From the IMG/VR virus record IMGVR_UViG_3300033074_001078: 64,000 nt of DNA; one strand, written 5' to 3'. The notes under the pieces were generated by a model. The model searched no databases, was not told the DNA's origin, and worked only from the letters and a program-made list of their open reading frames with translations. Both the position numbers and the translations under genes were made by a program. The stretch comes from an uncultured virus (IMG/VR IMGVR_UViG_3300033074_001078) (Duplodnaviria; Heunggongvirae; Uroviricota; Caudoviricetes). Shown piece by piece: positions 1 through 64,000 of this stretch (position 1 is the first letter of the stretch; each line of letters starts with the position of its first letter).

Positions 1-291
1 ATCAGCGCTCGCCTTCTGGAAGGCCGCTTGCATCGCGGCCCAAAATGCACGCCCCTTCGTCGTAAGCTCGCAAAGCACGCCGCCTTTCTCGATGCCGCGA
101 TCCGCAGCGAACGGCTCGTCAAGATCAGAGCGCTTCACTTTTCGCCACACGACCAGACCCGCCGCTTCGAGTGATTCAGTCTCTTCGTAGCCTATCGTGT
201 AGCCCTCATAAGCGAGGTCCATATAGCGGCGCATCGCGCCTGCTAGTTGCAATGTTTCCGTAACGCTCGGCTCAAGAACGGCGTTGCTCAT
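1..291 (-). CDS. hypothetical protein, truncated at window edge
   Basis: ATG at 291 opens a frame (MSNAVLEPSVTETLQLAGAMRRY...) that runs off position 1; read manually. Confidence 0.55.
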   Translation of the reverse strand, partial: MSNAVLEPSVTETLQLAGAMRRYMDLAYEGYTIGYEETESLEAAGLVVWRKVKRSDLDEPFAADRGIEKGGVLCELTTKGRAFWAAMQAAFQKASAD

Positions 292-373
292 GTGCGCTCT
301 ACCTTTGCAATCCAATAGCTCACCGCGACACCACGAACGGGCAGCGGCTCAGGGTAATCGTATGTGACGGCCG

Positions 374-898
374 TCATTGGTCTTCCTTCCTTCCTGCGGC
401 AAGACGTTGGCGTCCACGCGCCAGCGCTGCCCTTTGGGCTTCAGTCAGTTCACGCTTGGCGCGTGGTGCAGTGTACTTGACCCGGTTGAACTTGAAGTGC
501 GCGCGCAAGGCATCAGCATCGAGCCGACTCATAAACCTATGCACAAGGTCGAGGTAGATAGAGCACCACAACCAGCCATGCGGCTCAGGGTCAGGCAAGC
601 CCAAGCAGACCGCGCGCTGGCGATTGATGCAGTGCGCCACCTCGTGCAGCACCAGCCGCGTCACCGTGTTGGCTGGAAGGCGTATGCTGGCGAAACCAGC
701 GCGCGCCCAACGTGTGCCACCGAACTCCACCTTGATGGGAAACACCTTGTCGAGTTCCCACTTGCGGCGCGTTACTTTGCACTCCATCACCTCACGCACT
801 AGGGCTTCGCTGTCGGCTGGCGCTAGTGGCGCGGAGCGCAACCATGCACCCCGCTCCGCTGCATACACGCGTGAACGTTGAACGTCGCGTGGCATCAC
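374..898 (-). CDS. HExxH metallohydrolase (TIGR04338/SprT-like)
   Basis: N-terminal RDVQRSRVYAAE, LVLHEVAH zinc motif and downstream PHG. Confidence 0.7.
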   Translation of the reverse strand: MMPRDVQRSRVYAAERGAWLRSAPLAPADSEALVREVMECKVTRRKWELDKVFPIKVEFGGTRWARAGFASIRLPANTVTRLVLHEVAHCINRQRAVCLGLPDPEPHGWLWCSIYLDLVHRFMSRLDADALRAHFKFNRVKYTAPRAKRELTEAQRAALARGRQRLAAGRKEDQ

Positions 899-1410
899 AC
901 GATCCTTTCAAATGCGTTGAAGTTGATGGTGCTGGTCCAGCAGGCGGTATCAACGGTTCCAGTGGACATCATAACCGAAAAGGTTATCGCGTCACCGACC
1001 ACGTCAGCAATGATTTCGTAGTCATTGGCGTGGTCGCTGTAGATGAAGCCGGTGCCATCACACCCCGCATAAGCGGCTTCATCGGCCTTGCTAAAGGGCT
1101 TGAACTGCCCTTGGCGAAACAGCTCCATCACAAATGGCATGGCGACAGGGCATGTCAGCTCGACCTTCGGCGGGTTCACCAGCGTTTGCAGTATGACGCG
1201 GAACATGTCAACGCCTTTGCCTTGCGCCAGCACCTCACCGGTCTTGTCGTTGGTGAACTTGAAGCTTCCTGTCGCCGGCTCCAGCTTGCAAAAGATGTTG
1301 GCATCAGCCGTGGAAAAAACTTCCTCAGCCGCCGCCTCATCGCGGTAGCGTAGCAACATGCCAGCGTCTTCGAGCAGCCGCACCATCGTGTTCATTTCGA
1401 GCCTGTTCAT
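895..1410 (-). CDS. hypothetical protein
   Basis: ORF 895..1431; start MNRLEM at 1410 follows GGAGG; stop overlaps next start. Confidence 0.6.
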   Translation of the reverse strand: MNRLEMNTMVRLLEDAGMLLRYRDEAAAEEVFSTADANIFCKLEPATGSFKFTNDKTGEVLAQGKGVDMFRVILQTLVNPPKVELTCPVAMPFVMELFRQGQFKPFSKADEAAYAGCDGTGFIYSDHANDYEIIADVVGDAITFSVMMSTGTVDTACWTSTINFNAFERIV

Positions 1411-1421
1411 GTCACCCTCCC

Positions 1422-1766
1422 TTAAAAGCACGGATCATAGTACGGGTTGCGCGCGCCAATGGTCAGCGCCTCGCGGCTTCCCACGAGCCGGTAGGAGCCA
1501 TCCTTTCGCAGCGTGTACTTTCGTACCGCGCCTTCGGGGTTCGGCTCTGTTGCCCACTCCTGCGCTTCGCTAAACCCGTTCTTATCGGTGCGCCATTGCT
1601 TGTCGTCCTGCACCATCACAAAGCGCGCGTTCTTGCCGACTTCGATAATGGTGCCAGCGCTGCGATCCGTCCAGTGCAGGATGGTCACGCCCATGCCGAC
1701 CTCAGGTTTGCAGCCGCCAACGGACATCCAGTTGACAACGCTGCCAGTGTCGCGACCTAGTTTCAT
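1422..1766 (-). CDS. hypothetical phage protein
   Basis: 114-aa ORF with GGAGG RBS in a tightly packed minus-strand run. Confidence 0.65.
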   Translation of the reverse strand: MKLGRDTGSVVNWMSVGGCKPEVGMGVTILHWTDRSAGTIIEVGKNARFVMVQDDKQWRTDKNGFSEAQEWATEPNPEGAVRKYTLRKDGSYRLVGSREALTIGARNPYYDPCF

Positions 1767-1777
1767 GTCTTCCTCCC

Positions 1778-2017
1778 TTACAGTTTGCCAAGCAGAAACG
1801 AGCTGAGCATGACATCCATCATGCGCTTCTTCGTTACCGGCGCTTCAAAAGTGTAAACGGCGCGGCCGTCTTCGATGCGGTCGAACGTGTAGGTTTCAGC
1901 TTCGCTGATCAAATACACACGCTCATGTGGTTCGTCGAGGCTCCCGAGAAAGCGCGTGTTGCGTGCAACACCGGCTTTCACAAAGGTTGCGTCAAATTGC
2001 AGGTCACTCAGTTCCAT
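1778..2017 (-). CDS. hypothetical protein
   Basis: 79-aa ORF with GAGGG RBS. Confidence 0.55.
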   Translation of the reverse strand: MELSDLQFDATFVKAGVARNTRFLGSLDEPHERVYLISEAETYTFDRIEDGRAVYTFEAPVTKKRMMDVMLSSFLLGKL

Positions 2018-2029
2018 GGTGTTCCTCCC

Positions 2030-2299
2030 TCAAGCGTAATTGCTGCGGCCTTGGGCGGTAAACACCACCGTCAAGCCGTCGTCGTGGTTGTAAGGCGTTT
2101 CGATCTGGCCTTCATTGATCAGGCGGTCGAACTCGAATTGCACGTCCGTCCCCATGTAGCGCGCCAGCGTGGCGGCTTCGATGAACGTCACGCCTTGCGT
2201 GTTTGCACCGCGAAAGAGCTGGAGCACTTCAGCAGGCTTGAAGCCAATGCTGAACATCAGGCGGCGGAGCATCTTAGTTTCGTGGGACAGTGCTTGCAT
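2030..2299 (-). CDS. hypothetical early protein
   Basis: start MQALSHE at 2299 after GGAGGG, downstream of promoter P1. Confidence 0.6.
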   Translation of the reverse strand: MQALSHETKMLRRLMFSIGFKPAEVLQLFRGANTQGVTFIEAATLARYMGTDVQFEFDRLINEGQIETPYNHDDGLTVVFTAQGRSNYA

Positions 2300-2352
2300 G
2301 TGGAGCCCTCCGGGCTTGACCGGGGCGGCAACAGCGCCGCCCCAACGGAACC

Positions 2353-2381
2353 TTGATAGGCGCGTTCTGCGCCAATGTAAA
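2353..2381 (-). promoter_or_regulatory. sigma70-type early promoter P1
   Basis: TTTACA-17 nt-TATCAA; shares CTTTACATTGGCGCA with P2 and P3. Confidence 0.6.
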
Positions 2382-2384
2382 GCC

Positions 2385-3107
2385 CTATTTCTTGGCCTTG
2401 AAAATGCCTGCGGCGGTTGCCAGCGCAATGAACGCCTCAGCCTCTTCGACCGTGCATTCGCCGGTCCATGCCGTCAGCACTACGTTCAGCGGCTTGGCGG
2501 GGTTGGCGGTTGGCTTCAGCTCGAAGGTCGAGTAACTGCCATAGACCGAGTCGGTGTAGCTGGCAACGCCAAGGCGCTCGCGCAAATCAGCCGCCGCTTG
2601 CTTGGCGCTCTTGGCGCGGCTGTCGTGCTCAGCCTTGCGCGCCGCTTCATCGACGAACTCGCAGATTGCCTTCGCCGCCGCGTCATAGCCGTACTCGCCG
2701 TTCTGGCGTTGCGGGAAATGGCGCTTGCCGGTGCTGCTCACGGCGCGAATCACCAGCTTGCTCCGGCCGGTAGCGCGCCAGCGCCAGCCGTCCTTCTGCA
2801 TCACCTCTTCGATGTCAACGCTTACCATGTAAGCGCCAAAGGTTTTCCCGTCAACCAAGCCGCTCACTTCGAGCCGCGCCCAACCGCCGAGTTCGTTGGC
2901 GTTGCCGTGGTAGTTCACCGTCCGGCCCAAGCCGCGCACGGCTGCAATCAGCTTTTCAAAGATCGGGCTTGGCGTTTGCCACTTGGCGCGGTTTTCAGCG
3001 GCCTTGGCGTCGCGGGCGGCTTGGCGCTTGGCCTCTTCGGCGGCGCGCTCGTCTTGGGCGTCAACCTCGTCAATGGCGTTGGCCAGCATTTCGATGTCGG
3101 TGTGCAT
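2385..3107 (-). CDS. hypothetical early protein (coiled-coil N-terminus)
   Basis: start MHTDIEML at 3107 after AAGGAA. Confidence 0.65.
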   Translation of the reverse strand: MHTDIEMLANAIDEVDAQDERAAEEAKRQAARDAKAAENRAKWQTPSPIFEKLIAAVRGLGRTVNYHGNANELGGWARLEVSGLVDGKTFGAYMVSVDIEEVMQKDGWRWRATGRSKLVIRAVSSTGKRHFPQRQNGEYGYDAAAKAICEFVDEAARKAEHDSRAKSAKQAAADLRERLGVASYTDSVYGSYSTFELKPTANPAKPLNVVLTAWTGECTVEEAEAFIALATAAGIFKAKK

Positions 3108-3132
3108 GGTGTGTTCCTTCCAGGGTTTGGGT

Positions 3133-3423
3133 TTAGGCTTGGCGCGTGCGCGGCGTGTAGGTGCGCGGGTACGGCAAGCTCTTAAAGCCGGGGCTAACAT
3201 GAAACAGCGTGCCATCAGGGCGCACGGCGCGGCGCATCGGTGCGTTACCGCCGCTGCTGATCCAGATGATGCTGTCGCAGCCTTGCAACCCGTCGGTCTG
3301 GGTAACGCGCCAGCCCTTAGCCAACAGTTCAGCCAGCTTCACAAATTGCGCGTCCGTTGCAACGTGCAAGGCGGCTTCGGTAAGGGCTTCAGCTGAATAG
3401 CGGGTGACTTTGGTGCGTGACAT
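3133..3423 (-). CDS. hypothetical basic early protein
   Basis: start MSRTKV at 3423 after GGAGGG, downstream of P2. Confidence 0.6.
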   Translation of the reverse strand: MSRTKVTRYSAEALTEAALHVATDAQFVKLAELLAKGWRVTQTDGLQGCDSIIWISSGGNAPMRRAVRPDGTLFHVSPGFKSLPYPRTYTPRTRQA

Positions 3424-3469
3424 GTGGCCCTCCGGGCTTTGAACCGGGGCAACCGCCCCAACAGAACTT

Positions 3470-3497
3470 AGATTAGCATGGCTTGCGCCAATGTAAA
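3470..3497 (-). promoter_or_regulatory. sigma70-type early promoter P2
   Basis: TTTACA-16 nt-TAATCT. Confidence 0.6.
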
Positions 3498-3615
3498 GCC
3501 CCGGAACGAAGAAATTGTGCATAACTTGACCGGGGCGCTGCCAGCGCTGGCAAGCCCAAGGGGACCAGGGTTCCGGCCGGGGGTGCAAGCACCTTGACCG
3601 CCTGACTGCCGACCG

Positions 3616-3635
3616 CCCTGAGCGATCCTGGCGAG
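3616..3635 (-). repeat. dispersed 20-bp element, copy A
   Basis: CTCGCCAGGATCGCTCAGGG on the minus strand; exact copies at 25237, 38797 and 56543. Confidence 0.95.
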
Positions 3636-3639
3636 TCGC

Positions 3640-3673
3640 AAAAAGCCGCCCCGGTGTTTAGCCGGGGCGGCTT
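3640..3673 (-). terminator. rho-independent terminator
   Basis: AAGCCGCCCCGG/CCGGGGCGGCTT stem followed by a T-tract on the minus strand. Confidence 0.8.
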
Positions 3674-3700
3674 GCTGGCGGTTAGCTTTGTTTGGCCTAG

Positions 3701-4036
3701 TTAGGTCAGGCCGCGCCGCTTGGCTTCAGCGGCGATGCGCGCCAGGGCGTCGTCACCCCGTTTGTCGAAGGCGGCAAACTCAGCTTCGATCTCAGCCGCC
3801 CCGGCGTTGTTCTTCAAGCCGGTTTCGATGCGCTCAAGCTGCTCGGTCAGCTCTTTCATTTCACCGTCAACCCGTTGGGCTGCGTCGGCGCCAGCGGTTG
3901 CCAGCGTGCCAGCTTTCACAATCACGTTCAGCACCTTTTCGGCCAAGCCATCCTTGGGCAACAGCCCAAGGTCGCGTGCCATTTTCAGCACCGTGATTGC
4001 CTTGTCCGCTACCATCAGAATCATTGCGATGTTCAT
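3701..4036 (-). CDS. helical protein, possible lysis accessory
   Basis: 111-aa ORF, hydrophobic N-terminus, follows the lipoprotein gene. Confidence 0.55.
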   Translation of the reverse strand: MNIAMILMVADKAITVLKMARDLGLLPKDGLAEKVLNVIVKAGTLATAGADAAQRVDGEMKELTEQLERIETGLKNNAGAAEIEAEFAAFDKRGDDALARIAAEAKRRGLT

Positions 4037-4066
4037 GTTGATGTTCCTTGCGTTGTCGCGTTGGCG

Positions 4067-4609
4067 TTACGGCTGTTGTTGAACGACTGCGGTGAGCACC
4101 GTGCCAGCTGAGTTGAGTTCAGCGTTGGCTTCGTCAACCGTTGCCGGATCACCACGCGCGCCGACGATTGCACGTTGCAACGTCGCCAAGTCCGTCTTCA
4201 ACTGCGTAAGCACTTGCGTCAGGCGAAAGGCGCTTTGCGTTGCCGTGGCCAGAAGCGCCGTCTGCTCTTCAAGCCCTGCGTCGCGTGCTCGTTCGTAGGC
4301 GACGCGCGCGCGGCGGTATTCGAGCGCCGTGGTGCGCGCCAAGTCAGCGGACGATTTCGCAATGGGCGCAGCGCGTGCAATGGCCAGCACCACGCGGTCA
4401 GGCGTCTCGGGATTCTCCGCGAGTGTAGCTGCTTCTTCGAGCGCGATAGTGATCAGCCCGTATGCCGCCAGAACGTGCGTGTCTGGTTGTGTAGCCACTG
4501 CAAACGGATTGGACACTTCGGCGTCGAGACCGAATGTTTGACGCACCATGCCGCAACCGCCAAGCGATAGCGATACCGCAAGCGCAACAGCGATAAACAG
4601 TTTCTTCAT
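4067..4609 (-). CDS. lipoprotein, possible spanin component
   Basis: MKKLFIAVALAVSLSLGGC signal II/lipobox, then an Ala-rich helical body. Confidence 0.6.
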   Translation of the reverse strand: MKKLFIAVALAVSLSLGGCGMVRQTFGLDAEVSNPFAVATQPDTHVLAAYGLITIALEEAATLAENPETPDRVVLAIARAAPIAKSSADLARTTALEYRRARVAYERARDAGLEEQTALLATATQSAFRLTQVLTQLKTDLATLQRAIVGARGDPATVDEANAELNSAGTVLTAVVQQQP

Positions 4610-4668
4610 TCCAGTTCCTCCTATAGGAGCCAGCTCTGTAGCATGAAAGGCTTCTAGCGCCAATGCTT

Positions 4669-4917
4669 TCAGGGCTTGGACCAGACCCGTTTAAGCTGAG
4701 CCTTCATGTCTTTTCGCTTAATGCTAGAAGCGACACTACCAATAAGGAACCACACTAGCCAGAACGGAAAACCCAAAGCGAACAACAGCATCGAAACGCC
4801 GAGGCGCTTTGCGGCTGGCCACTTCGGGTCCACTACGCTGGTGATGACGAACAGCGTGAACACCAGCCCGATGATGACGTAGGTTGCGACCCAGAGCCAG
4901 ACAGCAAGCGCGCACAT
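4669..4917 (-). CDS. small membrane protein (2 TM)
   Basis: two hydrophobic segments and a basic C-terminus. Confidence 0.55.
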   Translation of the reverse strand: MCALAVWLWVATYVIIGLVFTLFVITSVVDPKWPAAKRLGVSMLLFALGFPFWLVWFLIGSVASSIKRKDMKAQLKRVWSKP

Positions 4918-5267
4918 TATATGATCCGCTTTCTAATGGCATACGCCGCTGAAAGTTCAAGCATGTAGGTACGACCGGCTTCGGCATCGTCCTCATCGAC
5001 CTTCATGCCATCCAAGGTCAAGTCAGTCTTGTCCTTGTCGAACCACACCGCATCATCTTCGTCACCGGTCGGGCTGAGCAGCCAACCCGTTTCGGTTTGA
5101 GCGAACAGTATGACTTCAATTTCAACCCGTTGTCCTGGTGACATGTTGCCGAGCCTCCTTGTGAAAAGCATACGCCGCAGCGCATACCAAGAACCAACGC
5201 CGCTGAAGATGAACAGCGACACGACGAATGCGTTGTAAAGGGCTTCAGCGCCTAACCATTCAGGCAT
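4917..5267 (-). CDS. hypothetical protein with N-terminal TM
   Basis: 116-aa ORF with GGAG RBS. Confidence 0.55.
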   Translation of the reverse strand: MPEWLGAEALYNAFVVSLFIFSGVGSWYALRRMLFTRRLGNMSPGQRVEIEVILFAQTETGWLLSPTGDEDDAVWFDKDKTDLTLDGMKVDEDDAEAGRTYMLELSAAYAIRKRII

Positions 5268-5276
5268 GACTCGCTC

Positions 5277-5708
5277 CTAAGGACGCTGCAACGGTTCATG
5301 GTCGTACGGTCCTAGCAGTTCAGCAATGGAATCCAAGTGACTGTAGAGCCACGTCCCACGCTCAGCAAACGTGCTTTGAACCGTACCTTCAAAGCCCAAG
5401 CTGTTGACCAGATCGGCGAACGGTCCACCGTGACCATGCTCCAAGCCAACCGTGACATGACAGAGCTCGTGAAGCAAGTCGGCAAGGATTTCGACAGGCT
5501 GGTGCTGCGTCGGGCAGATGAAGATGTGCCACGAGCCATCGCTGGCCAGTTCATGTGAAATGGTTTCGGCCGTCCAGCGTGGATCGGTGGGAAAGCCAAC
5601 CGACACGCGCACGCGGCGCTCCTCGCGCTTGAACTTCCCTTGGGCTTCAATGAGAACCCAAAGGTGCTCGACTGCCTCTTGCAGCCATTGCTCGCGCGTG
5701 ATTTGCAT
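5277..5708 (-). CDS. SprT-like HExxH metalloprotease domain protein
   Basis: TREQWL N-terminus and LLHELCH...GHGGPF. Confidence 0.7.
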   Translation of the reverse strand: MQITREQWLQEAVEHLWVLIEAQGKFKREERRVRVSVGFPTDPRWTAETISHELASDGSWHIFICPTQHQPVEILADLLHELCHVTVGLEHGHGGPFADLVNSLGFEGTVQSTFAERGTWLYSHLDSIAELLGPYDHEPLQRP

Positions 5709-8152
5709 TAGAACGCCTCTTCGAGTGGAACTTGTGGTGCTGTCTTTTGTAGATCGAGCTCGGCTTCATCAAGCCTCCAGTTACTTGCGCCAATGGTCTT
5801 GTTGAAGAACTCGCGGCAAGCGTTGAGCTCTGGAAACACATAGCCGCGCTTCACTACGCTCTTTGACTCGGCGAAACCGTGTTCGCTGGTGTACTCGATC
5901 TTCACGCGCCGCCGCTCTATGGTCAGGTCAGGCGTTATCTTGCTCATGAACATGCCTAGCCGCGTGCGGTTGCCGCGCCGCGCGATGTTGAAGTTCCGCG
6001 CATACTCCACAAAGTCAGCTTCAAGCGCATCAATGGCCACGAACTTTTCCCACTCACCTGAGCGGCGCGTTTGGCAACCCTCGGTCAAGCGGCTCATCCA
6101 CCACTCTTCGATCGGGTCAAGCGTGAACGTGCGTTGGCCAGCAAGCGCCTCGGTCCTCGGGAACTTACGCACGCTGAAGGCGCTGATGTCATGCTCAAGC
6201 AGCATGTCGAGCAGGGCTTCGCGTCCGCCGTTGTTCATTTCAGCTTGCAGCGCGGCGAAGTAAGTTTCGTTCTGTTGCTGCGAATCAGCCACGTCACACA
6301 CCACAAAGCGCCGTTCAGCTGGACCGGCCGGAATGACCCAATCGCTATTCGACGCCATGATGAGGTGAACGTAGTTAGGGCCAACCTCAACGTCAATGCC
6401 CTTGGCTTCGATCTGCATGGTTTCTTCAGTCACCAGCGTTTTGAGCAGCGACTCGTGCGACTTGTCACCGGCGAAGAACGCTTCATCGGCGAACAGCATA
6501 ACACAATCGCGCAAGTGAGCGTTGAAGTTACCAAGGAAGTGACGGACGTTGGTGACCTGCATACCGTGTCGCCCAAAGAGGGCTAGGAAGTTCTTGGCGA
6601 ACACGCCCTTACCAGTGCCTTGACCGCCGCGCAGAACCAGGGCGGTCTGTCCCGTGTAGCCGGGGAACTGCACCGCCCGCGCCATCCAGTTGACGACGTA
6701 GGTATAGAGCTCGTCGTTTCCGTTGCAGATGTTCTTGCGAATGTGCTCAAGGTAGAGGGAGCAGTTTCCTTTGCGCGGTTCAACAGCAAATCCCTTCCAC
6801 AAGTTATAGACGCCATCTTGCTCGCGCCCCGGTGTGAAGTCGATATGGTGATACGTGCGCCGCTGCGGGTGATTGAGCCACCACTCACCAAGCGTTGTGA
6901 TCTTGTCCTTGCCGTCCGGCATTTTGATCACAACCTTTTGGTTCATGTGGCGGTTGCGAAAGTCCTCAAACGACTGGCGCACCAGCACCGAACGACAGAT
7001 CGTGCCGCTGTCCGTTTCGTAGCGCTCGTCCCATTCCTCGGCGACCTTGCACTTGGGCGACTCGATGATAGCGAACTGGTCGTTCATAAACTTTAAGCGC
7101 GGGTCGATTGCATCTTCACCAGCCTGCGCGATCTGCCTCTTGGCGTAGCGGTCCATCATGCGGCCTTTGTCACGCACGCTTTCGCTCACATGCCATTGAG
7201 GATCGGTGATGATGCCGTAGATGAGGTCATCAGGAACACCAGCACGCTTGAGACCGCACACGCAATCGAAGAGCCAACCGCTGCGGCTGTCATCGCCGGT
7301 CTTCGGCCCTTCGATGTCACGCAGATGCCCTTGAGCGATGATGACCTTGATGCGGTCTGGAACCTTCCACTCGTCCAGCTCAGCTAGGTCGTTCAAGCGT
7401 GGTACGTTGCCGCTGATCTTAACCGTGCGGTCGTTACTGGTGCTGCGTGAGTCTTCCTGCTTCTTAAGCGGCATGGTCGGCTTGAACTGCGTCAGCTCAA
7501 CCACCGCTGCGGCGTTGTGCTCAGTCAGCGTTGCCCAAGTAGGGACGCGACCCTTGGCCTTCTTCTTCTTGTTCGGAATGTTCAGCGTTCCAGGCAAGCG
7601 CATGATGCGGTCAGCGTTGTGGCAATGGTCACCGCCTAGCTTGTGTTCGATGCCCCGATTGTAGCACTCGAAGTCTTCAATGCGCTCGATGTTGCCTTTC
7701 ACCTCGATAGGCTCGATCAGCTTCCAAAACGCCTGATAACCACCGCCGCTGAACGTGACGAACGTTGGCTGCGGCAACCACTCCGGCCGCTTGTCTGTGA
7801 GTAAGTGCAGCGCGCGCTCCTGCTCCTCTGCAATGTCTTCACCAGCACGCGGGTCAACGTCAACGTGTAGATAGTGAATGGTGTGAACGTCTTCCTTCGC
7901 GGCCTTGCTTTCCAGCTTGCCGCCTGGAGTGTTCACCATGAAGTAAAGGTTCGTCTTGCCGTTGCGATCAGCAATCCACGTCAGCATATCGTTGAACGTG
8001 TCAGGGTAGAATGTCGCGGTGAACGTGCGCTGCTTATCGACTGGAATCTCGGTGAGCACCCAAGGGCCGTTCGGGTGAAACGCTTTTAGGAACTTCGCCG
8101 CCGCTCCTGTTCCGTCCAACACCCTTTGCTCTTGCTCGAAGTCCCTGCTCAT
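5708..8152 (-). CDS. primase-helicase (RepB-like primase plus SF3/DUF5906-type NTPase)
   Basis: HVDVD, FSGGGYQAFW and RIMRLPGT primase motifs; Walker A GGQGTGKG, Walker B FADE, ASN motif C. Confidence 0.88.
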   Translation of the reverse strand: MSRDFEQEQRVLDGTGAAAKFLKAFHPNGPWVLTEIPVDKQRTFTATFYPDTFNDMLTWIADRNGKTNLYFMVNTPGGKLESKAAKEDVHTIHYLHVDVDPRAGEDIAEEQERALHLLTDKRPEWLPQPTFVTFSGGGYQAFWKLIEPIEVKGNIERIEDFECYNRGIEHKLGGDHCHNADRIMRLPGTLNIPNKKKKAKGRVPTWATLTEHNAAAVVELTQFKPTMPLKKQEDSRSTSNDRTVKISGNVPRLNDLAELDEWKVPDRIKVIIAQGHLRDIEGPKTGDDSRSGWLFDCVCGLKRAGVPDDLIYGIITDPQWHVSESVRDKGRMMDRYAKRQIAQAGEDAIDPRLKFMNDQFAIIESPKCKVAEEWDERYETDSGTICRSVLVRQSFEDFRNRHMNQKVVIKMPDGKDKITTLGEWWLNHPQRRTYHHIDFTPGREQDGVYNLWKGFAVEPRKGNCSLYLEHIRKNICNGNDELYTYVVNWMARAVQFPGYTGQTALVLRGGQGTGKGVFAKNFLALFGRHGMQVTNVRHFLGNFNAHLRDCVMLFADEAFFAGDKSHESLLKTLVTEETMQIEAKGIDVEVGPNYVHLIMASNSDWVIPAGPAERRFVVCDVADSQQQNETYFAALQAEMNNGGREALLDMLLEHDISAFSVRKFPRTEALAGQRTFTLDPIEEWWMSRLTEGCQTRRSGEWEKFVAIDALEADFVEYARNFNIARRGNRTRLGMFMSKITPDLTIERRRVKIEYTSEHGFAESKSVVKRGYVFPELNACREFFNKTIGASNWRLDEAELDLQKTAPQVPLEEAF

Positions 8153-8171
8153 CTTCCCCGGCCTTTTGTTA

Positions 8172-8516
8172 TTAGAGCTTCCAGTGCTTCAGCAACACCG
8201 GCGAGATCAGTCTGTTCGTTTCGGTTTGCCAAACGTGCAGGCGGAGGATGCCCACCTGTTGCGCGAGCTCAGCTTGGGTAAGGTTAGCTCGCCACCGCAG
8301 CAAGAAGCAACGCTCGCCAACCGTCAGCGTTCTAAAAGTTATCCGCTCGTAAGGTGCGGGAATATCCACTTCGCATTCCCGCTCGCTGCGCTCTTGCCGC
8401 GCATAATCATCGCGACGCATTCTAAGCTTCGATGCCATCTTGCGCTGCGAAAGCCCAAGTGAGCGCCGCCAAAGCACCAGCCGTTCATGGTCCGCGATGC
8501 GCTGTTCATGCATCAT
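8172..8516 (-). CDS. tandem XRE-type HTH protein
   Basis: two HTH-like segments (LSQRKMA..., LTQAELAQQVG...). Confidence 0.65.
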   Translation of the reverse strand: MMHEQRIADHERLVLWRRSLGLSQRKMASKLRMRRDDYARQERSERECEVDIPAPYERITFRTLTVGERCFLLRWRANLTQAELAQQVGILRLHVWQTETNRLISPVLLKHWKL

Positions 8517-8925
8517 TGCTCATTCTCCTGTATGTCGTCAACACTAGTTTCAATTCTTTCCAGTCCATCTTCGGTTTCCACGCTTTCAACGCGAGGTCCC
8601 TCAATTCTTGCTGGTTCAACAGGTTCAGGTCTTCCACGTCCTTCCCGCGAAATAACAGGTAGTCGCTTGCTATTCGAGCGAGCAGCCAGACGTTTCCACC
8701 TCGAAGCCATCTACGTTTGATCCATACCTTTTGCGACGGTGACAGCCGGTGGAACTTCACCGGCGTTGCGGCTTGCTTAGGCCATTCCCTTAGGAACTTG
8801 AGTTCGACCATGCCTTCAATGAAGTTGACATCCGGCGTGCCAGCGCCTACCACGTTCTCAATTGGACGCGCGTCAATCGACGCCATCTTCTTGCAGAACG
8901 TTGAGCGGAAGCTGCTTTCAGACAA
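8506..8925 (-). CDS. VRR-NUC/Holliday-junction-resolvase-like PD-(D/E)xK nuclease
   Basis: MSESSF...GTPD...VELK...LSPSQKVW. Confidence 0.75.
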   Translation of the reverse strand: MSESSFRSTFCKKMASIDARPIENVVGAGTPDVNFIEGMVELKFLREWPKQAATPVKFHRLSPSQKVWIKRRWLRGGNVWLLARIASDYLLFRGKDVEDLNLLNQQELRDLALKAWKPKMDWKELKLVLTTYRRMSNDA

Positions 8926-9358
8926 CGGTGAGCCTCACACCGGCTTCTTCGTAAGCGCGCAACGTGTAAAGCCACACGTCGCCGCGCGAAGCCATGCGCT
9001 CAATCTGTTCTTCGGTTGGCCTTGGGCAATAGACATGAGCGATGCCAGCCTGGATGATGAAGGCGGCGCACTGGTTGCACGTTGGATAGGTTGATATGAG
9101 TGTGCAGCCGCGCACCGACGTCGTCGCGTTTAGGATTGCGTTCTTTTCGGCGTGAACGGTTAGTGCCAGTTTCAACTCACGGTCTTCAAGCCCTTCATCG
9201 CGTATGCCACGCGGGAACCCGTTGAAGCCTAAGCCGACCACTTGCTTTAGGTCATTGATGATGACCGCCCCAACCTTAGTTGAAGGGTCTTTCGACCACT
9301 CGCTGACGTTCTGCGCCAAGCTGAAGAAGCGTTCCAGCCAATTGAGGTTGAGGTCCAT
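8918..9358 (-). CDS. dcd: dCMP deaminase
   Basis: SKDPSTKVGAVI, HAEKNA and PTCNQC zinc motifs. Confidence 0.92.
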   Translation of the reverse strand: MDLNLNWLERFFSLAQNVSEWSKDPSTKVGAVIINDLKQVVGLGFNGFPRGIRDEGLEDRELKLALTVHAEKNAILNATTSVRGCTLISTYPTCNQCAAFIIQAGIAHVYCPRPTEEQIERMASRGDVWLYTLRAYEEAGVRLTVV

Positions 9359-9361
9359 CAG

Positions 9362-9682
9362 TCATTCCTTCCAGTGAATGCTTTTCTTGCGGTTATTGAT
9401 TGCCACCTGTTTCGCGTCGGTTGGAAAGAACTTAGGTGACACTCGCTTTGCCGTGACGCGAATTGCTACATAATGGATTGAGCCATCTGGCGCGCGTTGC
9501 TGGAAGAGCAACACCAGCTTTTCAACGGAGGATTCATACACGGTTGCCATCAACCGCTCTGGTGCTGGCGCTAGTGAATCTTGCAACGACCATACACGAT
9601 AGACGATGCGGTCGCCTTCTTTGGCGTTGGTTAGCCAACGCTGATAGGCGTCGATGAGCGACTGTTGTTCCGCTGGCCTCAC
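9362..9682 (-). CDS. hypothetical protein
   Basis: 106-aa ORF with GTGA overlap with the polA stop. Confidence 0.6.
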   Translation of the reverse strand: MRPAEQQSLIDAYQRWLTNAKEGDRIVYRVWSLQDSLAPAPERLMATVYESSVEKLVLLFQQRAPDGSIHYVAIRVTAKRVSPKFFPTDAKQVAINNRKKSIHWKE

Positions 9683-11664
9683 TCTGCTTCTCCCCAGCTC
9701 GGTCCAATTTCGATATCGACCATGGATGGAACTGTGAGCTTTACGCCTTCTCGCATGATTGCGGCAATTTTTTCTGCTTCAGCGCGGTCACCAACGCTTA
9801 GATCAAGTTCGTCGTGAACTTGGAGTTGAAGGTAGAAACCAGCGGCGTCAACGTCAACGATTGACTTCTTCGTTTGGTCAGCGGCAGAACCTTGAATGAG
9901 CCGGTTCAAACCCTTGTGCGTCCAGTCGAAGGTGCCATCCTGTTTCTCAGGGAAGCGGCAACGGCGACCGAGGAGCGTGCGAATGAAGCCCTTGCGCTTG
10001 GCTTGGGCTGCAACCCGTTTCGCTAGATCGCCGGGGTATGGTGCCGCCTCGTTGAACTTGTCCAGCACCACTTGGGCTTCTTCGCCGGCGACTTCGTTTA
10101 TGCGTCCACCGTTTTCCATGCGATAGCGCAACGCTTCGCCTCTGGTGGCGTGGTAGGTTGTCGATTCGCTTCTGTTATCGGGGAACACTGCCCAACGGGT
10201 TGGAAGCCCAAGGTCCGACGACAGCTTTGCGCCGCCTTCGCCGTAACATAGCCCTAGGAAAATGTTCTTGGCATACTTGCGCGGCAACCCCGTCAAGTCA
10301 GCCATCATCTGGTGATTGTCGGTTGCAGGGTCATTTCGATAACGGTCAGCCGCTTCTTCAGCGCCACGACAACGCGATAGCTCTGCAAAGTGTGTTAGGA
10401 TGCGCGGCTCTTGCTGTGAGTAGTCACATGAAGCCCAAAGCGCACCCTCTTCGGGTAGATAGATGGAGCGCCACCGCTTTGCGAAGTCATCGCGCGCCGG
10501 TTGCTGTTGGAGATTAGGGTGTTCACACGACATGCGCCCAAAGCGAGCGCCCTTCATGCCGCCCGTCGCCTCGTCCTCGCGCGCCATCTGGTTCATCGTG
10601 CAGTGAATGCGACCGTTGACCAAGTAGTCCTGCACACTTTGGGCGAACGTGGTGCGGAGCTTGTTGACCTTGCGCGCATAGAGGATCTTATCGGCGACAG
10701 GATGCTTGGCCGAAGTCAACAGCTTCTTGTCAACACTGATGTTACCCTTTTCGGTCATGCTAGGTGCGATGCCTTGCGTGGCCAGCACTTGAGCAACCAG
10801 TTCCGAGTTCATCACGTTCTCGGACGACAGCTTGATGCCGCTCAACCGTGATACTTCAGCAAGCGCCGCTTGCTCTTCAACGATAGTCCACTTCCTCACG
10901 TCCTCAAGGCGTTGCTCATCCACGCGCACGCCGCGCCACCGCATACGAACGAGCGCCGGTAGCAGTGCGCTTTCCAAGTCGTATATCTGTTGAAGCCCAT
11001 CCTCTTCAATCTGGCGCTCTTGCTTACGCAACACTTGAAGCGGTAGCTCTGCGTCCATAACAGCGTATGGACCAACGAACTTCGCTGGTAAGCGCCACAT
11101 GCCGAGCTTCGCATCAACACTGTATGCCGCCGCCGCTTCGCGTAGGAGCGACTCGCTCTTACCTTCAAAGCCCCAACGCAACGCGATGTTCTGTAGCGAG
11201 TACGACTGATGCAGTTCGTAAAGCACCGCTTCGGCAATTTGCACGTCGCGCACTTTGCAGCCGCGATTGAATTCGATCTTGTCGGCCAGCAACCACCCAA
11301 GGTCGTACTGGAGGTTCATGCCTACCAGCGTTCCAGTGAAGCGGGCGGCTTCATGCCTGAACCATGCCAGCGTCTGCTGAACGTCTTCCATGTTGCCCGC
11401 GTCGTGACCTTCATGGCGAAGCGGCAAGTAGAAGCTAGGACCATCTTCAATGGCGACGCTGATACCGACCATGTAGCTATTCGGTCGCCCTATATTGCCA
11501 GGGCCGAACTCACTCAGGTATGTGTCACGCGTTTCTGTATCAACGCTGATGCGCTTGGCTGTCCCCCATGCAGGGAGCTCGCTCAGCCGTGGCGTCTTCC
11601 AATCACTATGAGGTGCGAGCAAGGGTAACTGGAGCGTTCCCTTCGGGGCTTTCATAGTGGCCAT
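9679..11664 (-). CDS. polA: family A DNA polymerase with 3'-5' exonuclease
   Basis: ExoI VDTET, motif A DYSQQEPR, motif B RKYAKNIFLGLCYG, motif C VHDEL. Confidence 0.95.
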   Translation of the reverse strand: MATMKAPKGTLQLPLLAPHSDWKTPRLSELPAWGTAKRISVDTETRDTYLSEFGPGNIGRPNSYMVGISVAIEDGPSFYLPLRHEGHDAGNMEDVQQTLAWFRHEAARFTGTLVGMNLQYDLGWLLADKIEFNRGCKVRDVQIAEAVLYELHQSYSLQNIALRWGFEGKSESLLREAAAAYSVDAKLGMWRLPAKFVGPYAVMDAELPLQVLRKQERQIEEDGLQQIYDLESALLPALVRMRWRGVRVDEQRLEDVRKWTIVEEQAALAEVSRLSGIKLSSENVMNSELVAQVLATQGIAPSMTEKGNISVDKKLLTSAKHPVADKILYARKVNKLRTTFAQSVQDYLVNGRIHCTMNQMAREDEATGGMKGARFGRMSCEHPNLQQQPARDDFAKRWRSIYLPEEGALWASCDYSQQEPRILTHFAELSRCRGAEEAADRYRNDPATDNHQMMADLTGLPRKYAKNIFLGLCYGEGGAKLSSDLGLPTRWAVFPDNRSESTTYHATRGEALRYRMENGGRINEVAGEEAQVVLDKFNEAAPYPGDLAKRVAAQAKRKGFIRTLLGRRCRFPEKQDGTFDWTHKGLNRLIQGSAADQTKKSIVDVDAAGFYLQLQVHDELDLSVGDRAEAEKIAAIMREGVKLTVPSMVDIEIGPSWGEAE

Positions 11665-11667
11665 GTG

Positions 11668-12045
11668 TTAAGCCGGATAGCGAATGTGAATGAGCGTGGT
11701 CAAATCGTCTTCGATCATTTGCAGATCGGCCGCTGTTTTCCAGGTGAAGACCCTGGACATAATCGACGCCTCCTTAGGTTCAAAGGGAAACAAGAACTTG
11801 ATGAGCAGGTCCATTTCAACGCGCGCCGTGTTGCTGTAGTTGACGACGCGCTCAACTTCGCGCACCTTCTGTAGGAAGTGCAGCGCCTTGTCCAAGTCTT
11901 GCTTGCCGTTCTTTTGCGCGTGGCGCGAAATGTATTTTGTCACCTGAGCTTCAAGGTACGGGATCGAGCAGTCAACCACGAAATCCCAATGCTGATAGCC
12001 CTTGCGATAGTGATCGCCGCCAACCTGTCGGTCGTTCGCGCCCAT
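11668..12045 (-). CDS. DUF3310 family, putative nucleotide kinase
   Basis: QVGGDHY...QHWD...KYISR...KNGKQDLDKA. Confidence 0.8.
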   Translation of the reverse strand: MGANDRQVGGDHYRKGYQHWDFVVDCSIPYLEAQVTKYISRHAQKNGKQDLDKALHFLQKVREVERVVNYSNTARVEMDLLIKFLFPFEPKEASIMSRVFTWKTAADLQMIEDDLTTLIHIRYPA

Positions 12046-12618
12046 TTAGTCCTCCATAACTTGGCGAAACATTGCACCAGCGCCGATTGGAAGCAATTCA
12101 TGCTTCGGTGGAACACCGGCCTTAAGCGTTAGCATCTTAAACAGCCGGTCGGCCGGTGCAGGGAGTTCCGACATTGAAAGGTAGAAGGCGATTTCTTCCT
12201 CGACCTCACGCGCGAATTGGTTGCCCTGCAACCGCTGTTCGATTGCCCAAAGGTAGAGCTCAAGGCGATCGACCGCCTTGAGCTTGTCGTACTGGTCGCC
12301 GGTGAGGTTCGACAGATCGGCGACACCGTACCGCTCGTTCACGCGCTCTTCGATGCCTTCGAGGAGCTCGCGCGTGTTGGTGTAACGGATCGTTGGTGAA
12401 GGGATGTCACCAACCACGGCTTCGGCCACGTCATGCGTCAGCACTGCAAGCGCCATACTAGGGAACTCATCCGGCCAAAGCGCATGGAACAACATAGCCG
12501 CGCCCCATGAGTGCTCAGCAACGCTATAGACGCCGGTGATTTGCACGTTATGACAGCGTCGCACACGTCCGCCGGCTCGCACTTGAATAACGCGGAAGAG
12601 TAGATCATGCTCACTCAT
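12046..12618 (-). CDS. HD-domain nucleotide phosphohydrolase
   Basis: SVAEHS, LTHDVAEAVVGDIPSP and KAVDRLE (YfbR-like). Confidence 0.88.
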   Translation of the reverse strand: MSEHDLLFRVIQVRAGGRVRRCHNVQITGVYSVAEHSWGAAMLFHALWPDEFPSMALAVLTHDVAEAVVGDIPSPTIRYTNTRELLEGIEERVNERYGVADLSNLTGDQYDKLKAVDRLELYLWAIEQRLQGNQFAREVEEEIAFYLSMSELPAPADRLFKMLTLKAGVPPKHELLPIGAGAMFRQVMED

Positions 12619-13654
12619 AGGAAACCCCGTCATCGGCCTTCGCAAGCCATTTGCTGAAACGCAAGTCGATCCACTGATAGGCCACAGCCTTCCAGTCCCA
12701 CGACGTTATCTGTGACGCAATTTCCTTCGCGCCGATATAGCGGTCTTGACCACGGTTCTTCTTATAGTGCTTGAAAGCGCACAACATTGGGATGACCACG
12801 CCGCTGAGGAACGGGTCGGTCGCCGCAATCTTGCTGTTTTCGTTGATGACCGCTTGGAGTTCCATGTCCCATTGCGCCTTGGGTACGCTCATCAGCGGTA
12901 CTGGAGGCGGCGAACCAGGGTAAGGCGAGCTCGGCTGCGTGTAGGGCGGCGCAACGCAATGGATTCCAATGGTACGAATCAGCTCGAAGTGTGGTTCGTA
13001 AATGTGGAAGTCGTCGCTCACTTGCGCGTAGTAACCGCACTCGCGGCCCAAGGAGGCGGCGATGTACTCCTGCAACATGCTGAAGTGAACAGCGTTCGCG
13101 CCGTATGCACCCCAGACAATGTCGTTCGACCGGCAGAACACGGTCATGCAGAGTTTTTCGTTTATGACGCGGAAGTGCGCGATCATGTTGCATGGCACGT
13201 CCAAGCCGCCGCTTGCGCCTTTGATGAGGTCTTCGCGTGGATCCCACATGCCAAGCACCACGCGCCGGTCATTTGGGTTTTCATCAAGCTGCTTGATGCA
13301 CTGCTCAAGCTGGTCGTATCCAAAGTATTTGCGCCAGCGCCAGCCATACGCGCCCCAAAGGACAGAGCCGTTGTCCGAGTACGTTTTCATATTCGAGGCG
13401 TAGTAAGAAACCCCGTCAACGTCATTGCGCCCTAGCAGCATCCACAGGCTTTCAAACAGGTGGAAGAATGGGTTCGCGTCGCGCTGCGGCCAAAACAGAA
13501 CGCGCTCGGTTGGGTTTGAATAAACCGTGGTGACAGGACCAGGGCTGGTCTTCACCTTGCCGTTGCGTGACTTCAGCTCAATGCCGTAGTCGCGCAAGTA
13601 AATCAGCCCTTCGGGCAGTGCGTCGTGAACATTGCGAACGTTGATAACGTGCAT
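12611..13654 (-). CDS. thymidylate synthase homolog, probable dUMP hydroxymethyltransferase
   Basis: AYGWRWR, DRRVV, catalytic DVPCN and RSNDIVWGAYGAN; start MHVINV at 13654 after GGAGG. Confidence 0.85.
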   Translation of the reverse strand: MHVINVRNVHDALPEGLIYLRDYGIELKSRNGKVKTSPGPVTTVYSNPTERVLFWPQRDANPFFHLFESLWMLLGRNDVDGVSYYASNMKTYSDNGSVLWGAYGWRWRKYFGYDQLEQCIKQLDENPNDRRVVLGMWDPREDLIKGASGGLDVPCNMIAHFRVINEKLCMTVFCRSNDIVWGAYGANAVHFSMLQEYIAASLGRECGYYAQVSDDFHIYEPHFELIRTIGIHCVAPPYTQPSSPYPGSPPPVPLMSVPKAQWDMELQAVINENSKIAATDPFLSGVVIPMLCAFKHYKKNRGQDRYIGAKEIASQITSWDWKAVAYQWIDLRFSKWLAKADDGVSYE

Positions 13655-13685
13655 GATAGAACCTCCCAATAACTGCAACGATGCC

Positions 13686-14525
13686 TTAAGCCGCGCGCCG
13701 TTGTAAACCCTGCTCGTAAGCCTTCTTCCACTGGATAGTGACGTCGGTTCGCTCGGCGAACTCTGTCGCTTGCTTTGAGCCAGCCGCTTGCTCTGCGGCC
13801 TTGCTGCGCTTGATCTTGGTTGACACGATGCCGGGGTGCAGCGCTGCCATCGCGTGCGCCGCTGCGTCCTGCATTTCGTGTGTTCGATAGTCGGAGCAGC
13901 CGCCACCCTTCTGCGTGTAGCTCTGGTCTTGTGCGTACTTATAGACGCACACATTAGGCAAGCCGCGCTCTAGTAGTTGAAGTAGCACGTCGAAGTCTTC
14001 CATAACCGGAACGCGGTTGTGCAAGCACTCGTTGAACGGCTCCGTTTGAAACGCCAGGAAGCGCACGAGGCGCGCGTTTTCTTCGGTGAAGACGTCCTTG
14101 CGGTTGTTCGACATACGCATCGAAATTCCGGCTGCGGCGTACTTGCCTTGAAGCAGCTCGTCAACGTACTCGAACATCTCCCGCGTGTCGTCGTCGGTGC
14201 AGTTCGTCAGCTGCCATGCTTTAGGGTCATCAAAGTCCTTACGCCGTGCAAAGCGTAAGTCGTCGTCGAGCATGACAAACCGCTTCACGCCCGCTTGGGC
14301 TGCGTTCTTGCCGATCCATTCGCGTGTGGCGGCGATGCCTTTCGCGGCCGTCCCAAGGATGCGCGTGTTCTGGCGTAGGTGGCGTTCACCGGCTGCAAGG
14401 TACTTGCTCACCTCATCGTTCGGCACGACGATGTTGACCGGGATATCGTCGGGAATCTTCGACCAGACGTTGGTCGCCCAAAGGTGCGCGCGTGAGCGCG
14501 ACGGTATGTAGATCTTCATTTCCAT
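13686..14525 (-). CDS. GT-A glycosyltransferase (TAGT/GREB1/base-J glucosyltransferase-like)
   Basis: IYIPSRSR, IAATREWI, MLDDDL (DxD), EDFDVLLQLL and GGGCS. Confidence 0.72.
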   Translation of the reverse strand: MEMKIYIPSRSRAHLWATNVWSKIPDDIPVNIVVPNDEVSKYLAAGERHLRQNTRILGTAAKGIAATREWIGKNAAQAGVKRFVMLDDDLRFARRKDFDDPKAWQLTNCTDDDTREMFEYVDELLQGKYAAAGISMRMSNNRKDVFTEENARLVRFLAFQTEPFNECLHNRVPVMEDFDVLLQLLERGLPNVCVYKYAQDQSYTQKGGGCSDYRTHEMQDAAAHAMAALHPGIVSTKIKRSKAAEQAAGSKQATEFAERTDVTIQWKKAYEQGLQRRAA

Positions 14526-15529
14526 CACTGATCCTCCCAAGGGCGCTTGACTGGTTGTGTTAACGGGCCATCGGCCAGCGCGGCGGCGATAGCAGCGTTA
14601 TCATCTGCGCTGCACTCTAGCAAGGTTTCCTTCCCCTTCTTATCGGGGAGTAGCCCAATGCGATACGACGTGGCGTTGCAGCCATCGCAAGGGCCGAAGT
14701 CGCGCTGGCCATGATAGAGCTTCTTGCGCGCTGCGGTGAAGCGTTCATTGAGCCAGAGTTCCTCTAGCGGCGTGCTTGCAATGTTGCCGATGACGTACTC
14801 GCCGCGCCAGTCGTTGCAGCAAAGCGCAATCCCACCGTCCCACCGGAAGCTGAGCTCACGGAACGGTTTCGCACACCGCTTGCCAGCTTGACTCCAGTCT
14901 TTGGGAGCACCGGCTCCAGCATGGTTGTTGAGGTCGGCGTGTGTACCACTGGTGTTGAGGTCTATGGGCCGGATGAAGATCAACCGCTTGTATGACTTGC
15001 GCTGGTGCGGGTTGCCTTCGTCATCGTCGGGATAGTTGAATAGTCGAATGTCGTTACCAACGCCGTTCTTAAGCGACTTGATGCCCTTCAAGTTCGCAAG
15101 CCTTAGCTCCTTGCAGATGGACGCCTTTAGCTTGCCGACGATGGGGATGTCTTGATACTCATCGATCGCCAGCGTGTCAAGCCCTGCATCAAGGCAAGCG
15201 AGCATTGAAAACGGCGCTCCCTTGAGCAAGCCGCCACCGTTCGACGTCATCATAATGTGGTGGCGCGGTAGGTGCTTGCGGAACATCGCAATGATTTCGA
15301 GGCATTGCGGGTTCATGGTTGGTTCGCCGTGCATGGCAAACTCAATGCGCGATGTCCAGCCGCAGCGCTTGATTTCGGTAGCGATGCGCTCAGCCAGATC
15401 GACGGTGAGGAGCTGGAAATTGTTTTCCTTGCCGCGTATGCCGTTCAACCCGCAGAACGTGCAACGCAGATTGCAGCCCTCAGCCATTTCAACCTGAATG
15501 GCAAAGGGTGCTTCTTGTTCATACGTCAT
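14525..15529 (-). CDS. radical SAM enzyme with SPASM/twitch domain
   Basis: CNLRCTFC, HGEPT, MTSNG; C-terminal CAKPF...CCND...IGNI...CDGC. Confidence 0.9.
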   Translation of the reverse strand: MTYEQEAPFAIQVEMAEGCNLRCTFCGLNGIRGKENNFQLLTVDLAERIATEIKRCGWTSRIEFAMHGEPTMNPQCLEIIAMFRKHLPRHHIMMTSNGGGLLKGAPFSMLACLDAGLDTLAIDEYQDIPIVGKLKASICKELRLANLKGIKSLKNGVGNDIRLFNYPDDDEGNPHQRKSYKRLIFIRPIDLNTSGTHADLNNHAGAGAPKDWSQAGKRCAKPFRELSFRWDGGIALCCNDWRGEYVIGNIASTPLEELWLNERFTAARKKLYHGQRDFGPCDGCNATSYRIGLLPDKKGKETLLECSADDNAAIAAALADGPLTQPVKRPWEDQ

Positions 15530-16469
15530 GTGTCAGCTCCATATATTGCTGAGCGATCTTTGCCGAATTGTGATTGGCTTGCAAGTACTCCCAAGCCGGT
15601 GTCGGGTCGTATGGCTCAGGGTCGCGTGCCAGCACTGCGGCAAGTTCTTCAGCGCTGCTGACCCCAACCGCCAATGAACGCATGATGCCAGGGTACGACA
15701 ACCACTTGGAATGAGCGATGATGCGGCAACCGCAGTCCATGGCTTCGAGGAAGGTGTATTGCGTACCGCCTCCGTCATCCTTAAACACGGTGAGGTCCAC
15801 AAGGTGATAGGCGTCGCGCAGGAAGGCGTGTCCACCGTTGAAGGTGACAGGGTAGCCCCGGCCCTTGCCAAGCTCTGGATGCTTGAGCCTGAACCAGCGT
15901 TCGACCTCGCCCAACAGTTCAACGCGCCGGTTGGGTTCAAGCGCCACGTTAGCCTCCAACACCAGTTCCGAGTTCTTTATGGAGCTGGTGCGCGCCGTGC
16001 TGACCGCGTGCTTAGGCCGCTCGTGCGCTGGCAACAGGCTTGACGCGTCCAAGTCCGATGCGTAGGGGTGCGGGATCAGCGTTGCCTTGGGCATGGCCAG
16101 CAAGCCGGTTTCACGTATGCCAATGACCCGCTCAGCACAACCGGCTTCAGGCCAGTGTGGATAGAGCTTAAACTCGTTAGGATCGTGAAACACGCGCCAG
16201 AAGTCCGGCCGCTTGAGTAGGGTGTAAACCGTTTCAATCGGCATGTGTGGGTCGCCGGAAGCGAGTAGCAGCGGCCCATCCAAATCCATGGCGTCTTCGA
16301 GGCTGAAGATTTGGTACTTGAAGTCCAGTGCGCCTTGCCTTGGGTTGCGCTCAGTGCGCGCGCCAATGCGTATGACCCGCGCGTTTTCGCCTAGCACGCG
16401 CGCCAAGTGTGCAACGTAAGTGACCGCCCCGCCCAATCGGTACGGAGCTTGATTGATGATGTTGAGCAT
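15519..16469 (-). CDS. GT-B glycosyltransferase
   Basis: N-terminal GGAVTYVAHL loop, ARTSSIKN and GGGTQYTFLEAMDCG. Confidence 0.72.
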   Translation of the reverse strand: MLNIINQAPYRLGGAVTYVAHLARVLGENARVIRIGARTERNPRQGALDFKYQIFSLEDAMDLDGPLLLASGDPHMPIETVYTLLKRPDFWRVFHDPNEFKLYPHWPEAGCAERVIGIRETGLLAMPKATLIPHPYASDLDASSLLPAHERPKHAVSTARTSSIKNSELVLEANVALEPNRRVELLGEVERWFRLKHPELGKGRGYPVTFNGGHAFLRDAYHLVDLTVFKDDGGGTQYTFLEAMDCGCRIIAHSKWLSYPGIMRSLAVGVSSAEELAAVLARDPEPYDPTPAWEYLQANHNSAKIAQQYMELTHDV

Positions 16470-16480
16470 GTGTTCGGCCT

Positions 16481-17404
16481 TTAGGTTTTCGGGCGGTAGC
16501 GGTTGCGGAGTGAAGTGGCTGCACCAGTGCGGACGCGTTCATATTTATCCCATTCACAAAGCTGGAATTGGATATCATGTAGCGTGAGCGTCCCGTACTT
16601 GGAAGGCCAGTACTGCCAGCGTAGCACATGCACCATCTGCATGATCTCGTAGAACGTGGCCTCACCGCCGAGCGCAGTGCTTGGGATATCAACATTCTTG
16701 CGTGTGGCCAGCAAGCGCGCAACACCACGACGAGCGCCTGGACCGCATGGTGTCCAGGTTTCTTCATCGCGTATGCCGTTCGGCCACATGGCTGGACAGA
16801 ACATGGTGTCGAGCAGCACTTCCTTCGTCATAAAGCCGCTGCCCTTGAAGCCTATGAACATACGCATTTCGGTCGCCGTTTGTTCCCAGCTCCTCGACTG
16901 CTCAGCAACCGCAGTGACAGCGCCAGCGCCTTCCCACAGAGGCAATAGGATTTCGTTCGCTACGAAATCCGGCTTGCTTCCCGTCTTGCCGTTCATGGTG
17001 ATCATGTAGGCGCTGGTGAACACCTTGTCGCCTGACTTGCGTATGGTGGCGGCGACGTCGATCAAGCACTTCGGGTCGAACTCATCGATGAAACCCAAAG
17101 CGCGGGCGAACCGCTCCGTCCCAAAGTAGCGGAAGGTCGCGCACGTTATCAGCGCCGTGCGCGCCGTGGCGTGCGAGGCGGCTGCGTCGTATATCTCCTT
17201 GAAGGCTTGCGTGGTGCGGTCGTGGACGCGCCTCACGTTGGTGAATTTGAACTCGCGCAGTATGGGGTCATCCGTCCACGGGAACGGCTCTCCAACCGAG
17301 CGCTTGACACGTATGGTTTCGCGTTCGACCATGAACGCATAGAAAGCGCGCACGCGCGCCTGAAACTCAGGCGCTGCGGCAACGAGGTCGGGGGCGTGGC
17401 TCAT
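16481..17404 (-). CDS. 5-hmdU DNA kinase-type protein (aGPT-Pplase clade 1)
   Basis: ERETIR...PWTDDPILREFKFTNVRRVHDRTT, GPGARRG and IQFQLCEWDKY. Confidence 0.82.
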   Translation of the reverse strand: MSHAPDLVAAAPEFQARVRAFYAFMVERETIRVKRSVGEPFPWTDDPILREFKFTNVRRVHDRTTQAFKEIYDAAASHATARTALITCATFRYFGTERFARALGFIDEFDPKCLIDVAATIRKSGDKVFTSAYMITMNGKTGSKPDFVANEILLPLWEGAGAVTAVAEQSRSWEQTATEMRMFIGFKGSGFMTKEVLLDTMFCPAMWPNGIRDEETWTPCGPGARRGVARLLATRKNVDIPSTALGGEATFYEIMQMVHVLRWQYWPSKYGTLTLHDIQFQLCEWDKYERVRTGAATSLRNRYRPKT

Positions 17405-17829
17405 GCGCGATGTGGTGACTTGACGGTGATGAACCCTTTGCGCGTGTCGTAGTTTATGTCAGCGCGCAACACCCCGGCTTCAATGGCGTCAGACACAGTC
17501 ATGCCGTCTTCATAGAGTGCAAACCGCGCCGCTGACTTGCCACGCTTGGGGTTTTCGGTCACGTTGAGGGTGATGACGTGGTCATCGCTGTGTAGCTGGG
17601 ACTTGCCGCCGCGCTCGCGCTCAAGGCGCTTGGGCTTGTTAGGCTGCTCGACGGGGACTTCTTCACCTAGCTTCCAAAGCGCTTCAATGCCGGTTGGCTT
17701 GTCGCGAAACGACTTGATAGGTTTGCTCGGGTTGCAGCGGTTGCGAAGCGCCACCAATTCGCCAAGTGACAGCTTCGCTAGATCGGCTTGCGTGTAGAGC
17801 TTGCCGTTTATGACTCGATGACTTTGCAT
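17401..17829 (-). CDS. small basic putative DNA-binding protein
   Basis: basic ORF with NPKRGKSAARFALYEDGMTV; first gene after promoter P4. Confidence 0.6.
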   Translation of the reverse strand: MQSHRVINGKLYTQADLAKLSLGELVALRNRCNPSKPIKSFRDKPTGIEALWKLGEEVPVEQPNKPKRLERERGGKSQLHSDDHVITLNVTENPKRGKSAARFALYEDGMTVSDAIEAGVLRADINYDTRKGFITVKSPHRA

Positions 17830-17877
17830 TGTGATCCCTTCCCATAGGGGACACGCAAGATTGCGCGTCTAAGGGAA

Positions 17878-17906
17878 TTTATACTCAAGTCGCGCGCCGT
17901 TGTAAA
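17878..17906 (-). promoter_or_regulatory. near-consensus sigma70 promoter P4
   Basis: TTTACA-17 nt-TATAAA. Confidence 0.75.
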
Positions 17907-17911
17907 GCGAT

Positions 17912-17950
17912 AAATAGAAACGGGGCGGGTTACTAACAACCCGCCCCGTT
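17912..17950 (-). terminator. rho-independent terminator after RNR
   Basis: AACGGGGCGGGTT/AACCCGCCCCGTT stem followed by TCTATTT. Confidence 0.8.
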
Positions 17951-17976
17951 CTGCACTTGCTATGCTGCGGCTAGGC

Positions 17977-19719
17977 TCAGCCACATTCGCGACGACCAGT
18001 CGCCAAATCCAAGCGACACGTTGCTTCAGGCTCTTCGACGGACGGCTGTGGTTGCGCGACCATGATACCCATCCGTTTCCCGCCGACGTTGAACGTGGTG
18101 CAGCCTTTAGCGCCACCTTCCCACGCCTTGACGTAGATGTTTTTGAAGTCGCCCCATTCCGTGTTCGCCGGTACGTTGCACGTCTTGCTCACGGCGCTGT
18201 CAACCTGACGGGATGCCGCAATAAGCGTTTGAACATGCTCATCGACGGTGACTTCATCGGCCGTCTTGCCCTTGTGACCAAACACGCGCACGCCATAGTC
18301 ATCTATGACTTCGACGCGTTGACCTTCGATCATGTTCACCGTGCGCTTTATGGAGTGCGAAAAGACTGGTTCAATGCCGCTGCTCACGTTGTCGGCGCTC
18401 AAGCTGATTGTGCCGGTTGGCGCAATCGACGTGAGGTGAGAATTGCGGATGCCATGTTTGGCAATCAACGCCAGCGTTTCGTCGTCACCTTCAAGCCCGA
18501 AGGTGTTGAGAAGGAACTGACTTTGAAGGTACTGTGACGGCGCGAAAAGCGGGAACGCGCCCTTTTCCTTGGCCAGCAACGCCGACGCCCTGTATGACTC
18601 GCGGCGCAACGTTGACAGCACCTCTTGCTCAAAGCGCAAGAAGGCCGGTGAGCCGTATGCCATACCAAGCGCCTCAGCCGTGTTGGCGAGGCCAGTGATG
18701 CCGAGTCCCATGCGGCGCTTGTTCTTTGCTTCCAGCTCTTGGGCTGGCAATGGGTAGATCGTGCGATCGACGACGTTGTCCATTGAACGCACCACATGCG
18801 GGATATCGTGGCGGAACTGGTCCCAATCGAAACTCCACGCAACGTCGCCAACAGCGCGCACCGTTTTCGGGTGCATGTACTTTGTCAGGTTGAAGGAGCC
18901 CAACAGACACGCGCCGTAAGGCGGCAACGGCTGCTCGCCGCATGGGTTGGTCGCCGCAATGGTTTCACAATACCAAAGATTGTTCATACCGTTGATGCGG
19001 TCGATGAAGATGACTCCAGGCTCAGCCCAATCCCAGGTTGAGTGCATGATCTGTTCCCAGAGTGCAGCAGCGTCGATCGTCTGGTAAACTTCGCCGCCCC
19101 AACGCAGATCAAACGATTTGTTGCCAGCAACCGCTTCCATAAACTCATCGGTGACAGCCAATGAGATGTTGAAGCCGGTCAGCGTGTGGATATCATTCTT
19201 GGCGCGGATGAACTCTTCGACGTCTGGGTGATCAACGCGCAGAATCCCCATCTGTGCGCCGCGCCGGTGTCCTGCACTGGCGACGCACTTACACACGGCA
19301 TCGAAGATACCCATGAAGGCAATGGGGCCTGATGATTTGGAGCCGAGGGAGCGGATAACAGCGCCGCTAGGGCGGAGCGTACTGAAGTCGTAACCAATGC
19401 CACCGCCGAGGCGCATCGTGCTTGCTGCTTCAGCAGCGCGCTCCATAATGTTGCCGTCGCCTTGCGTGAAGCTGTCTTCGATGGTCCCGCTGACGAAACA
19501 GTTATACGCGGTCGTTCGGCGCGGCGATCCCATCGCATTCTGCACCCGACCGCCTGGAAGGAAGCGTTGCGCGCCGATGATGTCGCGAAACGCATGGAAG
19601 TGATCGTTACTGTCTTGGAGCGCACCAGCTATTCGGTTCATCGACTCCCTAAATGTTTCCGATACGAGGCGGTACTTCTGCTGATGGATTTCATCGCTGA
19701 AGTCTAGTGCTGGTCCCAT
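17977..19719 (-). CDS. nrdJ: class II (B12-dependent) ribonucleotide reductase
   Basis: PGGRV, NCFV, RRGAQM, TNPCGEQPL, SIAPTGTIS; no small subunit in the window. Confidence 0.88.
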   Translation of the reverse strand: MGPALDFSDEIHQQKYRLVSETFRESMNRIAGALQDSNDHFHAFRDIIGAQRFLPGGRVQNAMGSPRRTTAYNCFVSGTIEDSFTQGDGNIMERAAEAASTMRLGGGIGYDFSTLRPSGAVIRSLGSKSSGPIAFMGIFDAVCKCVASAGHRRGAQMGILRVDHPDVEEFIRAKNDIHTLTGFNISLAVTDEFMEAVAGNKSFDLRWGGEVYQTIDAAALWEQIMHSTWDWAEPGVIFIDRINGMNNLWYCETIAATNPCGEQPLPPYGACLLGSFNLTKYMHPKTVRAVGDVAWSFDWDQFRHDIPHVVRSMDNVVDRTIYPLPAQELEAKNKRRMGLGITGLANTAEALGMAYGSPAFLRFEQEVLSTLRRESYRASALLAKEKGAFPLFAPSQYLQSQFLLNTFGLEGDDETLALIAKHGIRNSHLTSIAPTGTISLSADNVSSGIEPVFSHSIKRTVNMIEGQRVEVIDDYGVRVFGHKGKTADEVTVDEHVQTLIAASRQVDSAVSKTCNVPANTEWGDFKNIYVKAWEGGAKGCTTFNVGGKRMGIMVAQPQPSVEEPEATCRLDLATGRRECG

Positions 19720-19814
19720 GACAGAGTGTTCCTTTGAATGAAGAATAACCGACAGTTCGATGCCGGAAAGGGATCAGGCTATGCTGCTAAGGTGAAATCG
19801 AGCCATCACTAACT

Positions 19815-21026
19815 TCAGCGTACGATTGTCACTTTTTCTGCCGCGCGGGTTATCGCAGTGTAAAGCCACCGTTGAGCGTCGGCGCGGAAGACGTGGCTCT
19901 CGTCGAAGATGAGCACGTCATTCCACTGACTGCCCTGTGACTTGTGACATGTGAGTGCGTAACCGTAGTCGAATTCTTGCAGACCGTCCATGTCATAGAA
20001 GCTAGGCTTCTCCAGTCCCATGAAATGGTTCATCACGCTTTCGACCATGATTGCAGGGCCGTCTTCATCCATCGACTTGATCTTGAGCGTGGTGGATTCT
20101 TCCTCCGTTGAGTAGGTTGATGACTCTTCGACGGTCCAAAGTGTTCCGTTGAGGACGCCTAGCTTGTGGTCGTTACGCAGACAGACGACCTTGTCATTGG
20201 GCATGGGTAAGATCTCGTTGAAGCCCTTCAACGTGCGAAGCCGTTGGTTATACATGGCGCGCGTCTTGTTCTTGCCGACGATGATCTGCTCAGCCACCAG
20301 CACTTCATCGCGCTCAAGCATGACCCTGTTGATGACCTTGCTTGTGCCGAGGTTGCCCATTGGAAGCCGCGTACCTTCGCGCACGGCTGTCGCAAGGTGC
20401 AGCACCGGCGATTCAGCGGCTTGCCTATGCACTTCGGTCAGCATGATGTCGGGGTCAGCGTTGGTGAAGAAGCCGCCACCATAGACGGGCGGCAATTGAG
20501 CGGGGTCGCCTAGCACCAGCACGGGAACGCCAAACGAAAGCAGGTCTTGGCCGACACGCCCATCAACCATTGAGCATTCGTCGATGATGACGAGCCGTGC
20601 GCCAACGAGTTCAGCTTCTTCGTTCAGCGCGAACGCGGGTTGCGCCGCGTCTTTGATAGCCTTGTCCAGCTTGCGTTTGATTTCCGCTTCTGCGGCGTCA
20701 CGCTTGGGTGTTTGCGGTTCCAGCAACAGCTTACCAAGCGCGGCTTCAAGCTCACGCACCAGCATCAGGTTCCTGCCCTTGGGCTTGTAGATCATCGAGT
20801 GAATTGTGGAGGCGTTGCCGCAGCCCTTGGCGCGAAGCACGCTTGCCGCCTTGCCAGTGTACGCGCCGAAATGAACACGCCCACCGGCCTCGCCTGCGAT
20901 TTCCTTGGCCATCGTTGTCTTGCCAGTGCCAGCAAACCCAAAGAGGCGGAACACTTGCGGGCGACCGGGGTCGCTAAGCCAATTCTTCACGGCTAACAGC
21001 GCCGCGTCTTGTTGGGGAGACCACAT
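19815..21026 (-). CDS. SF1B (Dda/RecD-like) helicase
   Basis: GFAGTGKTT, IDECSM, GDPAQLPPV and YALTCHKSQGS. Confidence 0.9.
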   Translation of the reverse strand: MWSPQQDAALLAVKNWLSDPGRPQVFRLFGFAGTGKTTMAKEIAGEAGGRVHFGAYTGKAASVLRAKGCGNASTIHSMIYKPKGRNLMLVRELEAALGKLLLEPQTPKRDAAEAEIKRKLDKAIKDAAQPAFALNEEAELVGARLVIIDECSMVDGRVGQDLLSFGVPVLVLGDPAQLPPVYGGGFFTNADPDIMLTEVHRQAAESPVLHLATAVREGTRLPMGNLGTSKVINRVMLERDEVLVAEQIIVGKNKTRAMYNQRLRTLKGFNEILPMPNDKVVCLRNDHKLGVLNGTLWTVEESSTYSTEEESTTLKIKSMDEDGPAIMVESVMNHFMGLEKPSFYDMDGLQEFDYGYALTCHKSQGSQWNDVLIFDESHVFRADAQRWLYTAITRAAEKVTIVR

Positions 21027-21048
21027 GAGCTGACTTTCGGTGGAAGGT

Positions 21049-21080
21049 AAAAAGGCGGGTTGAACAAGCCAACCCGCCTT
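21049..21080 (-). terminator. rho-independent terminator
   Basis: AAGGCGGGTT/AACCCGCCTT stem followed by a T-tract. Confidence 0.75.
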
Positions 21081-21106
21081 CACACATGAGTTGAACGTGC
21101 AGCGGC

Positions 21107-21988
21107 TTAGAACGGAATGTTGTCGGCCGTGTCTTCGTCGCCGGCTCCGTCAACCTCATCACCGACGATGCGGATCTTGGCGAGGTTCGCGCCGAACAGA
21201 TTGTCATGGTAGTCGCGGCCCTGCTTGATCCAAGGGTCGTTGCCCTTGAACATGCTGGATTCACGGTCGCCGTTGAACGGTTCGAGCTCGAAGTTATAGT
21301 AGTCGCCCTTCTTGCCGGTTTCACTGACTGACTTGAGCGTCAGCCGGTGCGCCCATAGCGGGATCCGGTCGGAGCCGATGCGTGTGCCATCTGGAAGCTT
21401 GATGCTGAACAGCTTGAGCGCCATCAGCAGATTCTTCAGCTTCTTGATCTTCGACGATGTGAAGCGCACAACGCACGGCTCAGCCGGTTCGCCGTCGCGG
21501 AGAATAGCGCCATACAGGTTCTTCGTTTGAACGAGTTCGTTGCCATCCTTCGTCACCAGCTTGCCGAACGTCTTGCCGCCATTTTCTTTCCGCACTTGTG
21601 CGACGTACGGATCTTCCGGCCGGTAACGAGCAACGATGCCGCCGCCCTTTTCCCGCGGAACCCATTCAACAAACTCGGTGTCGATGCTGATGGGGACATA
21701 GCCGATACCTTCGCGGCCATCGATCAGTTCGCCGGTGATCGTGTGGAACAACATGCCAGGGCGAGCGCCTTCGACACCACCGTCACCAATAGGCTTGGCG
21801 ACTTGCGGGCTGAGCGCCTGCAAGACGAGCAGCGTCGGAATGACGATGTCGTCGCTTGTCATGTTTTCAAAGCCGCCGCCACCGCCGAACTCATAATCAC
21901 CGGCGTCGGCGACCTGTGTGTTCTTGGGCGTGGCAACCGCTTTCGATGCAGTCTTAGCCGTGTTGCCTGCGTTCTTCTTTGTTGTCAT
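21107..21988 (-). CDS. putative ssDNA-binding protein
   Basis: acidic tail ending DEDTADNIPF; position in the replication block. Confidence 0.6.
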   Translation of the reverse strand: MTTKKNAGNTAKTASKAVATPKNTQVADAGDYEFGGGGGFENMTSDDIVIPTLLVLQALSPQVAKPIGDGGVEGARPGMLFHTITGELIDGREGIGYVPISIDTEFVEWVPREKGGGIVARYRPEDPYVAQVRKENGGKTFGKLVTKDGNELVQTKNLYGAILRDGEPAEPCVVRFTSSKIKKLKNLLMALKLFSIKLPDGTRIGSDRIPLWAHRLTLKSVSETGKKGDYYNFELEPFNGDRESSMFKGNDPWIKQGRDYHDNLFGANLAKIRIVGDEVDGAGDEDTADNIPF

Positions 21989-22048
21989 TGTTCTAGCCTT
22001 CTATCGTTCAAGCGTTACAGTGTTAGAGGGTTGAGCACCCTTGGGCTA

Positions 22049-22618
22049 TCAGTCGTCCACCAAAGCACGCTTTCGCGATTGCTTAACATAGGCGACCTGA
22101 TTCCATGAGGCATTGAAGGTTTCCAGCGGAACCTTAGCGCCCTTTTTGAGTTCGTCCTTCAACAGCGCCTGGAGCGTGTTGGTATTGACCACCTGCTTTT
22201 CCTCAGGCTCGTAACCCAAGGCGCGCACGCGCTCCATTGCCAGCATGGCGGCGCCGACGTTGCCCTTGGTGAACTTGAGTTTGAGTTCGGTGGACACGAT
22301 GTCGATGTGACCATTGGCTTTGAGCCATTCCATCGCCTCGTCGTAGTTCTCATCGGTGATGCGTGCGAAAACCACGTCTTTCAAGCCAACGGTTTGACCG
22401 TCGCTGGTCTTGAAGCTGTCAATGCCAGCCTTGTCCAGCAATGCCGGGATCACCGTGATTGTGATAGCGTCAAGCGCGCGCTTGGTTGCCTTGGCTTCTT
22501 CTTCGAGCTTGACTGCGTGCGCTTGGAGCTCCAGCATCTCGGCAACGGCTGCTCGCAGCCGCGTAAGTAAGTCACCAGTCGGTTCGGTTGGTTCACCATA
22601 GTTATATTCGTCTGTCAT
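22049..22618 (-). CDS. conserved phage replication-region protein
   Basis: coiled-coil N-terminus; AMEWLKANGHIDIV...NTLQALLK. Confidence 0.6.
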   Translation of the reverse strand: MTDEYNYGEPTEPTGDLLTRLRAAVAEMLELQAHAVKLEEEAKATKRALDAITITVIPALLDKAGIDSFKTSDGQTVGLKDVVFARITDENYDEAMEWLKANGHIDIVSTELKLKFTKGNVGAAMLAMERVRALGYEPEEKQVVNTNTLQALLKDELKKGAKVPLETFNASWNQVAYVKQSRKRALVDD

Positions 22619-22896
22619 AGTTCGGCCTTCCTTCCAGCGCCATTGTTAAGCGGGTTTGTGAACTCTAGCAAGCGACGCGTTGATACGACCGTGCAACGCG
22701 CCATGATTTCCTTTGATCGACGCACCGGGATGTCGTAGTGCGGATGTCTTCCAGCGTGGAACCAATGGCGCTTCAAGCCAAGGTCTGCGGCCATCAGGTG
22801 CAGATTTTCAATTGAGTACGGCGCGCACACTAGATGCCGCGCCGTATCGCAATAGTAGGTGAGCTTCACAGGATCAAAGGCTGCGTCGTAAGCCAA
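22615..22896 (-). CDS. DUF4031-like protein
   Basis: LHLMAADLGLKRHWFH...HPHYDI. Confidence 0.6.
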   Translation of the reverse strand: MAYDAAFDPVKLTYYCDTARHLVCAPYSIENLHLMAADLGLKRHWFHAGRHPHYDIPVRRSKEIMARCTVVSTRRLLEFTNPLNNGAGRKAEL

Positions 22897-24344
22897 GCCT
22901 TGAGCTCAGCGCCAAGCACGCGCGCTGATACTTCCTTCTTGGCCAGCAGATTCGCCGTGATGTGTGCGTCAATGGTGTCTTCGGCTTCCATATCAACATA
23001 CACCACCGGCTCTTCGGACATGCCGCCCCGGTGCGCGCGGTCTTCCGATTGCAGGCGCTCCCCGAGTTTGAACGCCTGTGAGTAGTAGATAACCAGCTTC
23101 GCGGCGTGCAAGGTAAGCCCTTCGCCAGCGGTTGCAGCATTAGCAATGAAGAAGCGCGCTGTACCGTTTTGGAAGCGCTCAACCGCGACTTCGCGTTGGG
23201 CTTCCTTGGTTGAGCCGTCCATCCGCACCACTGCGTCAGCGCCGTAAACGTCCGTCAGCGCCTTTTCAAGCTGGTCGATGTCCGAGCGGAAGCGCGCCCA
23301 AATGATAGCCTTGCCGTCGTAGTCTTCAACCAGCTCAAGCAGCGTTTGCAGGCGCTGATTCTCAGTGTCGATCTGCACCATTTCGGTTTCACCGTCTTCG
23401 GTGGCGACCGGTAGATAGCCGCAAGCAATCTGCTGAAGCCGCAGCATCCGCACTATGGCCAGCTCAGCAGTGACGGCTTCCGTTTCCTTGGACATCTGCA
23501 CCGCGAAGTCGTTTTTCATTTGCTCGTAGAAGGCGGCTTGCTTGGCCGACATCGCAAAGATCTGGCGCTTGTAGATCTTAGGCGGCAAGTCCAGCGCATC
23601 CTTCTTTTCAACGCGCGTGGCGATTTCGGCTAACCATGTTTGCAGCGTGTCGAGGTCGCGATACTGCACGAGCTCTTGGAAGCTGCGACCGCCTGCCAAC
23701 ATGCGTTGACGCCACACGCCAAAGCGGTTGCGAAAGGCGAAATAGGAGCCGATGCCCTTGCTCTTCCAAAAGCCATCATCAGCAAACATGACTTGAGTGT
23801 AAACGTCGAAGGGCTTGCTTGTGATAGGCGTACCGCTCAGCGGGCGGCGCTGGTAGGCCAGCTTCGACGCCTTGAGCATGGTCTTGGTGCGAAGCGCCTT
23901 TGGGTTCTTAATGCGCGCCGACTCGTCGGCAATGAACATGCAGGGGCGCTCAACCAACAGCGCCTTCACCAGCTCAGCGCCGTCCTTGGTAAGCAGTGCG
24001 TCATACGAAATGGCCAGCACCACCGGCCCTTCGGCCTTCAACAGCTTCGCAACGCTTTCCTTGTGGTCCTTGCGCCCTTTGCGCGCCGTGCTCCATGCGT
24101 GCATTGTAAGACCCGCCAGGATCGGCGCTGGAATGTGCTTGGGCGCTTCCACCTTGATCCAGTTCCGTTCAACGTTGGGTGGTGCAACCACTACCAAGCC
24201 AGTGACCGCACCGGCTTGGAGCTGCTGAACAAAGGTGTCGAGCACGATCTTGGTCTTGCCAGTTCCTTGTTCCCAGAAAATGCAGCGGCCTTCCGTTGCG
24301 GCGTGCTGCTCAAGTTCAATCTGTTGGTGAAGCCAGGGTTTCAT
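22866..24344 (-). CDS. SNF2-family helicase
   Basis: EQGTGKT, ADES, SGTP, GEGLTL and QSEDRAHR. Confidence 0.9.
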   Translation of the reverse strand: MKPWLHQQIELEQHAATEGRCIFWEQGTGKTKIVLDTFVQQLQAGAVTGLVVVAPPNVERNWIKVEAPKHIPAPILAGLTMHAWSTARKGRKDHKESVAKLLKAEGPVVLAISYDALLTKDGAELVKALLVERPCMFIADESARIKNPKALRTKTMLKASKLAYQRRPLSGTPITSKPFDVYTQVMFADDGFWKSKGIGSYFAFRNRFGVWRQRMLAGGRSFQELVQYRDLDTLQTWLAEIATRVEKKDALDLPPKIYKRQIFAMSAKQAAFYEQMKNDFAVQMSKETEAVTAELAIVRMLRLQQIACGYLPVATEDGETEMVQIDTENQRLQTLLELVEDYDGKAIIWARFRSDIDQLEKALTDVYGADAVVRMDGSTKEAQREVAVERFQNGTARFFIANAATAGEGLTLHAAKLVIYYSQAFKLGERLQSEDRAHRGGMSEEPVVYVDMEAEDTIDAHITANLLAKKEVSARVLGAELKAWLTTQPLIL

Positions 24345-24387
24345 CGGTGTCGGTCCTAAAGGGTGTGTTCACTGCGTTGCCTTGGGT

Positions 24388-25092
24388 TCAACCCCAAGGC
24401 AAGCCATAGTTCTTCGCGCACGTTGGGCCGTAGCCTGCGGCGCGGCTGCGTGGATCGGTGAGCTCGGTGGCGCAGAAGCAACACTCTTTAGTTTCGAGGC
24501 CATAGGCGCGCGCATAAGCAAGCGGGTCAGCAGCAATGGTTTCCAGCACGCCTTGCAGCGCTGGCAATGCAGCCGTCGCACTGTTGCCACGCAGACGGCC
24601 ATCACGTCCCACCGTACCATAGAAGCGGCGTGAGTTGAAGCCGCCGCGTGCGCTGGTAACGCTTATCGCTCCCGGCTCGCGGGCTTGCACGCCGGTCCGC
24701 GTTAGCTTCAGGTCGCGCCCGTCGCAGCTGAAAACAAGCGTTGGGAACTGCATACGTTGCGCGGCCTTGTCGAACAGTTCGATCAGCGGCAACAGAGTCG
24801 CCGGTGCTGGTGCTGGCGCGGCCTTTGGTGCTGCGGCTTGCGCCGTCACTTGGGCTTCAGCGCGCTTGGCCAGCTCATCGATCCAATACCATTGCTTCAC
24901 GCTTAGGGTGTGGCGGTCTTGGTACTGCTCAAGCAGGCTGGCCGCAAAGCTCAAGTCGCCGTTGCGTAGCTGCCCAAGGAGGCCGCGCAAGCGGTCGGCA
25001 CGCGCGCGGTCAGCAGCAACACCGGGGTCAGCCGCCGCTGGCGCTGGTGCAGTGCGCCACTTGGGGGCAACATTATCAAAGGTCGTAACCAT
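24388..25092 (-). CDS. DUF6011 zinc-finger domain early protein
   Basis: CCFCATELTDPRSRAAGYGPTCA. Confidence 0.75.
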   Translation of the reverse strand: MVTTFDNVAPKWRTAPAPAAADPGVAADRARADRLRGLLGQLRNGDLSFAASLLEQYQDRHTLSVKQWYWIDELAKRAEAQVTAQAAAPKAAPAPAPATLLPLIELFDKAAQRMQFPTLVFSCDGRDLKLTRTGVQAREPGAISVTSARGGFNSRRFYGTVGRDGRLRGNSATAALPALQGVLETIAADPLAYARAYGLETKECCFCATELTDPRSRAAGYGPTCAKNYGLPWG

Positions 25093-25138
25093 ATCCAGGT
25101 CCTTCTTACTAGAACCCCGTCCGGGGCTGCGTTGGCAT

Positions 25139-25167
25139 TATGTAAATCCCGGTTGCGCCAATGTAAA
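25139..25167 (-). promoter_or_regulatory. sigma70-type promoter P3
   Basis: TTTACA-17 nt-TACATA; same TTTACATTGGCGCA as P1 and P2. Confidence 0.65.
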
Positions 25168-25236
25168 GGGCCGGGGCTGAAAAAGGTCGGCGCGGCGGTT
25201 TGCCAGCGCCAACCGAGGCCAAAGGGCCAAACGCGG

Positions 25237-25256
25237 CTCGCCAGGATCGCTCAGGG
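25237..25256 (+). repeat. dispersed 20-bp element, copy B
   Basis: exact CTCGCCAGGATCGCTCAGGG. Confidence 0.95.
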
Positions 25257-25322
25257 CGGTCGTTTAGGGTATGGTCAAGGCGGTTGCACCACGGCCGGAA
25301 GCCGAGCGCCAGCGGGTCGCCC

Positions 25323-25919
25323 TTAGTCGGACGGGACCGGGGCGTTGGTGTCGGTTTCCTCGATGCGCGCCAACCAGCCTATGAGCTTGCCGTCGGTGCG
25401 GCGCATGGGGCTCGCAACGCAGAAAACCTTGTGACATGTTCCGTCGGGGCGCTGCACACGGTAGCGGGCTTCAAAGCCGCGCTCTTCCTCAACCGCGCGC
25501 TTCCACTCAGTCACAATCTTTTCGCGGTCATCGGGGTGGATCGTGATAATCCAACCGTTACCGGTCAAGTCGAATATCTGCCTATCGACCATCCGCAGAT
25601 AGGCGCGATTCGCACGAATGAGCTCACCGCTGGTGTTCTTCTCAACGATTGCCGTGCGAACCGTGTCGAGCGAGCTCCATTGGCGTGCTGTTAGGTGCTC
25701 CATCGTGTTCGTAAACTCGATCATCGTGTTGTTGATGATCTGAACATCGGACACTAGATTGTCCATGCTGCTGAGCGTGGTTCGCGTTTTCTCAACGAGG
25801 GGCTTGAACACCTTGGTCCACACACGCCAAAGCGCCGCAGCAATAACGCTGACCGCAGCGATAAAGCCTGCCCACCACTCGACGATGCCGAGGATGACTT
25901 CGTTGGTGAAGAGGTCCAC
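25323..25919 (-). CDS. N-terminal TM plus PAS/PAC domain protein
   Basis: TM about aa 9-33; ANRAY...GNGW...IHPDDRE...YRVQRPDG...DGKLIGW. Confidence 0.8.
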   Translation of the reverse strand: MDLFTNEVILGIVEWWAGFIAAVSVIAAALWRVWTKVFKPLVEKTRTTLSSMDNLVSDVQIINNTMIEFTNTMEHLTARQWSSLDTVRTAIVEKNTSGELIRANRAYLRMVDRQIFDLTGNGWIITIHPDDREKIVTEWKRAVEEERGFEARYRVQRPDGTCHKVFCVASPMRRTDGKLIGWLARIEETDTNAPVPSD

Positions 25920-25921
25920 TG

Positions 25922-26173
25922 TTACTTCAGGCTGATGCGTGAAGAGGCTTTGAACCGCCCGTAAATGGTGGTCACGCCACCGAACACACCGATCATCGAC
26001 ACGATGACCATCGGCGCTTCGGAATTGAGGATATCAGCTTGCTCGGTTGTCAACCAACCAGCGACTGAACCAACGCCCGAAAGCACGGACATCAAGCCGC
26101 CCCAAAGAGCAACGCTCTCCCAAGGCTTTTTCACCTGAGCCGGCGAAGGAGCTGGCGTTTGCGTGTCTGTCAT
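25922..26173 (-). CDS. holin-like 2-TM protein
   Basis: KKPWESVALWG...TIYGRFKA; two hydrophobic helices and a basic C-terminus. Confidence 0.6.
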   Translation of the reverse strand: MTDTQTPAPSPAQVKKPWESVALWGGLMSVLSGVGSVAGWLTTEQADILNSEAPMVIVSMIGVFGGVTTIYGRFKASSRISLK

Positions 26174-26232
26174 CTGAACCTCCAGTATCGTTTATCTAGG
26201 GTCAGCCTTAAACCTTGACCAGCGCCTAGTTT

Positions 26233-26478
26233 CTAGGTGAAGACGTGCGCGACCCATTCTTCTATCGTGTACCGAACTTGATAGGCGCTGTTCTGGTCAC
26301 TGATCGTCAACGTTCTAAAGGGAGCGCTGCCACCCTTGGCTATGATTTGACCGGTGAAGTTATGCGAGCGCCACAAATTATATCGTCGGTCGCCGAAACC
26401 GTTCGGCGGCTCAGGCGAGCCGTCACTAACCGTGACGGTCGTTCCGAGTTCCAGCGCGAAGGCTTCTTCGAAGGTCAT
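26233..26478 (-). CDS. hypothetical protein (possible tail-fibre accessory)
   Basis: 81-aa ORF with ATGA overlap. Confidence 0.5.
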   Translation of the reverse strand: MTFEEAFALELGTTVTVSDGSPEPPNGFGDRRYNLWRSHNFTGQIIAKGGSAPFRTLTISDQNSAYQVRYTIEEWVAHVFT

Positions 26479-26795
26479 ATAATCAGTCCGTTCGTGGTTC
26501 CTGTGTTAGTGACGGTGACTGTATGCCCATTCTTTCGGATGCAATAGCCCGCGACGCCTTGTGAGCCGCCAGCCGTGACATCAGCCGTTCCTGCAACGCC
26601 GTTCGCGCCATAGCCGCCGCCAGCACCGCCGTCACCTGGAGTCGTCCCATTGCCGCCAGCACCGCCGCCGCTGGTAGTCCCATCAGCGCCGTCAACCGGT
26701 GCGCCAGAGGTTGGCGTGCCAGTTCCCTTCAAGCCTTTCGGCCCATTCGGTGCGCCGCCGCCGCCGCCTGATCCTGGTCTATACGTTATCGTCAT
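26475..26795 (-). CDS. Gly-rich ORF, apparent continuation of the tail-tip C-terminal domain
   Basis: starts 2 nt after the upstream stop and continues its Gly-rich pattern. Confidence 0.55.
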   Translation of the reverse strand: MTITYRPGSGGGGGAPNGPKGLKGTGTPTSGAPVDGADGTTSGGGAGGNGTTPGDGGAGGGYGANGVAGTADVTAGGSQGVAGYCIRKNGHTVTVTNTGTTNGLII

Positions 26796-26797
26796 GG

Positions 26798-29700
26798 TTA
26801 GTTCTCGTTACCACCGCCGCCGCCACCGCCGCCACCGCCGCCACCGGCGTCATCGTAGTAATAGCCGCCGCCACCGCCGCCGCCGCCGCCGCCGCCCTGT
26901 ACGGTCGCTCCGGTGTTGATGTTGATGGTCATTGGCAAGCGGCAATAGATAGCGTCACCGCCGATACCCCCATTGCCGCCGACAGCACCTGAAGAACCGT
27001 TGCCACCTTTAGCTCCGCCACCGCGCACAATGCCGCCGCTCTTCACAGTCAGCGTGAGCGTGATGGTGTAGTTTGAAGTCGGCCATGTACCTGAGTCAAT
27101 AGCAATGCCACCATCAGGCGCGCCAGCAAGACCGGTGATTGTGATGCCACTTTCAACTTCAAACGTGATCGTCGCGTCTGAAGAGCCAGTGTAACCAGCG
27201 GCGTTCGCAACGTCGCGCAAGTTTACGCCGACTGATGAACTGCTCAGGTCGATAGTGGCGCTGAACGCTGAAGGAGGCGTTCCAGGCTCACCAGGGGTTC
27301 CCGGTGCAGCGATGACATCCCAATAAGCGTTCGCTTCAGCCGTACCGGTTGGGCCGGTTTCAGCAACGTGCGTGAGCGACGAGTAGCCTGTACCGCCTGT
27401 GAAGCTTTCGATGCCGGTTGCGAAGTAGTAGCCAAGGCCGACAACGCCATTGGCATCGACGCACTCGATGTAATCGACCTCCATTGTATGCGACACGCCG
27501 CTGGACATGCGGAACTGTATCTGCGTGATCGTGTTTGAAGTCCAGTCAGTACCGCCCGCCGTGAGCGCGCTCATGTCGAATTCAAGCTCGAACCATTCGT
27601 TCACGGCGTACGGATCAGGCTGAGCGGCTGATGCATAGTAGCTGTCACTAAAGCCGTGACCGCCCGTGACATAACGAATGCGACCCTGCCAAGCTGGCGT
27701 TCCTGTCGTGTAACGCGCACGCACACGGACTTTCGTGTAGGTCGCACCGGAAAGCGACAAGCCGCTTGGCGAACTGACGGCTGGTGGCGGAGTGTCATCC
27801 GCTGCGACAGCCTTCAGCACGTTTTGGGTTGAGTTCACTTTGCAGCGGTACGAGCCACCATTGAACGTGACCGCGTCATCGCGGTAGTAGGTATTCGCAG
27901 CGCTATGAGCACCGCGCCAGTTCGGGCTCGTCAACAGAGTCGGCGTTGACCATGTGTTAACCAACACACCGCCGCTCGTCTTCAAAGCAGTCGAAGCCCA
28001 AAGAGCAGCGGTTCCCGTTGGGAACGACGTGGTCCAACCAGCCGGTGAGTTCCCGCTTGGCTTCGCGGGCGGTCCAATGCTGCGCTTGTATCGAACTTCT
28101 TGCTTGGGTGCCGTGCCACCTGAAGGGCCGAACGCCAAGTCGCTCAGTTGACCACCGACCGTGTAGAACGATGAGTCGAAGTAAAGCCGCAGCGAAGTTG
28201 AAGCTGACGTGACAGTGCGCTTCAACACACCGTTGACGTAGTAGCCAATGGAGCCACCGTCATACACGATGCTGAAGATGTCATTCGCAGCATACGACTC
28301 AGGTGAACCGCCATTGTCATAGACCTTGACGCCGCTCTCCCAGATTTCCCACTTGGCATCTGTCTTAAGATAGAAGGCGAAATCAATCCCGGTGTAGTTC
28401 GCGTCCGTTGCTGGATCGCTGTTCAAACCAACGTAGATCGCCGCGTTGGATTGAATAGGCTTCACAGACATGAACGCGCCGCCAACGTAGCTCTCGTTGG
28501 AGTAGCCTTGCGCGTCCCAAGCGCCGGAGCCGCTTTGCTTCTTAAGGCCGCGCCCCGTCAGCGTCATGGTGCTGGTTTTCACAATCGAAAACAGGTTGCC
28601 GCCTGAGCGCTGGCGATAGACCGTCATGGTGTCAACCAGCGAGCCAAGCGTTGCCGTGATCGCAACGCTTTCGTTCGTGCCGAAGTCAGCTACCGCAAGC
28701 GCACGAGTGTCGCCGCTTCCGGTGAGCGTAACGGTTGGCGAAGAAGACCACACCACCGTTCCGCCCGCTGCGTTCTGGCGATCGACAGTGAAGTTGATAG
28801 TTTGCGCGGCCGGATTCGCCGAGTTATCAGGGTCGAACGTGAAGTTCTGGTTGTCAGCACGCAAGCTGATGGTCTGCGCGTTCACACCGAAGCGCGCCTT
28901 GGATATGGTGTAGGTGCGATCGATGAGGAAGCCACCGTAATTCGCACGGAACACCGCTTGGCCAAGGTCAGCTGACATGCTGGCAACGGTATAGACGCCG
29001 GTCGTAGCATTGATGCTGACGTCAACGCCGGTTTCACTCAACACACTGTAAGCGACGCTGTAGCCGGTCGTCACGTCGGTGATGCCGTTATAGACCTTGA
29101 ACGTGCCACCGGCTGAACTGAAGTCACCACCAGTGCCATCAGCGGCGGTTGGTACGACCATCGCCTCGTTCGTCAGGTAGCCATACTTCAGCGGCTTCAA
29201 GCCGTTCGTGCCAGTCGTAACGCCGGTGACAGTGACCCAATCGCCGACGACACCGAAGACCGTGGTATGGCGCATTCGCACGTCGTACGTCGTACCAGAC
29301 AGCGTTTCAAACGTGACTGACGTCGCGCCACTTTGCCCAATGGGAGCAACGATCCACTCAGAATCCGCCGCGCGTTTGTATTCAACGTCAGTGCGCTGGT
29401 GAATGTTCCCAGGTGCAGTCCAGCTTGCCTTGATGCCGTCGCGAATATCATCAGTCGCGCCGCCGCTGCCACCGGTGAGCGTCGCAGCGATAGCGGCTTG
29501 CCCTGTCACTGCCAGCTTGTCTTGAATACTAAAGCCGGGGTTGGTATTGTCAGTTAGCGAGTTGATCGTACCAGCGACCCAGATGTTAGCGTGAACTTCA
29601 CGCAACGTAAGAGCGATGATGCCTTCAGTCGAGACCTCATAACCAATGATGCGGAACTTCTTGTTCGTAAAGGCATAGCGCGGGAAGTTAACTTGGATGA

Positions 29701-31090
29701 TGTCCCATAGCTTTACGAGTAGCCCTTTCATGTTCACTGGTGAACGGAAGACTCCTTGGTAGCGTCCTTCATTCAGCAGGATGCGCGACAGCTTCTGCGC
29801 TTGGGCTGGATCTTGCACTGCACCGTAGGTGACAGATATCTGGCGCGCGAACCCGTCAATAGTTTCGTAAGACGCATCGGTGACGGTTGGAAAAGACTTC
29901 AGTTGGTAGAGCTTAGTCGGATCGACGAACTGGCCAGCAACAGAGTTGAACCGATCCTTAATTTCGTTAGCTGGAACCCATTCCACCTGACCCATGAAGT
30001 CATCAGGGCCAAACGTAGCTGACACGACAGCCGTATCGTCAACGCTGACGAAGAAGCTGTACCGACCACCAACGTCGAGGAGCTTTCCATAGCAGGCTTG
30101 CTCAATCATCTGGCGGTTGGTTTCGTGCGCGTCGCCGGTGCTGAGAATCAAGTCGCCTTCATAGCTTTGCGTGGCGCAATCATTCGCAGCCGTTATGAAG
30201 GACGCAAAGTCAATGTCATCTGGGTCCACACCCATGCCTGCAACCAGCGTCGTTCCAATCTTCCAGCCCAACAGATACCAGAGCATCTGCAGAGCGGGAT
30301 TGCGGCCGATGTCAGTTGAGCCGTCATTATACTGCCAAGTCGTTTGATCATCAGCCCTGTGCGATCCAGAGCCGCCGCGCGTGCTGTCCTTACGAGGGTC
30401 ATAGACAAGCGCTCCCTTGACGATTTGTGTGTAGCGCACCGGGAAGCCGCGCGGGAATTTACCAGTGTCGTAGGTATAACGAAGGATGAAATACGCGCAT
30501 CCTTTGAAGTAGTGATTGGTCGGATTCCAGTACGCTCCAGCCGCGCCCAAGGAGTAACCGACACCGGCTGCACCTTCTGTCACCGTGCGGCGCACGAGTA
30601 GGCTTCCGTATTGGCCGGTGTTGACACCAGTGCCAGCGTTGAAGTTGACAGCCTCTTCTTCGAGGTAGAGCTGCTCAAACGAATAGATCTTGTGTGTGGC
30701 AACAGCAATGACTTCGTCGTACTTCTTATTGTCAGTGCCGAACGTTTCCCAGTAACGCATGTCGTTACCGCCAACCGTTTGACCGAACACGATCTTGCGA
30801 AAGGCTTCAGGTTCAAGCGACTTGTTCAGGCGCTGCGTCGTTGCCGAGTTGATACTTGGTAGCTTGGGCTTAGTCAGCTCGCTTAATAGAACTGCGCCAA
30901 TACCAAAAGCCGCACCAGCAACCGCCGCAGCAAGCCAGACCGGAACGAACGTCATACCGGCTGACAACAGCACCGACGCGGCGATGTTCGTGAGCGTGGC
31001 AACGATACCGCCACCACCGATTGGACCAAGCACCACAATCGCAACGAAGATCGCCACGAATGTGAGAACTGTTTTGACAACCTTGCCCAT
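26798..31090 (-). CDS. tail tip / host-specificity protein (gpJ-like)
   Basis: 1430 aa after the NlpC-like gene; VKGALVYDPR, NPAL, FN3-like, lectin-like and Gly-rich regions. Confidence 0.85.
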   Translation of the reverse strand: MGKVVKTVLTFVAIFVAIVVLGPIGGGGIVATLTNIAASVLLSAGMTFVPVWLAAAVAGAAFGIGAVLLSELTKPKLPSINSATTQRLNKSLEPEAFRKIVFGQTVGGNDMRYWETFGTDNKKYDEVIAVATHKIYSFEQLYLEEEAVNFNAGTGVNTGQYGSLLVRRTVTEGAAGVGYSLGAAGAYWNPTNHYFKGCAYFILRYTYDTGKFPRGFPVRYTQIVKGALVYDPRKDSTRGGSGSHRADDQTTWQYNDGSTDIGRNPALQMLWYLLGWKIGTTLVAGMGVDPDDIDFASFITAANDCATQSYEGDLILSTGDAHETNRQMIEQACYGKLLDVGGRYSFFVSVDDTAVVSATFGPDDFMGQVEWVPANEIKDRFNSVAGQFVDPTKLYQLKSFPTVTDASYETIDGFARQISVTYGAVQDPAQAQKLSRILLNEGRYQGVFRSPVNMKGLLVKLWDIIQVNFPRYAFTNKKFRIIGYEVSTEGIIALTLREVHANIWVAGTINSLTDNTNPGFSIQDKLAVTGQAAIAATLTGGSGGATDDIRDGIKASWTAPGNIHQRTDVEYKRAADSEWIVAPIGQSGATSVTFETLSGTTYDVRMRHTTVFGVVGDWVTVTGVTTGTNGLKPLKYGYLTNEAMVVPTAADGTGGDFSSAGGTFKVYNGITDVTTGYSVAYSVLSETGVDVSINATTGVYTVASMSADLGQAVFRANYGGFLIDRTYTISKARFGVNAQTISLRADNQNFTFDPDNSANPAAQTINFTVDRQNAAGGTVVWSSSPTVTLTGSGDTRALAVADFGTNESVAITATLGSLVDTMTVYRQRSGGNLFSIVKTSTMTLTGRGLKKQSGSGAWDAQGYSNESYVGGAFMSVKPIQSNAAIYVGLNSDPATDANYTGIDFAFYLKTDAKWEIWESGVKVYDNGGSPESYAANDIFSIVYDGGSIGYYVNGVLKRTVTSASTSLRLYFDSSFYTVGGQLSDLAFGPSGGTAPKQEVRYKRSIGPPAKPSGNSPAGWTTSFPTGTAALWASTALKTSGGVLVNTWSTPTLLTSPNWRGAHSAANTYYRDDAVTFNGGSYRCKVNSTQNVLKAVAADDTPPPAVSSPSGLSLSGATYTKVRVRARYTTGTPAWQGRIRYVTGGHGFSDSYYASAAQPDPYAVNEWFELEFDMSALTAGGTDWTSNTITQIQFRMSSGVSHTMEVDYIECVDANGVVGLGYYFATGIESFTGGTGYSSLTHVAETGPTGTAEANAYWDVIAAPGTPGEPGTPPSAFSATIDLSSSSVGVNLRDVANAAGYTGSSDATITFEVESGITITGLAGAPDGGIAIDSGTWPTSNYTITLTLTVKSGGIVRGGGAKGGNGSSGAVGGNGGIGGDAIYCRLPMTININTGATVQGGGGGGGGGGGYYYDDAGGGGGGGGGGGGNEN

Positions 31091-31518
31091 TAGAACGGAA
31101 CCCTGAAGGCGTGCTTCACACCGAGTGTTGGTTCGCCAACCAAGCCCTCTTGCCCGAAGGCTTCACCTACGAAAAACGAAATAGAGCCGTAGCAGATTCC
31201 AAGCGTTGGCATATTGCTCGCGCGGTAAACCACGTCGCCGCGCCGTGCTTGGGCTGGATGAATCGGAGGACCAAGCGTGTCAACCGCCAATTGATACAGG
31301 CTCCCCGGTCCTTCGTCGCGTAGCTTTTGGGCGCACTCTTCACTTGACGCGTACTGCCCACGATACGGGGTAGCGTAATCAACGCCGGTCATCACGTGAA
31401 TGGCCTCAGCAGCCCAAAGAGCGCAGTCCCATTCGCCCCAAACGAACGGGCGATACTGGTTCGCTTCGATCAGCTTGTTCAGCTCTTGCTGCCAGTTTGG
31501 AATTCGTTTGAGCATCAA
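31090..31518 (-). CDS. NlpC/P60-like tail assembly protein
   Basis: PFVWGEWDCALWAA...ARRGDVV. Confidence 0.8.
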   Translation of the reverse strand: MMLKRIPNWQQELNKLIEANQYRPFVWGEWDCALWAAEAIHVMTGVDYATPYRGQYASSEECAQKLRDEGPGSLYQLAVDTLGPPIHPAQARRGDVVYRASNMPTLGICYGSISFFVGEAFGQEGLVGEPTLGVKHAFRVPF

Positions 31519-32174
31519 CCCGGCCTAAATGGAATACCAAAAGGACCAAATCCAGGGAACGGCAACCAGCTGAGTGGACCCTTTGGTGTTTCTTCACCAA
31601 TCGGCGGGTTACGGTTGGCAAGGTCGTGAATGTACGTCTGCGAAAGATCAGCAGGGTCAATTTCAATCTGCGTGATGTACCGCGTGCGCGTTGAACGGCT
31701 GATAAACGCTTGGTGTGATTCAATGGTCAGCAGAACAGACGCGCTTTCACCAGAGTCAACCAGCTTCAGCTGATTCATCAGCCCTGTTTTGATGCGCGTC
31801 GGATTTGCGACAATGCCATATGTCTCGTTCAGCATTCCAATCCAAATCCACGCGCGCCGCCCTTGCCAGCGGTAAGCGTTGTTGATGATTTGGTCAAGCA
31901 CCTCTTCGCCAATGTTTACACCAGCAAGCTTGATTGAAACCGCACCGCTGCCCGCGTTGTCTTCTTTGATCGCGCTGATTTCACCAAAGTTTGCGACGCC
32001 ATCAAAGGTATAACCGTCAAGCGCTGCATCACCGGTTCCAGCTCCAACGAACTGGCCACGACCAGTCCACGCATAGACAGGGTCTGTTTGAATGTCGAGC
32101 CGCACTATCCAAACCGGCTTGATCTGCGGCTTGATGACCTCAGCCTGCATTGACGCATGAAGCGAACGAACCAT
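31515..32174 (-). CDS. minor tail (hub) protein
   Basis: synteny between the Dit-like and NlpC-like genes. Confidence 0.65.
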   Translation of the reverse strand: MVRSLHASMQAEVIKPQIKPVWIVRLDIQTDPVYAWTGRGQFVGAGTGDAALDGYTFDGVANFGEISAIKEDNAGSGAVSIKLAGVNIGEEVLDQIINNAYRWQGRRAWIWIGMLNETYGIVANPTRIKTGLMNQLKLVDSGESASVLLTIESHQAFISRSTRTRYITQIEIDPADLSQTYIHDLANRNPPIGEETPKGPLSWLPFPGFGPFGIPFRPG

Positions 32175-32779
32175 TAGTAAGCCTCCACGCCTTCGAAGAC
32201 GAACTTGTAAAGTTCAGGTGGACTTATGTCCCATCCCATATCATCAGACAATGGAGCGACGATGCAATAAGGGTTAGTAATCGTCAGCGCCGCGTTATCA
32301 GCTGGCGAATAGCGAAGAGCCGGCTCAAAGTTGAGTGTGGCCTGACCGCTGCCATTGGTTGTCGCATCAGCAGTCATGCACTTCAGTTCGTTGTTCACCA
32401 TAAAGTAGTCGCCCTTCTTTAGGACGAGCGTGCTGTTGCTCCAACCGTCTGTGATGAGCGCTGTTCCCACTTGGTTCGCACCGTTCACTAAACCCGCCGC
32501 GCCGCCATAGCCTGAAGTCGGCGCTGTATAGTTGGGGATGTTGAACTTGAACGTACCGTAGCGACCGCGCAATTCCAATGCGAACACGCGCCAGTCAACA
32601 GCTTCGGGCGCATCAAGCTCAGGCAACGTGAACTGGATAGCCCAAGCAGCAAACGCCTGTTCACCGGCTTGCCGCTTACCAGTGAACGGCGAAGCCGCGA
32701 TCGTGGTGCTGCGAACCATGCGGATGCGCGCACTGATGATCGGTACGTTCGACGGCATGGTGAGAGGATAGGTTGGCAT
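32174..32779 (-). CDS. distal tail protein
   Basis: follows the tape measure; SPFTG, LRGRYGTF and FEPALR. Confidence 0.7.
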   Translation of the reverse strand: MPTYPLTMPSNVPIISARIRMVRSTTIAASPFTGKRQAGEQAFAAWAIQFTLPELDAPEAVDWRVFALELRGRYGTFKFNIPNYTAPTSGYGGAAGLVNGANQVGTALITDGWSNSTLVLKKGDYFMVNNELKCMTADATTNGSGQATLNFEPALRYSPADNAALTITNPYCIVAPLSDDMGWDISPPELYKFVFEGVEAY

Positions 32780-35319
32780 TAGAGCGTCCTACGCGTGAAT
32801 AGGTTCGTAGTGTCGGATGAAGCTGCTTCACGCGCTGCCTCGATGATAGCCGGGGCGGCTTCAAGCACTGCCTTACGCGCCATCTTCTCAACCTGACCGG
32901 GATCGTTCGAGCCGCGTGCATCGACGTTGACCACAATCGTTGGACCACCACCGCCGCCACTCATGGTCACCGGAATCGTACGCCCATCCGGGAGCGGAAC
33001 ATAAGCTTCCGGCTTGGAGCCTTCGCCAAACATTGCAAGCTGAGGCGACGACGCAATGCCGCCTGATGCGTAGCGTGTAAGCGCGAGGGGACCATTCGGT
33101 CCCATGATACCACCATTCTCAAAGAAGAAGCTGGCAATCGTAGCGAAGATACCTCCGCCACCGCTGCTCATGCCTCCAATCGAGGAGAACAGCGATGCAA
33201 TCATCTCTTGGATACCAGACTCGATGAAGTCTGCGACGATACCAAGGAACAATTCCTTAAAGTCTAGACGTCCGGTTCGCACGAAATCCTTAATGGCGCT
33301 TGACACCCTGTCAAATGCGCCTTGAAGGAAGCCATACACGTCTTCGCCGGTGACACGCGCCTGCTCGCGCATGTCGAGCATGAACAGCTCAACACCGGAG
33401 GCAATCGTGTCCTGCGATTGTAGATAGCTGCGGCGCTGGTCTTCAAGCGCGCGGTTGTAATCATCCAGGCTTATGCGGCCATCAGCAAGCAAAGCGTTCA
33501 GTGCGGCAAGCGCACGCTCGTAGTCTTCCTGCGGACCGAGGATGTCTTGCAGAATTTCATCTTGCTGACGCAAGGCTTGGTTACGGCGCAACAGACCTTC
33601 AAGCTGTTCTGACTCAGTAAGACTGAGCTCGCGCTTCAACGCATCTTCGGCCGCAAACAAATCAGCGCGGATCTCACGTTCGTCGTTGGTTAACGACAGC
33701 AACACACGCTCACGCTCAAGATCGTCAAGCAGGTCTTGGAAGCTGCGACCACCGCCGCCGCTCCCATCTGCGCCGCCCGCGCCGGTTGTGATGTTCTCGC
33801 CAGCTTCATCGCTGATACCAGCGCCAGCGCGTTGACGACGACGCTCTTCAGCGCGCACTGCGGCGCGCGCGGCTAATCCGGCGACATAGTCTTCAGCGCC
33901 GTTGAACTCAGGTACTGAGTTGAACGCATCAAGCACCGCTTGTGCCGCGCCTTCGGCTGCGGTTCTAAAGCGCGGGATGTTGATAAGCTGAAGGTCAACG
34001 CCTGGAAGACTGTTGATACCACGAATGATCCAGTTGATAGCGTCCTGCACATAGCCTAGAACACGATTAGCTGAGTTCGCAACAGCCTCAGCCCAAAGGT
34101 CGCCGAAGCGGTTGAAGATAACACGCCCCGCCGCAACCAAGCGTTGGAAGAAGGTGATAGTGCCATCGACGAACCGCGCGGCTGACATGAGCAGGTCTTC
34201 AAAGTTGATCTGCTCCATGTTCACTGCGAAGCCGCTGAAGAACGAGGCGACCCAACCGATAGCGTCCTGCAAGAAGCCGATGAAGTCATCAAAGACAACG
34301 CTGAGCACGTCACCAACCATGACGGCTTCATCAGCGCCGTATTGCATTTGATCGCTGAATGCAATGAACAGTGAAATGCCAACCGTGAGCGCGGTGAGCA
34401 GTGCGCCAAGCGGATTCGCGGCGATAGCAACCGTAAGAGCGCGCACACCGGCAATGACAGCCGTCAAGCCACGACCAGCAAGCTGAACGGCAAGAACACC
34501 GCCAAGCGCCAGCGCAACGCGCATGACCGTGTCCATGTTTGCAGCAAGCCCAAACAGAAGGTCCACCACACCCTGACCGGCGTCGAAGAACACCGTGCCG
34601 AAGGTCTGCTCAACCGAGTTTTGCAGCACCTGGAAGCCGTCGCTCACGGTGAAGATTGCATCGCCGAACTCTTGGGCAAGCAAGTCACGCGAGGCTGCAA
34701 AGGCATCGAACACCATTTCAGCACTGATACGGCCTTCCATACCCATCGCGCGCAATTCGCCGCGCGTAACGCCAAGGTGATCGGCGATGACGTCAGCCAC
34801 ACGCGGCAAGCCTTCAAGCACTGAGCGTAGTTCGTCGCCGCGAAGCGTACCGCTGGCCAGACCTTGGCTGATTTGGATGATGCCTGAATTGGCTTCCATT
34901 GTGGAAGCGCCACTCAACTTGATAGCTTGGTTAAGCGACTCTGTGAATTGCAGGGTTTCGCGCTGGGATCGGCCAAGATCTCGCGAGGCATTGGCTACGC
35001 GCGCATAGAGCTCGATCGTAGCCGTGCGGCTAGATGCCGTCCGTTGGGCAATGTTGTAGAGCTCGGTCTCAACCGCAATCAGCTCGCTCGTGCTATCCGT
35101 GACCGTGGTCAAGCGTGAGCGCGCGCTCGTGAACGCATCGGTGATCTGCTGAATGGCGCGTAGCGTGCCAATGATAGCGGTCGCAGTGAACGCCGCGCTG
35201 ATTGCGTTGCCGAGCTGTTGCCCTTGCCGTTCGGTAGCCGACAGCTCGCCGCGCACTTGGTTCATACCAGCGCGCGCACCACTTGGGTCAACCTTGACTC
35301 GAATGTTGAAATCAGTCAA
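32779..35319 (-). CDS. tape measure protein
   Basis: QISQGLASGTLRGDELRSVLE tape-measure domain; C-terminal GEGSKPEAYVPL. Confidence 0.92.
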   Translation of the reverse strand: MTDFNIRVKVDPSGARAGMNQVRGELSATERQGQQLGNAISAAFTATAIIGTLRAIQQITDAFTSARSRLTTVTDSTSELIAVETELYNIAQRTASSRTATIELYARVANASRDLGRSQRETLQFTESLNQAIKLSGASTMEANSGIIQISQGLASGTLRGDELRSVLEGLPRVADVIADHLGVTRGELRAMGMEGRISAEMVFDAFAASRDLLAQEFGDAIFTVSDGFQVLQNSVEQTFGTVFFDAGQGVVDLLFGLAANMDTVMRVALALGGVLAVQLAGRGLTAVIAGVRALTVAIAANPLGALLTALTVGISLFIAFSDQMQYGADEAVMVGDVLSVVFDDFIGFLQDAIGWVASFFSGFAVNMEQINFEDLLMSAARFVDGTITFFQRLVAAGRVIFNRFGDLWAEAVANSANRVLGYVQDAINWIIRGINSLPGVDLQLINIPRFRTAAEGAAQAVLDAFNSVPEFNGAEDYVAGLAARAAVRAEERRRQRAGAGISDEAGENITTGAGGADGSGGGGRSFQDLLDDLERERVLLSLTNDEREIRADLFAAEDALKRELSLTESEQLEGLLRRNQALRQQDEILQDILGPQEDYERALAALNALLADGRISLDDYNRALEDQRRSYLQSQDTIASGVELFMLDMREQARVTGEDVYGFLQGAFDRVSSAIKDFVRTGRLDFKELFLGIVADFIESGIQEMIASLFSSIGGMSSGGGGIFATIASFFFENGGIMGPNGPLALTRYASGGIASSPQLAMFGEGSKPEAYVPLPDGRTIPVTMSGGGGGPTIVVNVDARGSNDPGQVEKMARKAVLEAAPAIIEAAREAASSDTTNLFTRRTL

Positions 35320-35689
35320 CGGGCTTTTCCTCGGGTCGCACTGGCGCGGCTTCTGGTTTCGGTTTCTGGTTAGCTTTCCATTTCAAGTAAACCGCATCAA
35401 GCTCTGCAATGACATCCCATAGGATAAAACAGTTTTCCTCGTCTAGCCCAAAGCGAGCGCCATAATCCATGGTCCGGTCCCAAGGGATAGGACCAGCTGT
35501 CATTCCAAACGTGCGGCAAGTTCCCAGCGCACGAAAGGCTTGAAAGAAGAACTGCGCTCCGTCTGGAATCTCCGGCTTGTCGAGATACCAAGCCGGTAGA
35601 GGACGACCTTTGATTATGGCCGACTCTACCGAAAAGCCATCGCGCTCAAACCGGAGTTCCCACTCCAGTCGAAGCGCTAGGATTTTCCC
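35312..35689 (-). CDS. tail assembly chaperone -1 frameshift extension (gpT-like)
   Basis: the -1 frame after GGGAAAA is open (ILALRLEWEL...MTAGPIPWDR...) to the stop at 35312. Confidence 0.75.
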   Translation of the reverse strand, partial: GKILALRLEWELRFERDGFSVESAIIKGRPLPAWYLDKPEIPDGAQFFFQAFRALGTCRTFGMTAGPIPWDRTMDYGARFGLDEENCFILWDVIAELDAVYLKWKANQKPKPEAAPVRPEEKPVD

Positions 35690-36117
35690 AGGTCTTCACC
35701 GGTTGCCGCCGCCTTGTGTGCAGCACGGAAATTGTCAGGGTTCTCGGTGAACGCCTTGAGGTCCATAAACATGTCGCGCGGCAACGCATCCAAGAAGGCT
35801 TCGCAATTCTCGAGATTGAACTCGACCGCTTGGCCTTTCGCATCGAGCACGTTTTTCCAGCCGCGAACGACGTGCTTCGCCATGAGCTCACGGTCGTCGT
35901 CTTGGATTTCGCTGATCTTGGTGACGTCGATCTTTGCGCCAGCGCTGCGTCCCGCAAACTTGGACATCGCTTTCAGGCGCGCGTTGAAGTAAGCCTTGTT
36001 CGATTGCGTGGCGCTCACCACCAGCAACACCGGCTCTCCCTCAAGGTACGAAAGCGTGAACTCACGCTCGTAGTCTTGATCCACTTCTTGCTTCTTCAGA
36101 TTTGAAAAGTCAGGCAT
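35677..36117 (-). CDS. tail assembly chaperone (gpG-like)
   Basis: between tube and tape measure genes; ends LGKS with slippery GGGAAAA at 35683-35689. Confidence 0.82.
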   Translation of the reverse strand: MPDFSNLKKQEVDQDYEREFTLSYLEGEPVLLVVSATQSNKAYFNARLKAMSKFAGRSAGAKIDVTKISEIQDDDRELMAKHVVRGWKNVLDAKGQAVEFNLENCEAFLDALPRDMFMDLKAFTENPDNFRAAHKAAATGEDLGKS

Positions 36118-36213
36118 GTCGGCTCCGTCGGTCTCATCGGCCTAGAAGGAGTGAGCGGACGACAGGGCCGACTCTGTCGCCCGCTCGTACCCTCGGCAAG
36201 TTTGCGGTGAAGC

Positions 36214-37686
36214 TTACGATGCCGGAAGGTATGGGAACAACGACACCGAAGCGGACGTGTTGAGTGCGCTCGGATCGCCGAAGGCCATGCCGCGCAAGCT
36301 GATGAGCACCGACTCATTCAGCGGGAACGATTTGCTCCCTTCGCCTAGCGTGGCCGACGGCATGTCGATATAGAAGCCACCGTCATTGTTCCGCATGGCC
36401 AGATCGAGGCTGACCGTGGTGTTGTTCCGAATTGCAGAGATGACGGCCTCATCGGTGAACACCGCTTCAGCTTCAAAGCTGACGTCGAAGTTACCGAGAT
36501 TCATGTACTTCGCGCCGATTTGACCGATGATCTTTTCGGGGCTGACGTTGTTCTTCAAGCGAAGCGTAATGTTTTTGAAATCGGTCGTGATGCCGGTTTC
36601 ATCAATCTTAGCGATACGCATCCGCATGGCGTCGGCAGAAGTGTTGAACGCCTCAACACGGTACGGCGCAATCGCCGCCGCTGCGTTGGTGGCGCGCGTA
36701 TTGGTCGGAACCGGGGTATCGGTGCCGATAAAGCGATAACCGACCGTGGCCTTGTCTTGCAGCGGCAAGCGCAATTCGATTTCGTTGCAGTAGTTACCGG
36801 CCGGATACTCGTAGCGAGCCGTGTCGCCACTGCCAAGCGTCGGGAAGTTTGCTTCGAACGTAGCGCTGCGGAGCAAGTAGTCACCAGACGAGCGTGCCAC
36901 GTTACGCGTGAAGCGGCCGAAGAAGATTTGGATGGTCTTGGTTGCACCGGCGTCAGTCGTGAACGTGGCGGACTTCTTGTCCAGCGTCAACAGGTTGGCG
37001 GCGATAGTGCGGATGCGCGCCCAACCACGGTTCGCCGTGACAGCGAATTGCGTAGGAGCGGTTTCACCACCGATCCAGATGAACTGACCAACGGTCAGGC
37101 CGAGCGTAGTGAAGTTGAGCGAGGTGCTGGCAAGGTTGCCAGCGGCTGTCATGGTGATATCGCCTGACGCGCCTTGCACGCCTGCAATTTCCAAGATCGC
37201 ATTGGTCAAGCCGGTTTCAGCCGTCAAGCCAGACGTCTTGATTTCAGTACCTGTCGAAGACGCGCCAACCACCTTCAAGCCGTTGTTTCCGGCGATTGTG
37301 CAGTTACGCACTGCGATCAGCGTGTTCTGCGTGAGTGCGCCGTTGGCTGGAACCGTGAAGCCGGTAGCAGTGACAGCCGTCGGCAAGAACACCGGATTCG
37401 TCGGACCCTTATACGACGACATGATGAATGCGTCGATGAAGTCAATCCAGTGATCCATGGTGAGGTCGAGGTCAAGCTCAACCTTGGAATCAACGCCGGT
37501 GATCGTACCCTTGCGTTGCTGGCGTGACGTGCTGATCGGTTGCCGTGCAACCGTTGACATCATCGCGCCCCAACCAGGGATCGCGTTCGGTTCAACCTGT
37601 TTCCAGGCGGGTGAACCAGGAAGAACGCCTAGCGTCTGCTCCCAGGCAAACGCGATGGCGACATCATTTGTTAGAACGCGACCCAT
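36214..37686 (-). CDS. major tail tube protein
   Basis: 490 aa, Thr/Gly-rich; synteny. Confidence 0.8.
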   Translation of the reverse strand: MGRVLTNDVAIAFAWEQTLGVLPGSPAWKQVEPNAIPGWGAMMSTVARQPISTSRQQRKGTITGVDSKVELDLDLTMDHWIDFIDAFIMSSYKGPTNPVFLPTAVTATGFTVPANGALTQNTLIAVRNCTIAGNNGLKVVGASSTGTEIKTSGLTAETGLTNAILEIAGVQGASGDITMTAAGNLASTSLNFTTLGLTVGQFIWIGGETAPTQFAVTANRGWARIRTIAANLLTLDKKSATFTTDAGATKTIQIFFGRFTRNVARSSGDYLLRSATFEANFPTLGSGDTARYEYPAGNYCNEIELRLPLQDKATVGYRFIGTDTPVPTNTRATNAAAAIAPYRVEAFNTSADAMRMRIAKIDETGITTDFKNITLRLKNNVSPEKIIGQIGAKYMNLGNFDVSFEAEAVFTDEAVISAIRNNTTVSLDLAMRNNDGGFYIDMPSATLGEGSKSFPLNESVLISLRGMAFGDPSALNTSASVSLFPYLPAS

Positions 37687-37701
37687 CTAGGTTCACTCCA
37701 A

Positions 37702-38106
37702 TTATCTAACTTCACTATACGCGAATGGGACTTCGCAGACAATACCTTCCCACAGAGCTTCAGGCGCAGATTCTCTAGGGACAAGTGCGGCAAGCCGGAT
37801 ACCGCTTAGGTTCTTGCCTTCGAACATCGTCTTTAAGAAATCGGCGTGGTCATCAAGCGCTTTGCGGCCAGTAGCGGCCGGAACAAACACTTGGATGAGC
37901 ACAATACCAAAGCGCTCAAAGCGCCGATTACCCAAGGAGCCAAACGATTCAGGTGTCGCACCGGTATGACGAACGCTGAGCCGCGCCCACGCAACACCCT
38001 TCACCGGTGTGAACTGTTCGTTGTCAAACGTGTATTTCGTGCGCGCACCCCATTGAGCAATGAAGTGATCGTAAATCAGCTCGCGGGCTTGGGCGATTGT
38101 CGTCAT
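37702..38106 (-). CDS. tail terminator protein
   Basis: WARLSVRH...GIVLIQVFVP; synteny. Confidence 0.7.
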   Translation of the reverse strand: MTTIAQARELIYDHFIAQWGARTKYTFDNEQFTPVKGVAWARLSVRHTGATPESFGSLGNRRFERFGIVLIQVFVPAATGRKALDDHADFLKTMFEGKNLSGIRLAALVPRESAPEALWEGIVCEVPFAYSEVR

Positions 38107-38516
38107 GCTGGTCGCCCACCATTCGCAAGCACGGCTGTCGCAATGCTCATCTGAACGAAACCGGCTGGCGCTTGCTGCGACGAACCGTCGTTCAGGTCTT
38201 TTAGATATGGAACATTATTGCTGATCCATGCCGGACCAGCGGCCAAGCGATAACCGACGATTGCCGCTTGGCCAGCTTCTTGCGCGCCGCGTGCGCCGCT
38301 CACCGCTTGCGCGCGTTGCTCGCGATCAGCGAATTCAGGCTGCGGCGGCTCGATAGGTACGCCAAGCGACGGAACCCAATTAGCGCGCGCCCAACCAGTG
38401 TCAACCGGCGTGGCGCGAAGCAGATTGTAATGGATGTCTAGCGTCAACTTCGCAATAGTGCGCTCGGCATGTTGACCGAGCGCATCTATCACAAAGCGGG
38501 TTTCCTGACTAGACAC
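38103..38516 (-). CDS. neck/tail completion protein (HK97 gp10-like)
   Basis: TPVDTGWARANW, NNVPY..LNDGSSQQAPAGFV. Confidence 0.8.
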   Translation of the reverse strand: MSSQETRFVIDALGQHAERTIAKLTLDIHYNLLRATPVDTGWARANWVPSLGVPIEPPQPEFADREQRAQAVSGARGAQEAGQAAIVGYRLAAGPAWISNNVPYLKDLNDGSSQQAPAGFVQMSIATAVLANGGRPA

Positions 38517-38532
38517 GCGCCCTCACTGGTGC

Positions 38533-40281
38533 TTACGGGGCGAGTTCCAAGTAGTTGATGACCACCGGCTCGCTGGAGGCTGAAAGCCGCAGCGCTTCCT
38601 CTTCAGTCACGCGGGCGACAGGCGCATCGGCGAACATGACCCAAAGGCCAGTTTCGTCGCGACGCACTCGGTGAACTCCAGGCTGGAACACCACTGCCAC
38701 CGGCTCTTCAGCCGGGGCTGGCGCTGGCTCAGCCGGGGCTTCTGCCACCGGTTCAGCCACCGGTTCAGCCGGGGCTTCCGGGGCGGCGACCACCGGCTCG
38801 CCAGGATCGCTCAGGGCGGGCTCCGGCACTGGTTCAGGCGCTTGGGGTGTGGGCTCAACCGGCGCGGGCTCCTGCGCGGCTGCGGCTTGCCGTGCGGCCT
38901 CGGCTTCCGCCGCTGCTACTTCAGCCAACCGCTGCTCTTCAGCAACACGCGCCGCTTCGGCCTGCTCAGCCGCTACGCGAGCTTCTTCAGCCGCCGCAGC
39001 AACACGCGCCGCTTCGGCCTGCTCAGCCGCTACACGCACGGCTTCGGCTTCTGCGGCCAACCGCTGCTCTTCAGCAATGCGGGCTTCTTCAGCAACACGC
39101 GCCGCTTCGGCTTCTGCGGCCAACCGCTGCTCTTCAGCAACACGCGCCGCTTCGGCTTCTGCGGCCAACCGCTGCTCTTCAGCAACACGCGCCGCTTCGG
39201 CTTCTGCGGCAAGGCGCACGCGCTCGGCTTCGGCCGCAGCAACACGCGCCGCTTCGGCTTCAGCTTCAACACGCTGGCGCTCCAGCTCAGCCAACCGCGC
39301 GTCAAGCGCGGCTTGCTCTTGAGCCAACCGCGCCAGTTCGGCGGCATCAGCTTCGGCTTGGAGGCGTGCTGCTTCAACAACGCGCGCGGCTTCTGCTTCA
39401 GCTTCGATGCGTTGGGCTTCAGCCACCGCAGCAAGGCGCTCAGCCTCAATGCGCGCGGCTTCTGCCGCTGCGGCTTGCTCAGCCGCTACGCGGTCACGCT
39501 CTTGTTCGGCAATGCGTTGGGCTTCAGCGGCAACACGCGCCGCTTCAGCTTGCGCGGCTGCTTCTTCAGCTTCCTTGCGGGCGGCTTCAGTGCGTGCGCG
39601 CGCCGCAGCCACTTCAGCTTCTTCACGTTCACGCGTTGCTGCTTCTTCGGCGGCGAGCGCCGCAGCCGTGCGCCGTGCTTCGGCTTCTTGGTTCGCCGCT
39701 GCTTCAGCCGCTGCAACACGCGCGGCCTCAGCCGCTACTTCAGCTTCCTTCGCCGTTGTTTCAAGGCGAGCGGCTTCTGCAAGCTGACCGAGGCGAACTG
39801 CCTCATCGGCTTCAACCGCTGCTTCAAGGCGAGCTTCAACAGCCGACACGAGCTGCTCGTTCAGCTGCTTCTGGGCTTCGGTAAGGACGACCATGTGGTC
39901 GAGGTCAGCAAGCCCTGGATCTGGCCCAACAGCGTCCCCGCCAGGGAGTTCGTCCGCGCGGAGCGGGCGCACCTTGTAGAAGTCATCCGGCAAAGGCGGC
40001 ATGACGTCAGCAAGGTTGCGATCGATCGGCTCGGCTTCGATGATTGGAGCCGGCGGAGTCAAGCCCACGTTCGCTGATTCAGGCGCGAGCGCAACGTATG
40101 ACATCGCGTCGAGCAGGAAGTTAGCCGAACGGAGCCCGAGGAGCTTGCGCTTCGAACAGCCGTTTTGACGCCAGTTGAAAACGTCACCGGGGGAGAAGTC
40201 GCGTCCGGCGAAGCGAAAGCCTCGCCGGACAACGTACTCATCGATCGCGTAGTTGATTTCAGTTTCTAGCATCGGCCTCAA
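38533..40281 (-). CDS. Ala/Glu/Arg-rich repeat (TolA-like) protein
   Basis: 582 aa; long AEAARVAEEQRLA repeats and a Pro-rich linker; directly after the capsid gene. Confidence 0.7.
   Translation of the reverse strand: MRPMLETEINYAIDEYVVRRGFRFAGRDFSPGDVFNWRQNGCSKRKLLGLRSANFLLDAMSYVALAPESANVGLTPPAPIIEAEPIDRNLADVMPPLPDDFYKVRPLRADELPGGDAVGPDPGLADLDHMVVLTEAQKQLNEQLVSAVEARLEAAVEADEAVRLGQLAEAARLETTAKEAEVAAEAARVAAAEAAANQEAEARRTAAALAAEEAATREREEAEVAAARARTEAARKEAEEAAAQAEAARVAAEAQRIAEQERDRVAAEQAAAAEAARIEAERLAAVAEAQRIEAEAEAARVVEAARLQAEADAAELARLAQEQAALDARLAELERQRVEAEAEAARVAAAEAERVRLAAEAEAARVAEEQRLAAEAEAARVAEEQRLAAEAEAARVAEEARIAEEQRLAAEAEAVRVAAEQAEAARVAAAAEEARVAAEQAEAARVAEEQRLAEVAAAEAEAARQAAAAQEPAPVEPTPQAPEPVPEPALSDPGEPVVAAPEAPAEPVAEPVAEAPAEPAPAPAEEPVAVVFQPGVHRVRRDETGLWVMFADAPVARVTEEEALRLSASSEPVVINYLELAP
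38797..38816 (+). repeat. dispersed 20-bp element, copy C (intragenic)
   Basis: exact CTCGCCAGGATCGCTCAGGG. Confidence 0.95.
39086..39210. repeat. 45-bp coding tandem repeat, about 2.8 copies
   Basis: unit starts at 39086, 39131 and 39176. Confidence 0.85.
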
Positions 40282-40303
40282 CCAGTTAGAGTGAGGTCGA
40301 GAC

Positions 40304-41320
40304 TTAGGCTACGATCGTGTTCCAGAAGAAGCCGAGGTCGGCGGCAACGAGCTTCTGGTCGAACGAGGCTTCGATCTCGACGCGATCCGCCGCGTTGGGT
40401 TCCATGCGGAATTTCTTGATCCGCATCCCATTGGTGGATGCGCCCAAGTAACCCGTCCAGCTGAAGGTATAACCAGCAGTCGGAGTCATGAGACCCGGCG
40501 TCGGGGTGGAGTAGCAGAGCAGCGCCTTCTTGCCGCCGATGAAGGAGTGCGCGTTGGCTTCACCTTCCTTGCCGGTGTTCTGCACCGCTTTCATCACGAA
40601 GATGCGTTGGATCTTCAGCAGCGCGATGAGCTCGGCGACGTCGATTTGCGCCGGACCGCTGGTTTGACCGTACTTGACGCGGTCAACAATGTCCGGGTGA
40701 TCGATGAGCTTGTCAAAGACACGCTGGCCGATGACGAGCGTATTCGGCTCGAAGCCGGTCGATTCCAGCACCGTGGTCTTCGCCGATCGGATGTCTTCGA
40801 TCGGGTTGGAGTTGGCATCGTTCCATTGAAGGACTTGGTTGCCGGTCGGACCAGCGGCAACACCAGCCCAGTCGTTGGTCCACACGCCACCGGACATGAA
40901 CCTGGTCGCGAACAGGGTTTCGCGCTTGATCAAGCCCTTTTGAGTGACGATGATCGTGGCTTCCTTGTCCGGGTCCAGCTGATTGTCGCTGTTCGCGCGG
41001 CGTTGGTCCGTGACGTCGTGGTGGAAGGCATAGACCGGCGCGTAATACGTCGGCGTCGAATCCAGCGTGTAACCGCTGCCCGCCGATTCGGCGCCAGCCG
41101 CGCGCTCTTCCATCTCGTTGCGCCAGAAGTAGCCACGATCGTAGGTGTAGTAACGATCGGATTGCTTGGTGACCGGTAGGTTCGGGAACACTTGGTCAGC
41201 AACGAAATTGCCAGCGTCCTGAACATACGCGATAGAGATGTTGCTCAGAGGCGTGTTGACGTGAACGTCGCCCGGGAGGGGCTGCGTGTTGCCTGCCTTG
41301 AGAAGATGCATCGGCTTCAT
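40304..41320 (-). CDS. major capsid protein (lambda gpE-like)
   Basis: PLSNISIAY...FVADQVFP..PV, PIEDI and PNTLVIG; start 41320 after GAGAGG. Confidence 0.88.
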   Translation of the reverse strand: MKPMHLLKAGNTQPLPGDVHVNTPLSNISIAYVQDAGNFVADQVFPNLPVTKQSDRYYTYDRGYFWRNEMEERAAGAESAGSGYTLDSTPTYYAPVYAFHHDVTDQRRANSDNQLDPDKEATIIVTQKGLIKRETLFATRFMSGGVWTNDWAGVAAGPTGNQVLQWNDANSNPIEDIRSAKTTVLESTGFEPNTLVIGQRVFDKLIDHPDIVDRVKYGQTSGPAQIDVAELIALLKIQRIFVMKAVQNTGKEGEANAHSFIGGKKALLCYSTPTPGLMTPTAGYTFSWTGYLGASTNGMRIKKFRMEPNAADRVEIEASFDQKLVAADLGFFWNTIVA

Positions 41321-41395
41321 TTTGTTCCTCTCGCTATACATCTTGTCAACCAGTCGGCAGAAATAGTTGACACGAGCCTTTCCCGTGAAAAAGTG

Positions 41396-41770
41396 TTACG
41401 GAGCCAGATAGTTGGATCCGAGGACGCACGAAACGACACGACCGTTCGCACCGGTTTCGAGCACCCAACCAAGGTTCCGCGATGCCGCCGCCGCTGCAAC
41501 AGCGAGACCGGCTGCGTCAGTGCGGAATGGCGCTCCGGCCGTCACTGCACCGCCGCACTTGACTTTCGTCAAGCTGCCATGCAAAGCAACCAGCGCCGGG
41601 CGACCAGCGGCTTCAGGCGCGTTTTGTAGCACGCCAATGGAGTCTTCGCCGGCGACCGAGCAGACGATGACTTGACCGCTGCCATTGAGCTTCACATTCT
41701 TGTAAAGCGCCGCGCTAAGATCCGCGCCAGCGAGGATCGACACGATGTTTTCGGATTGCTTAGTGGACAC
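41396..41770 (-). CDS. capsid decoration/cement protein
   Basis: 124 aa, small-residue-rich, IGVLQN; just upstream of the capsid gene. Confidence 0.7.
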   Translation of the reverse strand: MSTKQSENIVSILAGADLSAALYKNVKLNGSGQVIVCSVAGEDSIGVLQNAPEAAGRPALVALHGSLTKVKCGGAVTAGAPFRTDAAGLAVAAAAASRNLGWVLETGANGRVVSCVLGSNYLAP

Positions 41771-41831
41771 TGTCGAAACTCCTAAAACCGTTCGGCCGGT
41801 TGGAACCTATGAAAGCGATGCGAGCCGGCGA

Positions 41832-42941
41832 TTAGGCCGCGCGCTGCGTTGCGTCGTAAAGCTTCTTGCCTTCCGCCGTGTCGAGGACCGCAGTGTATGC
41901 CTTGGCGAACGGCATCTTGTGATCTTCGGCGTGCTTCTTAACGAGCGCGTCGAGCTTGGCTTCAGCGTCGTTCTTGGCGATGACACCGCTCGTGATTTCC
42001 TTCGGGTCGCCGCCAGTGCCACCGCTCTTCACAAACGCGCCGGTCATGGCGTCGTTGCCTGCTTTGAGCAGTGCAGCCGCAGCCGTGCGGGCGGTTTCAT
42101 CGGTGATGCCAGCGATTGCCTTGAGGACGGCGACCTTGGTGGCTTCGTCGCCGGGGAGGTTGCCGAGTTCATCAGCGGCGCGCTTGGCGAAGGTGGCGGT
42201 TTCGGTTTCAGTCTTGGACTTGGTGAGCTCGGCTTGAAGCTCATCGGCGCGCTTTGCTTGCGCAATGGCGAATTCACCGGCCGACTTGCGGAGTTCTTGG
42301 CCTGCCGTCGTGGTGTAAACCACCGGATCAGCGGCCTTGGCCATTGTGATTTCCCGGTTACGGGCTTCGCCGGACTTGGCGAGGAAGCCGTCTTGATCGC
42401 CGGTCGGCAGTGCGTCGAAATAGGCGCGGTGCGAAGAATCGAGCGCGATGATAGAGTTCGCGCGCTCCAGGTTCTTCTGCAATGCAGCAATTTGTTCAGG
42501 GGTGAGCATGTCAACCGACTCCGTTATCTGGGTTCGCGTATATTCTTTCCCAACGAGGACCACAACGGTCTTCTTTCCACTTTCGTTCTTCTCAACGACT
42601 TCAGCGGTCAGGTCTGAATCTTCGTGCGTGTGGCCTGCGGCCATACCGATGACGATGTTTCCCTTATCATCCTTCACCCAAGGGTGCGAGTGATAAGCGT
42701 AACCGTCCGGTCCGCCGACGTTTCCATATTGAGTATAGCCGCCGCTTTCAGCAGCGTCATCGATGAGGTGCGAGTGGCCATCGGTAGCGGTTGTGAGGCG
42801 CATACGCTTACGCACTTCGCTGTCAGCCGGAGGCGTATCATCGCGTTTCATAATAGCCGCAAGGGCTTTCTTCTGTGCCGGTGAATCGACCGCGCTGATT
42901 TCGTCGAGACGAAAGCGCCGCATGATGCCCTTGATGCTCAT
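41832..42941 (-). CDS. capsid scaffold-like protein
   Basis: LDEISAVDSPAQ N-terminus and helical C-terminus; synteny. Confidence 0.65.
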   Translation of the reverse strand: MSIKGIMRRFRLDEISAVDSPAQKKALAAIMKRDDTPPADSEVRKRMRLTTATDGHSHLIDDAAESGGYTQYGNVGGPDGYAYHSHPWVKDDKGNIVIGMAAGHTHEDSDLTAEVVEKNESGKKTVVVLVGKEYTRTQITESVDMLTPEQIAALQKNLERANSIIALDSSHRAYFDALPTGDQDGFLAKSGEARNREITMAKAADPVVYTTTAGQELRKSAGEFAIAQAKRADELQAELTKSKTETETATFAKRAADELGNLPGDEATKVAVLKAIAGITDETARTAAAALLKAGNDAMTGAFVKSGGTGGDPKEITSGVIAKNDAEAKLDALVKKHAEDHKMPFAKAYTAVLDTAEGKKLYDATQRAA

Positions 42942-43348
42942 GGTGCAGGAACCTCTTCCGTTTCAATGTAAGCGCCACCGATGCTGAAGCCGGTGTATTC
43001 GCCGCTCGCAAACTTGCCGAGGATCTCAGGATCTTCATAATGCGCGCCGACGACGAAACCAGTGTGCTTGACTTCCCAGCCAAGCGCCTTCGCAATATCG
43101 GTTGTGACTGGGAAACCGAAGACGATTTTTCCCTTTTCGTCGCCGGAGTGCATCTCCTTTGAGGTGCGCGCCGTTTTCATAAAGTCGAAGACGGCTTCAA
43201 GCATCGACGCTTCGGGAACATGGTTGTCTTGGGTGTCCCAGTAGTCCTTACCATCCACTTTGCAGATGATCGCATAACCGAAGACGAGTCCAAGGCTCTG
43301 ATCCACCTTGAAGACTTCGAAGCTGCCCTTGGCGAGTTTGTCGGTCAT
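42938..43348 (-). CDS. XkdF-like prohead serine protease
   Basis: LVFGYA, EMH and GEYTGFSIGG. Confidence 0.8.
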   Translation of the reverse strand: MTDKLAKGSFEVFKVDQSLGLVFGYAIICKVDGKDYWDTQDNHVPEASMLEAVFDFMKTARTSKEMHSGDEKGKIVFGFPVTTDIAKALGWEVKHTGFVVGAHYEDPEILGKFASGEYTGFSIGGAYIETEEVPAP

Positions 43349-43400
43349 CTATTAGAAACTCCTCGTGTCCCTTTACAACGCCGGAACCTGGAAGCAACCA

Positions 43401-44405
43401 TCATTCTTTCCTCGGCACGATCCGTGTTCCAACGACGCACCGACAATTGATTGTCTCGCTTGCCGGTGCATCAATGTCGCCGGGATACTTCAGCCGATAG
43501 CCGTTGCCGCTTACAAACGGCTCGTTCACTTTGCGTTGCTGGCCATCCATAGCGCGATGCGAATCCCGCGTGCGCGTGCCACCAGTAGCGATCCACTCGC
43601 GGATGACTTCATCAGGCTGCACCATGCCGTCTTCAATTACTTGGGCAAAGGCCAGATCGTTCCCTTGGTGAACGGCGCGTAGCGACTCAGTGCGCGCAAT
43701 GGTTTCAGCACGATGCTTGATCCACCGTTGCCGGTAGCGATCGGTCATGCGGTCGATCTGCTCTTCGGTAAGCTGGCGACCATCCCTAAAGGTGCGGCTT
43801 ACAGTGCGATCAAAGCGCCGATCGCGTAGCTGTCGCGTAAGCGCGGCGCGGTTGCCTGCTTGAAGCTGTTGCCGGTAACGCTCGACGATGCCCTGCTGAT
43901 ACTCGGTGAGCCCAAGTGAGCCGCGAAAGCGGGTAGCCATCCCGCGCGGGTTCAAGCCTTCTTGTATGCCCTGCGTCATAGCCAATCGGCTCGCGGCGCG
44001 TTGTTCTGCGGTGAAGTTACGCACGAACTGGAGCTGAGCGTTCTGCATCGCTTGAACAGCGCGCGCATTCACCTGATTGAAATCGACGACGACTTTGAGC
44101 ACGTCACTGATCACACCAGCGGCGGTCTGCTCGCCTGCAATGGTTGTGAGCGACACGGTTAGGTTGGAGAAATTCTTCGCATGGCGCTCAACCGCCTCGA
44201 AGACTGCTTCGATACCACCGCGCTCGATCATAGACGCAAGGCGAGGGACCGTGAACTCCTTAAGCAGTTCATTCAGCATACGGTTGAAGCGCGCACGCAC
44301 GCGCGGCGTGAAGCGCTCTATCATGCGCTCCAGCCGTATGCGTTCGCGTCGGGTTAGGACTGATGTCAAAGGGCGCAAGACCTTTCGGTTCCACGCTGCA
44401 TCCAC
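43401..44405 (-). CDS. Mu gpF/SPP1 gp7-like minor head protein
   Basis: RAETIARTE, RTRDSH and YPGD...ETINCRC. Confidence 0.88.
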   Translation of the reverse strand: MDAAWNRKVLRPLTSVLTRRERIRLERMIERFTPRVRARFNRMLNELLKEFTVPRLASMIERGGIEAVFEAVERHAKNFSNLTVSLTTIAGEQTAAGVISDVLKVVVDFNQVNARAVQAMQNAQLQFVRNFTAEQRAASRLAMTQGIQEGLNPRGMATRFRGSLGLTEYQQGIVERYRQQLQAGNRAALTRQLRDRRFDRTVSRTFRDGRQLTEEQIDRMTDRYRQRWIKHRAETIARTESLRAVHQGNDLAFAQVIEDGMVQPDEVIREWIATGGTRTRDSHRAMDGQQRKVNEPFVSGNGYRLKYPGDIDAPASETINCRCVVGTRIVPRKE

Positions 44406-44596
44406 ACTTCACAGTGAGGCTGCGGCGCTGGCGCAGAAGCAGGCTCCAGCGGTTCGACCGACTCTTCCCACTGGAAGTCAACGGTTACGGGCTGGATCTT
44501 CGAGTTGATGTCAGTCATGGTCACCAGTATCACCAGCATGAACATGAACGTGACCATCGACAAGCCAACGGCGACGAGCAGTAGGATTGTGAACAT
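44366..44596 (-). CDS. small membrane protein (start uncertain)
   Basis: strongly hydrophobic segment MFTILLLVAVGLSMVTFMFMLVILV filling the gap between genes. Confidence 0.4.
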   Translation of the reverse strand: MFTILLLVAVGLSMVTFMFMLVILVTMTDINSKIQPVTVDFQWEESVEPLEPASAPAPQPHCEVWMQRGTERSCAL

Positions 44597-44666
44597 ACCG
44601 CTGGGGTTGTCGTTATCGTTGTCGATGACCTGGACTTGGACTTTCGGTGTTGGCGTGCGCCTGCGC

Positions 44667-45032
44667 TTAGGCGCGGACTTGACAGGTGTAGGTCGCAGCG
44701 GCGGGGTCGCGCGCGACGCGGATGATCGTGTACGTTTTACCTTCGATGGTGATTTCATCGTCTGCCTCCGGTATCTTCTTGCCTGCGATGGATGCACCTA
44801 ACAACAGCACCTCGCGGTCTGTTGACTTGATGCGTGTTCCATCGATCTTGCCGTCAGCGTAGTCGCTAATCATACCCTTGCAAGGGTAACGCTTGACTGA
44901 AGAAGTGATGCCAGCGGTTGACGTGTCACCGCGTGTTCCGGGCAACACCTTACGGAGCTGAGCGGACAGAAGACCCGGTCCCAACCCTTTGTTCACTTCA
45001 GCAGCAATGTCAACCCCGAATAGCTTGGGCAT
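44667..45032 (-). CDS. head closure/stopper protein
   Basis: IDGTRIKSTD...DPAAATYTCQVR; synteny. Confidence 0.7.
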   Translation of the reverse strand: MPKLFGVDIAAEVNKGLGPGLLSAQLRKVLPGTRGDTSTAGITSSVKRYPCKGMISDYADGKIDGTRIKSTDREVLLLGASIAGKKIPEADDEITIEGKTYTIIRVARDPAAATYTCQVRA

Positions 45033-45041
45033 GTTGTGTCC

Positions 45042-45575
45042 TTAGAACGGGGAGTTCACACCCCAACGACCAGGGAGGAACGATGAGTTGAGCTCGCCTT
45101 CTTCCAATTGGCTTGGATCGCCACCGTTTAGGAAGCCGCCGCCCATCGGTGAAGTGTTCACATCACCTGTGGAGCTAGCGTCTTCGAGCAGCGGCGCGAG
45201 CAATTCGGCAACGGGAACAGGAAAGCGCAAGCCCTGCACCGACTTGAAGTATTCAACCGACGCGGGACCACCTTGCACACGCTTGATATTCGCGCCGCCC
45301 ATTGTCTGCGCCGTTTCCAGCGTTGGATCCTGCGACAGTTCCCACGCGAGTTCGCATTGTGCGTCCTTCAGCGCGGCTGGTGGCGTTGCAGGCAACAGCG
45401 CGGCGGTCGCCGTGTTGAACGTAAGGCGGTTGAGCATACGCCAAGCCGAAACCAGCGCGCGCTCTTTCGCGGCTGTTTCGAGGTCAGCCCAACCCGTAGC
45501 GCGCACGCTGAGGCCAAGATATTCCGCAGCCTCGTTCAATGTGGCGTAGCTGTTTGTTCCCGCTGCGAACGGCAT
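45042..45575 (-). CDS. head-tail adaptor
   Basis: NSYATLNEA...LKDAQCELA...SVEY. Confidence 0.75.
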   Translation of the reverse strand: MPFAAGTNSYATLNEAAEYLGLSVRATGWADLETAAKERALVSAWRMLNRLTFNTATAALLPATPPAALKDAQCELAWELSQDPTLETAQTMGGANIKRVQGGPASVEYFKSVQGLRFPVPVAELLAPLLEDASSTGDVNTSPMGGGFLNGGDPSQLEEGELNSSFLPGRWGVNSPF

Positions 45576-45585
45576 GGCCTGCTCC

Positions 45586-45963
45586 TTAGGTGTTGGTTAC
45601 GTTAGCACGCACGGCGACATCACCGTAAGCGACGACCAGGGCTTCGCTGGAGCCGTCCACAATTTCTAGCTCAGCATAATAATCACCAGGGGTGAGCGCC
45701 GCTGTGTCCGCTGTTTTTACGTTGACGTCAACAAGCCCGCTCGCCGCAGTGATAGTCATGTGGCCAGCGCTAGCTGACTTCTTTTCAAGCGAAGGTGTGG
45801 TCTTGTAATTGCCTGACTCGTCGTAAGCAGACAGCGTCCAGCGCAACGTGTAGCCGGTCAAGTTGAAAACCGCGCCACCGTTGTCTTGATCGACGACAGT
45901 GTAGCGAAAGGTCGCCTTGTTCCCGGCGAAGATCTCAATAGCGTCGTTAAGGCTGGCCATCAC
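45586..45963 (-). CDS. BppU-like Ig-fold structural protein
   Basis: FNLTGYT...DTAALTPGDYYAELEI. Confidence 0.6.
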   Translation of the reverse strand: MMASLNDAIEIFAGNKATFRYTVVDQDNGGAVFNLTGYTLRWTLSAYDESGNYKTTPSLEKKSASAGHMTITAASGLVDVNVKTADTAALTPGDYYAELEIVDGSSEALVVAYGDVAVRANVTNT

Positions 45964-48500
45964 GTTACCTCTGCGTTCAGTCCATATAGCTGTTTCGTGC
46001 TTCCAGCCAAATTGAGAGTCTCAACTTTCCCGTTCATGGCATAAACCGTCTTCACGCTGGCGTTCATGGGGCGCACCACGTCCACGTCAGCGTTGAACAG
46101 GGAAATCAAGGCGTGCGTCGCGTCGAGGAAAAAGTCGGCGCGAAGGAACGAAGCCCCGATAACGTGCTGGTAGAAGGTGTCAGGGTCGTCGTAGCGGCTG
46201 GCAATCAGCGTGACGACCGTGCTCAGTGCATGGTTGTAGAAGCTATCAGCGTCGTCGTAACGGCTGCTTTGCGCCAGCGCCGTGACAGTCGTAAGCACAT
46301 GCCCAAAGAAGCTGTTCGCGTTGTCGAACCGCGCCGCCTGCGTGACCGTGACCGTGGTGCTGAGCGTGTGGTTATAGAAGCTGTTCGCGTTATCAAAGCG
46401 CGCGCTCTGCACCAGCGGCGTGACGGCCGTCAGGGTATGCGTGTAGAAGCTGTTCGCGTTGTCGAACCGTGCGGCCTGCGTAAGCGTGACAGGGCCGGTC
46501 GTAAGCGTGTGCGCGTAGAAGCTGTTCGAGTTGTCGAACCGCGTACCTTGGTTCAGGTTCTGTGCGCCACCAGCCTGATTGAGCGTGTGGCCATAGAACG
46601 TCGCAGCGTTGTCGAAGCGGGCGGTCTGAGTGAGCCCAAGGTGAGCCGCGTGCGTGTAGAACGTCGGCGCATTGTCGAACCGCGCCGCTTGGATCAAGCC
46701 GAGGTTGGCTTGGTGCGTGTAGAAGGTCGGGGCGTTATCGAAGCGGGCGCTCTGGGTAAGCGCGCGAGTCGTGGTCAGCACATGGGTATAGAACCCATCG
46801 GCATCGTCGTAGCGGGTCGCCTGCGCGAGCGCATAGGTAGCGCTCAGCGTGTGCGCGTAGAACGTTGGGGCGTTATCGAAGCGGGCGCTCTGGGTAAGCG
46901 CCACCGCACCGGGGGTGAGGACGTGCGTGTAGAACGTCTGTGCGTTGTCGAACCGCGCCGCTTGCGGCAAGCGGTGACTGAGGACGTGCGTGTAGAACGT
47001 CTGTGCGTTGTCGAAGCGGCTTGCCTGCGTGAGTGCAACCGTGGCGCTCAGCACATGGGTATAGAACGTCTGTGCGTTGTCGAACCGTGCGCTCTGCGTC
47101 AGGTTCTGAGTGCCACCGGCTTGGGAAAGCGTGTGTGCATAGAACGTTTGAGCGTTATCAAGGCGGCTTGCTTGCGTCAGGCCATGATTGGCTTGATGCG
47201 TGTAGAACGTTTGAGCGTTGTCGAACCGGCTTGCTTGCGGCAACCGATGACTGAGGAGGTGTGTGTAGAAGGTCGGCGCATTGTCGAACCGTGCGCTCTG
47301 AGTCAGGGCAACGGTCGTGCTCAGCGTGTGCGTGTAGAAGGTGTTCGCGTTATCAAAGCGGCTTGCTTGCGTGAGCGCGCGCGTTGTCGTCAATGTATGA
47401 TTGTAGAACGTTGGTGCGTTATCAAAACGCGCGCTTTGCGTGAGTGCGTAGGTTGGCGTCAGCGTGTGCGTGTAGAAGCTGTTCGCGTTGTCGAACCGCG
47501 CGCTTTGGGTCAGCGCTACTGTGGCGCTCAGCGTGTGCGTGTAGAACGTCTGGGCGTTGTCGAACCGCGCGTTTTGAACAAGGTCGTTGGCGCTGCCAGC
47601 GCTCAGCGTGTGCGTGTAGAACGTGTTGACATTGGTAAAGACGCCAGTCTGCGGGAGCAGACGGTTGGTTGCTTCTGCGAGCTCGATCGCCGCGACAGCA
47701 TAGGTATAGAGGCAGTCAACAGCACTGAACTCGACCGCAGTCGAGGCTCGGTTGCGACCAAGGATCAGCGTTGAAACGGTAGCAACGCCGACTTCCTCTT
47801 GGATTTGAACAAAGCCTGTACCGGCGTTGATCTTCGCTCCGGTTACGGGCGGGTCATTATCTACTGAGGCGACAGCGAGCACGTCGCTCGTCGTAACAGT
47901 AGCAGCACCAAAGTTGACGGTGAGCGCGCCTGTCCGGTTGTTTCCATTACTCGTAATCTGCCGGAGGACTGGCGTGGTGTTGTTCGTGTTGAGGTAAGCG
48001 TAAACCCAAACAGAGGCGTCCTGCGGGGCGTTGGCAAAGCTGACCGTGACCTGCATCGCCGTTGGTGAAGCACCAACCGGAGCAGTAGAGATGTGACCGT
48101 AAGCGTCGAACGTGCCGACCTGATATTCAGATTGCTGCGTCCACGTTAGACCACCACCTGTCGTAGTAGGATTAGGAGCTGCGGTTGCGCCGACACCTGC
48201 CACAAGAACGACGAGCGTGGAGTTTGCTGGTGGCGTGAACGACACCGACACCATAGACGCCGGGTCTTCTTGGTCAAACGCGCGGCTGATGAACACCGCG
48301 CGCAACGGACCTTCCATTGCAAGTGCTTGAGGGAAGGTGTTTACGTTTTCAAAGCGTTGCGTTTGAACGAGCGCGCCGCTGTTCTCGAGCGGCAACGGAT
48401 AGAGCGTTGCGTCGCCGTTGAACTTGCCAATGCGGTTCTTCCATTGATCGCGCGCTGGCGATCTAAAGGTAGCACCACCGATTCTAAACGGGGTGCTCAT
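45960..48500 (-). CDS. repeat-rich fibre-like structural protein
   Basis: 22 tandem LxQxxRFDNAxxFYxHxL repeats after a beta-rich N-terminal domain. Confidence 0.75.
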   Translation of the reverse strand: MSTPFRIGGATFRSPARDQWKNRIGKFNGDATLYPLPLENSGALVQTQRFENVNTFPQALAMEGPLRAVFISRAFDQEDPASMVSVSFTPPANSTLVVLVAGVGATAAPNPTTTGGGLTWTQQSEYQVGTFDAYGHISTAPVGASPTAMQVTVSFANAPQDASVWVYAYLNTNNTTPVLRQITSNGNNRTGALTVNFGAATVTTSDVLAVASVDNDPPVTGAKINAGTGFVQIQEEVGVATVSTLILGRNRASTAVEFSAVDCLYTYAVAAIELAEATNRLLPQTGVFTNVNTFYTHTLSAGSANDLVQNARFDNAQTFYTHTLSATVALTQSARFDNANSFYTHTLTPTYALTQSARFDNAPTFYNHTLTTTRALTQASRFDNANTFYTHTLSTTVALTQSARFDNAPTFYTHLLSHRLPQASRFDNAQTFYTHQANHGLTQASRLDNAQTFYAHTLSQAGGTQNLTQSARFDNAQTFYTHVLSATVALTQASRFDNAQTFYTHVLSHRLPQAARFDNAQTFYTHVLTPGAVALTQSARFDNAPTFYAHTLSATYALAQATRYDDADGFYTHVLTTTRALTQSARFDNAPTFYTHQANLGLIQAARFDNAPTFYTHAAHLGLTQTARFDNAATFYGHTLNQAGGAQNLNQGTRFDNSNSFYAHTLTTGPVTLTQAARFDNANSFYTHTLTAVTPLVQSARFDNANSFYNHTLSTTVTVTQAARFDNANSFFGHVLTTVTALAQSSRYDDADSFYNHALSTVVTLIASRYDDPDTFYQHVIGASFLRADFFLDATHALISLFNADVDVVRPMNASVKTVYAMNGKVETLNLAGSTKQLYGLNAEVT

Positions 48501-48503
48501 GGC

Positions 48504-49667
48504 TTATCCGCTGACGGCTTGAACCGTTCCCGTGTAGGTGATGCCGCCCGTTGCGGCAATGTGCGGCGTGTAGAACATGAGGCAAGCATCGGTGAGGATT
48601 TCTTGCAAGTTGAACGCCGAGTTGATACCATCGAGCACGAACGGAACGTTCGCAACCGGGAAAGGCATCATCGCAATCGCGTGAGCAATCCACCATGACG
48701 TGACGCCGGTAACAGATGTGATTGTGCTCTGCGCGACGTTGGTCAAGTAGCGTGCGCCCCGGTCGCCGGTGTTCATCGGCACGAACCACTGACCTGCAAC
48801 CGTTGGCGAGCGGCCTGCAACCGCGCTAACTGGCGCGGCATACGCCGCAGCCGCTTCAGCCGTGTTGCCTGCGTCATCAACGTAAGTGATTGTGAGGTTG
48901 TGCGCCGTGGCGCTGAGCGCGGTTGTGATTTCGCCGCTGATGAAGTTCCCAGGCGCAAGACCAGCCGTTTGATAACGAGTCGGCCGGTTGGCTGCGTCAA
49001 CCGCTGTTGACGTCGCCGTGGCGTGGTTGTAAGTCATGTCCCACAACCGGTCAGCAAGCATGAGCGACGAAACCGCTGTTGCTTGTCCTGTCCACGTTGT
49101 GAGGTGAAGTGTGTCACCAACATCGGGGTTTGATTGCCTAAGAGCGCCAGTCGTGGCGCGTGTGCAGGCGCGACCCGTTCCAGACGTACCGCCAACGCCG
49201 GATGCGACAGGAAGGTTGCCCACGTTGAAGCAGCTGAAAGCGTTGGCGACCGTGGTCGCTGTCGTTGCTACCTTGCTATAGAGCAGCATCTGGCTCTTGC
49301 CGCCAACCGTGGCTTCGGCAATGAGGTCAGACAGAGAGCTGAACGAGTGTAGCTTGGAGCTCTGGCGCTCAATGTATTTCCGCAGGACGCGGCGTTGTCG
49401 TTGCTCTGCAAAGTCAATCAGGTTGGCGAAACCACCACCTTCGATGGGACCGCAGAAGTCGCCACCAGGGGCGACGAACACTGCACCTGGAACACCAGCA
49501 AGCGCAACCGGCGGACCCTTCCAGTCACGGAACATGTGACTATAGACCTCGGTCTGGCCCTTGCCTAACCAGCGGTCGAGCTTGTCGCTATGCGTTCCCT
49601 TGAGGATTTGCTGACGCGACGGGAGTCGCATCGTGGCGCGCTCAAGTGTGTTTAGGGCAGATCGCAT
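48504..49667 (-). CDS. hypothetical, probably virion protein
   Basis: 387 aa with a Thr/Ala-rich beta-type C-terminal part. Confidence 0.6.
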   Translation of the reverse strand: MRSALNTLERATMRLPSRQQILKGTHSDKLDRWLGKGQTEVYSHMFRDWKGPPVALAGVPGAVFVAPGGDFCGPIEGGGFANLIDFAEQRQRRVLRKYIERQSSKLHSFSSLSDLIAEATVGGKSQMLLYSKVATTATTVANAFSCFNVGNLPVASGVGGTSGTGRACTRATTGALRQSNPDVGDTLHLTTWTGQATAVSSLMLADRLWDMTYNHATATSTAVDAANRPTRYQTAGLAPGNFISGEITTALSATAHNLTITYVDDAGNTAEAAAAYAAPVSAVAGRSPTVAGQWFVPMNTGDRGARYLTNVAQSTITSVTGVTSWWIAHAIAMMPFPVANVPFVLDGINSAFNLQEILTDACLMFYTPHIAATGGITYTGTVQAVSG

Positions 49668-49843
49668 TCCTCAACCTTCCCTAGCCATTCAAACGGGTCG
49701 TTTGGCGCTGGCGTGGTGGCGTCAGCCGCAACGTGTGGATCACCAAATCCAGTCTTCACAAACCGGATGTCGCGGTTGCACGTCGCGCAATGAAAGAGCG
49801 CTGATTGAGCAGCGTCCTCAGTCTTAGCCCAAGAGCAGGCCAT
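49652..49843 (-). CDS. small CxxC protein
   Basis: 63 aa with HCATC; GGAG RBS. Confidence 0.45.
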   Translation of the reverse strand: MACSWAKTEDAAQSALFHCATCNRDIRFVKTGFGDPHVAADATTPAPNDPFEWLGKVEECDLP

Positions 49844-49860
49844 GTTCTAGCTCCATTGGG

Positions 49861-50280
49861 TTACAGAGCGAAGATACCAGTCGCGTTCCAAGCGATGGTG
49901 ATGTTGCCACCGTTCGGCGTGACCGGGAGGCCGGTGATGTTCGTGTCGAGGAACACAACCAGCGGGTCAGTGGAGTTCGCGCCAGCGGTATCAACATAGA
50001 GCACGACCGCTTCGCAAGATGCACCAGACACCGAGGTGAAGGTCACGTCATCCGCATCGAAGATGCCGTTGGTGACCGTCTTGGTTGTGAGCGTGACCGG
50101 CGTGCCGACGACTGCCGTCGAAATGTCATCATAGAAGTCGTGTGCGGCGTTATACGCAACCGTTCCCGTATCGACGAGCGCAGCCTTGACCACGCCAGTC
50201 GCCAGCGAAGTCGCGTCGCGCGCTGCACCTGTCGCGCCGAGGAGCTGCTCTTTGTACTTGGGATAGACTGCGTTCGCCAT
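49861..50280 (-). CDS. small beta-rich virion structural protein
   Basis: MANAVYPKYKE...FDADDVTF...GLPVTPNGGNITIAWNATGIFAL. Confidence 0.7.
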   Translation of the reverse strand: MANAVYPKYKEQLLGATGAARDATSLATGVVKAALVDTGTVAYNAAHDFYDDISTAVVGTPVTLTTKTVTNGIFDADDVTFTSVSGASCEAVVLYVDTAGANSTDPLVVFLDTNITGLPVTPNGGNITIAWNATGIFAL

Positions 50281-50289
50281 GACGTGCTC

Positions 50290-50529
50290 CTACTTGTTTC
50301 CGGGCGACACCTGTTGCTTGATCTCTGTAGCGTGCTTCCAGGCGACCTTGTCTTTCATCTTCTCTACGGCGCGCTCTATCAGTTTGACAACGCGCACTCT
50401 TTCTTCATTCGTGGTTAGGGGTTGAGGGGTGTCCACGTTCACTGCGACGTAATCCTTATCGGCGTCGTAATAGACGCTGATGCTGGCAACGCGGACAGTG
50501 CGATAAACGGTTGCGCCTTTGAATTCCAT
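50290..50529 (-). CDS. hypothetical protein
   Basis: 79-aa ORF. Confidence 0.5.
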   Translation of the reverse strand: MEFKGATVYRTVRVASISVYYDADKDYVAVNVDTPQPLTTNEERVRVVKLIERAVEKMKDKVAWKHATEIKQQVSPGNK

Positions 50530-50550
50530 GGTCTGGCCTTTCGATGGAAC

Positions 50551-50584
50551 AAAAAGGCCGGTGACATTGCTGCCACCGGCCTTT
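50551..50584 (-). terminator. rho-independent terminator
   Basis: AAAGGCCGGTG/CACCGGCCTTT stem followed by a T-tract. Confidence 0.75.
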
Positions 50585-50606
50585 GACTTCTTAGGTGAGC
50601 CGGCGA

Positions 50607-50786
50607 TCAGCGGCCTTTCGGCGCGGCCTTGGCTTTCTTCGCTTTCGGCGCGGCCTTGGCTTTCGGCGCTTCTGCTTGGGCTAACACCGACGCGGCGAGC
50701 TGCTTGGTTTCGTCGTCGGAATACGGCTTGCCCTTGAGAATGCGCGCGGCGATGCCCGCGATTTTCTTACCTGACACTTTACTCAT
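50607..50786 (-). CDS. 59-aa Lys/Ala-rich basic protein (not in the ORF track)
   Basis: AGGAGG RBS, ATGA overlap with the portal stop; MSKVSGKKIAG...APKAKAAPKAKKAKAAPKGR. Confidence 0.7.
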   Translation of the reverse strand: MSKVSGKKIAGIAARILKGKPYSDDETKQLAASVLAQAEAPKAKAAPKAKKAKAAPKGR

Positions 50787-52381
50787 TTCGGCCTCCTACG
50801 TTTACTCACCCGCTTCTTTGCGGCTGGAGGTTTCACCTTAGCAGGCTTTTTCTTTGGCGCACCACCCTCATCTTCATCTGAAGGTACTTCGCCGTCCTCG
50901 TTACTATCGTCTGGTTCGTTGTCGTCCGTGACGTCTTCAGGGTTGGTGTTGGGATCTAGCTCAGGAGGCACATCACCAGGGAGCGGACCGAACTCGTCGC
51001 GAAGTTCCTGTTGCTGCACCATCACCTCGTCGAGCTTGGGTTGACGACTCAAGCCGAGCAAGCCGCGCACCTCGTCAATCGCCGGGTCATCCGGGGTAAG
51101 CGGCGCACCAGCCGTTGACAGATCAACCAGTGCAGCGGTCACCTGCTCAACGTCGCGGTACTGTATAGCATCCGTCTTAAACGTCGGGCAGAAGCGTTCT
51201 TCGATACCATTGAGCCGTAGCAAGGGCTTCGCGTAGTCAGCCTCGTAAACTTCGGCCAGCTCACCTAGAGCCGATTCGACCAGCAACCCAAATGAGTGTG
51301 ACTTATCGCGGCTGAGCGCTTGGCTTCCTTGACCATTGCCCAAGAGCAAGCCTTCAACACCTAGCACGCGCGCGATCTCACGGTTCAAGCGTTCAATGGC
51401 TGCGGCCATTTCGGCTTGCGACGTAACGCTGGCGTTGAGCAGCTCCAGGCCGAAGTGACGGTTGGGTGAAGGCGTGCGGTCATCATTGTCAGTGCGATAA
51501 ACGCCTGAGTCAATCACGATTGCGCGTTGCGGCGTCTTGTAATGGGCGCGCGCAAAGTTGACGATGTCCTCGGTTGCCTTGGTCGCTTCAGCATCGGTGA
51601 GGAGGCCCATTCCCTTGAGCCTGTTGATCTCGGCAAACGGCGCGGTCGCAACGAGGTTGCCGCGCAAGTCACCCTCAAAGCCATAGCCCTCCAGCGTCTC
51701 GAACGCTGACAGGCGGCTAACGTGCTTGACGACGTGACGTAGCAGGCCGACGCCTTCTGGTGACGATGAAAGCGTGTCGTCGAGCGCATAGATGAGCTTC
51801 GTGCGCGGGATGTAAGCCTCACGCGACATCATGCCGTGCGTTTCCTGCCACACGCCCTTGACAGTACCGCCTTCATCCAGGTCCCATTTACTGATCGTGT
51901 GCTGCGGCCTGGATTCAACGTCGAGGATGCCGATAGCACCGTCCTCGCGGCGCTTGGCGGTCCACTCTTGCAGGCTGAAGCCATACAGGCGATAGATCGC
52001 CGCCTTGCGGATGACGCGCGTCCAAGGCGTGGTCATGTCATACATGCACGCTTCAACCAGCTCGGCGGCTTCCTCAGCGCGGGCTTGGTCACCAGCGTCT
52101 TCCATCTCCGCCGGTTCCACTTTCCAGTTTGGCTTGGACACGAGGTTGAGGAAATAGCGCACACCAGACGCGACGATGCTGGTGTTGAGCATGGTGTTGT
52201 AGAACGTGGTGTAGCGCTGCGAGCCTTGAAGCTCCGGCGCACGCTCGCCGTCACCGGCATAGTTGCCACCCCACGACGACAGGCCGGTTGAGCCAATCGT
52301 CTTGAACGCGCTCGCCTTGGCAATATCATCAGCCGTCGGAACCGGGGCTGGTGTTTTCTTGCGCGCCGCTGCCATGCTCAA
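50783..52381 (-). CDS. portal protein
   Basis: follows terL; YGFSLQE, PEGVGLLR and GSQALS; acidic then basic tail. Confidence 0.85.
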   Translation of the reverse strand: MSMAAARKKTPAPVPTADDIAKASAFKTIGSTGLSSWGGNYAGDGERAPELQGSQRYTTFYNTMLNTSIVASGVRYFLNLVSKPNWKVEPAEMEDAGDQARAEEAAELVEACMYDMTTPWTRVIRKAAIYRLYGFSLQEWTAKRREDGAIGILDVESRPQHTISKWDLDEGGTVKGVWQETHGMMSREAYIPRTKLIYALDDTLSSSPEGVGLLRHVVKHVSRLSAFETLEGYGFEGDLRGNLVATAPFAEINRLKGMGLLTDAEATKATEDIVNFARAHYKTPQRAIVIDSGVYRTDNDDRTPSPNRHFGLELLNASVTSQAEMAAAIERLNREIARVLGVEGLLLGNGQGSQALSRDKSHSFGLLVESALGELAEVYEADYAKPLLRLNGIEERFCPTFKTDAIQYRDVEQVTAALVDLSTAGAPLTPDDPAIDEVRGLLGLSRQPKLDEVMVQQQELRDEFGPLPGDVPPELDPNTNPEDVTDDNEPDDSNEDGEVPSDEDEGGAPKKKPAKVKPPAAKKRVSKRRRPK

Positions 52382-52387
52382 CCCCTG

Positions 52388-54130
52388 TTAGGACACTGCA
52401 CTCTCAGGGATGGATACACCACCGCCGATCGAAACTGGACCCTGCTTCATTTTGAGGAGCTCGGTGTAAGCCCTCGTCGATGCGTCAACTTGATCCTTGA
52501 AACCTCGTGGGAAGGTTTCAAGTTCGGCTAAATAATCCGCATTCCAGTCGCCCTCAACAAGGAAAACATTTCCAGCTTCCACTTGTGACACGAGCGGGAT
52601 TGCTCTGTCTTCCTTGCTGCCCGACTCGGGGCTAAAGCGCACGTCGAACCCATGCAAGAGCTTCGCATAGCTCAGCACTTGCGCCACGCCTGCTTGACCA
52701 GGGTCTTGCGGGATGCTGATACGCACACGCTGACCGTCTTGCGTTGCCGTGTTCTTGATGAGCGTTTCGACATCGGCTGGACCTATGCGCTTGCGGCTGA
52801 CGTGCATGATGTAGATTGCACCGTCCACCAGTCGCATACGAACGCCGCTTGTGTAAGCACCACCAGTCGTCTTCGCTTGGCCAGCCTTGGCCTTGGTTGC
52901 GGCCAAGTCGTAACCGCGCACGTCGCGGCCTCCAACCGGCGCGACCTTGACGATGCTGATTTTGCTGATGTCAAACATACCACCGCCGCGCGGCGAAGGG
53001 CGCTGTTGGAACTGACCCGCCGCAGCGTATTCGCCAAGCACCTTCTTATCACGTTCGACCACCTCCTCGGTGAAGCGGTCGGGCCATAGCAGTTCGCCTT
53101 CGGCATAGCGAATGTCCTGCGGATACAGGAAGCGCGCTCCTTCGTCGTCTGGCGTGCATTGCCGCCACTGCCCTTGCTGCCACCCTTCAGCCTCGACCGG
53201 GTCAGCAGGCTTCTTCTGCGTGACCCAAGCAGGCTCCGACTCCCGCGTCTTAGGCTTGAGCTTGGTGTAGCTGATACGCTTCGGCTCGAACTCCATCGGC
53301 AAGTTGAGGTGCTCATAGCCGAGGTCGCGCGTAAGTATGAGGCCGCTGATGTCGTGTTGATGCACGCGCTGCATGATGACCACGATGCTGCTCTTCGCAG
53401 GGTCGCTCATGCGGGTTGGTAGCGTTTCGGTAAAGAACAACCGCGCCTCTTCGCGCTTGGCTTCCGACTCTGCTTCCTTCACCGAGTGAGGGTCATCGAG
53501 TACGACACGGTCACCGCGCCAGCCGGTGCTTGAGCCACCAATGGACGTTGCAAGACGATAGCCGCTGTGGTCGTTGTCGAACTTCACCTTGGCGTTCTGG
53601 TCACCAGACAGCTGGAACTGATCGCCCCATAAGCGGCGATATCCAGGCGACTCAAGTAGCTGGCGCGCGCGCCGGTTGTCACGGATGGTGAGGTCAGCGT
53701 TGTAACTGAAGAACAGGTAGCGCAACGCTGGAAGGTTGAGCGGACCCCATTCCCATGAAGGCCAGAAGACGCATGTGGTGAGCGACTTCATAAAGCCTGG
53801 AGGCACGTTCATCAGCAGGCGTGGGATTTCGCCGCGTGACACTGCTTCAAGGTGCTCGCATATTGCTTCGATGTGCCAACCACCAACGAACGGTCGCCCC
53901 GGTTCAAGCACGCTCCACGCGAACTGAACAAAGTAGTAGAGGCTCAGCTTGGAGCGGCCTTTGCGTGCGTCATCAAGCGCTTTAACCCGCGCTTCAACGC
54001 TATGCTCAAGCCCGTTGATTTGATCAGTGCGATGCGGGTTGATGTGTCGATACTTGTCAAGCAAGGCTTGTTCCTGCGGCGTAGGGCCGGGAATATCGAA
54101 CGCGTCACCGCCTATACCACCGATAGCCAT
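52388..54130 (-). CDS. terL: terminase large subunit
   Basis: NVPPGFMKS, VLDDPH, MQRVH, YDLAAT and DQVDA. Confidence 0.93.
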   Translation of the reverse strand: MAIGGIGGDAFDIPGPTPQEQALLDKYRHINPHRTDQINGLEHSVEARVKALDDARKGRSKLSLYYFVQFAWSVLEPGRPFVGGWHIEAICEHLEAVSRGEIPRLLMNVPPGFMKSLTTCVFWPSWEWGPLNLPALRYLFFSYNADLTIRDNRRARQLLESPGYRRLWGDQFQLSGDQNAKVKFDNDHSGYRLATSIGGSSTGWRGDRVVLDDPHSVKEAESEAKREEARLFFTETLPTRMSDPAKSSIVVIMQRVHQHDISGLILTRDLGYEHLNLPMEFEPKRISYTKLKPKTRESEPAWVTQKKPADPVEAEGWQQGQWRQCTPDDEGARFLYPQDIRYAEGELLWPDRFTEEVVERDKKVLGEYAAAGQFQQRPSPRGGGMFDISKISIVKVAPVGGRDVRGYDLAATKAKAGQAKTTGGAYTSGVRMRLVDGAIYIMHVSRKRIGPADVETLIKNTATQDGQRVRISIPQDPGQAGVAQVLSYAKLLHGFDVRFSPESGSKEDRAIPLVSQVEAGNVFLVEGDWNADYLAELETFPRGFKDQVDASTRAYTELLKMKQGPVSIGGGVSIPESAVS

Positions 54131-54957
54131 CAGTCGTCGTCGCCTTTGTCATGTTCTTGCGTGTCGAAGTACTTGACGTCAGCGGCTTGGCGCTTGGTCT
54201 CAAGCTCCATCGCGCTGAACAACGGTTCCCCATCGAACGGCTCAAGTTCTTTGGCCAGCGCGGCTTCTTCAGCGTTCACTTCGGCCTGCGCTTCAAGCAG
54301 CAACGGCGCTCGCTCATGTGGCGCAAGTGTTGGTCCACCAGGAAGCGACGTGCGCCGCGCCGTCACCAACGCGGGGACTTCTTCTAGCGACATATCCGGT
54401 GGACTGTCCACTTGACTGGCGAGCAGGCGTTCCAGGTCAGCAAGACCTTTGTCATCACCACTATTGGTGAGGTTCACAATCATCGTGTTGATCAACGTGT
54501 TGTTACCAGCGCCGCCAGCGAGCGCCGAGCCGTCTGGATTTTGAACCGTCACCGTGCTGGTGCTGGCGCTGTACTCAGGGTCATGCTTCTTAGCCCAGAG
54601 CTCAAGAAGCCGATCGGAGTAACGGCGAATCGTCCCTACCTTGCCGCCCTTGAAGAACACCGGCTCTTCCCATCCGTGGATTGCACGTTGCTCAACAGCA
54701 CGGTTCACCACGAAATCACGGTAGATAGCGCGCGCCTCTTGCATCTCTTGACGGAAGACGGGGTAGAGGGCGGCATAGTGATCGACCGTGGTCGAGGTCA
54801 ACCCAACAGAAAGCGCGGCTTCAGTGGGACGACCGGTTTCTGCTAGAACCTTGAGGAAAGCACGGCGCACCTCAGGGCTGTCTAGTTTGCTGTTGCGCTT
54901 ATGCATGACACTGAATGCGCCGCGCGGGACAATGGGTTGTGGTTTCTCGTCCATCAT
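54130..54957 (-). CDS. terS: terminase small subunit
   Basis: HTH-like FLKVLAETG...AA and RAIHGWEEPVF...YSDRLL; directly upstream of terL. Confidence 0.75.
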   Translation of the reverse strand: MMDEKPQPIVPRGAFSVMHKRNSKLDSPEVRRAFLKVLAETGRPTEAALSVGLTSTTVDHYAALYPVFRQEMQEARAIYRDFVVNRAVEQRAIHGWEEPVFFKGGKVGTIRRYSDRLLELWAKKHDPEYSASTSTVTVQNPDGSALAGGAGNNTLINTMIVNLTNSGDDKGLADLERLLASQVDSPPDMSLEEVPALVTARRTSLPGGPTLAPHERAPLLLEAQAEVNAEEAALAKELEPFDGEPLFSAMELETKRQAADVKYFDTQEHDKGDDD

Positions 54958-55115
54958 TTCTTCCGTGCGCGCGTAGTTCTTCAAGGCATGTGCGCGACGT
55001 GAGCCTCCATAATGCAGCCCAAAGCAGAATGAAAGCACTTGTGCTCCCAGCCGGTGCTGAAGTAGGAGGGACTCGCTGCCCAAGCTACGCGCTCAGCGCA
55101 CCGCCCCGGTCAGTG

Positions 55116-55398
55116 TGTCAACGTGTCAACCTTCGACACGTTCCAAATCCAAGGTTGACACCGAGGTTGACACACACAAGGGTTTGATAAGCGGGTCGCA
55201 ACGTCACCCAAGTGTCAACCTGTCAACCTTTTGCGACGCCTGAGATCGCCACGGCCATTTACTTTCCGTTTTACTTTTAATCTTAAATAGAAAAAGAGGT
55301 TGACAGGTTGACACAACACTTGTGAACCGTCGAAAATACGACCAAAAAGGTTGACACTGAAGGTTGACACAGCACCGAAAAAGGTTGACAGGTTGACA
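55116..55398. repeat. array of 12 GTTGACA/TGTCAAC heptamers around an AT-rich stretch
   Basis: copies at 55116, 55124, 55154, 55166, 55213, 55221, 55299, 55307, 55350, 55363, 55384 and 55392. Confidence 0.92.
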
Positions 55399-55405
55399 CA
55401 ACTCT

Positions 55406-55452
55406 TCGATCATAAAGCGTATCTTTTCGTTAATGACTGTCTTTATGATCGA
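55406..55452. repeat. 12-bp perfect inverted repeat
   Basis: TCGATCATAAAG-23 nt-CTTTATGATCGA. Confidence 0.85.
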
Positions 55453-55590
55453 GGACTTCCCTCAAGTGTAATGCAGCGTTACACTCACAAATCTGCGCCG
55501 ATGTAAGCGGAGCGCGGAGAATCCAGCCTTGCGGCGTACCCTCTTGGGCTGTTACCGAGTGAGCTGTACTGCCACGGCAAGGAGCCAACC

Positions 55591-56091
55591 ATGTTCGACA
55601 AGAACATCCATATCCACATGCCGGGGTCCGCCGCTGCGGCGGAGGAAGTGCTTAAAGCCATCAAGGAGGCAAGAACCGAAATGTCAGAAGCGATGAACGC
55701 CATGCGACGCGAAGTCGCAGAGAGCCGCACCGTTACCGAATCAGCCTTGACGGCATTCACCGGGATCACCAGCCGTCTGCAAACGGCGCTTGACAGCCTT
55801 GCCGCTAGGGGTATCGAGGAAGCCGAGCTGACCAGCCTTGCCGCTGATCTGAACCAACAGCAAGAGCTCCTCGCGGCGGCGGTTGCCGCTGGCACATACG
55901 CCGATCCGGCCGCACCAGCACCAGCACCGGAGCCGCCGCTGCCCGCGCCTGAGGTGATCGTCCAGCCGTTGCCGGACCCAATCACCGGCGAGGGTGGAAC
56001 GAGCGGTGAAGGCGGCGCACCAGCCCCGGCCGAAGAGCCGGCTCCAATCGTCGAACCAGCGCCGGACCCAAACAACCCGCCGCAGACGTAA
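55591..56091 (+). CDS. coiled-coil protein with Pro/Glu-rich tail
   Basis: AAGGAG RBS; fills a gap in the minus-strand gene run. Confidence 0.75.
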   Translation: MFDKNIHIHMPGSAAAAEEVLKAIKEARTEMSEAMNAMRREVAESRTVTESALTAFTGITSRLQTALDSLAARGIEEAELTSLAADLNQQQELLAAAVAAGTYADPAAPAPAPEPPLPAPEVIVQPLPDPITGEGGTSGEGGAPAPAEEPAPIVEPAPDPNNPPQT

Positions 56092-56124
56092 AGCCCGCGC
56101 CGCAAAGCACGTTAGGAGCAGCGC

Positions 56125-56325
56125 ATGAAGCCGCCAGGATACGACGCTCACATTGCCGCCTTGGTTGCAGCCTTCCCGGTTGCAGCGTTCACACGTGAAC
56201 AGGCGGCAACGAACCGGAGCATCCGTGTTGGTGAGGCCGACCGTGTGCTGCGCTTTGCTGTGAAGGCCGGAACTCTCAAGCGTCCAACACCTAAAGCCGG
56301 GGTGCGTAAATGGCTCAAGGTCTAG
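56125..56325 (+). CDS. small basic wHTH-like protein
   Basis: AGGAG RBS; 66 aa. Confidence 0.55.
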   Translation: MKPPGYDAHIAALVAAFPVAAFTREQAATNRSIRVGEADRVLRFAVKAGTLKRPTPKAGVRKWLKV

Positions 56326-56430
56326 TATGAACAAAGCCCTTGCGCTCACTTAAGGCGAACGGGCAAAGGGTGTTCGCGCATGGTTCTAGGCCTCCGGGCT
56401 GAAATCCCAAGCGTTCCTTCCCAATGACTG

Positions 56431-56460
56431 AAGCCCCGGCCCTCAAAGCCGGGGCTTTTT
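56431..56460 (+). terminator. rho-independent terminator
   Basis: AAGCCCCGGC/GCCGGGGCTT stem followed by a T-tract. Confidence 0.8.
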
Positions 56461-56542
56461 CCTTTTGACGGGCGGCTCTTGCCGCCCGCGCGCTCTTGCG
56501 CGCGGCAACCTCCAACCAACGTACCTAAAGGCTGGTGACCGA

Positions 56543-56562
56543 CTCGCCAGGATCGCTCAGGG
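56543..56562 (+). repeat. dispersed 20-bp element, copy D
   Basis: exact CTCGCCAGGATCGCTCAGGG. Confidence 0.95.
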
Positions 56563-56699
56563 GAGTGGATGCGAGGGGAGGGTGCTACCCAAGCACCCCT
56601 AAAGGTTCAGCCCCGCGCTGCGGGGCGCGGGGCTGATGCTTAGGCCGGAGTTACTAGCGGGGGCTGGTGGGGACGCCCCGACCTTTGCCGGTGCTGCAC

Positions 56700-56960
56700 T
56701 TAGCCTTGAGCCAAGGCCAGACACACCACCAAGATCAACGCTACCACGCCAGCGCCAATGAGCAACCGGTTTTCGGTAGCAATCTCTCGTTGCCGCTTTT
56801 CCATCAGCTCGTCGTAACGATTCTGACCTTCGATCTGTTCTTTCCGTGAGAGCGGCGGCTTGGGACATCCACCGCTGTATCCATGGTACTTGAACATCTG
56901 TTCACCTTCAGGCATTGGCTCGCCGCAGAGCTGGCATCGTGACTCGTTCTTTGCCATCAC
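56700..56960 (-). CDS. CxxC protein with C-terminal TM
   Basis: CQLCGEPMP...HG...C and a hydrophobic C-terminus. Confidence 0.55.
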   Translation of the reverse strand: MMAKNESRCQLCGEPMPEGEQMFKYHGYSGGCPKPPLSRKEQIEGQNRYDELMEKRQREIATENRLLIGAGVVALILVVCLALAQG

Positions 56961-57223
56961 GCGCTCCCTTGGGTTTTCATCAACTCGCGCACGGCTTCGT
57001 CATTGCCGCGCTCGATGTTGGTCGCCACGATTTGCATCGCCCGTTGCTGACTCATCGTTTGCTGGTCCTGCAACGCGATGAGCTTGCCAACCATGTTCGC
57101 GGCGATTGCCAGCATTTCAGGCGCGGTGACAGTATCACCATGACGGCGAACCAGCGTGATGAGCTCATGGTAAAGAACCTTATGTTCTTCCTTCGCTTCA
57201 ACAACAGTCTTCTTCAGCTTCAT
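56957..57223 (-). CDS. hypothetical protein
   Basis: start MKLKKT overlaps the upstream stop. Confidence 0.6.
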   Translation of the reverse strand: MKLKKTVVEAKEEHKVLYHELITLVRRHGDTVTAPEMLAIAANMVGKLIALQDQQTMSQQRAMQIVATNIERGNDEAVRELMKTQGSA

Positions 57224-57621
57224 GGCTTTGCATCCTCTGCAGTCGGTTCCCAATACACGTCGCTCTTCTGCATACCACCAGGGCGCTCGCCAAGTATAAC
57301 GCGCACGTCAACGATGGAACCGTTCACCAGCGTGTCCCAATGCTCCTCAATAAAGGCGTGCGCCGTTTTCATGGTGCGGTCGTTCCAGTCGTATGGGTCA
57401 GCGGTGAATTGCCCACCTTCGAGCCGACCGAACAGCACCGTGTTCGCCGCGTGCAGAGCGTCGAAGCCGCTCTTGCCAAGCAAGAACGACAGCTGAAAGC
57501 CATCGTAACCACCTTGACCCTCGTCAAGCGGCATACCGGGGCGAATGGCCAGCGCTGCAATGCACGTCGCGCGGTCCTGCACTTCAATCAGCTTTACTTG
57601 CATGTTCTGTTCCTTCCTCAA
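57220..57621 (-). CDS. hypothetical phage protein
   Basis: IEVQDRATCI...DPYDW...GSIVDV. Confidence 0.6.
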   Translation of the reverse strand: MRKEQNMQVKLIEVQDRATCIAALAIRPGMPLDEGQGGYDGFQLSFLLGKSGFDALHAANTVLFGRLEGGQFTADPYDWNDRTMKTAHAFIEEHWDTLVNGSIVDVRVILGERPGGMQKSDVYWEPTAEDAKP

Positions 57622-57693
57622 TGAAATCCTTGTCGATGCAGTTCGGGCAATAGTCGCGGCCCTTCACGCACGCCTCGCAGCATTGTTCATCGT

Positions 57694-58152
57694 TCATTTG
57701 AAACCAGCCTTGATGAGCGCATTGATATATTCGCTTGACGTAACCAAGTGCGACGACGACTGCACCTTGCCGCCACCTACGCCATACGCCACTTCGATTC
57801 CGCGCTGCTTACAAACGAAAGCTTCAGGTATCGGCACGTCATCAGGGCTACGATCACCACCGTTGGCGAAGATGTCGGGGAGGAGCATGTTGAGTTCCTT
57901 GCACACGCTCATATCGGTAGGCTCTTTCGAGTGCAGGCTTAGGAACACCTTATCGACCACGTCGATCGCCTCTATGATTTCAACCCGCTCGTCCTCTGAC
58001 ATGAAGACCCATCCCTTCTTCTGCCTGAGCCAGTTATCGTTATTGACGACGACGATCAGCCTGTCACCAAGCGCCCGCGCTGCTTGTAGAAGCCGCACAT
58101 GCCCAACGTGAAGCGGGTCAAAGCCGCCTGACACCATGACCGTCTTACTCAC
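57694..58152 (-). CDS. cytidylyl/nucleotidyltransferase (TagD/RfaE-II-like)
   Basis: SGGFDPLHVGH, VVVNND, ERVEII, ANGGDR and KVQSSS. Confidence 0.88.
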   Translation of the reverse strand: MSKTVMVSGGFDPLHVGHVRLLQAARALGDRLIVVVNNDNWLRQKKGWVFMSEDERVEIIEAIDVVDKVFLSLHSKEPTDMSVCKELNMLLPDIFANGGDRSPDDVPIPEAFVCKQRGIEVAYGVGGGKVQSSSHLVTSSEYINALIKAGFK

Positions 58153-58487
58153 GTTACAATTCCTTCCAGCTTCGACTCTTCGATACGCAACCACGTTTCC
58201 CGCGCTTGGGCTTCTTGCTGTTGTGCTGCGAGCTGCATGAACTCCGACATGACAAGCAACAGTTCGATCGCCTTCGCCAGCTGGAACGCCACCAGCGCCA
58301 GCATGATGAAGAGCAACAGCACCGCCGCTAACAGGTAGTCAGCCGAAACAACGGCCTCCACCGCCATCCAGGTAGCGACGGCCGTCACAACGAACGTGAG
58401 CGCAGTGCCAGCCGTGCGCCAGCTCAGCTCGATTTCAATGGTCCAGTCAGACCAGCCAAGGAAGCTGTCGGTCTTGTGAAGCTTCAC
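58149..58487 (-). CDS. 2-TM membrane protein coupled to the endolysin gene
   Basis: two hydrophobic helices; GTGA overlap. Confidence 0.55.
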   Translation of the reverse strand: MKLHKTDSFLGWSDWTIEIELSWRTAGTALTFVVTAVATWMAVEAVVSADYLLAAVLLLFIMLALVAFQLAKAIELLLVMSEFMQLAAQQQEAQARETWLRIEESKLEGIVT

Positions 58488-58861
58488 TTTGGATACGCCT
58501 TCCACGGGAGCTGCCAGTGTGGTCCGTCCTTAAACGTCTTCCAGTCGCCGCCCCATTCGATCAGCACGTTTTCAGCCGCCGCAGCGGCCTTGATGATGGG
58601 AGCGGCCTTGTGATATAATGGCCAGTCCCAGCGGAGTTCGTCACCGAGCATAACGCCAAGGTCAACCGCATGGCCTGTCAGGTGGCGCGAGCGCAGTGTG
58701 GTTGAAGCACCTTTCTTAACGAGTTCACGTTGCCGCTCAATCGTTCGCAGCCCTTCCAACACCATCATGTTGAGCTTGGCGGTTGGCATGGCGTCGAGGC
58801 GTGCAAGCACGCGCAAGAGGTCAGGGTGAATGCCAGCAGCGCGGCGCATCTTCTGTATCAT
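58484..58861 (-). CDS. endolysin, M15 family peptidase
   Basis: EGLRTIERQ, SRHLTGHAVD and WGGDW...DGPHWQL. Confidence 0.9.
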   Translation of the reverse strand: MIQKMRRAAGIHPDLLRVLARLDAMPTAKLNMMVLEGLRTIERQRELVKKGASTTLRSRHLTGHAVDLGVMLGDELRWDWPLYHKAAPIIKAAAAAENVLIEWGGDWKTFKDGPHWQLPWKAYPK

Positions 58862-59027
58862 GGGTCGTTCTCCTCTAAACACTTTTCGCAAGCATTGCAC
58901 GACCAGCAATAGCGGCAACCGCAACCATCACCCTCGTCACTGTCTTTGTGACCGCAGTCGCAGCAATTGAACAATTGACTGCACCGACAAGTGACGACGG
59001 GTTCGGCCTTGGTTGGCTCTACTGCCA

Positions 59028-59576
59028 TCAGAACACTTCCGTCCTAGGCTTACGCACTTTTCCCGGCCGCAGCCGGTGAAAGATTTCTGGCCCAAGTACC
59101 AGCGTTCCACGGAACGGCTCGTGCTCAACACCATAGACCAAGCCGAACAGCTTCCTTGGGAACGTGATGTGCGGCGTGTAGTGCGGAAAGTCCCACGAGT
59201 AACCTCGGCTGCGAAGGTGCATGTGTCGCAACAGCAATGACTCATTCGTCGCGGTTAGCGCTAGCGTTTCGCCACGCATGGTTGTCCACGTTGCTTCGCT
59301 GCAATCCAACGGAATGTAGTCTTCGTCAGCCTCCGGCCATTGCTCGTCTGGCGCTTGGCTTGAGTAGATCACCGTCACGTGTGGACGCCACGCATCCCAA
59401 AGGGCTTTGAAGTCAGGCACACCATTCGGCGTGAGCCAGCTCACAAACGCCATGAAGTCTTTCGTCGGCATCACGCGGCGTTCAATACGCATCGGCCCAA
59501 CAGTTTCGAGTGACGATTCCATAGCAGATCCTTTGCTGAAGTGCGCGCGTCGTTCCTTCCACCACGCCGCGCTCAT
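59028..59576 (-). CDS. acb1: Acb1-like 2H phosphodiesterase (anti-CBASS)
   Basis: two HxT motifs, PHVTVIYS and DFPHYTPHITF, resembling T4 gp57B. Confidence 0.7.
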   Translation of the reverse strand: MSAAWWKERRAHFSKGSAMESSLETVGPMRIERRVMPTKDFMAFVSWLTPNGVPDFKALWDAWRPHVTVIYSSQAPDEQWPEADEDYIPLDCSEATWTTMRGETLALTATNESLLLRHMHLRSRGYSWDFPHYTPHITFPRKLFGLVYGVEHEPFRGTLVLGPEIFHRLRPGKVRKPRTEVF

Positions 59577-60262
59577 GTGAACTCCGCGGGAGGCGACGGC
59601 CGGAACTGGTCGTCACTGAGAATCTTGCCGATGCGCTCTTGAAGAGCGTACTCTTGACACCAGCAAATCCCCACGTCGTGGTCGCACTTTTCATCTTCGA
59701 GGATGAAGGCGAGCTGCGTCTCGGCGAGTTGAAGCGTGGCGCGCGGCGACCAAGGAGGAGCCGTGTTCCCTTGGGTGATAGCGTGCAAGCGCTTCGCAGC
59801 GTTGATCATCACTTCCTCAAGGTTGGTGCGGAAGCGGTAGCCGTCTTCATGCCAGAACTCCATCTTCAGGCCATTGCCGCGCATCACCTTCACCATCTTG
59901 CCATCCGGCAACGTCATGGTCGCAAGGTCTTGAACGAGGTCAACGCTGGCGAAGTTACCTTGCGGGTCATGCCACTGCACTTCCAGCTCAACAGCCATGA
60001 CCTCGCTTGAAAAGTTCACGGGCGGCTCTTCGCGTGCGGCTGAAGAAGCCGCTGGTGCAGCCGCAGCCGCAGCCACTTGTGACAACGCTGCCAGCGCGGC
60101 GGGCGAGCCGTTCAACGCTTTCGGTGGCGCTGGTTGGTGCGCCGTCTTAAGCTCAACAAGCTCAGTTTCGTGCTCAAGCTTCCACATGCACCGCATCCGC
60201 GGACACTCGGAAATGTTTGCGAAGCCTTCACGTCCGCAGCGGCATTTATCAAGCGCAGTCAT
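59573..60262 (-). CDS. hypothetical Cys-containing protein
   Basis: start MTALDK after GGAGG. Confidence 0.55.
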   Translation of the reverse strand: MTALDKCRCGREGFANISECPRMRCMWKLEHETELVELKTAHQPAPPKALNGSPAALAALSQVAAAAAAPAASSAAREEPPVNFSSEVMAVELEVQWHDPQGNFASVDLVQDLATMTLPDGKMVKVMRGNGLKMEFWHEDGYRFRTNLEEVMINAAKRLHAITQGNTAPPWSPRATLQLAETQLAFILEDEKCDHDVGICWCQEYALQERIGKILSDDQFRPSPPAEFT

Positions 60263-60263
60263 A

Positions 60264-60686
60264 TCACGTCCTCCCATAGTCATCGGCATAACGCACGATG
60301 TCGTCTTCATCAAATGTTCCGTAGCTGACTTCGATCAGCACGACGGATTCATGTTGAGCGCCAAGCCGGTGCTTGCCGTAGCGCGGAACGAAAGCAATGT
60401 CCGACGGTTGCAGCACTGTCATCACGCCGTTGAGTTCAAAGTGCAGGTCGCCTGACACCACGAAGAAGCGTTCATCGCGATGCTCGTGCGATTGAAGGGA
60501 CATCTTGCTGTATGCCTGGATCATAATGACCTTGACATTTGCCACCGGCCCAAGCTCAGCGTCAGCTGCATCAGCCAGCACCATGAAGCAACCCCAAGGG
60601 CGCTTTTCAAATTCAAGGCTCATGTTCCCATCTCCAGGTGCGGAAACCAGTCCCTCAAGCGCCTTTTGAATTCTGTCTTCCATCAT
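60264..60686 (-). CDS. cupin, type II mannose-6-phosphate isomerase-like
   Basis: RPWG, SLQSHEHRDE, HRL and EDDIVRYADDYGR. Confidence 0.85.
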   Translation of the reverse strand: MMEDRIQKALEGLVSAPGDGNMSLEFEKRPWGCFMVLADAADAELGPVANVKVIMIQAYSKMSLQSHEHRDERFFVVSGDLHFELNGVMTVLQPSDIAFVPRYGKHRLGAQHESVVLIEVSYGTFDEDDIVRYADDYGRT

Positions 60687-61219
60687 GGTTTCTCCAACGT
60701 CACGCCAGCTTTCACCTTGTCGCGGTGACGGTTGACCCAATAGACAGCGGCGTAAGCCTGAACACGGTTCAGTTCTTCCTCGGTCAGGCCGTAAAAACTT
60801 TCACCGAGATTGCAGGCCATCACCAACGATGTGAACCCGACCTGAGCCAGCTCCTTCGCTGGCTCCCCTTTGGGTTTCGAATAGACGCGCGCAATGGTGC
60901 GTTCAATCACGTCCCTTGGTACGTCGCACGCTTGGGCAAGCTCGACCGCCTCCTCAAGCACGCGCAAGGCGCGCTCAGGGGTACTGACATAGGCTTGATC
61001 GCCGAATGAAGCGCGCGCCCATGCGCCAGCGGTCCACTGCTGAAAGTTCAACTGGTCGTTTACCATCATTCCCACTCCAATGAATATGTTCAAGATCAAC
61101 CACGCGAGACCAGCCCAAAGGACCACGCTGCACACAATGGCCAGCGCGCAACCGTAAATCGGCCGCCACCGGTCAACGCGCATGTCCTCGGTGAGTAGCA
61201 GTTCATTATCGTCCTGCAC
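60683..61219 (-). CDS. MazG-like nucleotide pyrophosphohydrolase (internal start near 61069 possible)
   Basis: ERALRVLEEAVELAQA...GEPAKELAQV. Confidence 0.6.
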   Translation of the reverse strand: MQDDNELLLTEDMRVDRWRPIYGCALAIVCSVVLWAGLAWLILNIFIGVGMMVNDQLNFQQWTAGAWARASFGDQAYVSTPERALRVLEEAVELAQACDVPRDVIERTIARVYSKPKGEPAKELAQVGFTSLVMACNLGESFYGLTEEELNRVQAYAAVYWVNRHRDKVKAGVTLEKP

Positions 61220-61709
61220 GGAGCGCCTCCATGGCCAGCCGTTCCTTCAACCAATCTGGTTGGTCGCCGGTGTTCCAGCGCCCATCAAGTGCGCGGTTAC
61301 AGTGCGGCCAGAAGTAGTTGAGTTCGCCTTCAACAACGTCATCGAAGAAGGGCGCATAGTGCGCCGCGTTTTTGAAGACGAGCGCGTGTTGATGTGACAG
61401 GTGAACGCGACGATCACCTAACCACCACGGTCCAGCTGAGTCGTCATCGTAGCAGTCAATGCTCATGCGTGGCATCGTGTGCTTATAGCCGCGCTTAATC
61501 CACTCGCTATCAATAGCGTCGGTGTAGCGCTCCAGCGCCTTTTCGTGGCCAATCCACATGAGCGTGGCGGGGTGCGTGCGCCAGCCTTTAGAAAGGCCTC
61601 GCATGGCGTTTAGGATTTGTCTGCATTCGACCCGCTGCTTTCCAAGCCGCTTGGTGTCGAGGACAAACGCGCACAAAGTGAAGCGCGAATAGGGTAAGAA
61701 CGTTTGCAC
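61206..61709 (-). CDS. pyrimidine-dimer DNA glycosylase-like (DenV/MSMEG_6728-like)
   Basis: MQTFLPY...LDTKRLGKQRVE...HPATLMW...EWIKRGY. Confidence 0.8.
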   Translation of the reverse strand: MQTFLPYSRFTLCAFVLDTKRLGKQRVECRQILNAMRGLSKGWRTHPATLMWIGHEKALERYTDAIDSEWIKRGYKHTMPRMSIDCYDDDSAGPWWLGDRRVHLSHQHALVFKNAAHYAPFFDDVVEGELNYFWPHCNRALDGRWNTGDQPDWLKERLAMEALRAGR

Positions 61710-61866
61710 TGTATCCGTCTCCTTCAGGGCGTTGGATAATCACGTGAGTAGCGGCTAGGGTCAACAACCCATCCCAGCTCCCGGGAACATCGTGGACTTC
61801 TACCACGCCACTACTCACGCGCTCACCTCCGTAACACCGCGCCGCGCATTGGCGCAAGTGTAAAGT

Positions 61867-62250
61867 TCAGTCAAGCCGCGTCATCACGCGCGCGTCGAAA
61901 CCATGCTTGCGGAGCACCGACGCAAACGCCATCGCACCTTCCTCTTTGATATTGATGCTCTGCCCGCCCCATTGACCTGGATCCCACCACGTCACTCCGC
62001 CGTAGTAGTCATCGACGCGGCCATAGGTGCGGTCGCCGGGGTTTTCCTTGCGCTTGGTTGCCAGCCATCGCGCGAAGCTTGACGTTGCCGGTTTCATGTT
62101 GACCCAAGCGAAGCCGCAGCAACCATGCCAATCAACATGCTCAAGGTCAGGCTGTTGCTCTTTCAGCTTCTGCACATAGGCTGCGACTGCGGCCTTGGCT
62201 GCGGCGGTAGCTTCATCAAGCACCTCTGCGTGAGTGATTGTCGTTGTCAT
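61867..62250 (-). CDS. conserved phage hypothetical protein
   Basis: GCCGFAWV...FARWL...AFASVL...RLD. Confidence 0.65.
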   Translation of the reverse strand: MTTTITHAEVLDEATAAAKAAVAAYVQKLKEQQPDLEHVDWHGCCGFAWVNMKPATSSFARWLATKRKENPGDRTYGRVDDYYGGVTWWDPGQWGGQSINIKEEGAMAFASVLRKHGFDARVMTRLD

Positions 62251-62549
62251 GCGCTCTTCCTTCCCTTTTCAAACAGTGCTGCCACCTTCCACATGATTGT
62301 GCTCATCTGCTCCCATGTGAAGGGCGTGTCGGTGTTGGGCAACGTCACACGAATCCTGTCGTTCGGGTCGCCGGTCGGCATGAAGTCCAGGTGCGTGAAA
62401 CGCTCGCCGTCGTGTTGCGCCAGCAACCAGTTCCACTCCTCGTCGTTGCAGGCTTCAGCAATGTGCGTCGCATCTTGCGTCAGCGTGTAACCGGTAAGCA
62501 GGATGAACTCGTTGCCAGCCGGGAACGGGATTTCATACGTCCCCCTCAT
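62247..62549 (-). CDS. hypothetical protein
   Basis: ATGA-coupled ORF. Confidence 0.55.
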   Translation of the reverse strand: MRGTYEIPFPAGNEFILLTGYTLTQDATHIAEACNDEEWNWLLAQHDGERFTHLDFMPTGDPNDRIRVTLPNTDTPFTWEQMSTIMWKVAALFEKGRKSA

Positions 62550-62767
62550 GCCACCACCTCCTCGTTCAGGCGTTGCTTCATAAGGTTGAGCAGGCGATGC
62601 GCGTCCTGCAATTCCTCATTGATCACCGCCGCTTCAACGCTGTTCGGCTTGGTGTTGGCGAACGCTGTAGCTTGCTCCTCGATGTAGGATTCGAGCGCAT
62701 TGGCCAGCACTTCGGCACGTCGTAGGCTCAGTTCAAAGCTGCGATTCATGGCGCACACACTTCCCAC
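62546..62767 (-). CDS. hypothetical protein
   Basis: ORF in a coupled run. Confidence 0.5.
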   Translation of the reverse strand: MGSVCAMNRSFELSLRRAEVLANALESYIEEQATAFANTKPNSVEAAVINEELQDAHRLLNLMKQRLNEEVVA

Positions 62768-62972
62768 GTTCCGGGGTTGAACTCATCTCTTGCAGTTTCT
62801 CAGCGGTAAGCACCTTTGGCTCCAAGGCGTCGGCGGCCTCATTGAGGAGCGCACACAGGCACTTGTTCTCGCCAATCGGCGGTCGGCAATCGGCCGTGCA
62901 TTCCCAGTAGTTACGGAGACGCTCCCGCAGATCGGCGGTAGCCTTGTCTGGGGCGCGTGGATCGTCGCTCAT
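62733..62972 (-). CDS. hypothetical protein
   Basis: 79-aa ORF. Confidence 0.5.
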   Translation of the reverse strand: MSDDPRAPDKATADLRERLRNYWECTADCRPPIGENKCLCALLNEAADALEPKVLTAEKLQEMSSTPERGKCVRHESQL

Positions 62973-62978
62973 AGCTCG

Positions 62979-63452
62979 TTACCCCTTGTCATTCTGGAGG
63001 CCATGCGTTTTCAGGACGTGCTTGGCGATGTGATAGACGCACTCGCCAGTCGTCAGATGCACAGGCGTCGTGTTCATCGTGCATTCGAGGCACCCAACAT
63101 CAGACGGCGCACCGTCCTCCAGATTGTCCCAATCGCTCACCACGGTTTCGCAGATGAAAAATACGGCTGCATCCCACGCGGCGCTCCATGACGGGAAGTC
63201 ATGCGGTGCTTTGCCGACAGTGAAGCCACGCGAGGTGGAGCCTTCGCTGCGCGGCTTGTGAACCGACAGCCGAAAGCCACAGTCCCACGCGCCGCAGAGA
63301 TGGAAGTCCACCTCTGCCTCGTAGAGCGCCGTCAGCATCCGTTGAAGAGATGGCACAGGGGAGCCGCCGCGACCTTTGCTGCTGTAGTCGCTGCGAATAG
63401 GGTCGTGCTCGCGCCGACGCATCTCGTCTTGCCAAGCGTTATCGTAGCTCAT
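62979..63452 (-). CDS. hypothetical protein
   Basis: 157-aa ORF after AAAGGA. Confidence 0.55.
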   Translation of the reverse strand: MSYDNAWQDEMRRREHDPIRSDYSSKGRGGSPVPSLQRMLTALYEAEVDFHLCGAWDCGFRLSVHKPRSEGSTSRGFTVGKAPHDFPSWSAAWDAAVFFICETVVSDWDNLEDGAPSDVGCLECTMNTTPVHLTTGECVYHIAKHVLKTHGLQNDKG

Positions 63453-63531
63453 GGCCGCGTGTCCTTTGCAATGCGCGCCTCACGCGCTGCCCGGCGCTCC
63501 CGTTCACGCAACCAACGCTCGTAGTTGAAGC

Positions 63532-63939
63532 TCATTTCTTTTCCCCTTGATCCTGGGAGGAGGTGGCGAAGCGTTGATCCGCCTCATACTCAAGCGCGCG
63601 AAAAATGCCGTCATGGTCGCCAATGCGCAGACGCTCCGAGAACTCCGGCCACAGCGTTTCCATTGCATAGAGCGATGTACCATCGTGCCAGCACCAACCG
63701 CCGGTAAGCGCGCAATCCGTCTGTGTCGGCGCTTGGCCCTGCATATACTCCGGGGGCTGCGCGTAGTGACACTCAAGCCCGCAGGACGTTTCATAGCGCT
63801 CTGTGGTCATGTCTCGCGCTGGCTGGTGGATTTGCGCGCTGAAGTGCAGCGCACCGTAAGGACCGACCAGTTCCCAGCGATGCGCAATCCAATCACCGCG
63901 CCGCAGCCACGTGTACTTATGATGCCTGTATCGGCTCAT
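63532..63939 (-). CDS. hypothetical Cys/His-containing protein
   Basis: 135-aa ORF with TAATG overlap with the upstream stop. Confidence 0.55.
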   Translation of the reverse strand: MSRYRHHKYTWLRRGDWIAHRWELVGPYGALHFSAQIHQPARDMTTERYETSCGLECHYAQPPEYMQGQAPTQTDCALTGGWCWHDGTSLYAMETLWPEFSERLRIGDHDGIFRALEYEADQRFATSSQDQGEKK

Positions 63940-64000
63940 TAGCTTTCAGCCCCTTCATTCTGTTGCCCACGCTCCTGCGGCGAGCCTTGTTGCTGTGAGA

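Follow-up and report, generated by a model that had tools for sequence, protein, structure and literature searches.

The 198-aa protein encoded at the end of the late gene block of this uncultured tailed phage carries one transmembrane (TM) segment, a long helix and a PAS domain, and we propose, with a probability of roughly 0.45, that it is a LysF1b-like one-TM lysis regulator, partner of a two-TM holin and gated by a PAS domain that senses a ligand in the cytoplasm. That it has a role of some kind in lysis is a distinctly safer statement, which we regard as likely. Its domains, its predicted topology, its viral family, its position in a lysis slot and the relation of the family's N-terminal module to lysis genes are results of computation.

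Burst size is set by lysis time, which is usually explained by holin accumulation, by antiholins and, in T4, by a periplasmic superinfection signal. If the proposal is right, the moment of lysis would be set by an intracellular ligand or redox cue, beyond holin dose or an outside superinfection signal, and such a one-component cytoplasmic sensor placed on a lysis regulator would let a lytic phage read host physiology and time its exit. Somewhat more tentatively, many unrelated tailed phages may have equipped a LysF1b-like membrane regulator with a fused PAS sensor in the cytoplasm and would thereby make up a widespread and undescribed class of lysis timers. The family appears to be an undescribed, widespread sensor-regulator fusion, the sensing role of which we infer; a literature search covering titles, the starts of abstracts and few subscription papers returned no PAS-bearing phage lysis protein, and supplementary tables could list some. 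The breadth of the family, its matched sensor-bearing and sensor-free forms, and a system of just two small genes make the question easily testable.

The gene pair and its genome setting

The window, that is, the whole stretch of 64,000 nucleotides that was analysed, spans nearly all of a 64,061-base virus record. By PHROG annotation, the phage is a siphophage. Its head, connector, tape-measure and tail genes all lie on the minus strand, and its late block ends with a tail fibre gene, two small ORFs, the 83-aa gene and the 198-aa gene, in this order. The features of the pair and of its surroundings are as follows.

25323..25919, minus strand: 198-aa protein with one TM, a long helix and a PAS domain, GTG start (ORF, Pfam, AF2, Foldseek and family evidence)
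25842-25898, minus strand: TM segment of the 198-aa protein, residues ~8-26 (hydropathy)
25356-25652, minus strand: PAS domain of the 198-aa protein, residues 90-188 (AF2 model)
25922..26173, minus strand: two-TM protein of 83 aa whose C-terminus is basic, probably a holin, ATG start (hydropathy; homologs after endolysins)
26179..26183, minus strand: ribosome-binding site (GGAGG) of the 83-aa gene, 5 nt from its ATG (upstream sequence)
26798..31090, minus strand: tail fibre or central tail protein, upstream of the pair and the last of the large late genes (phrog_5616 tail fiber, E 1.4e-85)
58484..58861, minus strand: endolysin of the M15 peptidase type, encoded 33 kb away from the pair (phrog_465, E 2.3e-45; Peptidase_M15_4, E 1.4e-11)
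58149..58505, minus strand: 118-aa hydrophobic and coil protein overlapping the endolysin end, rival holin candidate (position and sequence)
3701..4612, minus strand: possible spanin-like pair, a lipoprotein-like ORF at ~4067-4612 and a 111-aa ORF at 3701-4036 with a hydrophobic N-terminus (lipobox by eye)

The most hydrophobic 19-mer of the 198-aa protein covers residues 8-26 (KD 2.1). Because Lys and Arg are absent from the flank that precedes it and three of them occur in the next 15 residues, the protein is predicted to lie N-out/C-in, hence with its PAS domain in the cytoplasm, in agreement with the first-pass annotation, which had drawn the same conclusion from the basic residues after the TM. 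By the same charge count, Lys and Arg are more numerous behind the TM than ahead of it in 34 of 38 family rows. Furthermore, Pfam assigns PAS_3 to residues 101-183 (E 5.8e-13, 49.4 bits against a cut-off of 25.6), with PAS_4 and PAS also above their cut-offs, as is TIGR00229 in NCBIfam. The AF2 model, built from a 38-row alignment (mean pLDDT 93), consists of a single unbroken helix over residues 3-85 followed by a PAS fold over residues 90-188, with a five-stranded antiparallel sheet and flanking helices as in the PAS superfamily, and its top Foldseek match in the PDB is the PAS domain 3lyx (E 7e-9, TM-score 0.79 by target). As read from the sequence, the coil is only moderately charged and ends in the globular PAS domain. 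Since the C-terminus lies only 10 residues past the last strand, the protein has no output domain; a frameshifted or truncated kinase was ruled out by the full-length stop, which is kept across the 38 rows. The earlier description of a TM/helix/PAS ORF lacking an output domain and starting 2 nt after a two-TM ORF at the end of the late operon is thus borne out by the ORFs and their PHROG context, by both profile collections and by the model, and the structure prediction then proposed did return a PAS fold.

Only 2 nt separate the stop of the 83-aa gene from the GTG of the PAS gene, and because the latter has no clear ribosome-binding site of its own, its translation is presumably coupled to that of the 83-aa gene. 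Around the pair, neither a promoter nor a terminator scored above chance. Hydropathy of the 83-aa ORF peaks twice (KD 1.2 for the first, weak peak, and 1.6), and the ORF matches no named holin profile in Pfam, PHROGs or NCBIfam; its best profile match is phrog_29088, of no known function (E 4.8e-4), Pfam gives nothing below E 0.04, and an ESM Atlas match to a Phage_holin_1 cluster (0.88) is no more than a lead. It has no match among cultured phages, finds only itself in the protein collection and none in a genome pattern scan. When 401 genomes from the class to which Microvirga belongs (Alphaproteobacteria) were searched at E<=0.01, 10 gave matches, five of which were set aside as long frames or for internal stops, the others being short full-length homologs with 34-37% identity. 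One of these lies directly after a GH108 endolysin (L380) and two directly after a Hydrolase_2 enzyme (L381 and L382; Pfam), while L383 comes after an ORF that has no Pfam match and L388 after a Mor regulator. As three of the five clear homologs thus come directly after a Pfam-identified endolysin, the 83-aa gene is probably a holin in a lysis slot. Genes for DUF2730, the family of the Mu releasin, are also found at L380 and L383. These homologs do not fix the host, since one class alone was searched.

The window endolysin is 54-60% identical to phage L-Ala-D-Glu peptidases and, read by eye, has no SAR-type N-terminus. The 118-aa ORF beside it, for which PHROGs and NCBIfam give no match, could encode a second holin, or the true one in place of the 83-aa protein. 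The ORF pair at 3701-4612, which has no profile match in Pfam or NCBIfam, is possibly a spanin type that profiles do not recognise. Pairs resembling it were also seen in the lysis cassettes at L065 and L383, and the lipoproteins of the window and of L383 show no similarity. The lysis genes of this phage would be scattered over three places.

The capsid protein is 57% identical to those of Pseudomonas phages KPP23/RSP, 54% to Roseobacter RDJL and 46% to the Rhizobium RHph_Y60 type, and the host is probably a diderm proteobacterium. KPP23 and RHph_Y60, among the closest cultured relatives by capsid, have an endolysin gene at the end of the tail block, together with spanin-like genes and a gene for a two-TM protein (TM and spanin labels read from translations); RDJL Phi1, whose capsid is the 54% match, has no annotated lysis cassette at its tail end. 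Two further observations concern other parts of the window. The minus-strand region 11668-17404 holds thymidylate-synthase-like, radical SAM, HD-type phosphohydrolase and nucleotide-kinase-like genes together with genes of no known role, suggesting hypermodified DNA bases. A 106-aa Gly-rich ORF at 26475-26800 (minus strand) weakly matches the Gp38 adhesin, and the preceding tail fibre ends in a Gly run, so that both are possibly a single adhesin tip spread over two frames.

A divergent viral family with a lysis-cassette module

The top ESM Atlas clusters for the 198-aa protein (score 0.97-0.98) consist of PAS proteins 183-228 aa long, 99-100% of them viral, with 1,142 members in one neighbour cluster alone, and the best matches to its model in a viral fold library are 169-205-aa proteins of uncultured phages annotated 'PAS domain'. 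Sequence similarity searches retrieved eight distinct homologs, six of which, P0002 and P0094 being the two exceptions, carry a PNGG-S-L-[RK]D-like motif between the TM and the PAS domain. The protein of the window has lost this PNGGSSLRD-type motif, and the NGG is missing as well in P0002, its 69% relative; beyond that nearest relative, family members share no more than 12-32% identity and are thus highly divergent.

Viral contigs scanned for the PNGG-type motif gave at least 120 loci and 119 motif ORFs. Among the matches listed, 17 of the 119 run on into a PAS domain, the others being mostly TM-coil proteins of 63-145 aa with a few chance matches. Three more pattern scans, the second of metagenomes and the third of genomes, found PAS-bearing ORFs at 28 of 120, 1 of 107 and 2 of 11 loci, partly on contigs already seen. 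None of the 102 candidates of a first metagenome scan was confirmed, a cellular false positive from the second (107 loci) was dropped as a non-member, and L001/L003, which share 6,899 bases with the window at 100% identity, were left out as non-independent. Long multi-PAS cellular proteins dominated a profile search of 1.84 billion representatives, which yielded only four useful rows. PAS-bearing genes occur in small and large tailed phages; some of the scaffolds fall into Bacteroidota and Acidobacteria bins, and other phages have hosts that are probably proteobacterial. No cultured phage with the PAS-bearing form emerged: the 198-aa protein, P0154 and P0093 had no tblastn match in 50,697 phage records, and the L173, L365 and L150 queries gave only short-form or chance matches.

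A match in Microcoleus phage My-WqHQDG was rejected as a non-member, being a longer protein beside receiver genes. There (L393, 1934-5024, plus strand), the long protein with its weak family match is followed by two receiver-like proteins and by a coil protein with a C-terminal hydrophobic segment, and the gene group looks like a phage-borne signalling relay. Other variants include P0093, a family member of 385 aa that combines a single TM with two tandem modules, each an NG(G/K) linker followed by a PAS domain. In BFVD, several phage proteins 205-240 aa long, annotated either as GAF-domain proteins or as uncharacterised, among them those of Cellulophaga phages phi19:1 and phi18:3, resemble the 198-aa model over most of its length and are possibly parallel TM-sensor fusions; the viral fold matches include the Cellulophaga phage proteins R9ZZL0 and S0A2B2.

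The N-terminal module of the family (TM, coil, PNGGSSLRD) also stands alone as a short gene of lysis cassettes. Among the matches listed, each of the 34 non-redundant short members matches phrog_9869, an outcome partly built into their selection, 7 of them also match the holin family phrog_15431, and 12 have a PHROG 'lysis' gene at most 2 ORFs away; further ones, left uncounted, adjoin VanY, SLT or weak NlpC/P60 matches. Cultured phages carry the short form as well: mu1/6 gp52 comes after an endolysin and a holin, Sonali gp22 before lysin A and P1312_040 before an amidase, and the neighbours are unannotated in BIM BV-113. Beside short NGG genes and small membrane genes, phrog_32486 recurs (L022, L023, L039, L053, L071) and is probably an unrecognised peptidase endolysin.

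In the mycobacteriophages Girr and NormanBulbieJr (PMC13056207), the gene after a two-TM gene encodes LysF1b (DUF2746), which has one TM and N-out/C-in topology and without which lysis is not normal, and a preprint places the D29 homolog LysA2b among tail genes, away from the cassette (bioRxiv 10.64898/2026.08.27.747656). In these sources, LysF1b/DUF2746 proteins have 88-150 aa and a C-terminal cytoplasmic coil that is 30-50% charged, and energy poisons bring about early lysis. The short family aligned with a ten-row DUF2746 profile that includes D29 gp30 (LysA2b) at 92.1% in hhalign (E 6.3e-7, 32 columns), with the LRD motifs in register, compared with 2.75% for the reversed control and at most 0.88% for 30 column shuffles. 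The result depends on the profiles compared: a six-row D29 profile gave 52% with the short family where the ten-row one gave 92%, and the whole PAS-family profile gave 10%, no match, with the six-row D29 gp30 profile. A three-row profile of the window protein and its relatives matched the short family over the TM only (67%), and the 99% match of the PAS family to the short family is partly built in, as the motif had recruited both sets. Pfam searches gave no match to PF10805 (DUF2730) or PF10874 (DUF2746) for the 198-aa protein or for a 9-row family set, nor any direct match to PF10874 for the 13 short members scanned. Computational comparison relates the N-terminal module of the PAS family, at the level of sequence, to lysis-cassette genes and, as a probable remote relative, to DUF2746-LysF1b; we propose that the PAS family would work like LysF1b, and the protein of the window is not classed as a DUF2746 member.

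Gene neighbourhoods, possible signals and competing readings

Among the matches listed, 27 PAS-bearing loci count as independent (70% identity) and come with flanks longer than 1 kb, five further clusters having no flank. Their neighbours were taken from a simple ORF caller, long ORFs being cut to their first 330-400 residues, and the profile scan covered ORFs of <60 or >450 aa in part. On this basis, a profile-supported endolysin, holin or spanin occurs at 7 of the 27 loci: a Pam3-gp28 holin (L323), an Rz-like spanin (L173), a lysozyme (L189), endolysins (L180, L193 and L065) and an amidase (L369). In all seven the lysis gene lies within 1.5 kb of the PAS gene, though 148,919 of the 223,845 flank bases are farther out, and the chance of this is roughly 1e-3 (per-locus fractions multiplied by hand). 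Near the PAS gene of L365 lie a two-TM gene and what may be a peptidase gene, which no profile confirms. The other 20 loci have no profile-supported lysis gene in the flank read. The survey of TM-PAS neighbourhoods suggested in the first-pass annotation thus upholds its link to lysis in part: endolysin-adjacent homologs of the two-TM gene, the lysis-cassette nature of the N-terminal module and the seven loci speak for it, and strict coupling fails at 20 of 27. At the level of gene context, the link of the PAS family to lysis is real and not universal.

About 11 of the 27 loci (L004, L008, L031, L041, L057, L148, L150, L161, L172, L191 and L199) lie among terminase, portal, head or tail genes and have no identified lysis gene. 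They would suit a membrane protein made late for some other purpose, for instance to anchor head or packaging assembly to the membrane or to block superinfection, beside which the holin gene of the window would be incidental, and the loss of the NGG motif from the window copy would suit it too. We hold this reading to be improbable. Where lysis genes are present they crowd close to the PAS gene, and D29 LysA2b, described in the preprint as a proven one-TM lysis regulator, sits itself amid tail genes, so that PAS loci outside cassettes are compatible with a lysis role. At L199, a TM-NGG-PAS gene (3445-4011, minus strand) lies between a tail-type gene and terS/terL, which is the place of the holin in T7-like phages.

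As to what the PAS domain of the proposed regulator might sense, no known cofactor signature is plainly present. LOV domains, which bind FMN, are recognised by an NCRF-type motif with the flavin-bonding cysteine; none of the 38 family rows has it, and a LOV photosensor was ruled out. The conserved residues of the family are, moreover, generic: the GxGW and H+11-W sets occur in 50 and 57 of 60 cellular PAS_3 domains, and the invariant W123 is likewise found in ordinary ones. According to PMC10468136, heme-PAS domains of FixL and DosP have a conserved His on F-alpha, Aer2-type ones an invariable His at E-alpha, and the FAD-binding domains of NifL, MmoS and Aer a Trp on F-alpha. No column from 129 to 145 has more than 3 His among the 38 rows. 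With respect to the Aer2-type His, H128 is present in 18 of the 38 rows and is part of an HP motif that also occurs in 54 of the 60 cellular relatives. W139, on the long helix in 36 of them, aligns one position off the Trp of 3ewk and is shared by 57 of the 60 ordinary cellular PAS_3 domains. By these residues, the PAS domain of the window carries no LOV, FixL-type heme or clear FAD signature, H128 and W139 being ambiguous between a cofactor site and the ordinary PAS_3 pattern.

This result would also fit a lysis regulator whose PAS domain binds no ligand and acts as an oligomerisation cap, or as a docking site for a further protein of phage or host, imposing a fixed delay in place of a sensed signal. 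All the lysis evidence applies to it just as well, the divergence of the family agrees with it, and there is a precedent in phiKZ, where gp143 binds the cytoplasmic domain of the holin, according to PMC12894885. We nevertheless consider it rather unlikely, since a scaffold seems unneeded when 102 of the 119 motif ORFs, among the matches listed, have no PAS domain and the short form is complete; furthermore, the PAS domain is kept intact across many unrelated phages and was once duplicated with its NGG linker (P0093), and the unbroken helix from PAS to TM in the AF2 model is the usual layout for signal relay.

The D-I-T motif, the linker motif of kinase and cyclase PAS domains, has a counterpart in 3 of the 38 family rows and in 52 of the 60 cellular relatives, and the tail past the last PAS strand is 8-46 residues long across the family. 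Because there is no C-terminal output and D-I-T is lost, any signal must leave by the N-terminal helix to the membrane; relay up this helix is what the modelled architecture suggests.

In a quick tree of PAS domains alone (105 columns; viral label of the P-numbered rows assumed), 40 family and 60 cellular domains are split by one branch of moderate support (SH-aLRT 91), and the 198-aa protein clusters with homologs bearing an ARQW motif (support 85). This bears on the suggestion, made with the first description of the gene, that the protein is a decoy for host sensor kinases. On this reading, its PAS domain would heterodimerise at the membrane with a host sensor kinase or diguanylate cyclase and blunt late host signalling. 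The PAS type is indeed that of cellular kinases and cyclases, NCBIfam gives weak matches to a diguanylate cyclase and to EspA, long multi-PAS proteins dominated the profile search, and five loci outside late blocks adjoin replication or nucleotide genes (L133, L210, L198, L146 and L083). The separate branch fits one old viral lineage better than host partners being mimicked again and again, the linker motif is gone and the N-terminal module is that of lysis cassettes; the decoy gained no positive support, and we regard it as highly improbable.

In the two-part inner-membrane lysis switch that we favour, the 83-aa two-TM protein would be the holin-type partner and the 198-aa protein an N-out/C-in regulator of LysF1b or releasin design with a PAS domain fused to the cytoplasmic end of its helix. 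Both would be made late and build up in the inner membrane, where the regulator may oligomerise through its 60-residue helix and either activate or restrain the two-TM protein, much as LysF1b acts on LysF1a. Bound in the PAS domain, a small ligand from the cytoplasm (a metabolite, a cofactor or a redox state) would shift the register of the helix that reaches the membrane, and this shift would advance or delay hole formation and the release of the far-encoded M15 endolysin.

Comparison with known lysis systems

The PAS domain of the 198-aa protein shares its fold and core residues with the PAS_3-type domains (GxGW/HPDD) of bacterial kinases and diguanylate cyclases, from which it differs by the absence of an enzyme output and of the D-I-T linker, by its lysis-type phage tether and by its separate group in the tree.

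T4 holin T has a GAF-like fold; a literature search covering few subscription papers returned no paper on a holin with GAF. The first-pass annotation had cited this holin as a precedent, which holds as an analogy and not as kinship: the 198-aa protein is an analogue, not a homologue, of T. Class III holins matched its model in the viral fold search at E 0.057 and 0.14, not significant, and membership of this T4-like class was ruled out by the N-out/C-in bias of the family. As described in PMC12894885, class III holins (T4 gpT with RI/RIII, phiKZ gp142 with gp143) likewise have one TM and a soluble domain serving as regulatory input. In the same source, T and gp142 are N-in/C-out, opposite to the prediction for the 198-aa protein, and the large domain of T is periplasmic and binds the antiholin, and the cytoplasmic domain of gp142 is N-terminal; the PAS domain of the window is C-terminal and predicted to be cytoplasmic.

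The Mu gp25 releasin (DUF2730; PMC9239132) is closer in design, being a membrane-tethered cytoplasmic lysis accessory of type I, N-out/C-in topology, which is common to the 198-aa protein, and DUF2730 genes share cassettes with homologs of the two-TM gene of the window (L380, L383). On the other hand, the releasin has no PAS domain, the 198-aa protein has no DUF2730 match and the window endolysin, by eye, has no SAR-type N-terminus.

With respect to LysF1b, the protein of the window differs in its length of 198 aa, its C-terminal PAS domain, a coil that is not highly charged, the lack of the NGG/LRD motif and of a direct PF10874 match, and a host that is probably a diderm proteobacterium. Nevertheless, LysF1a/LysF1b of Girr and NormanBulbieJr (PMC13056207) and LysA2a/LysA2b of D29 are arranged like the pair of the window, a two-TM gene followed by a one-TM gene, and LysF1b, LysA2b and the 198-aa protein are alike in their N-terminal TM, predicted N-out/C-in topology, basic residues after the TM and long cytoplasmic helix.
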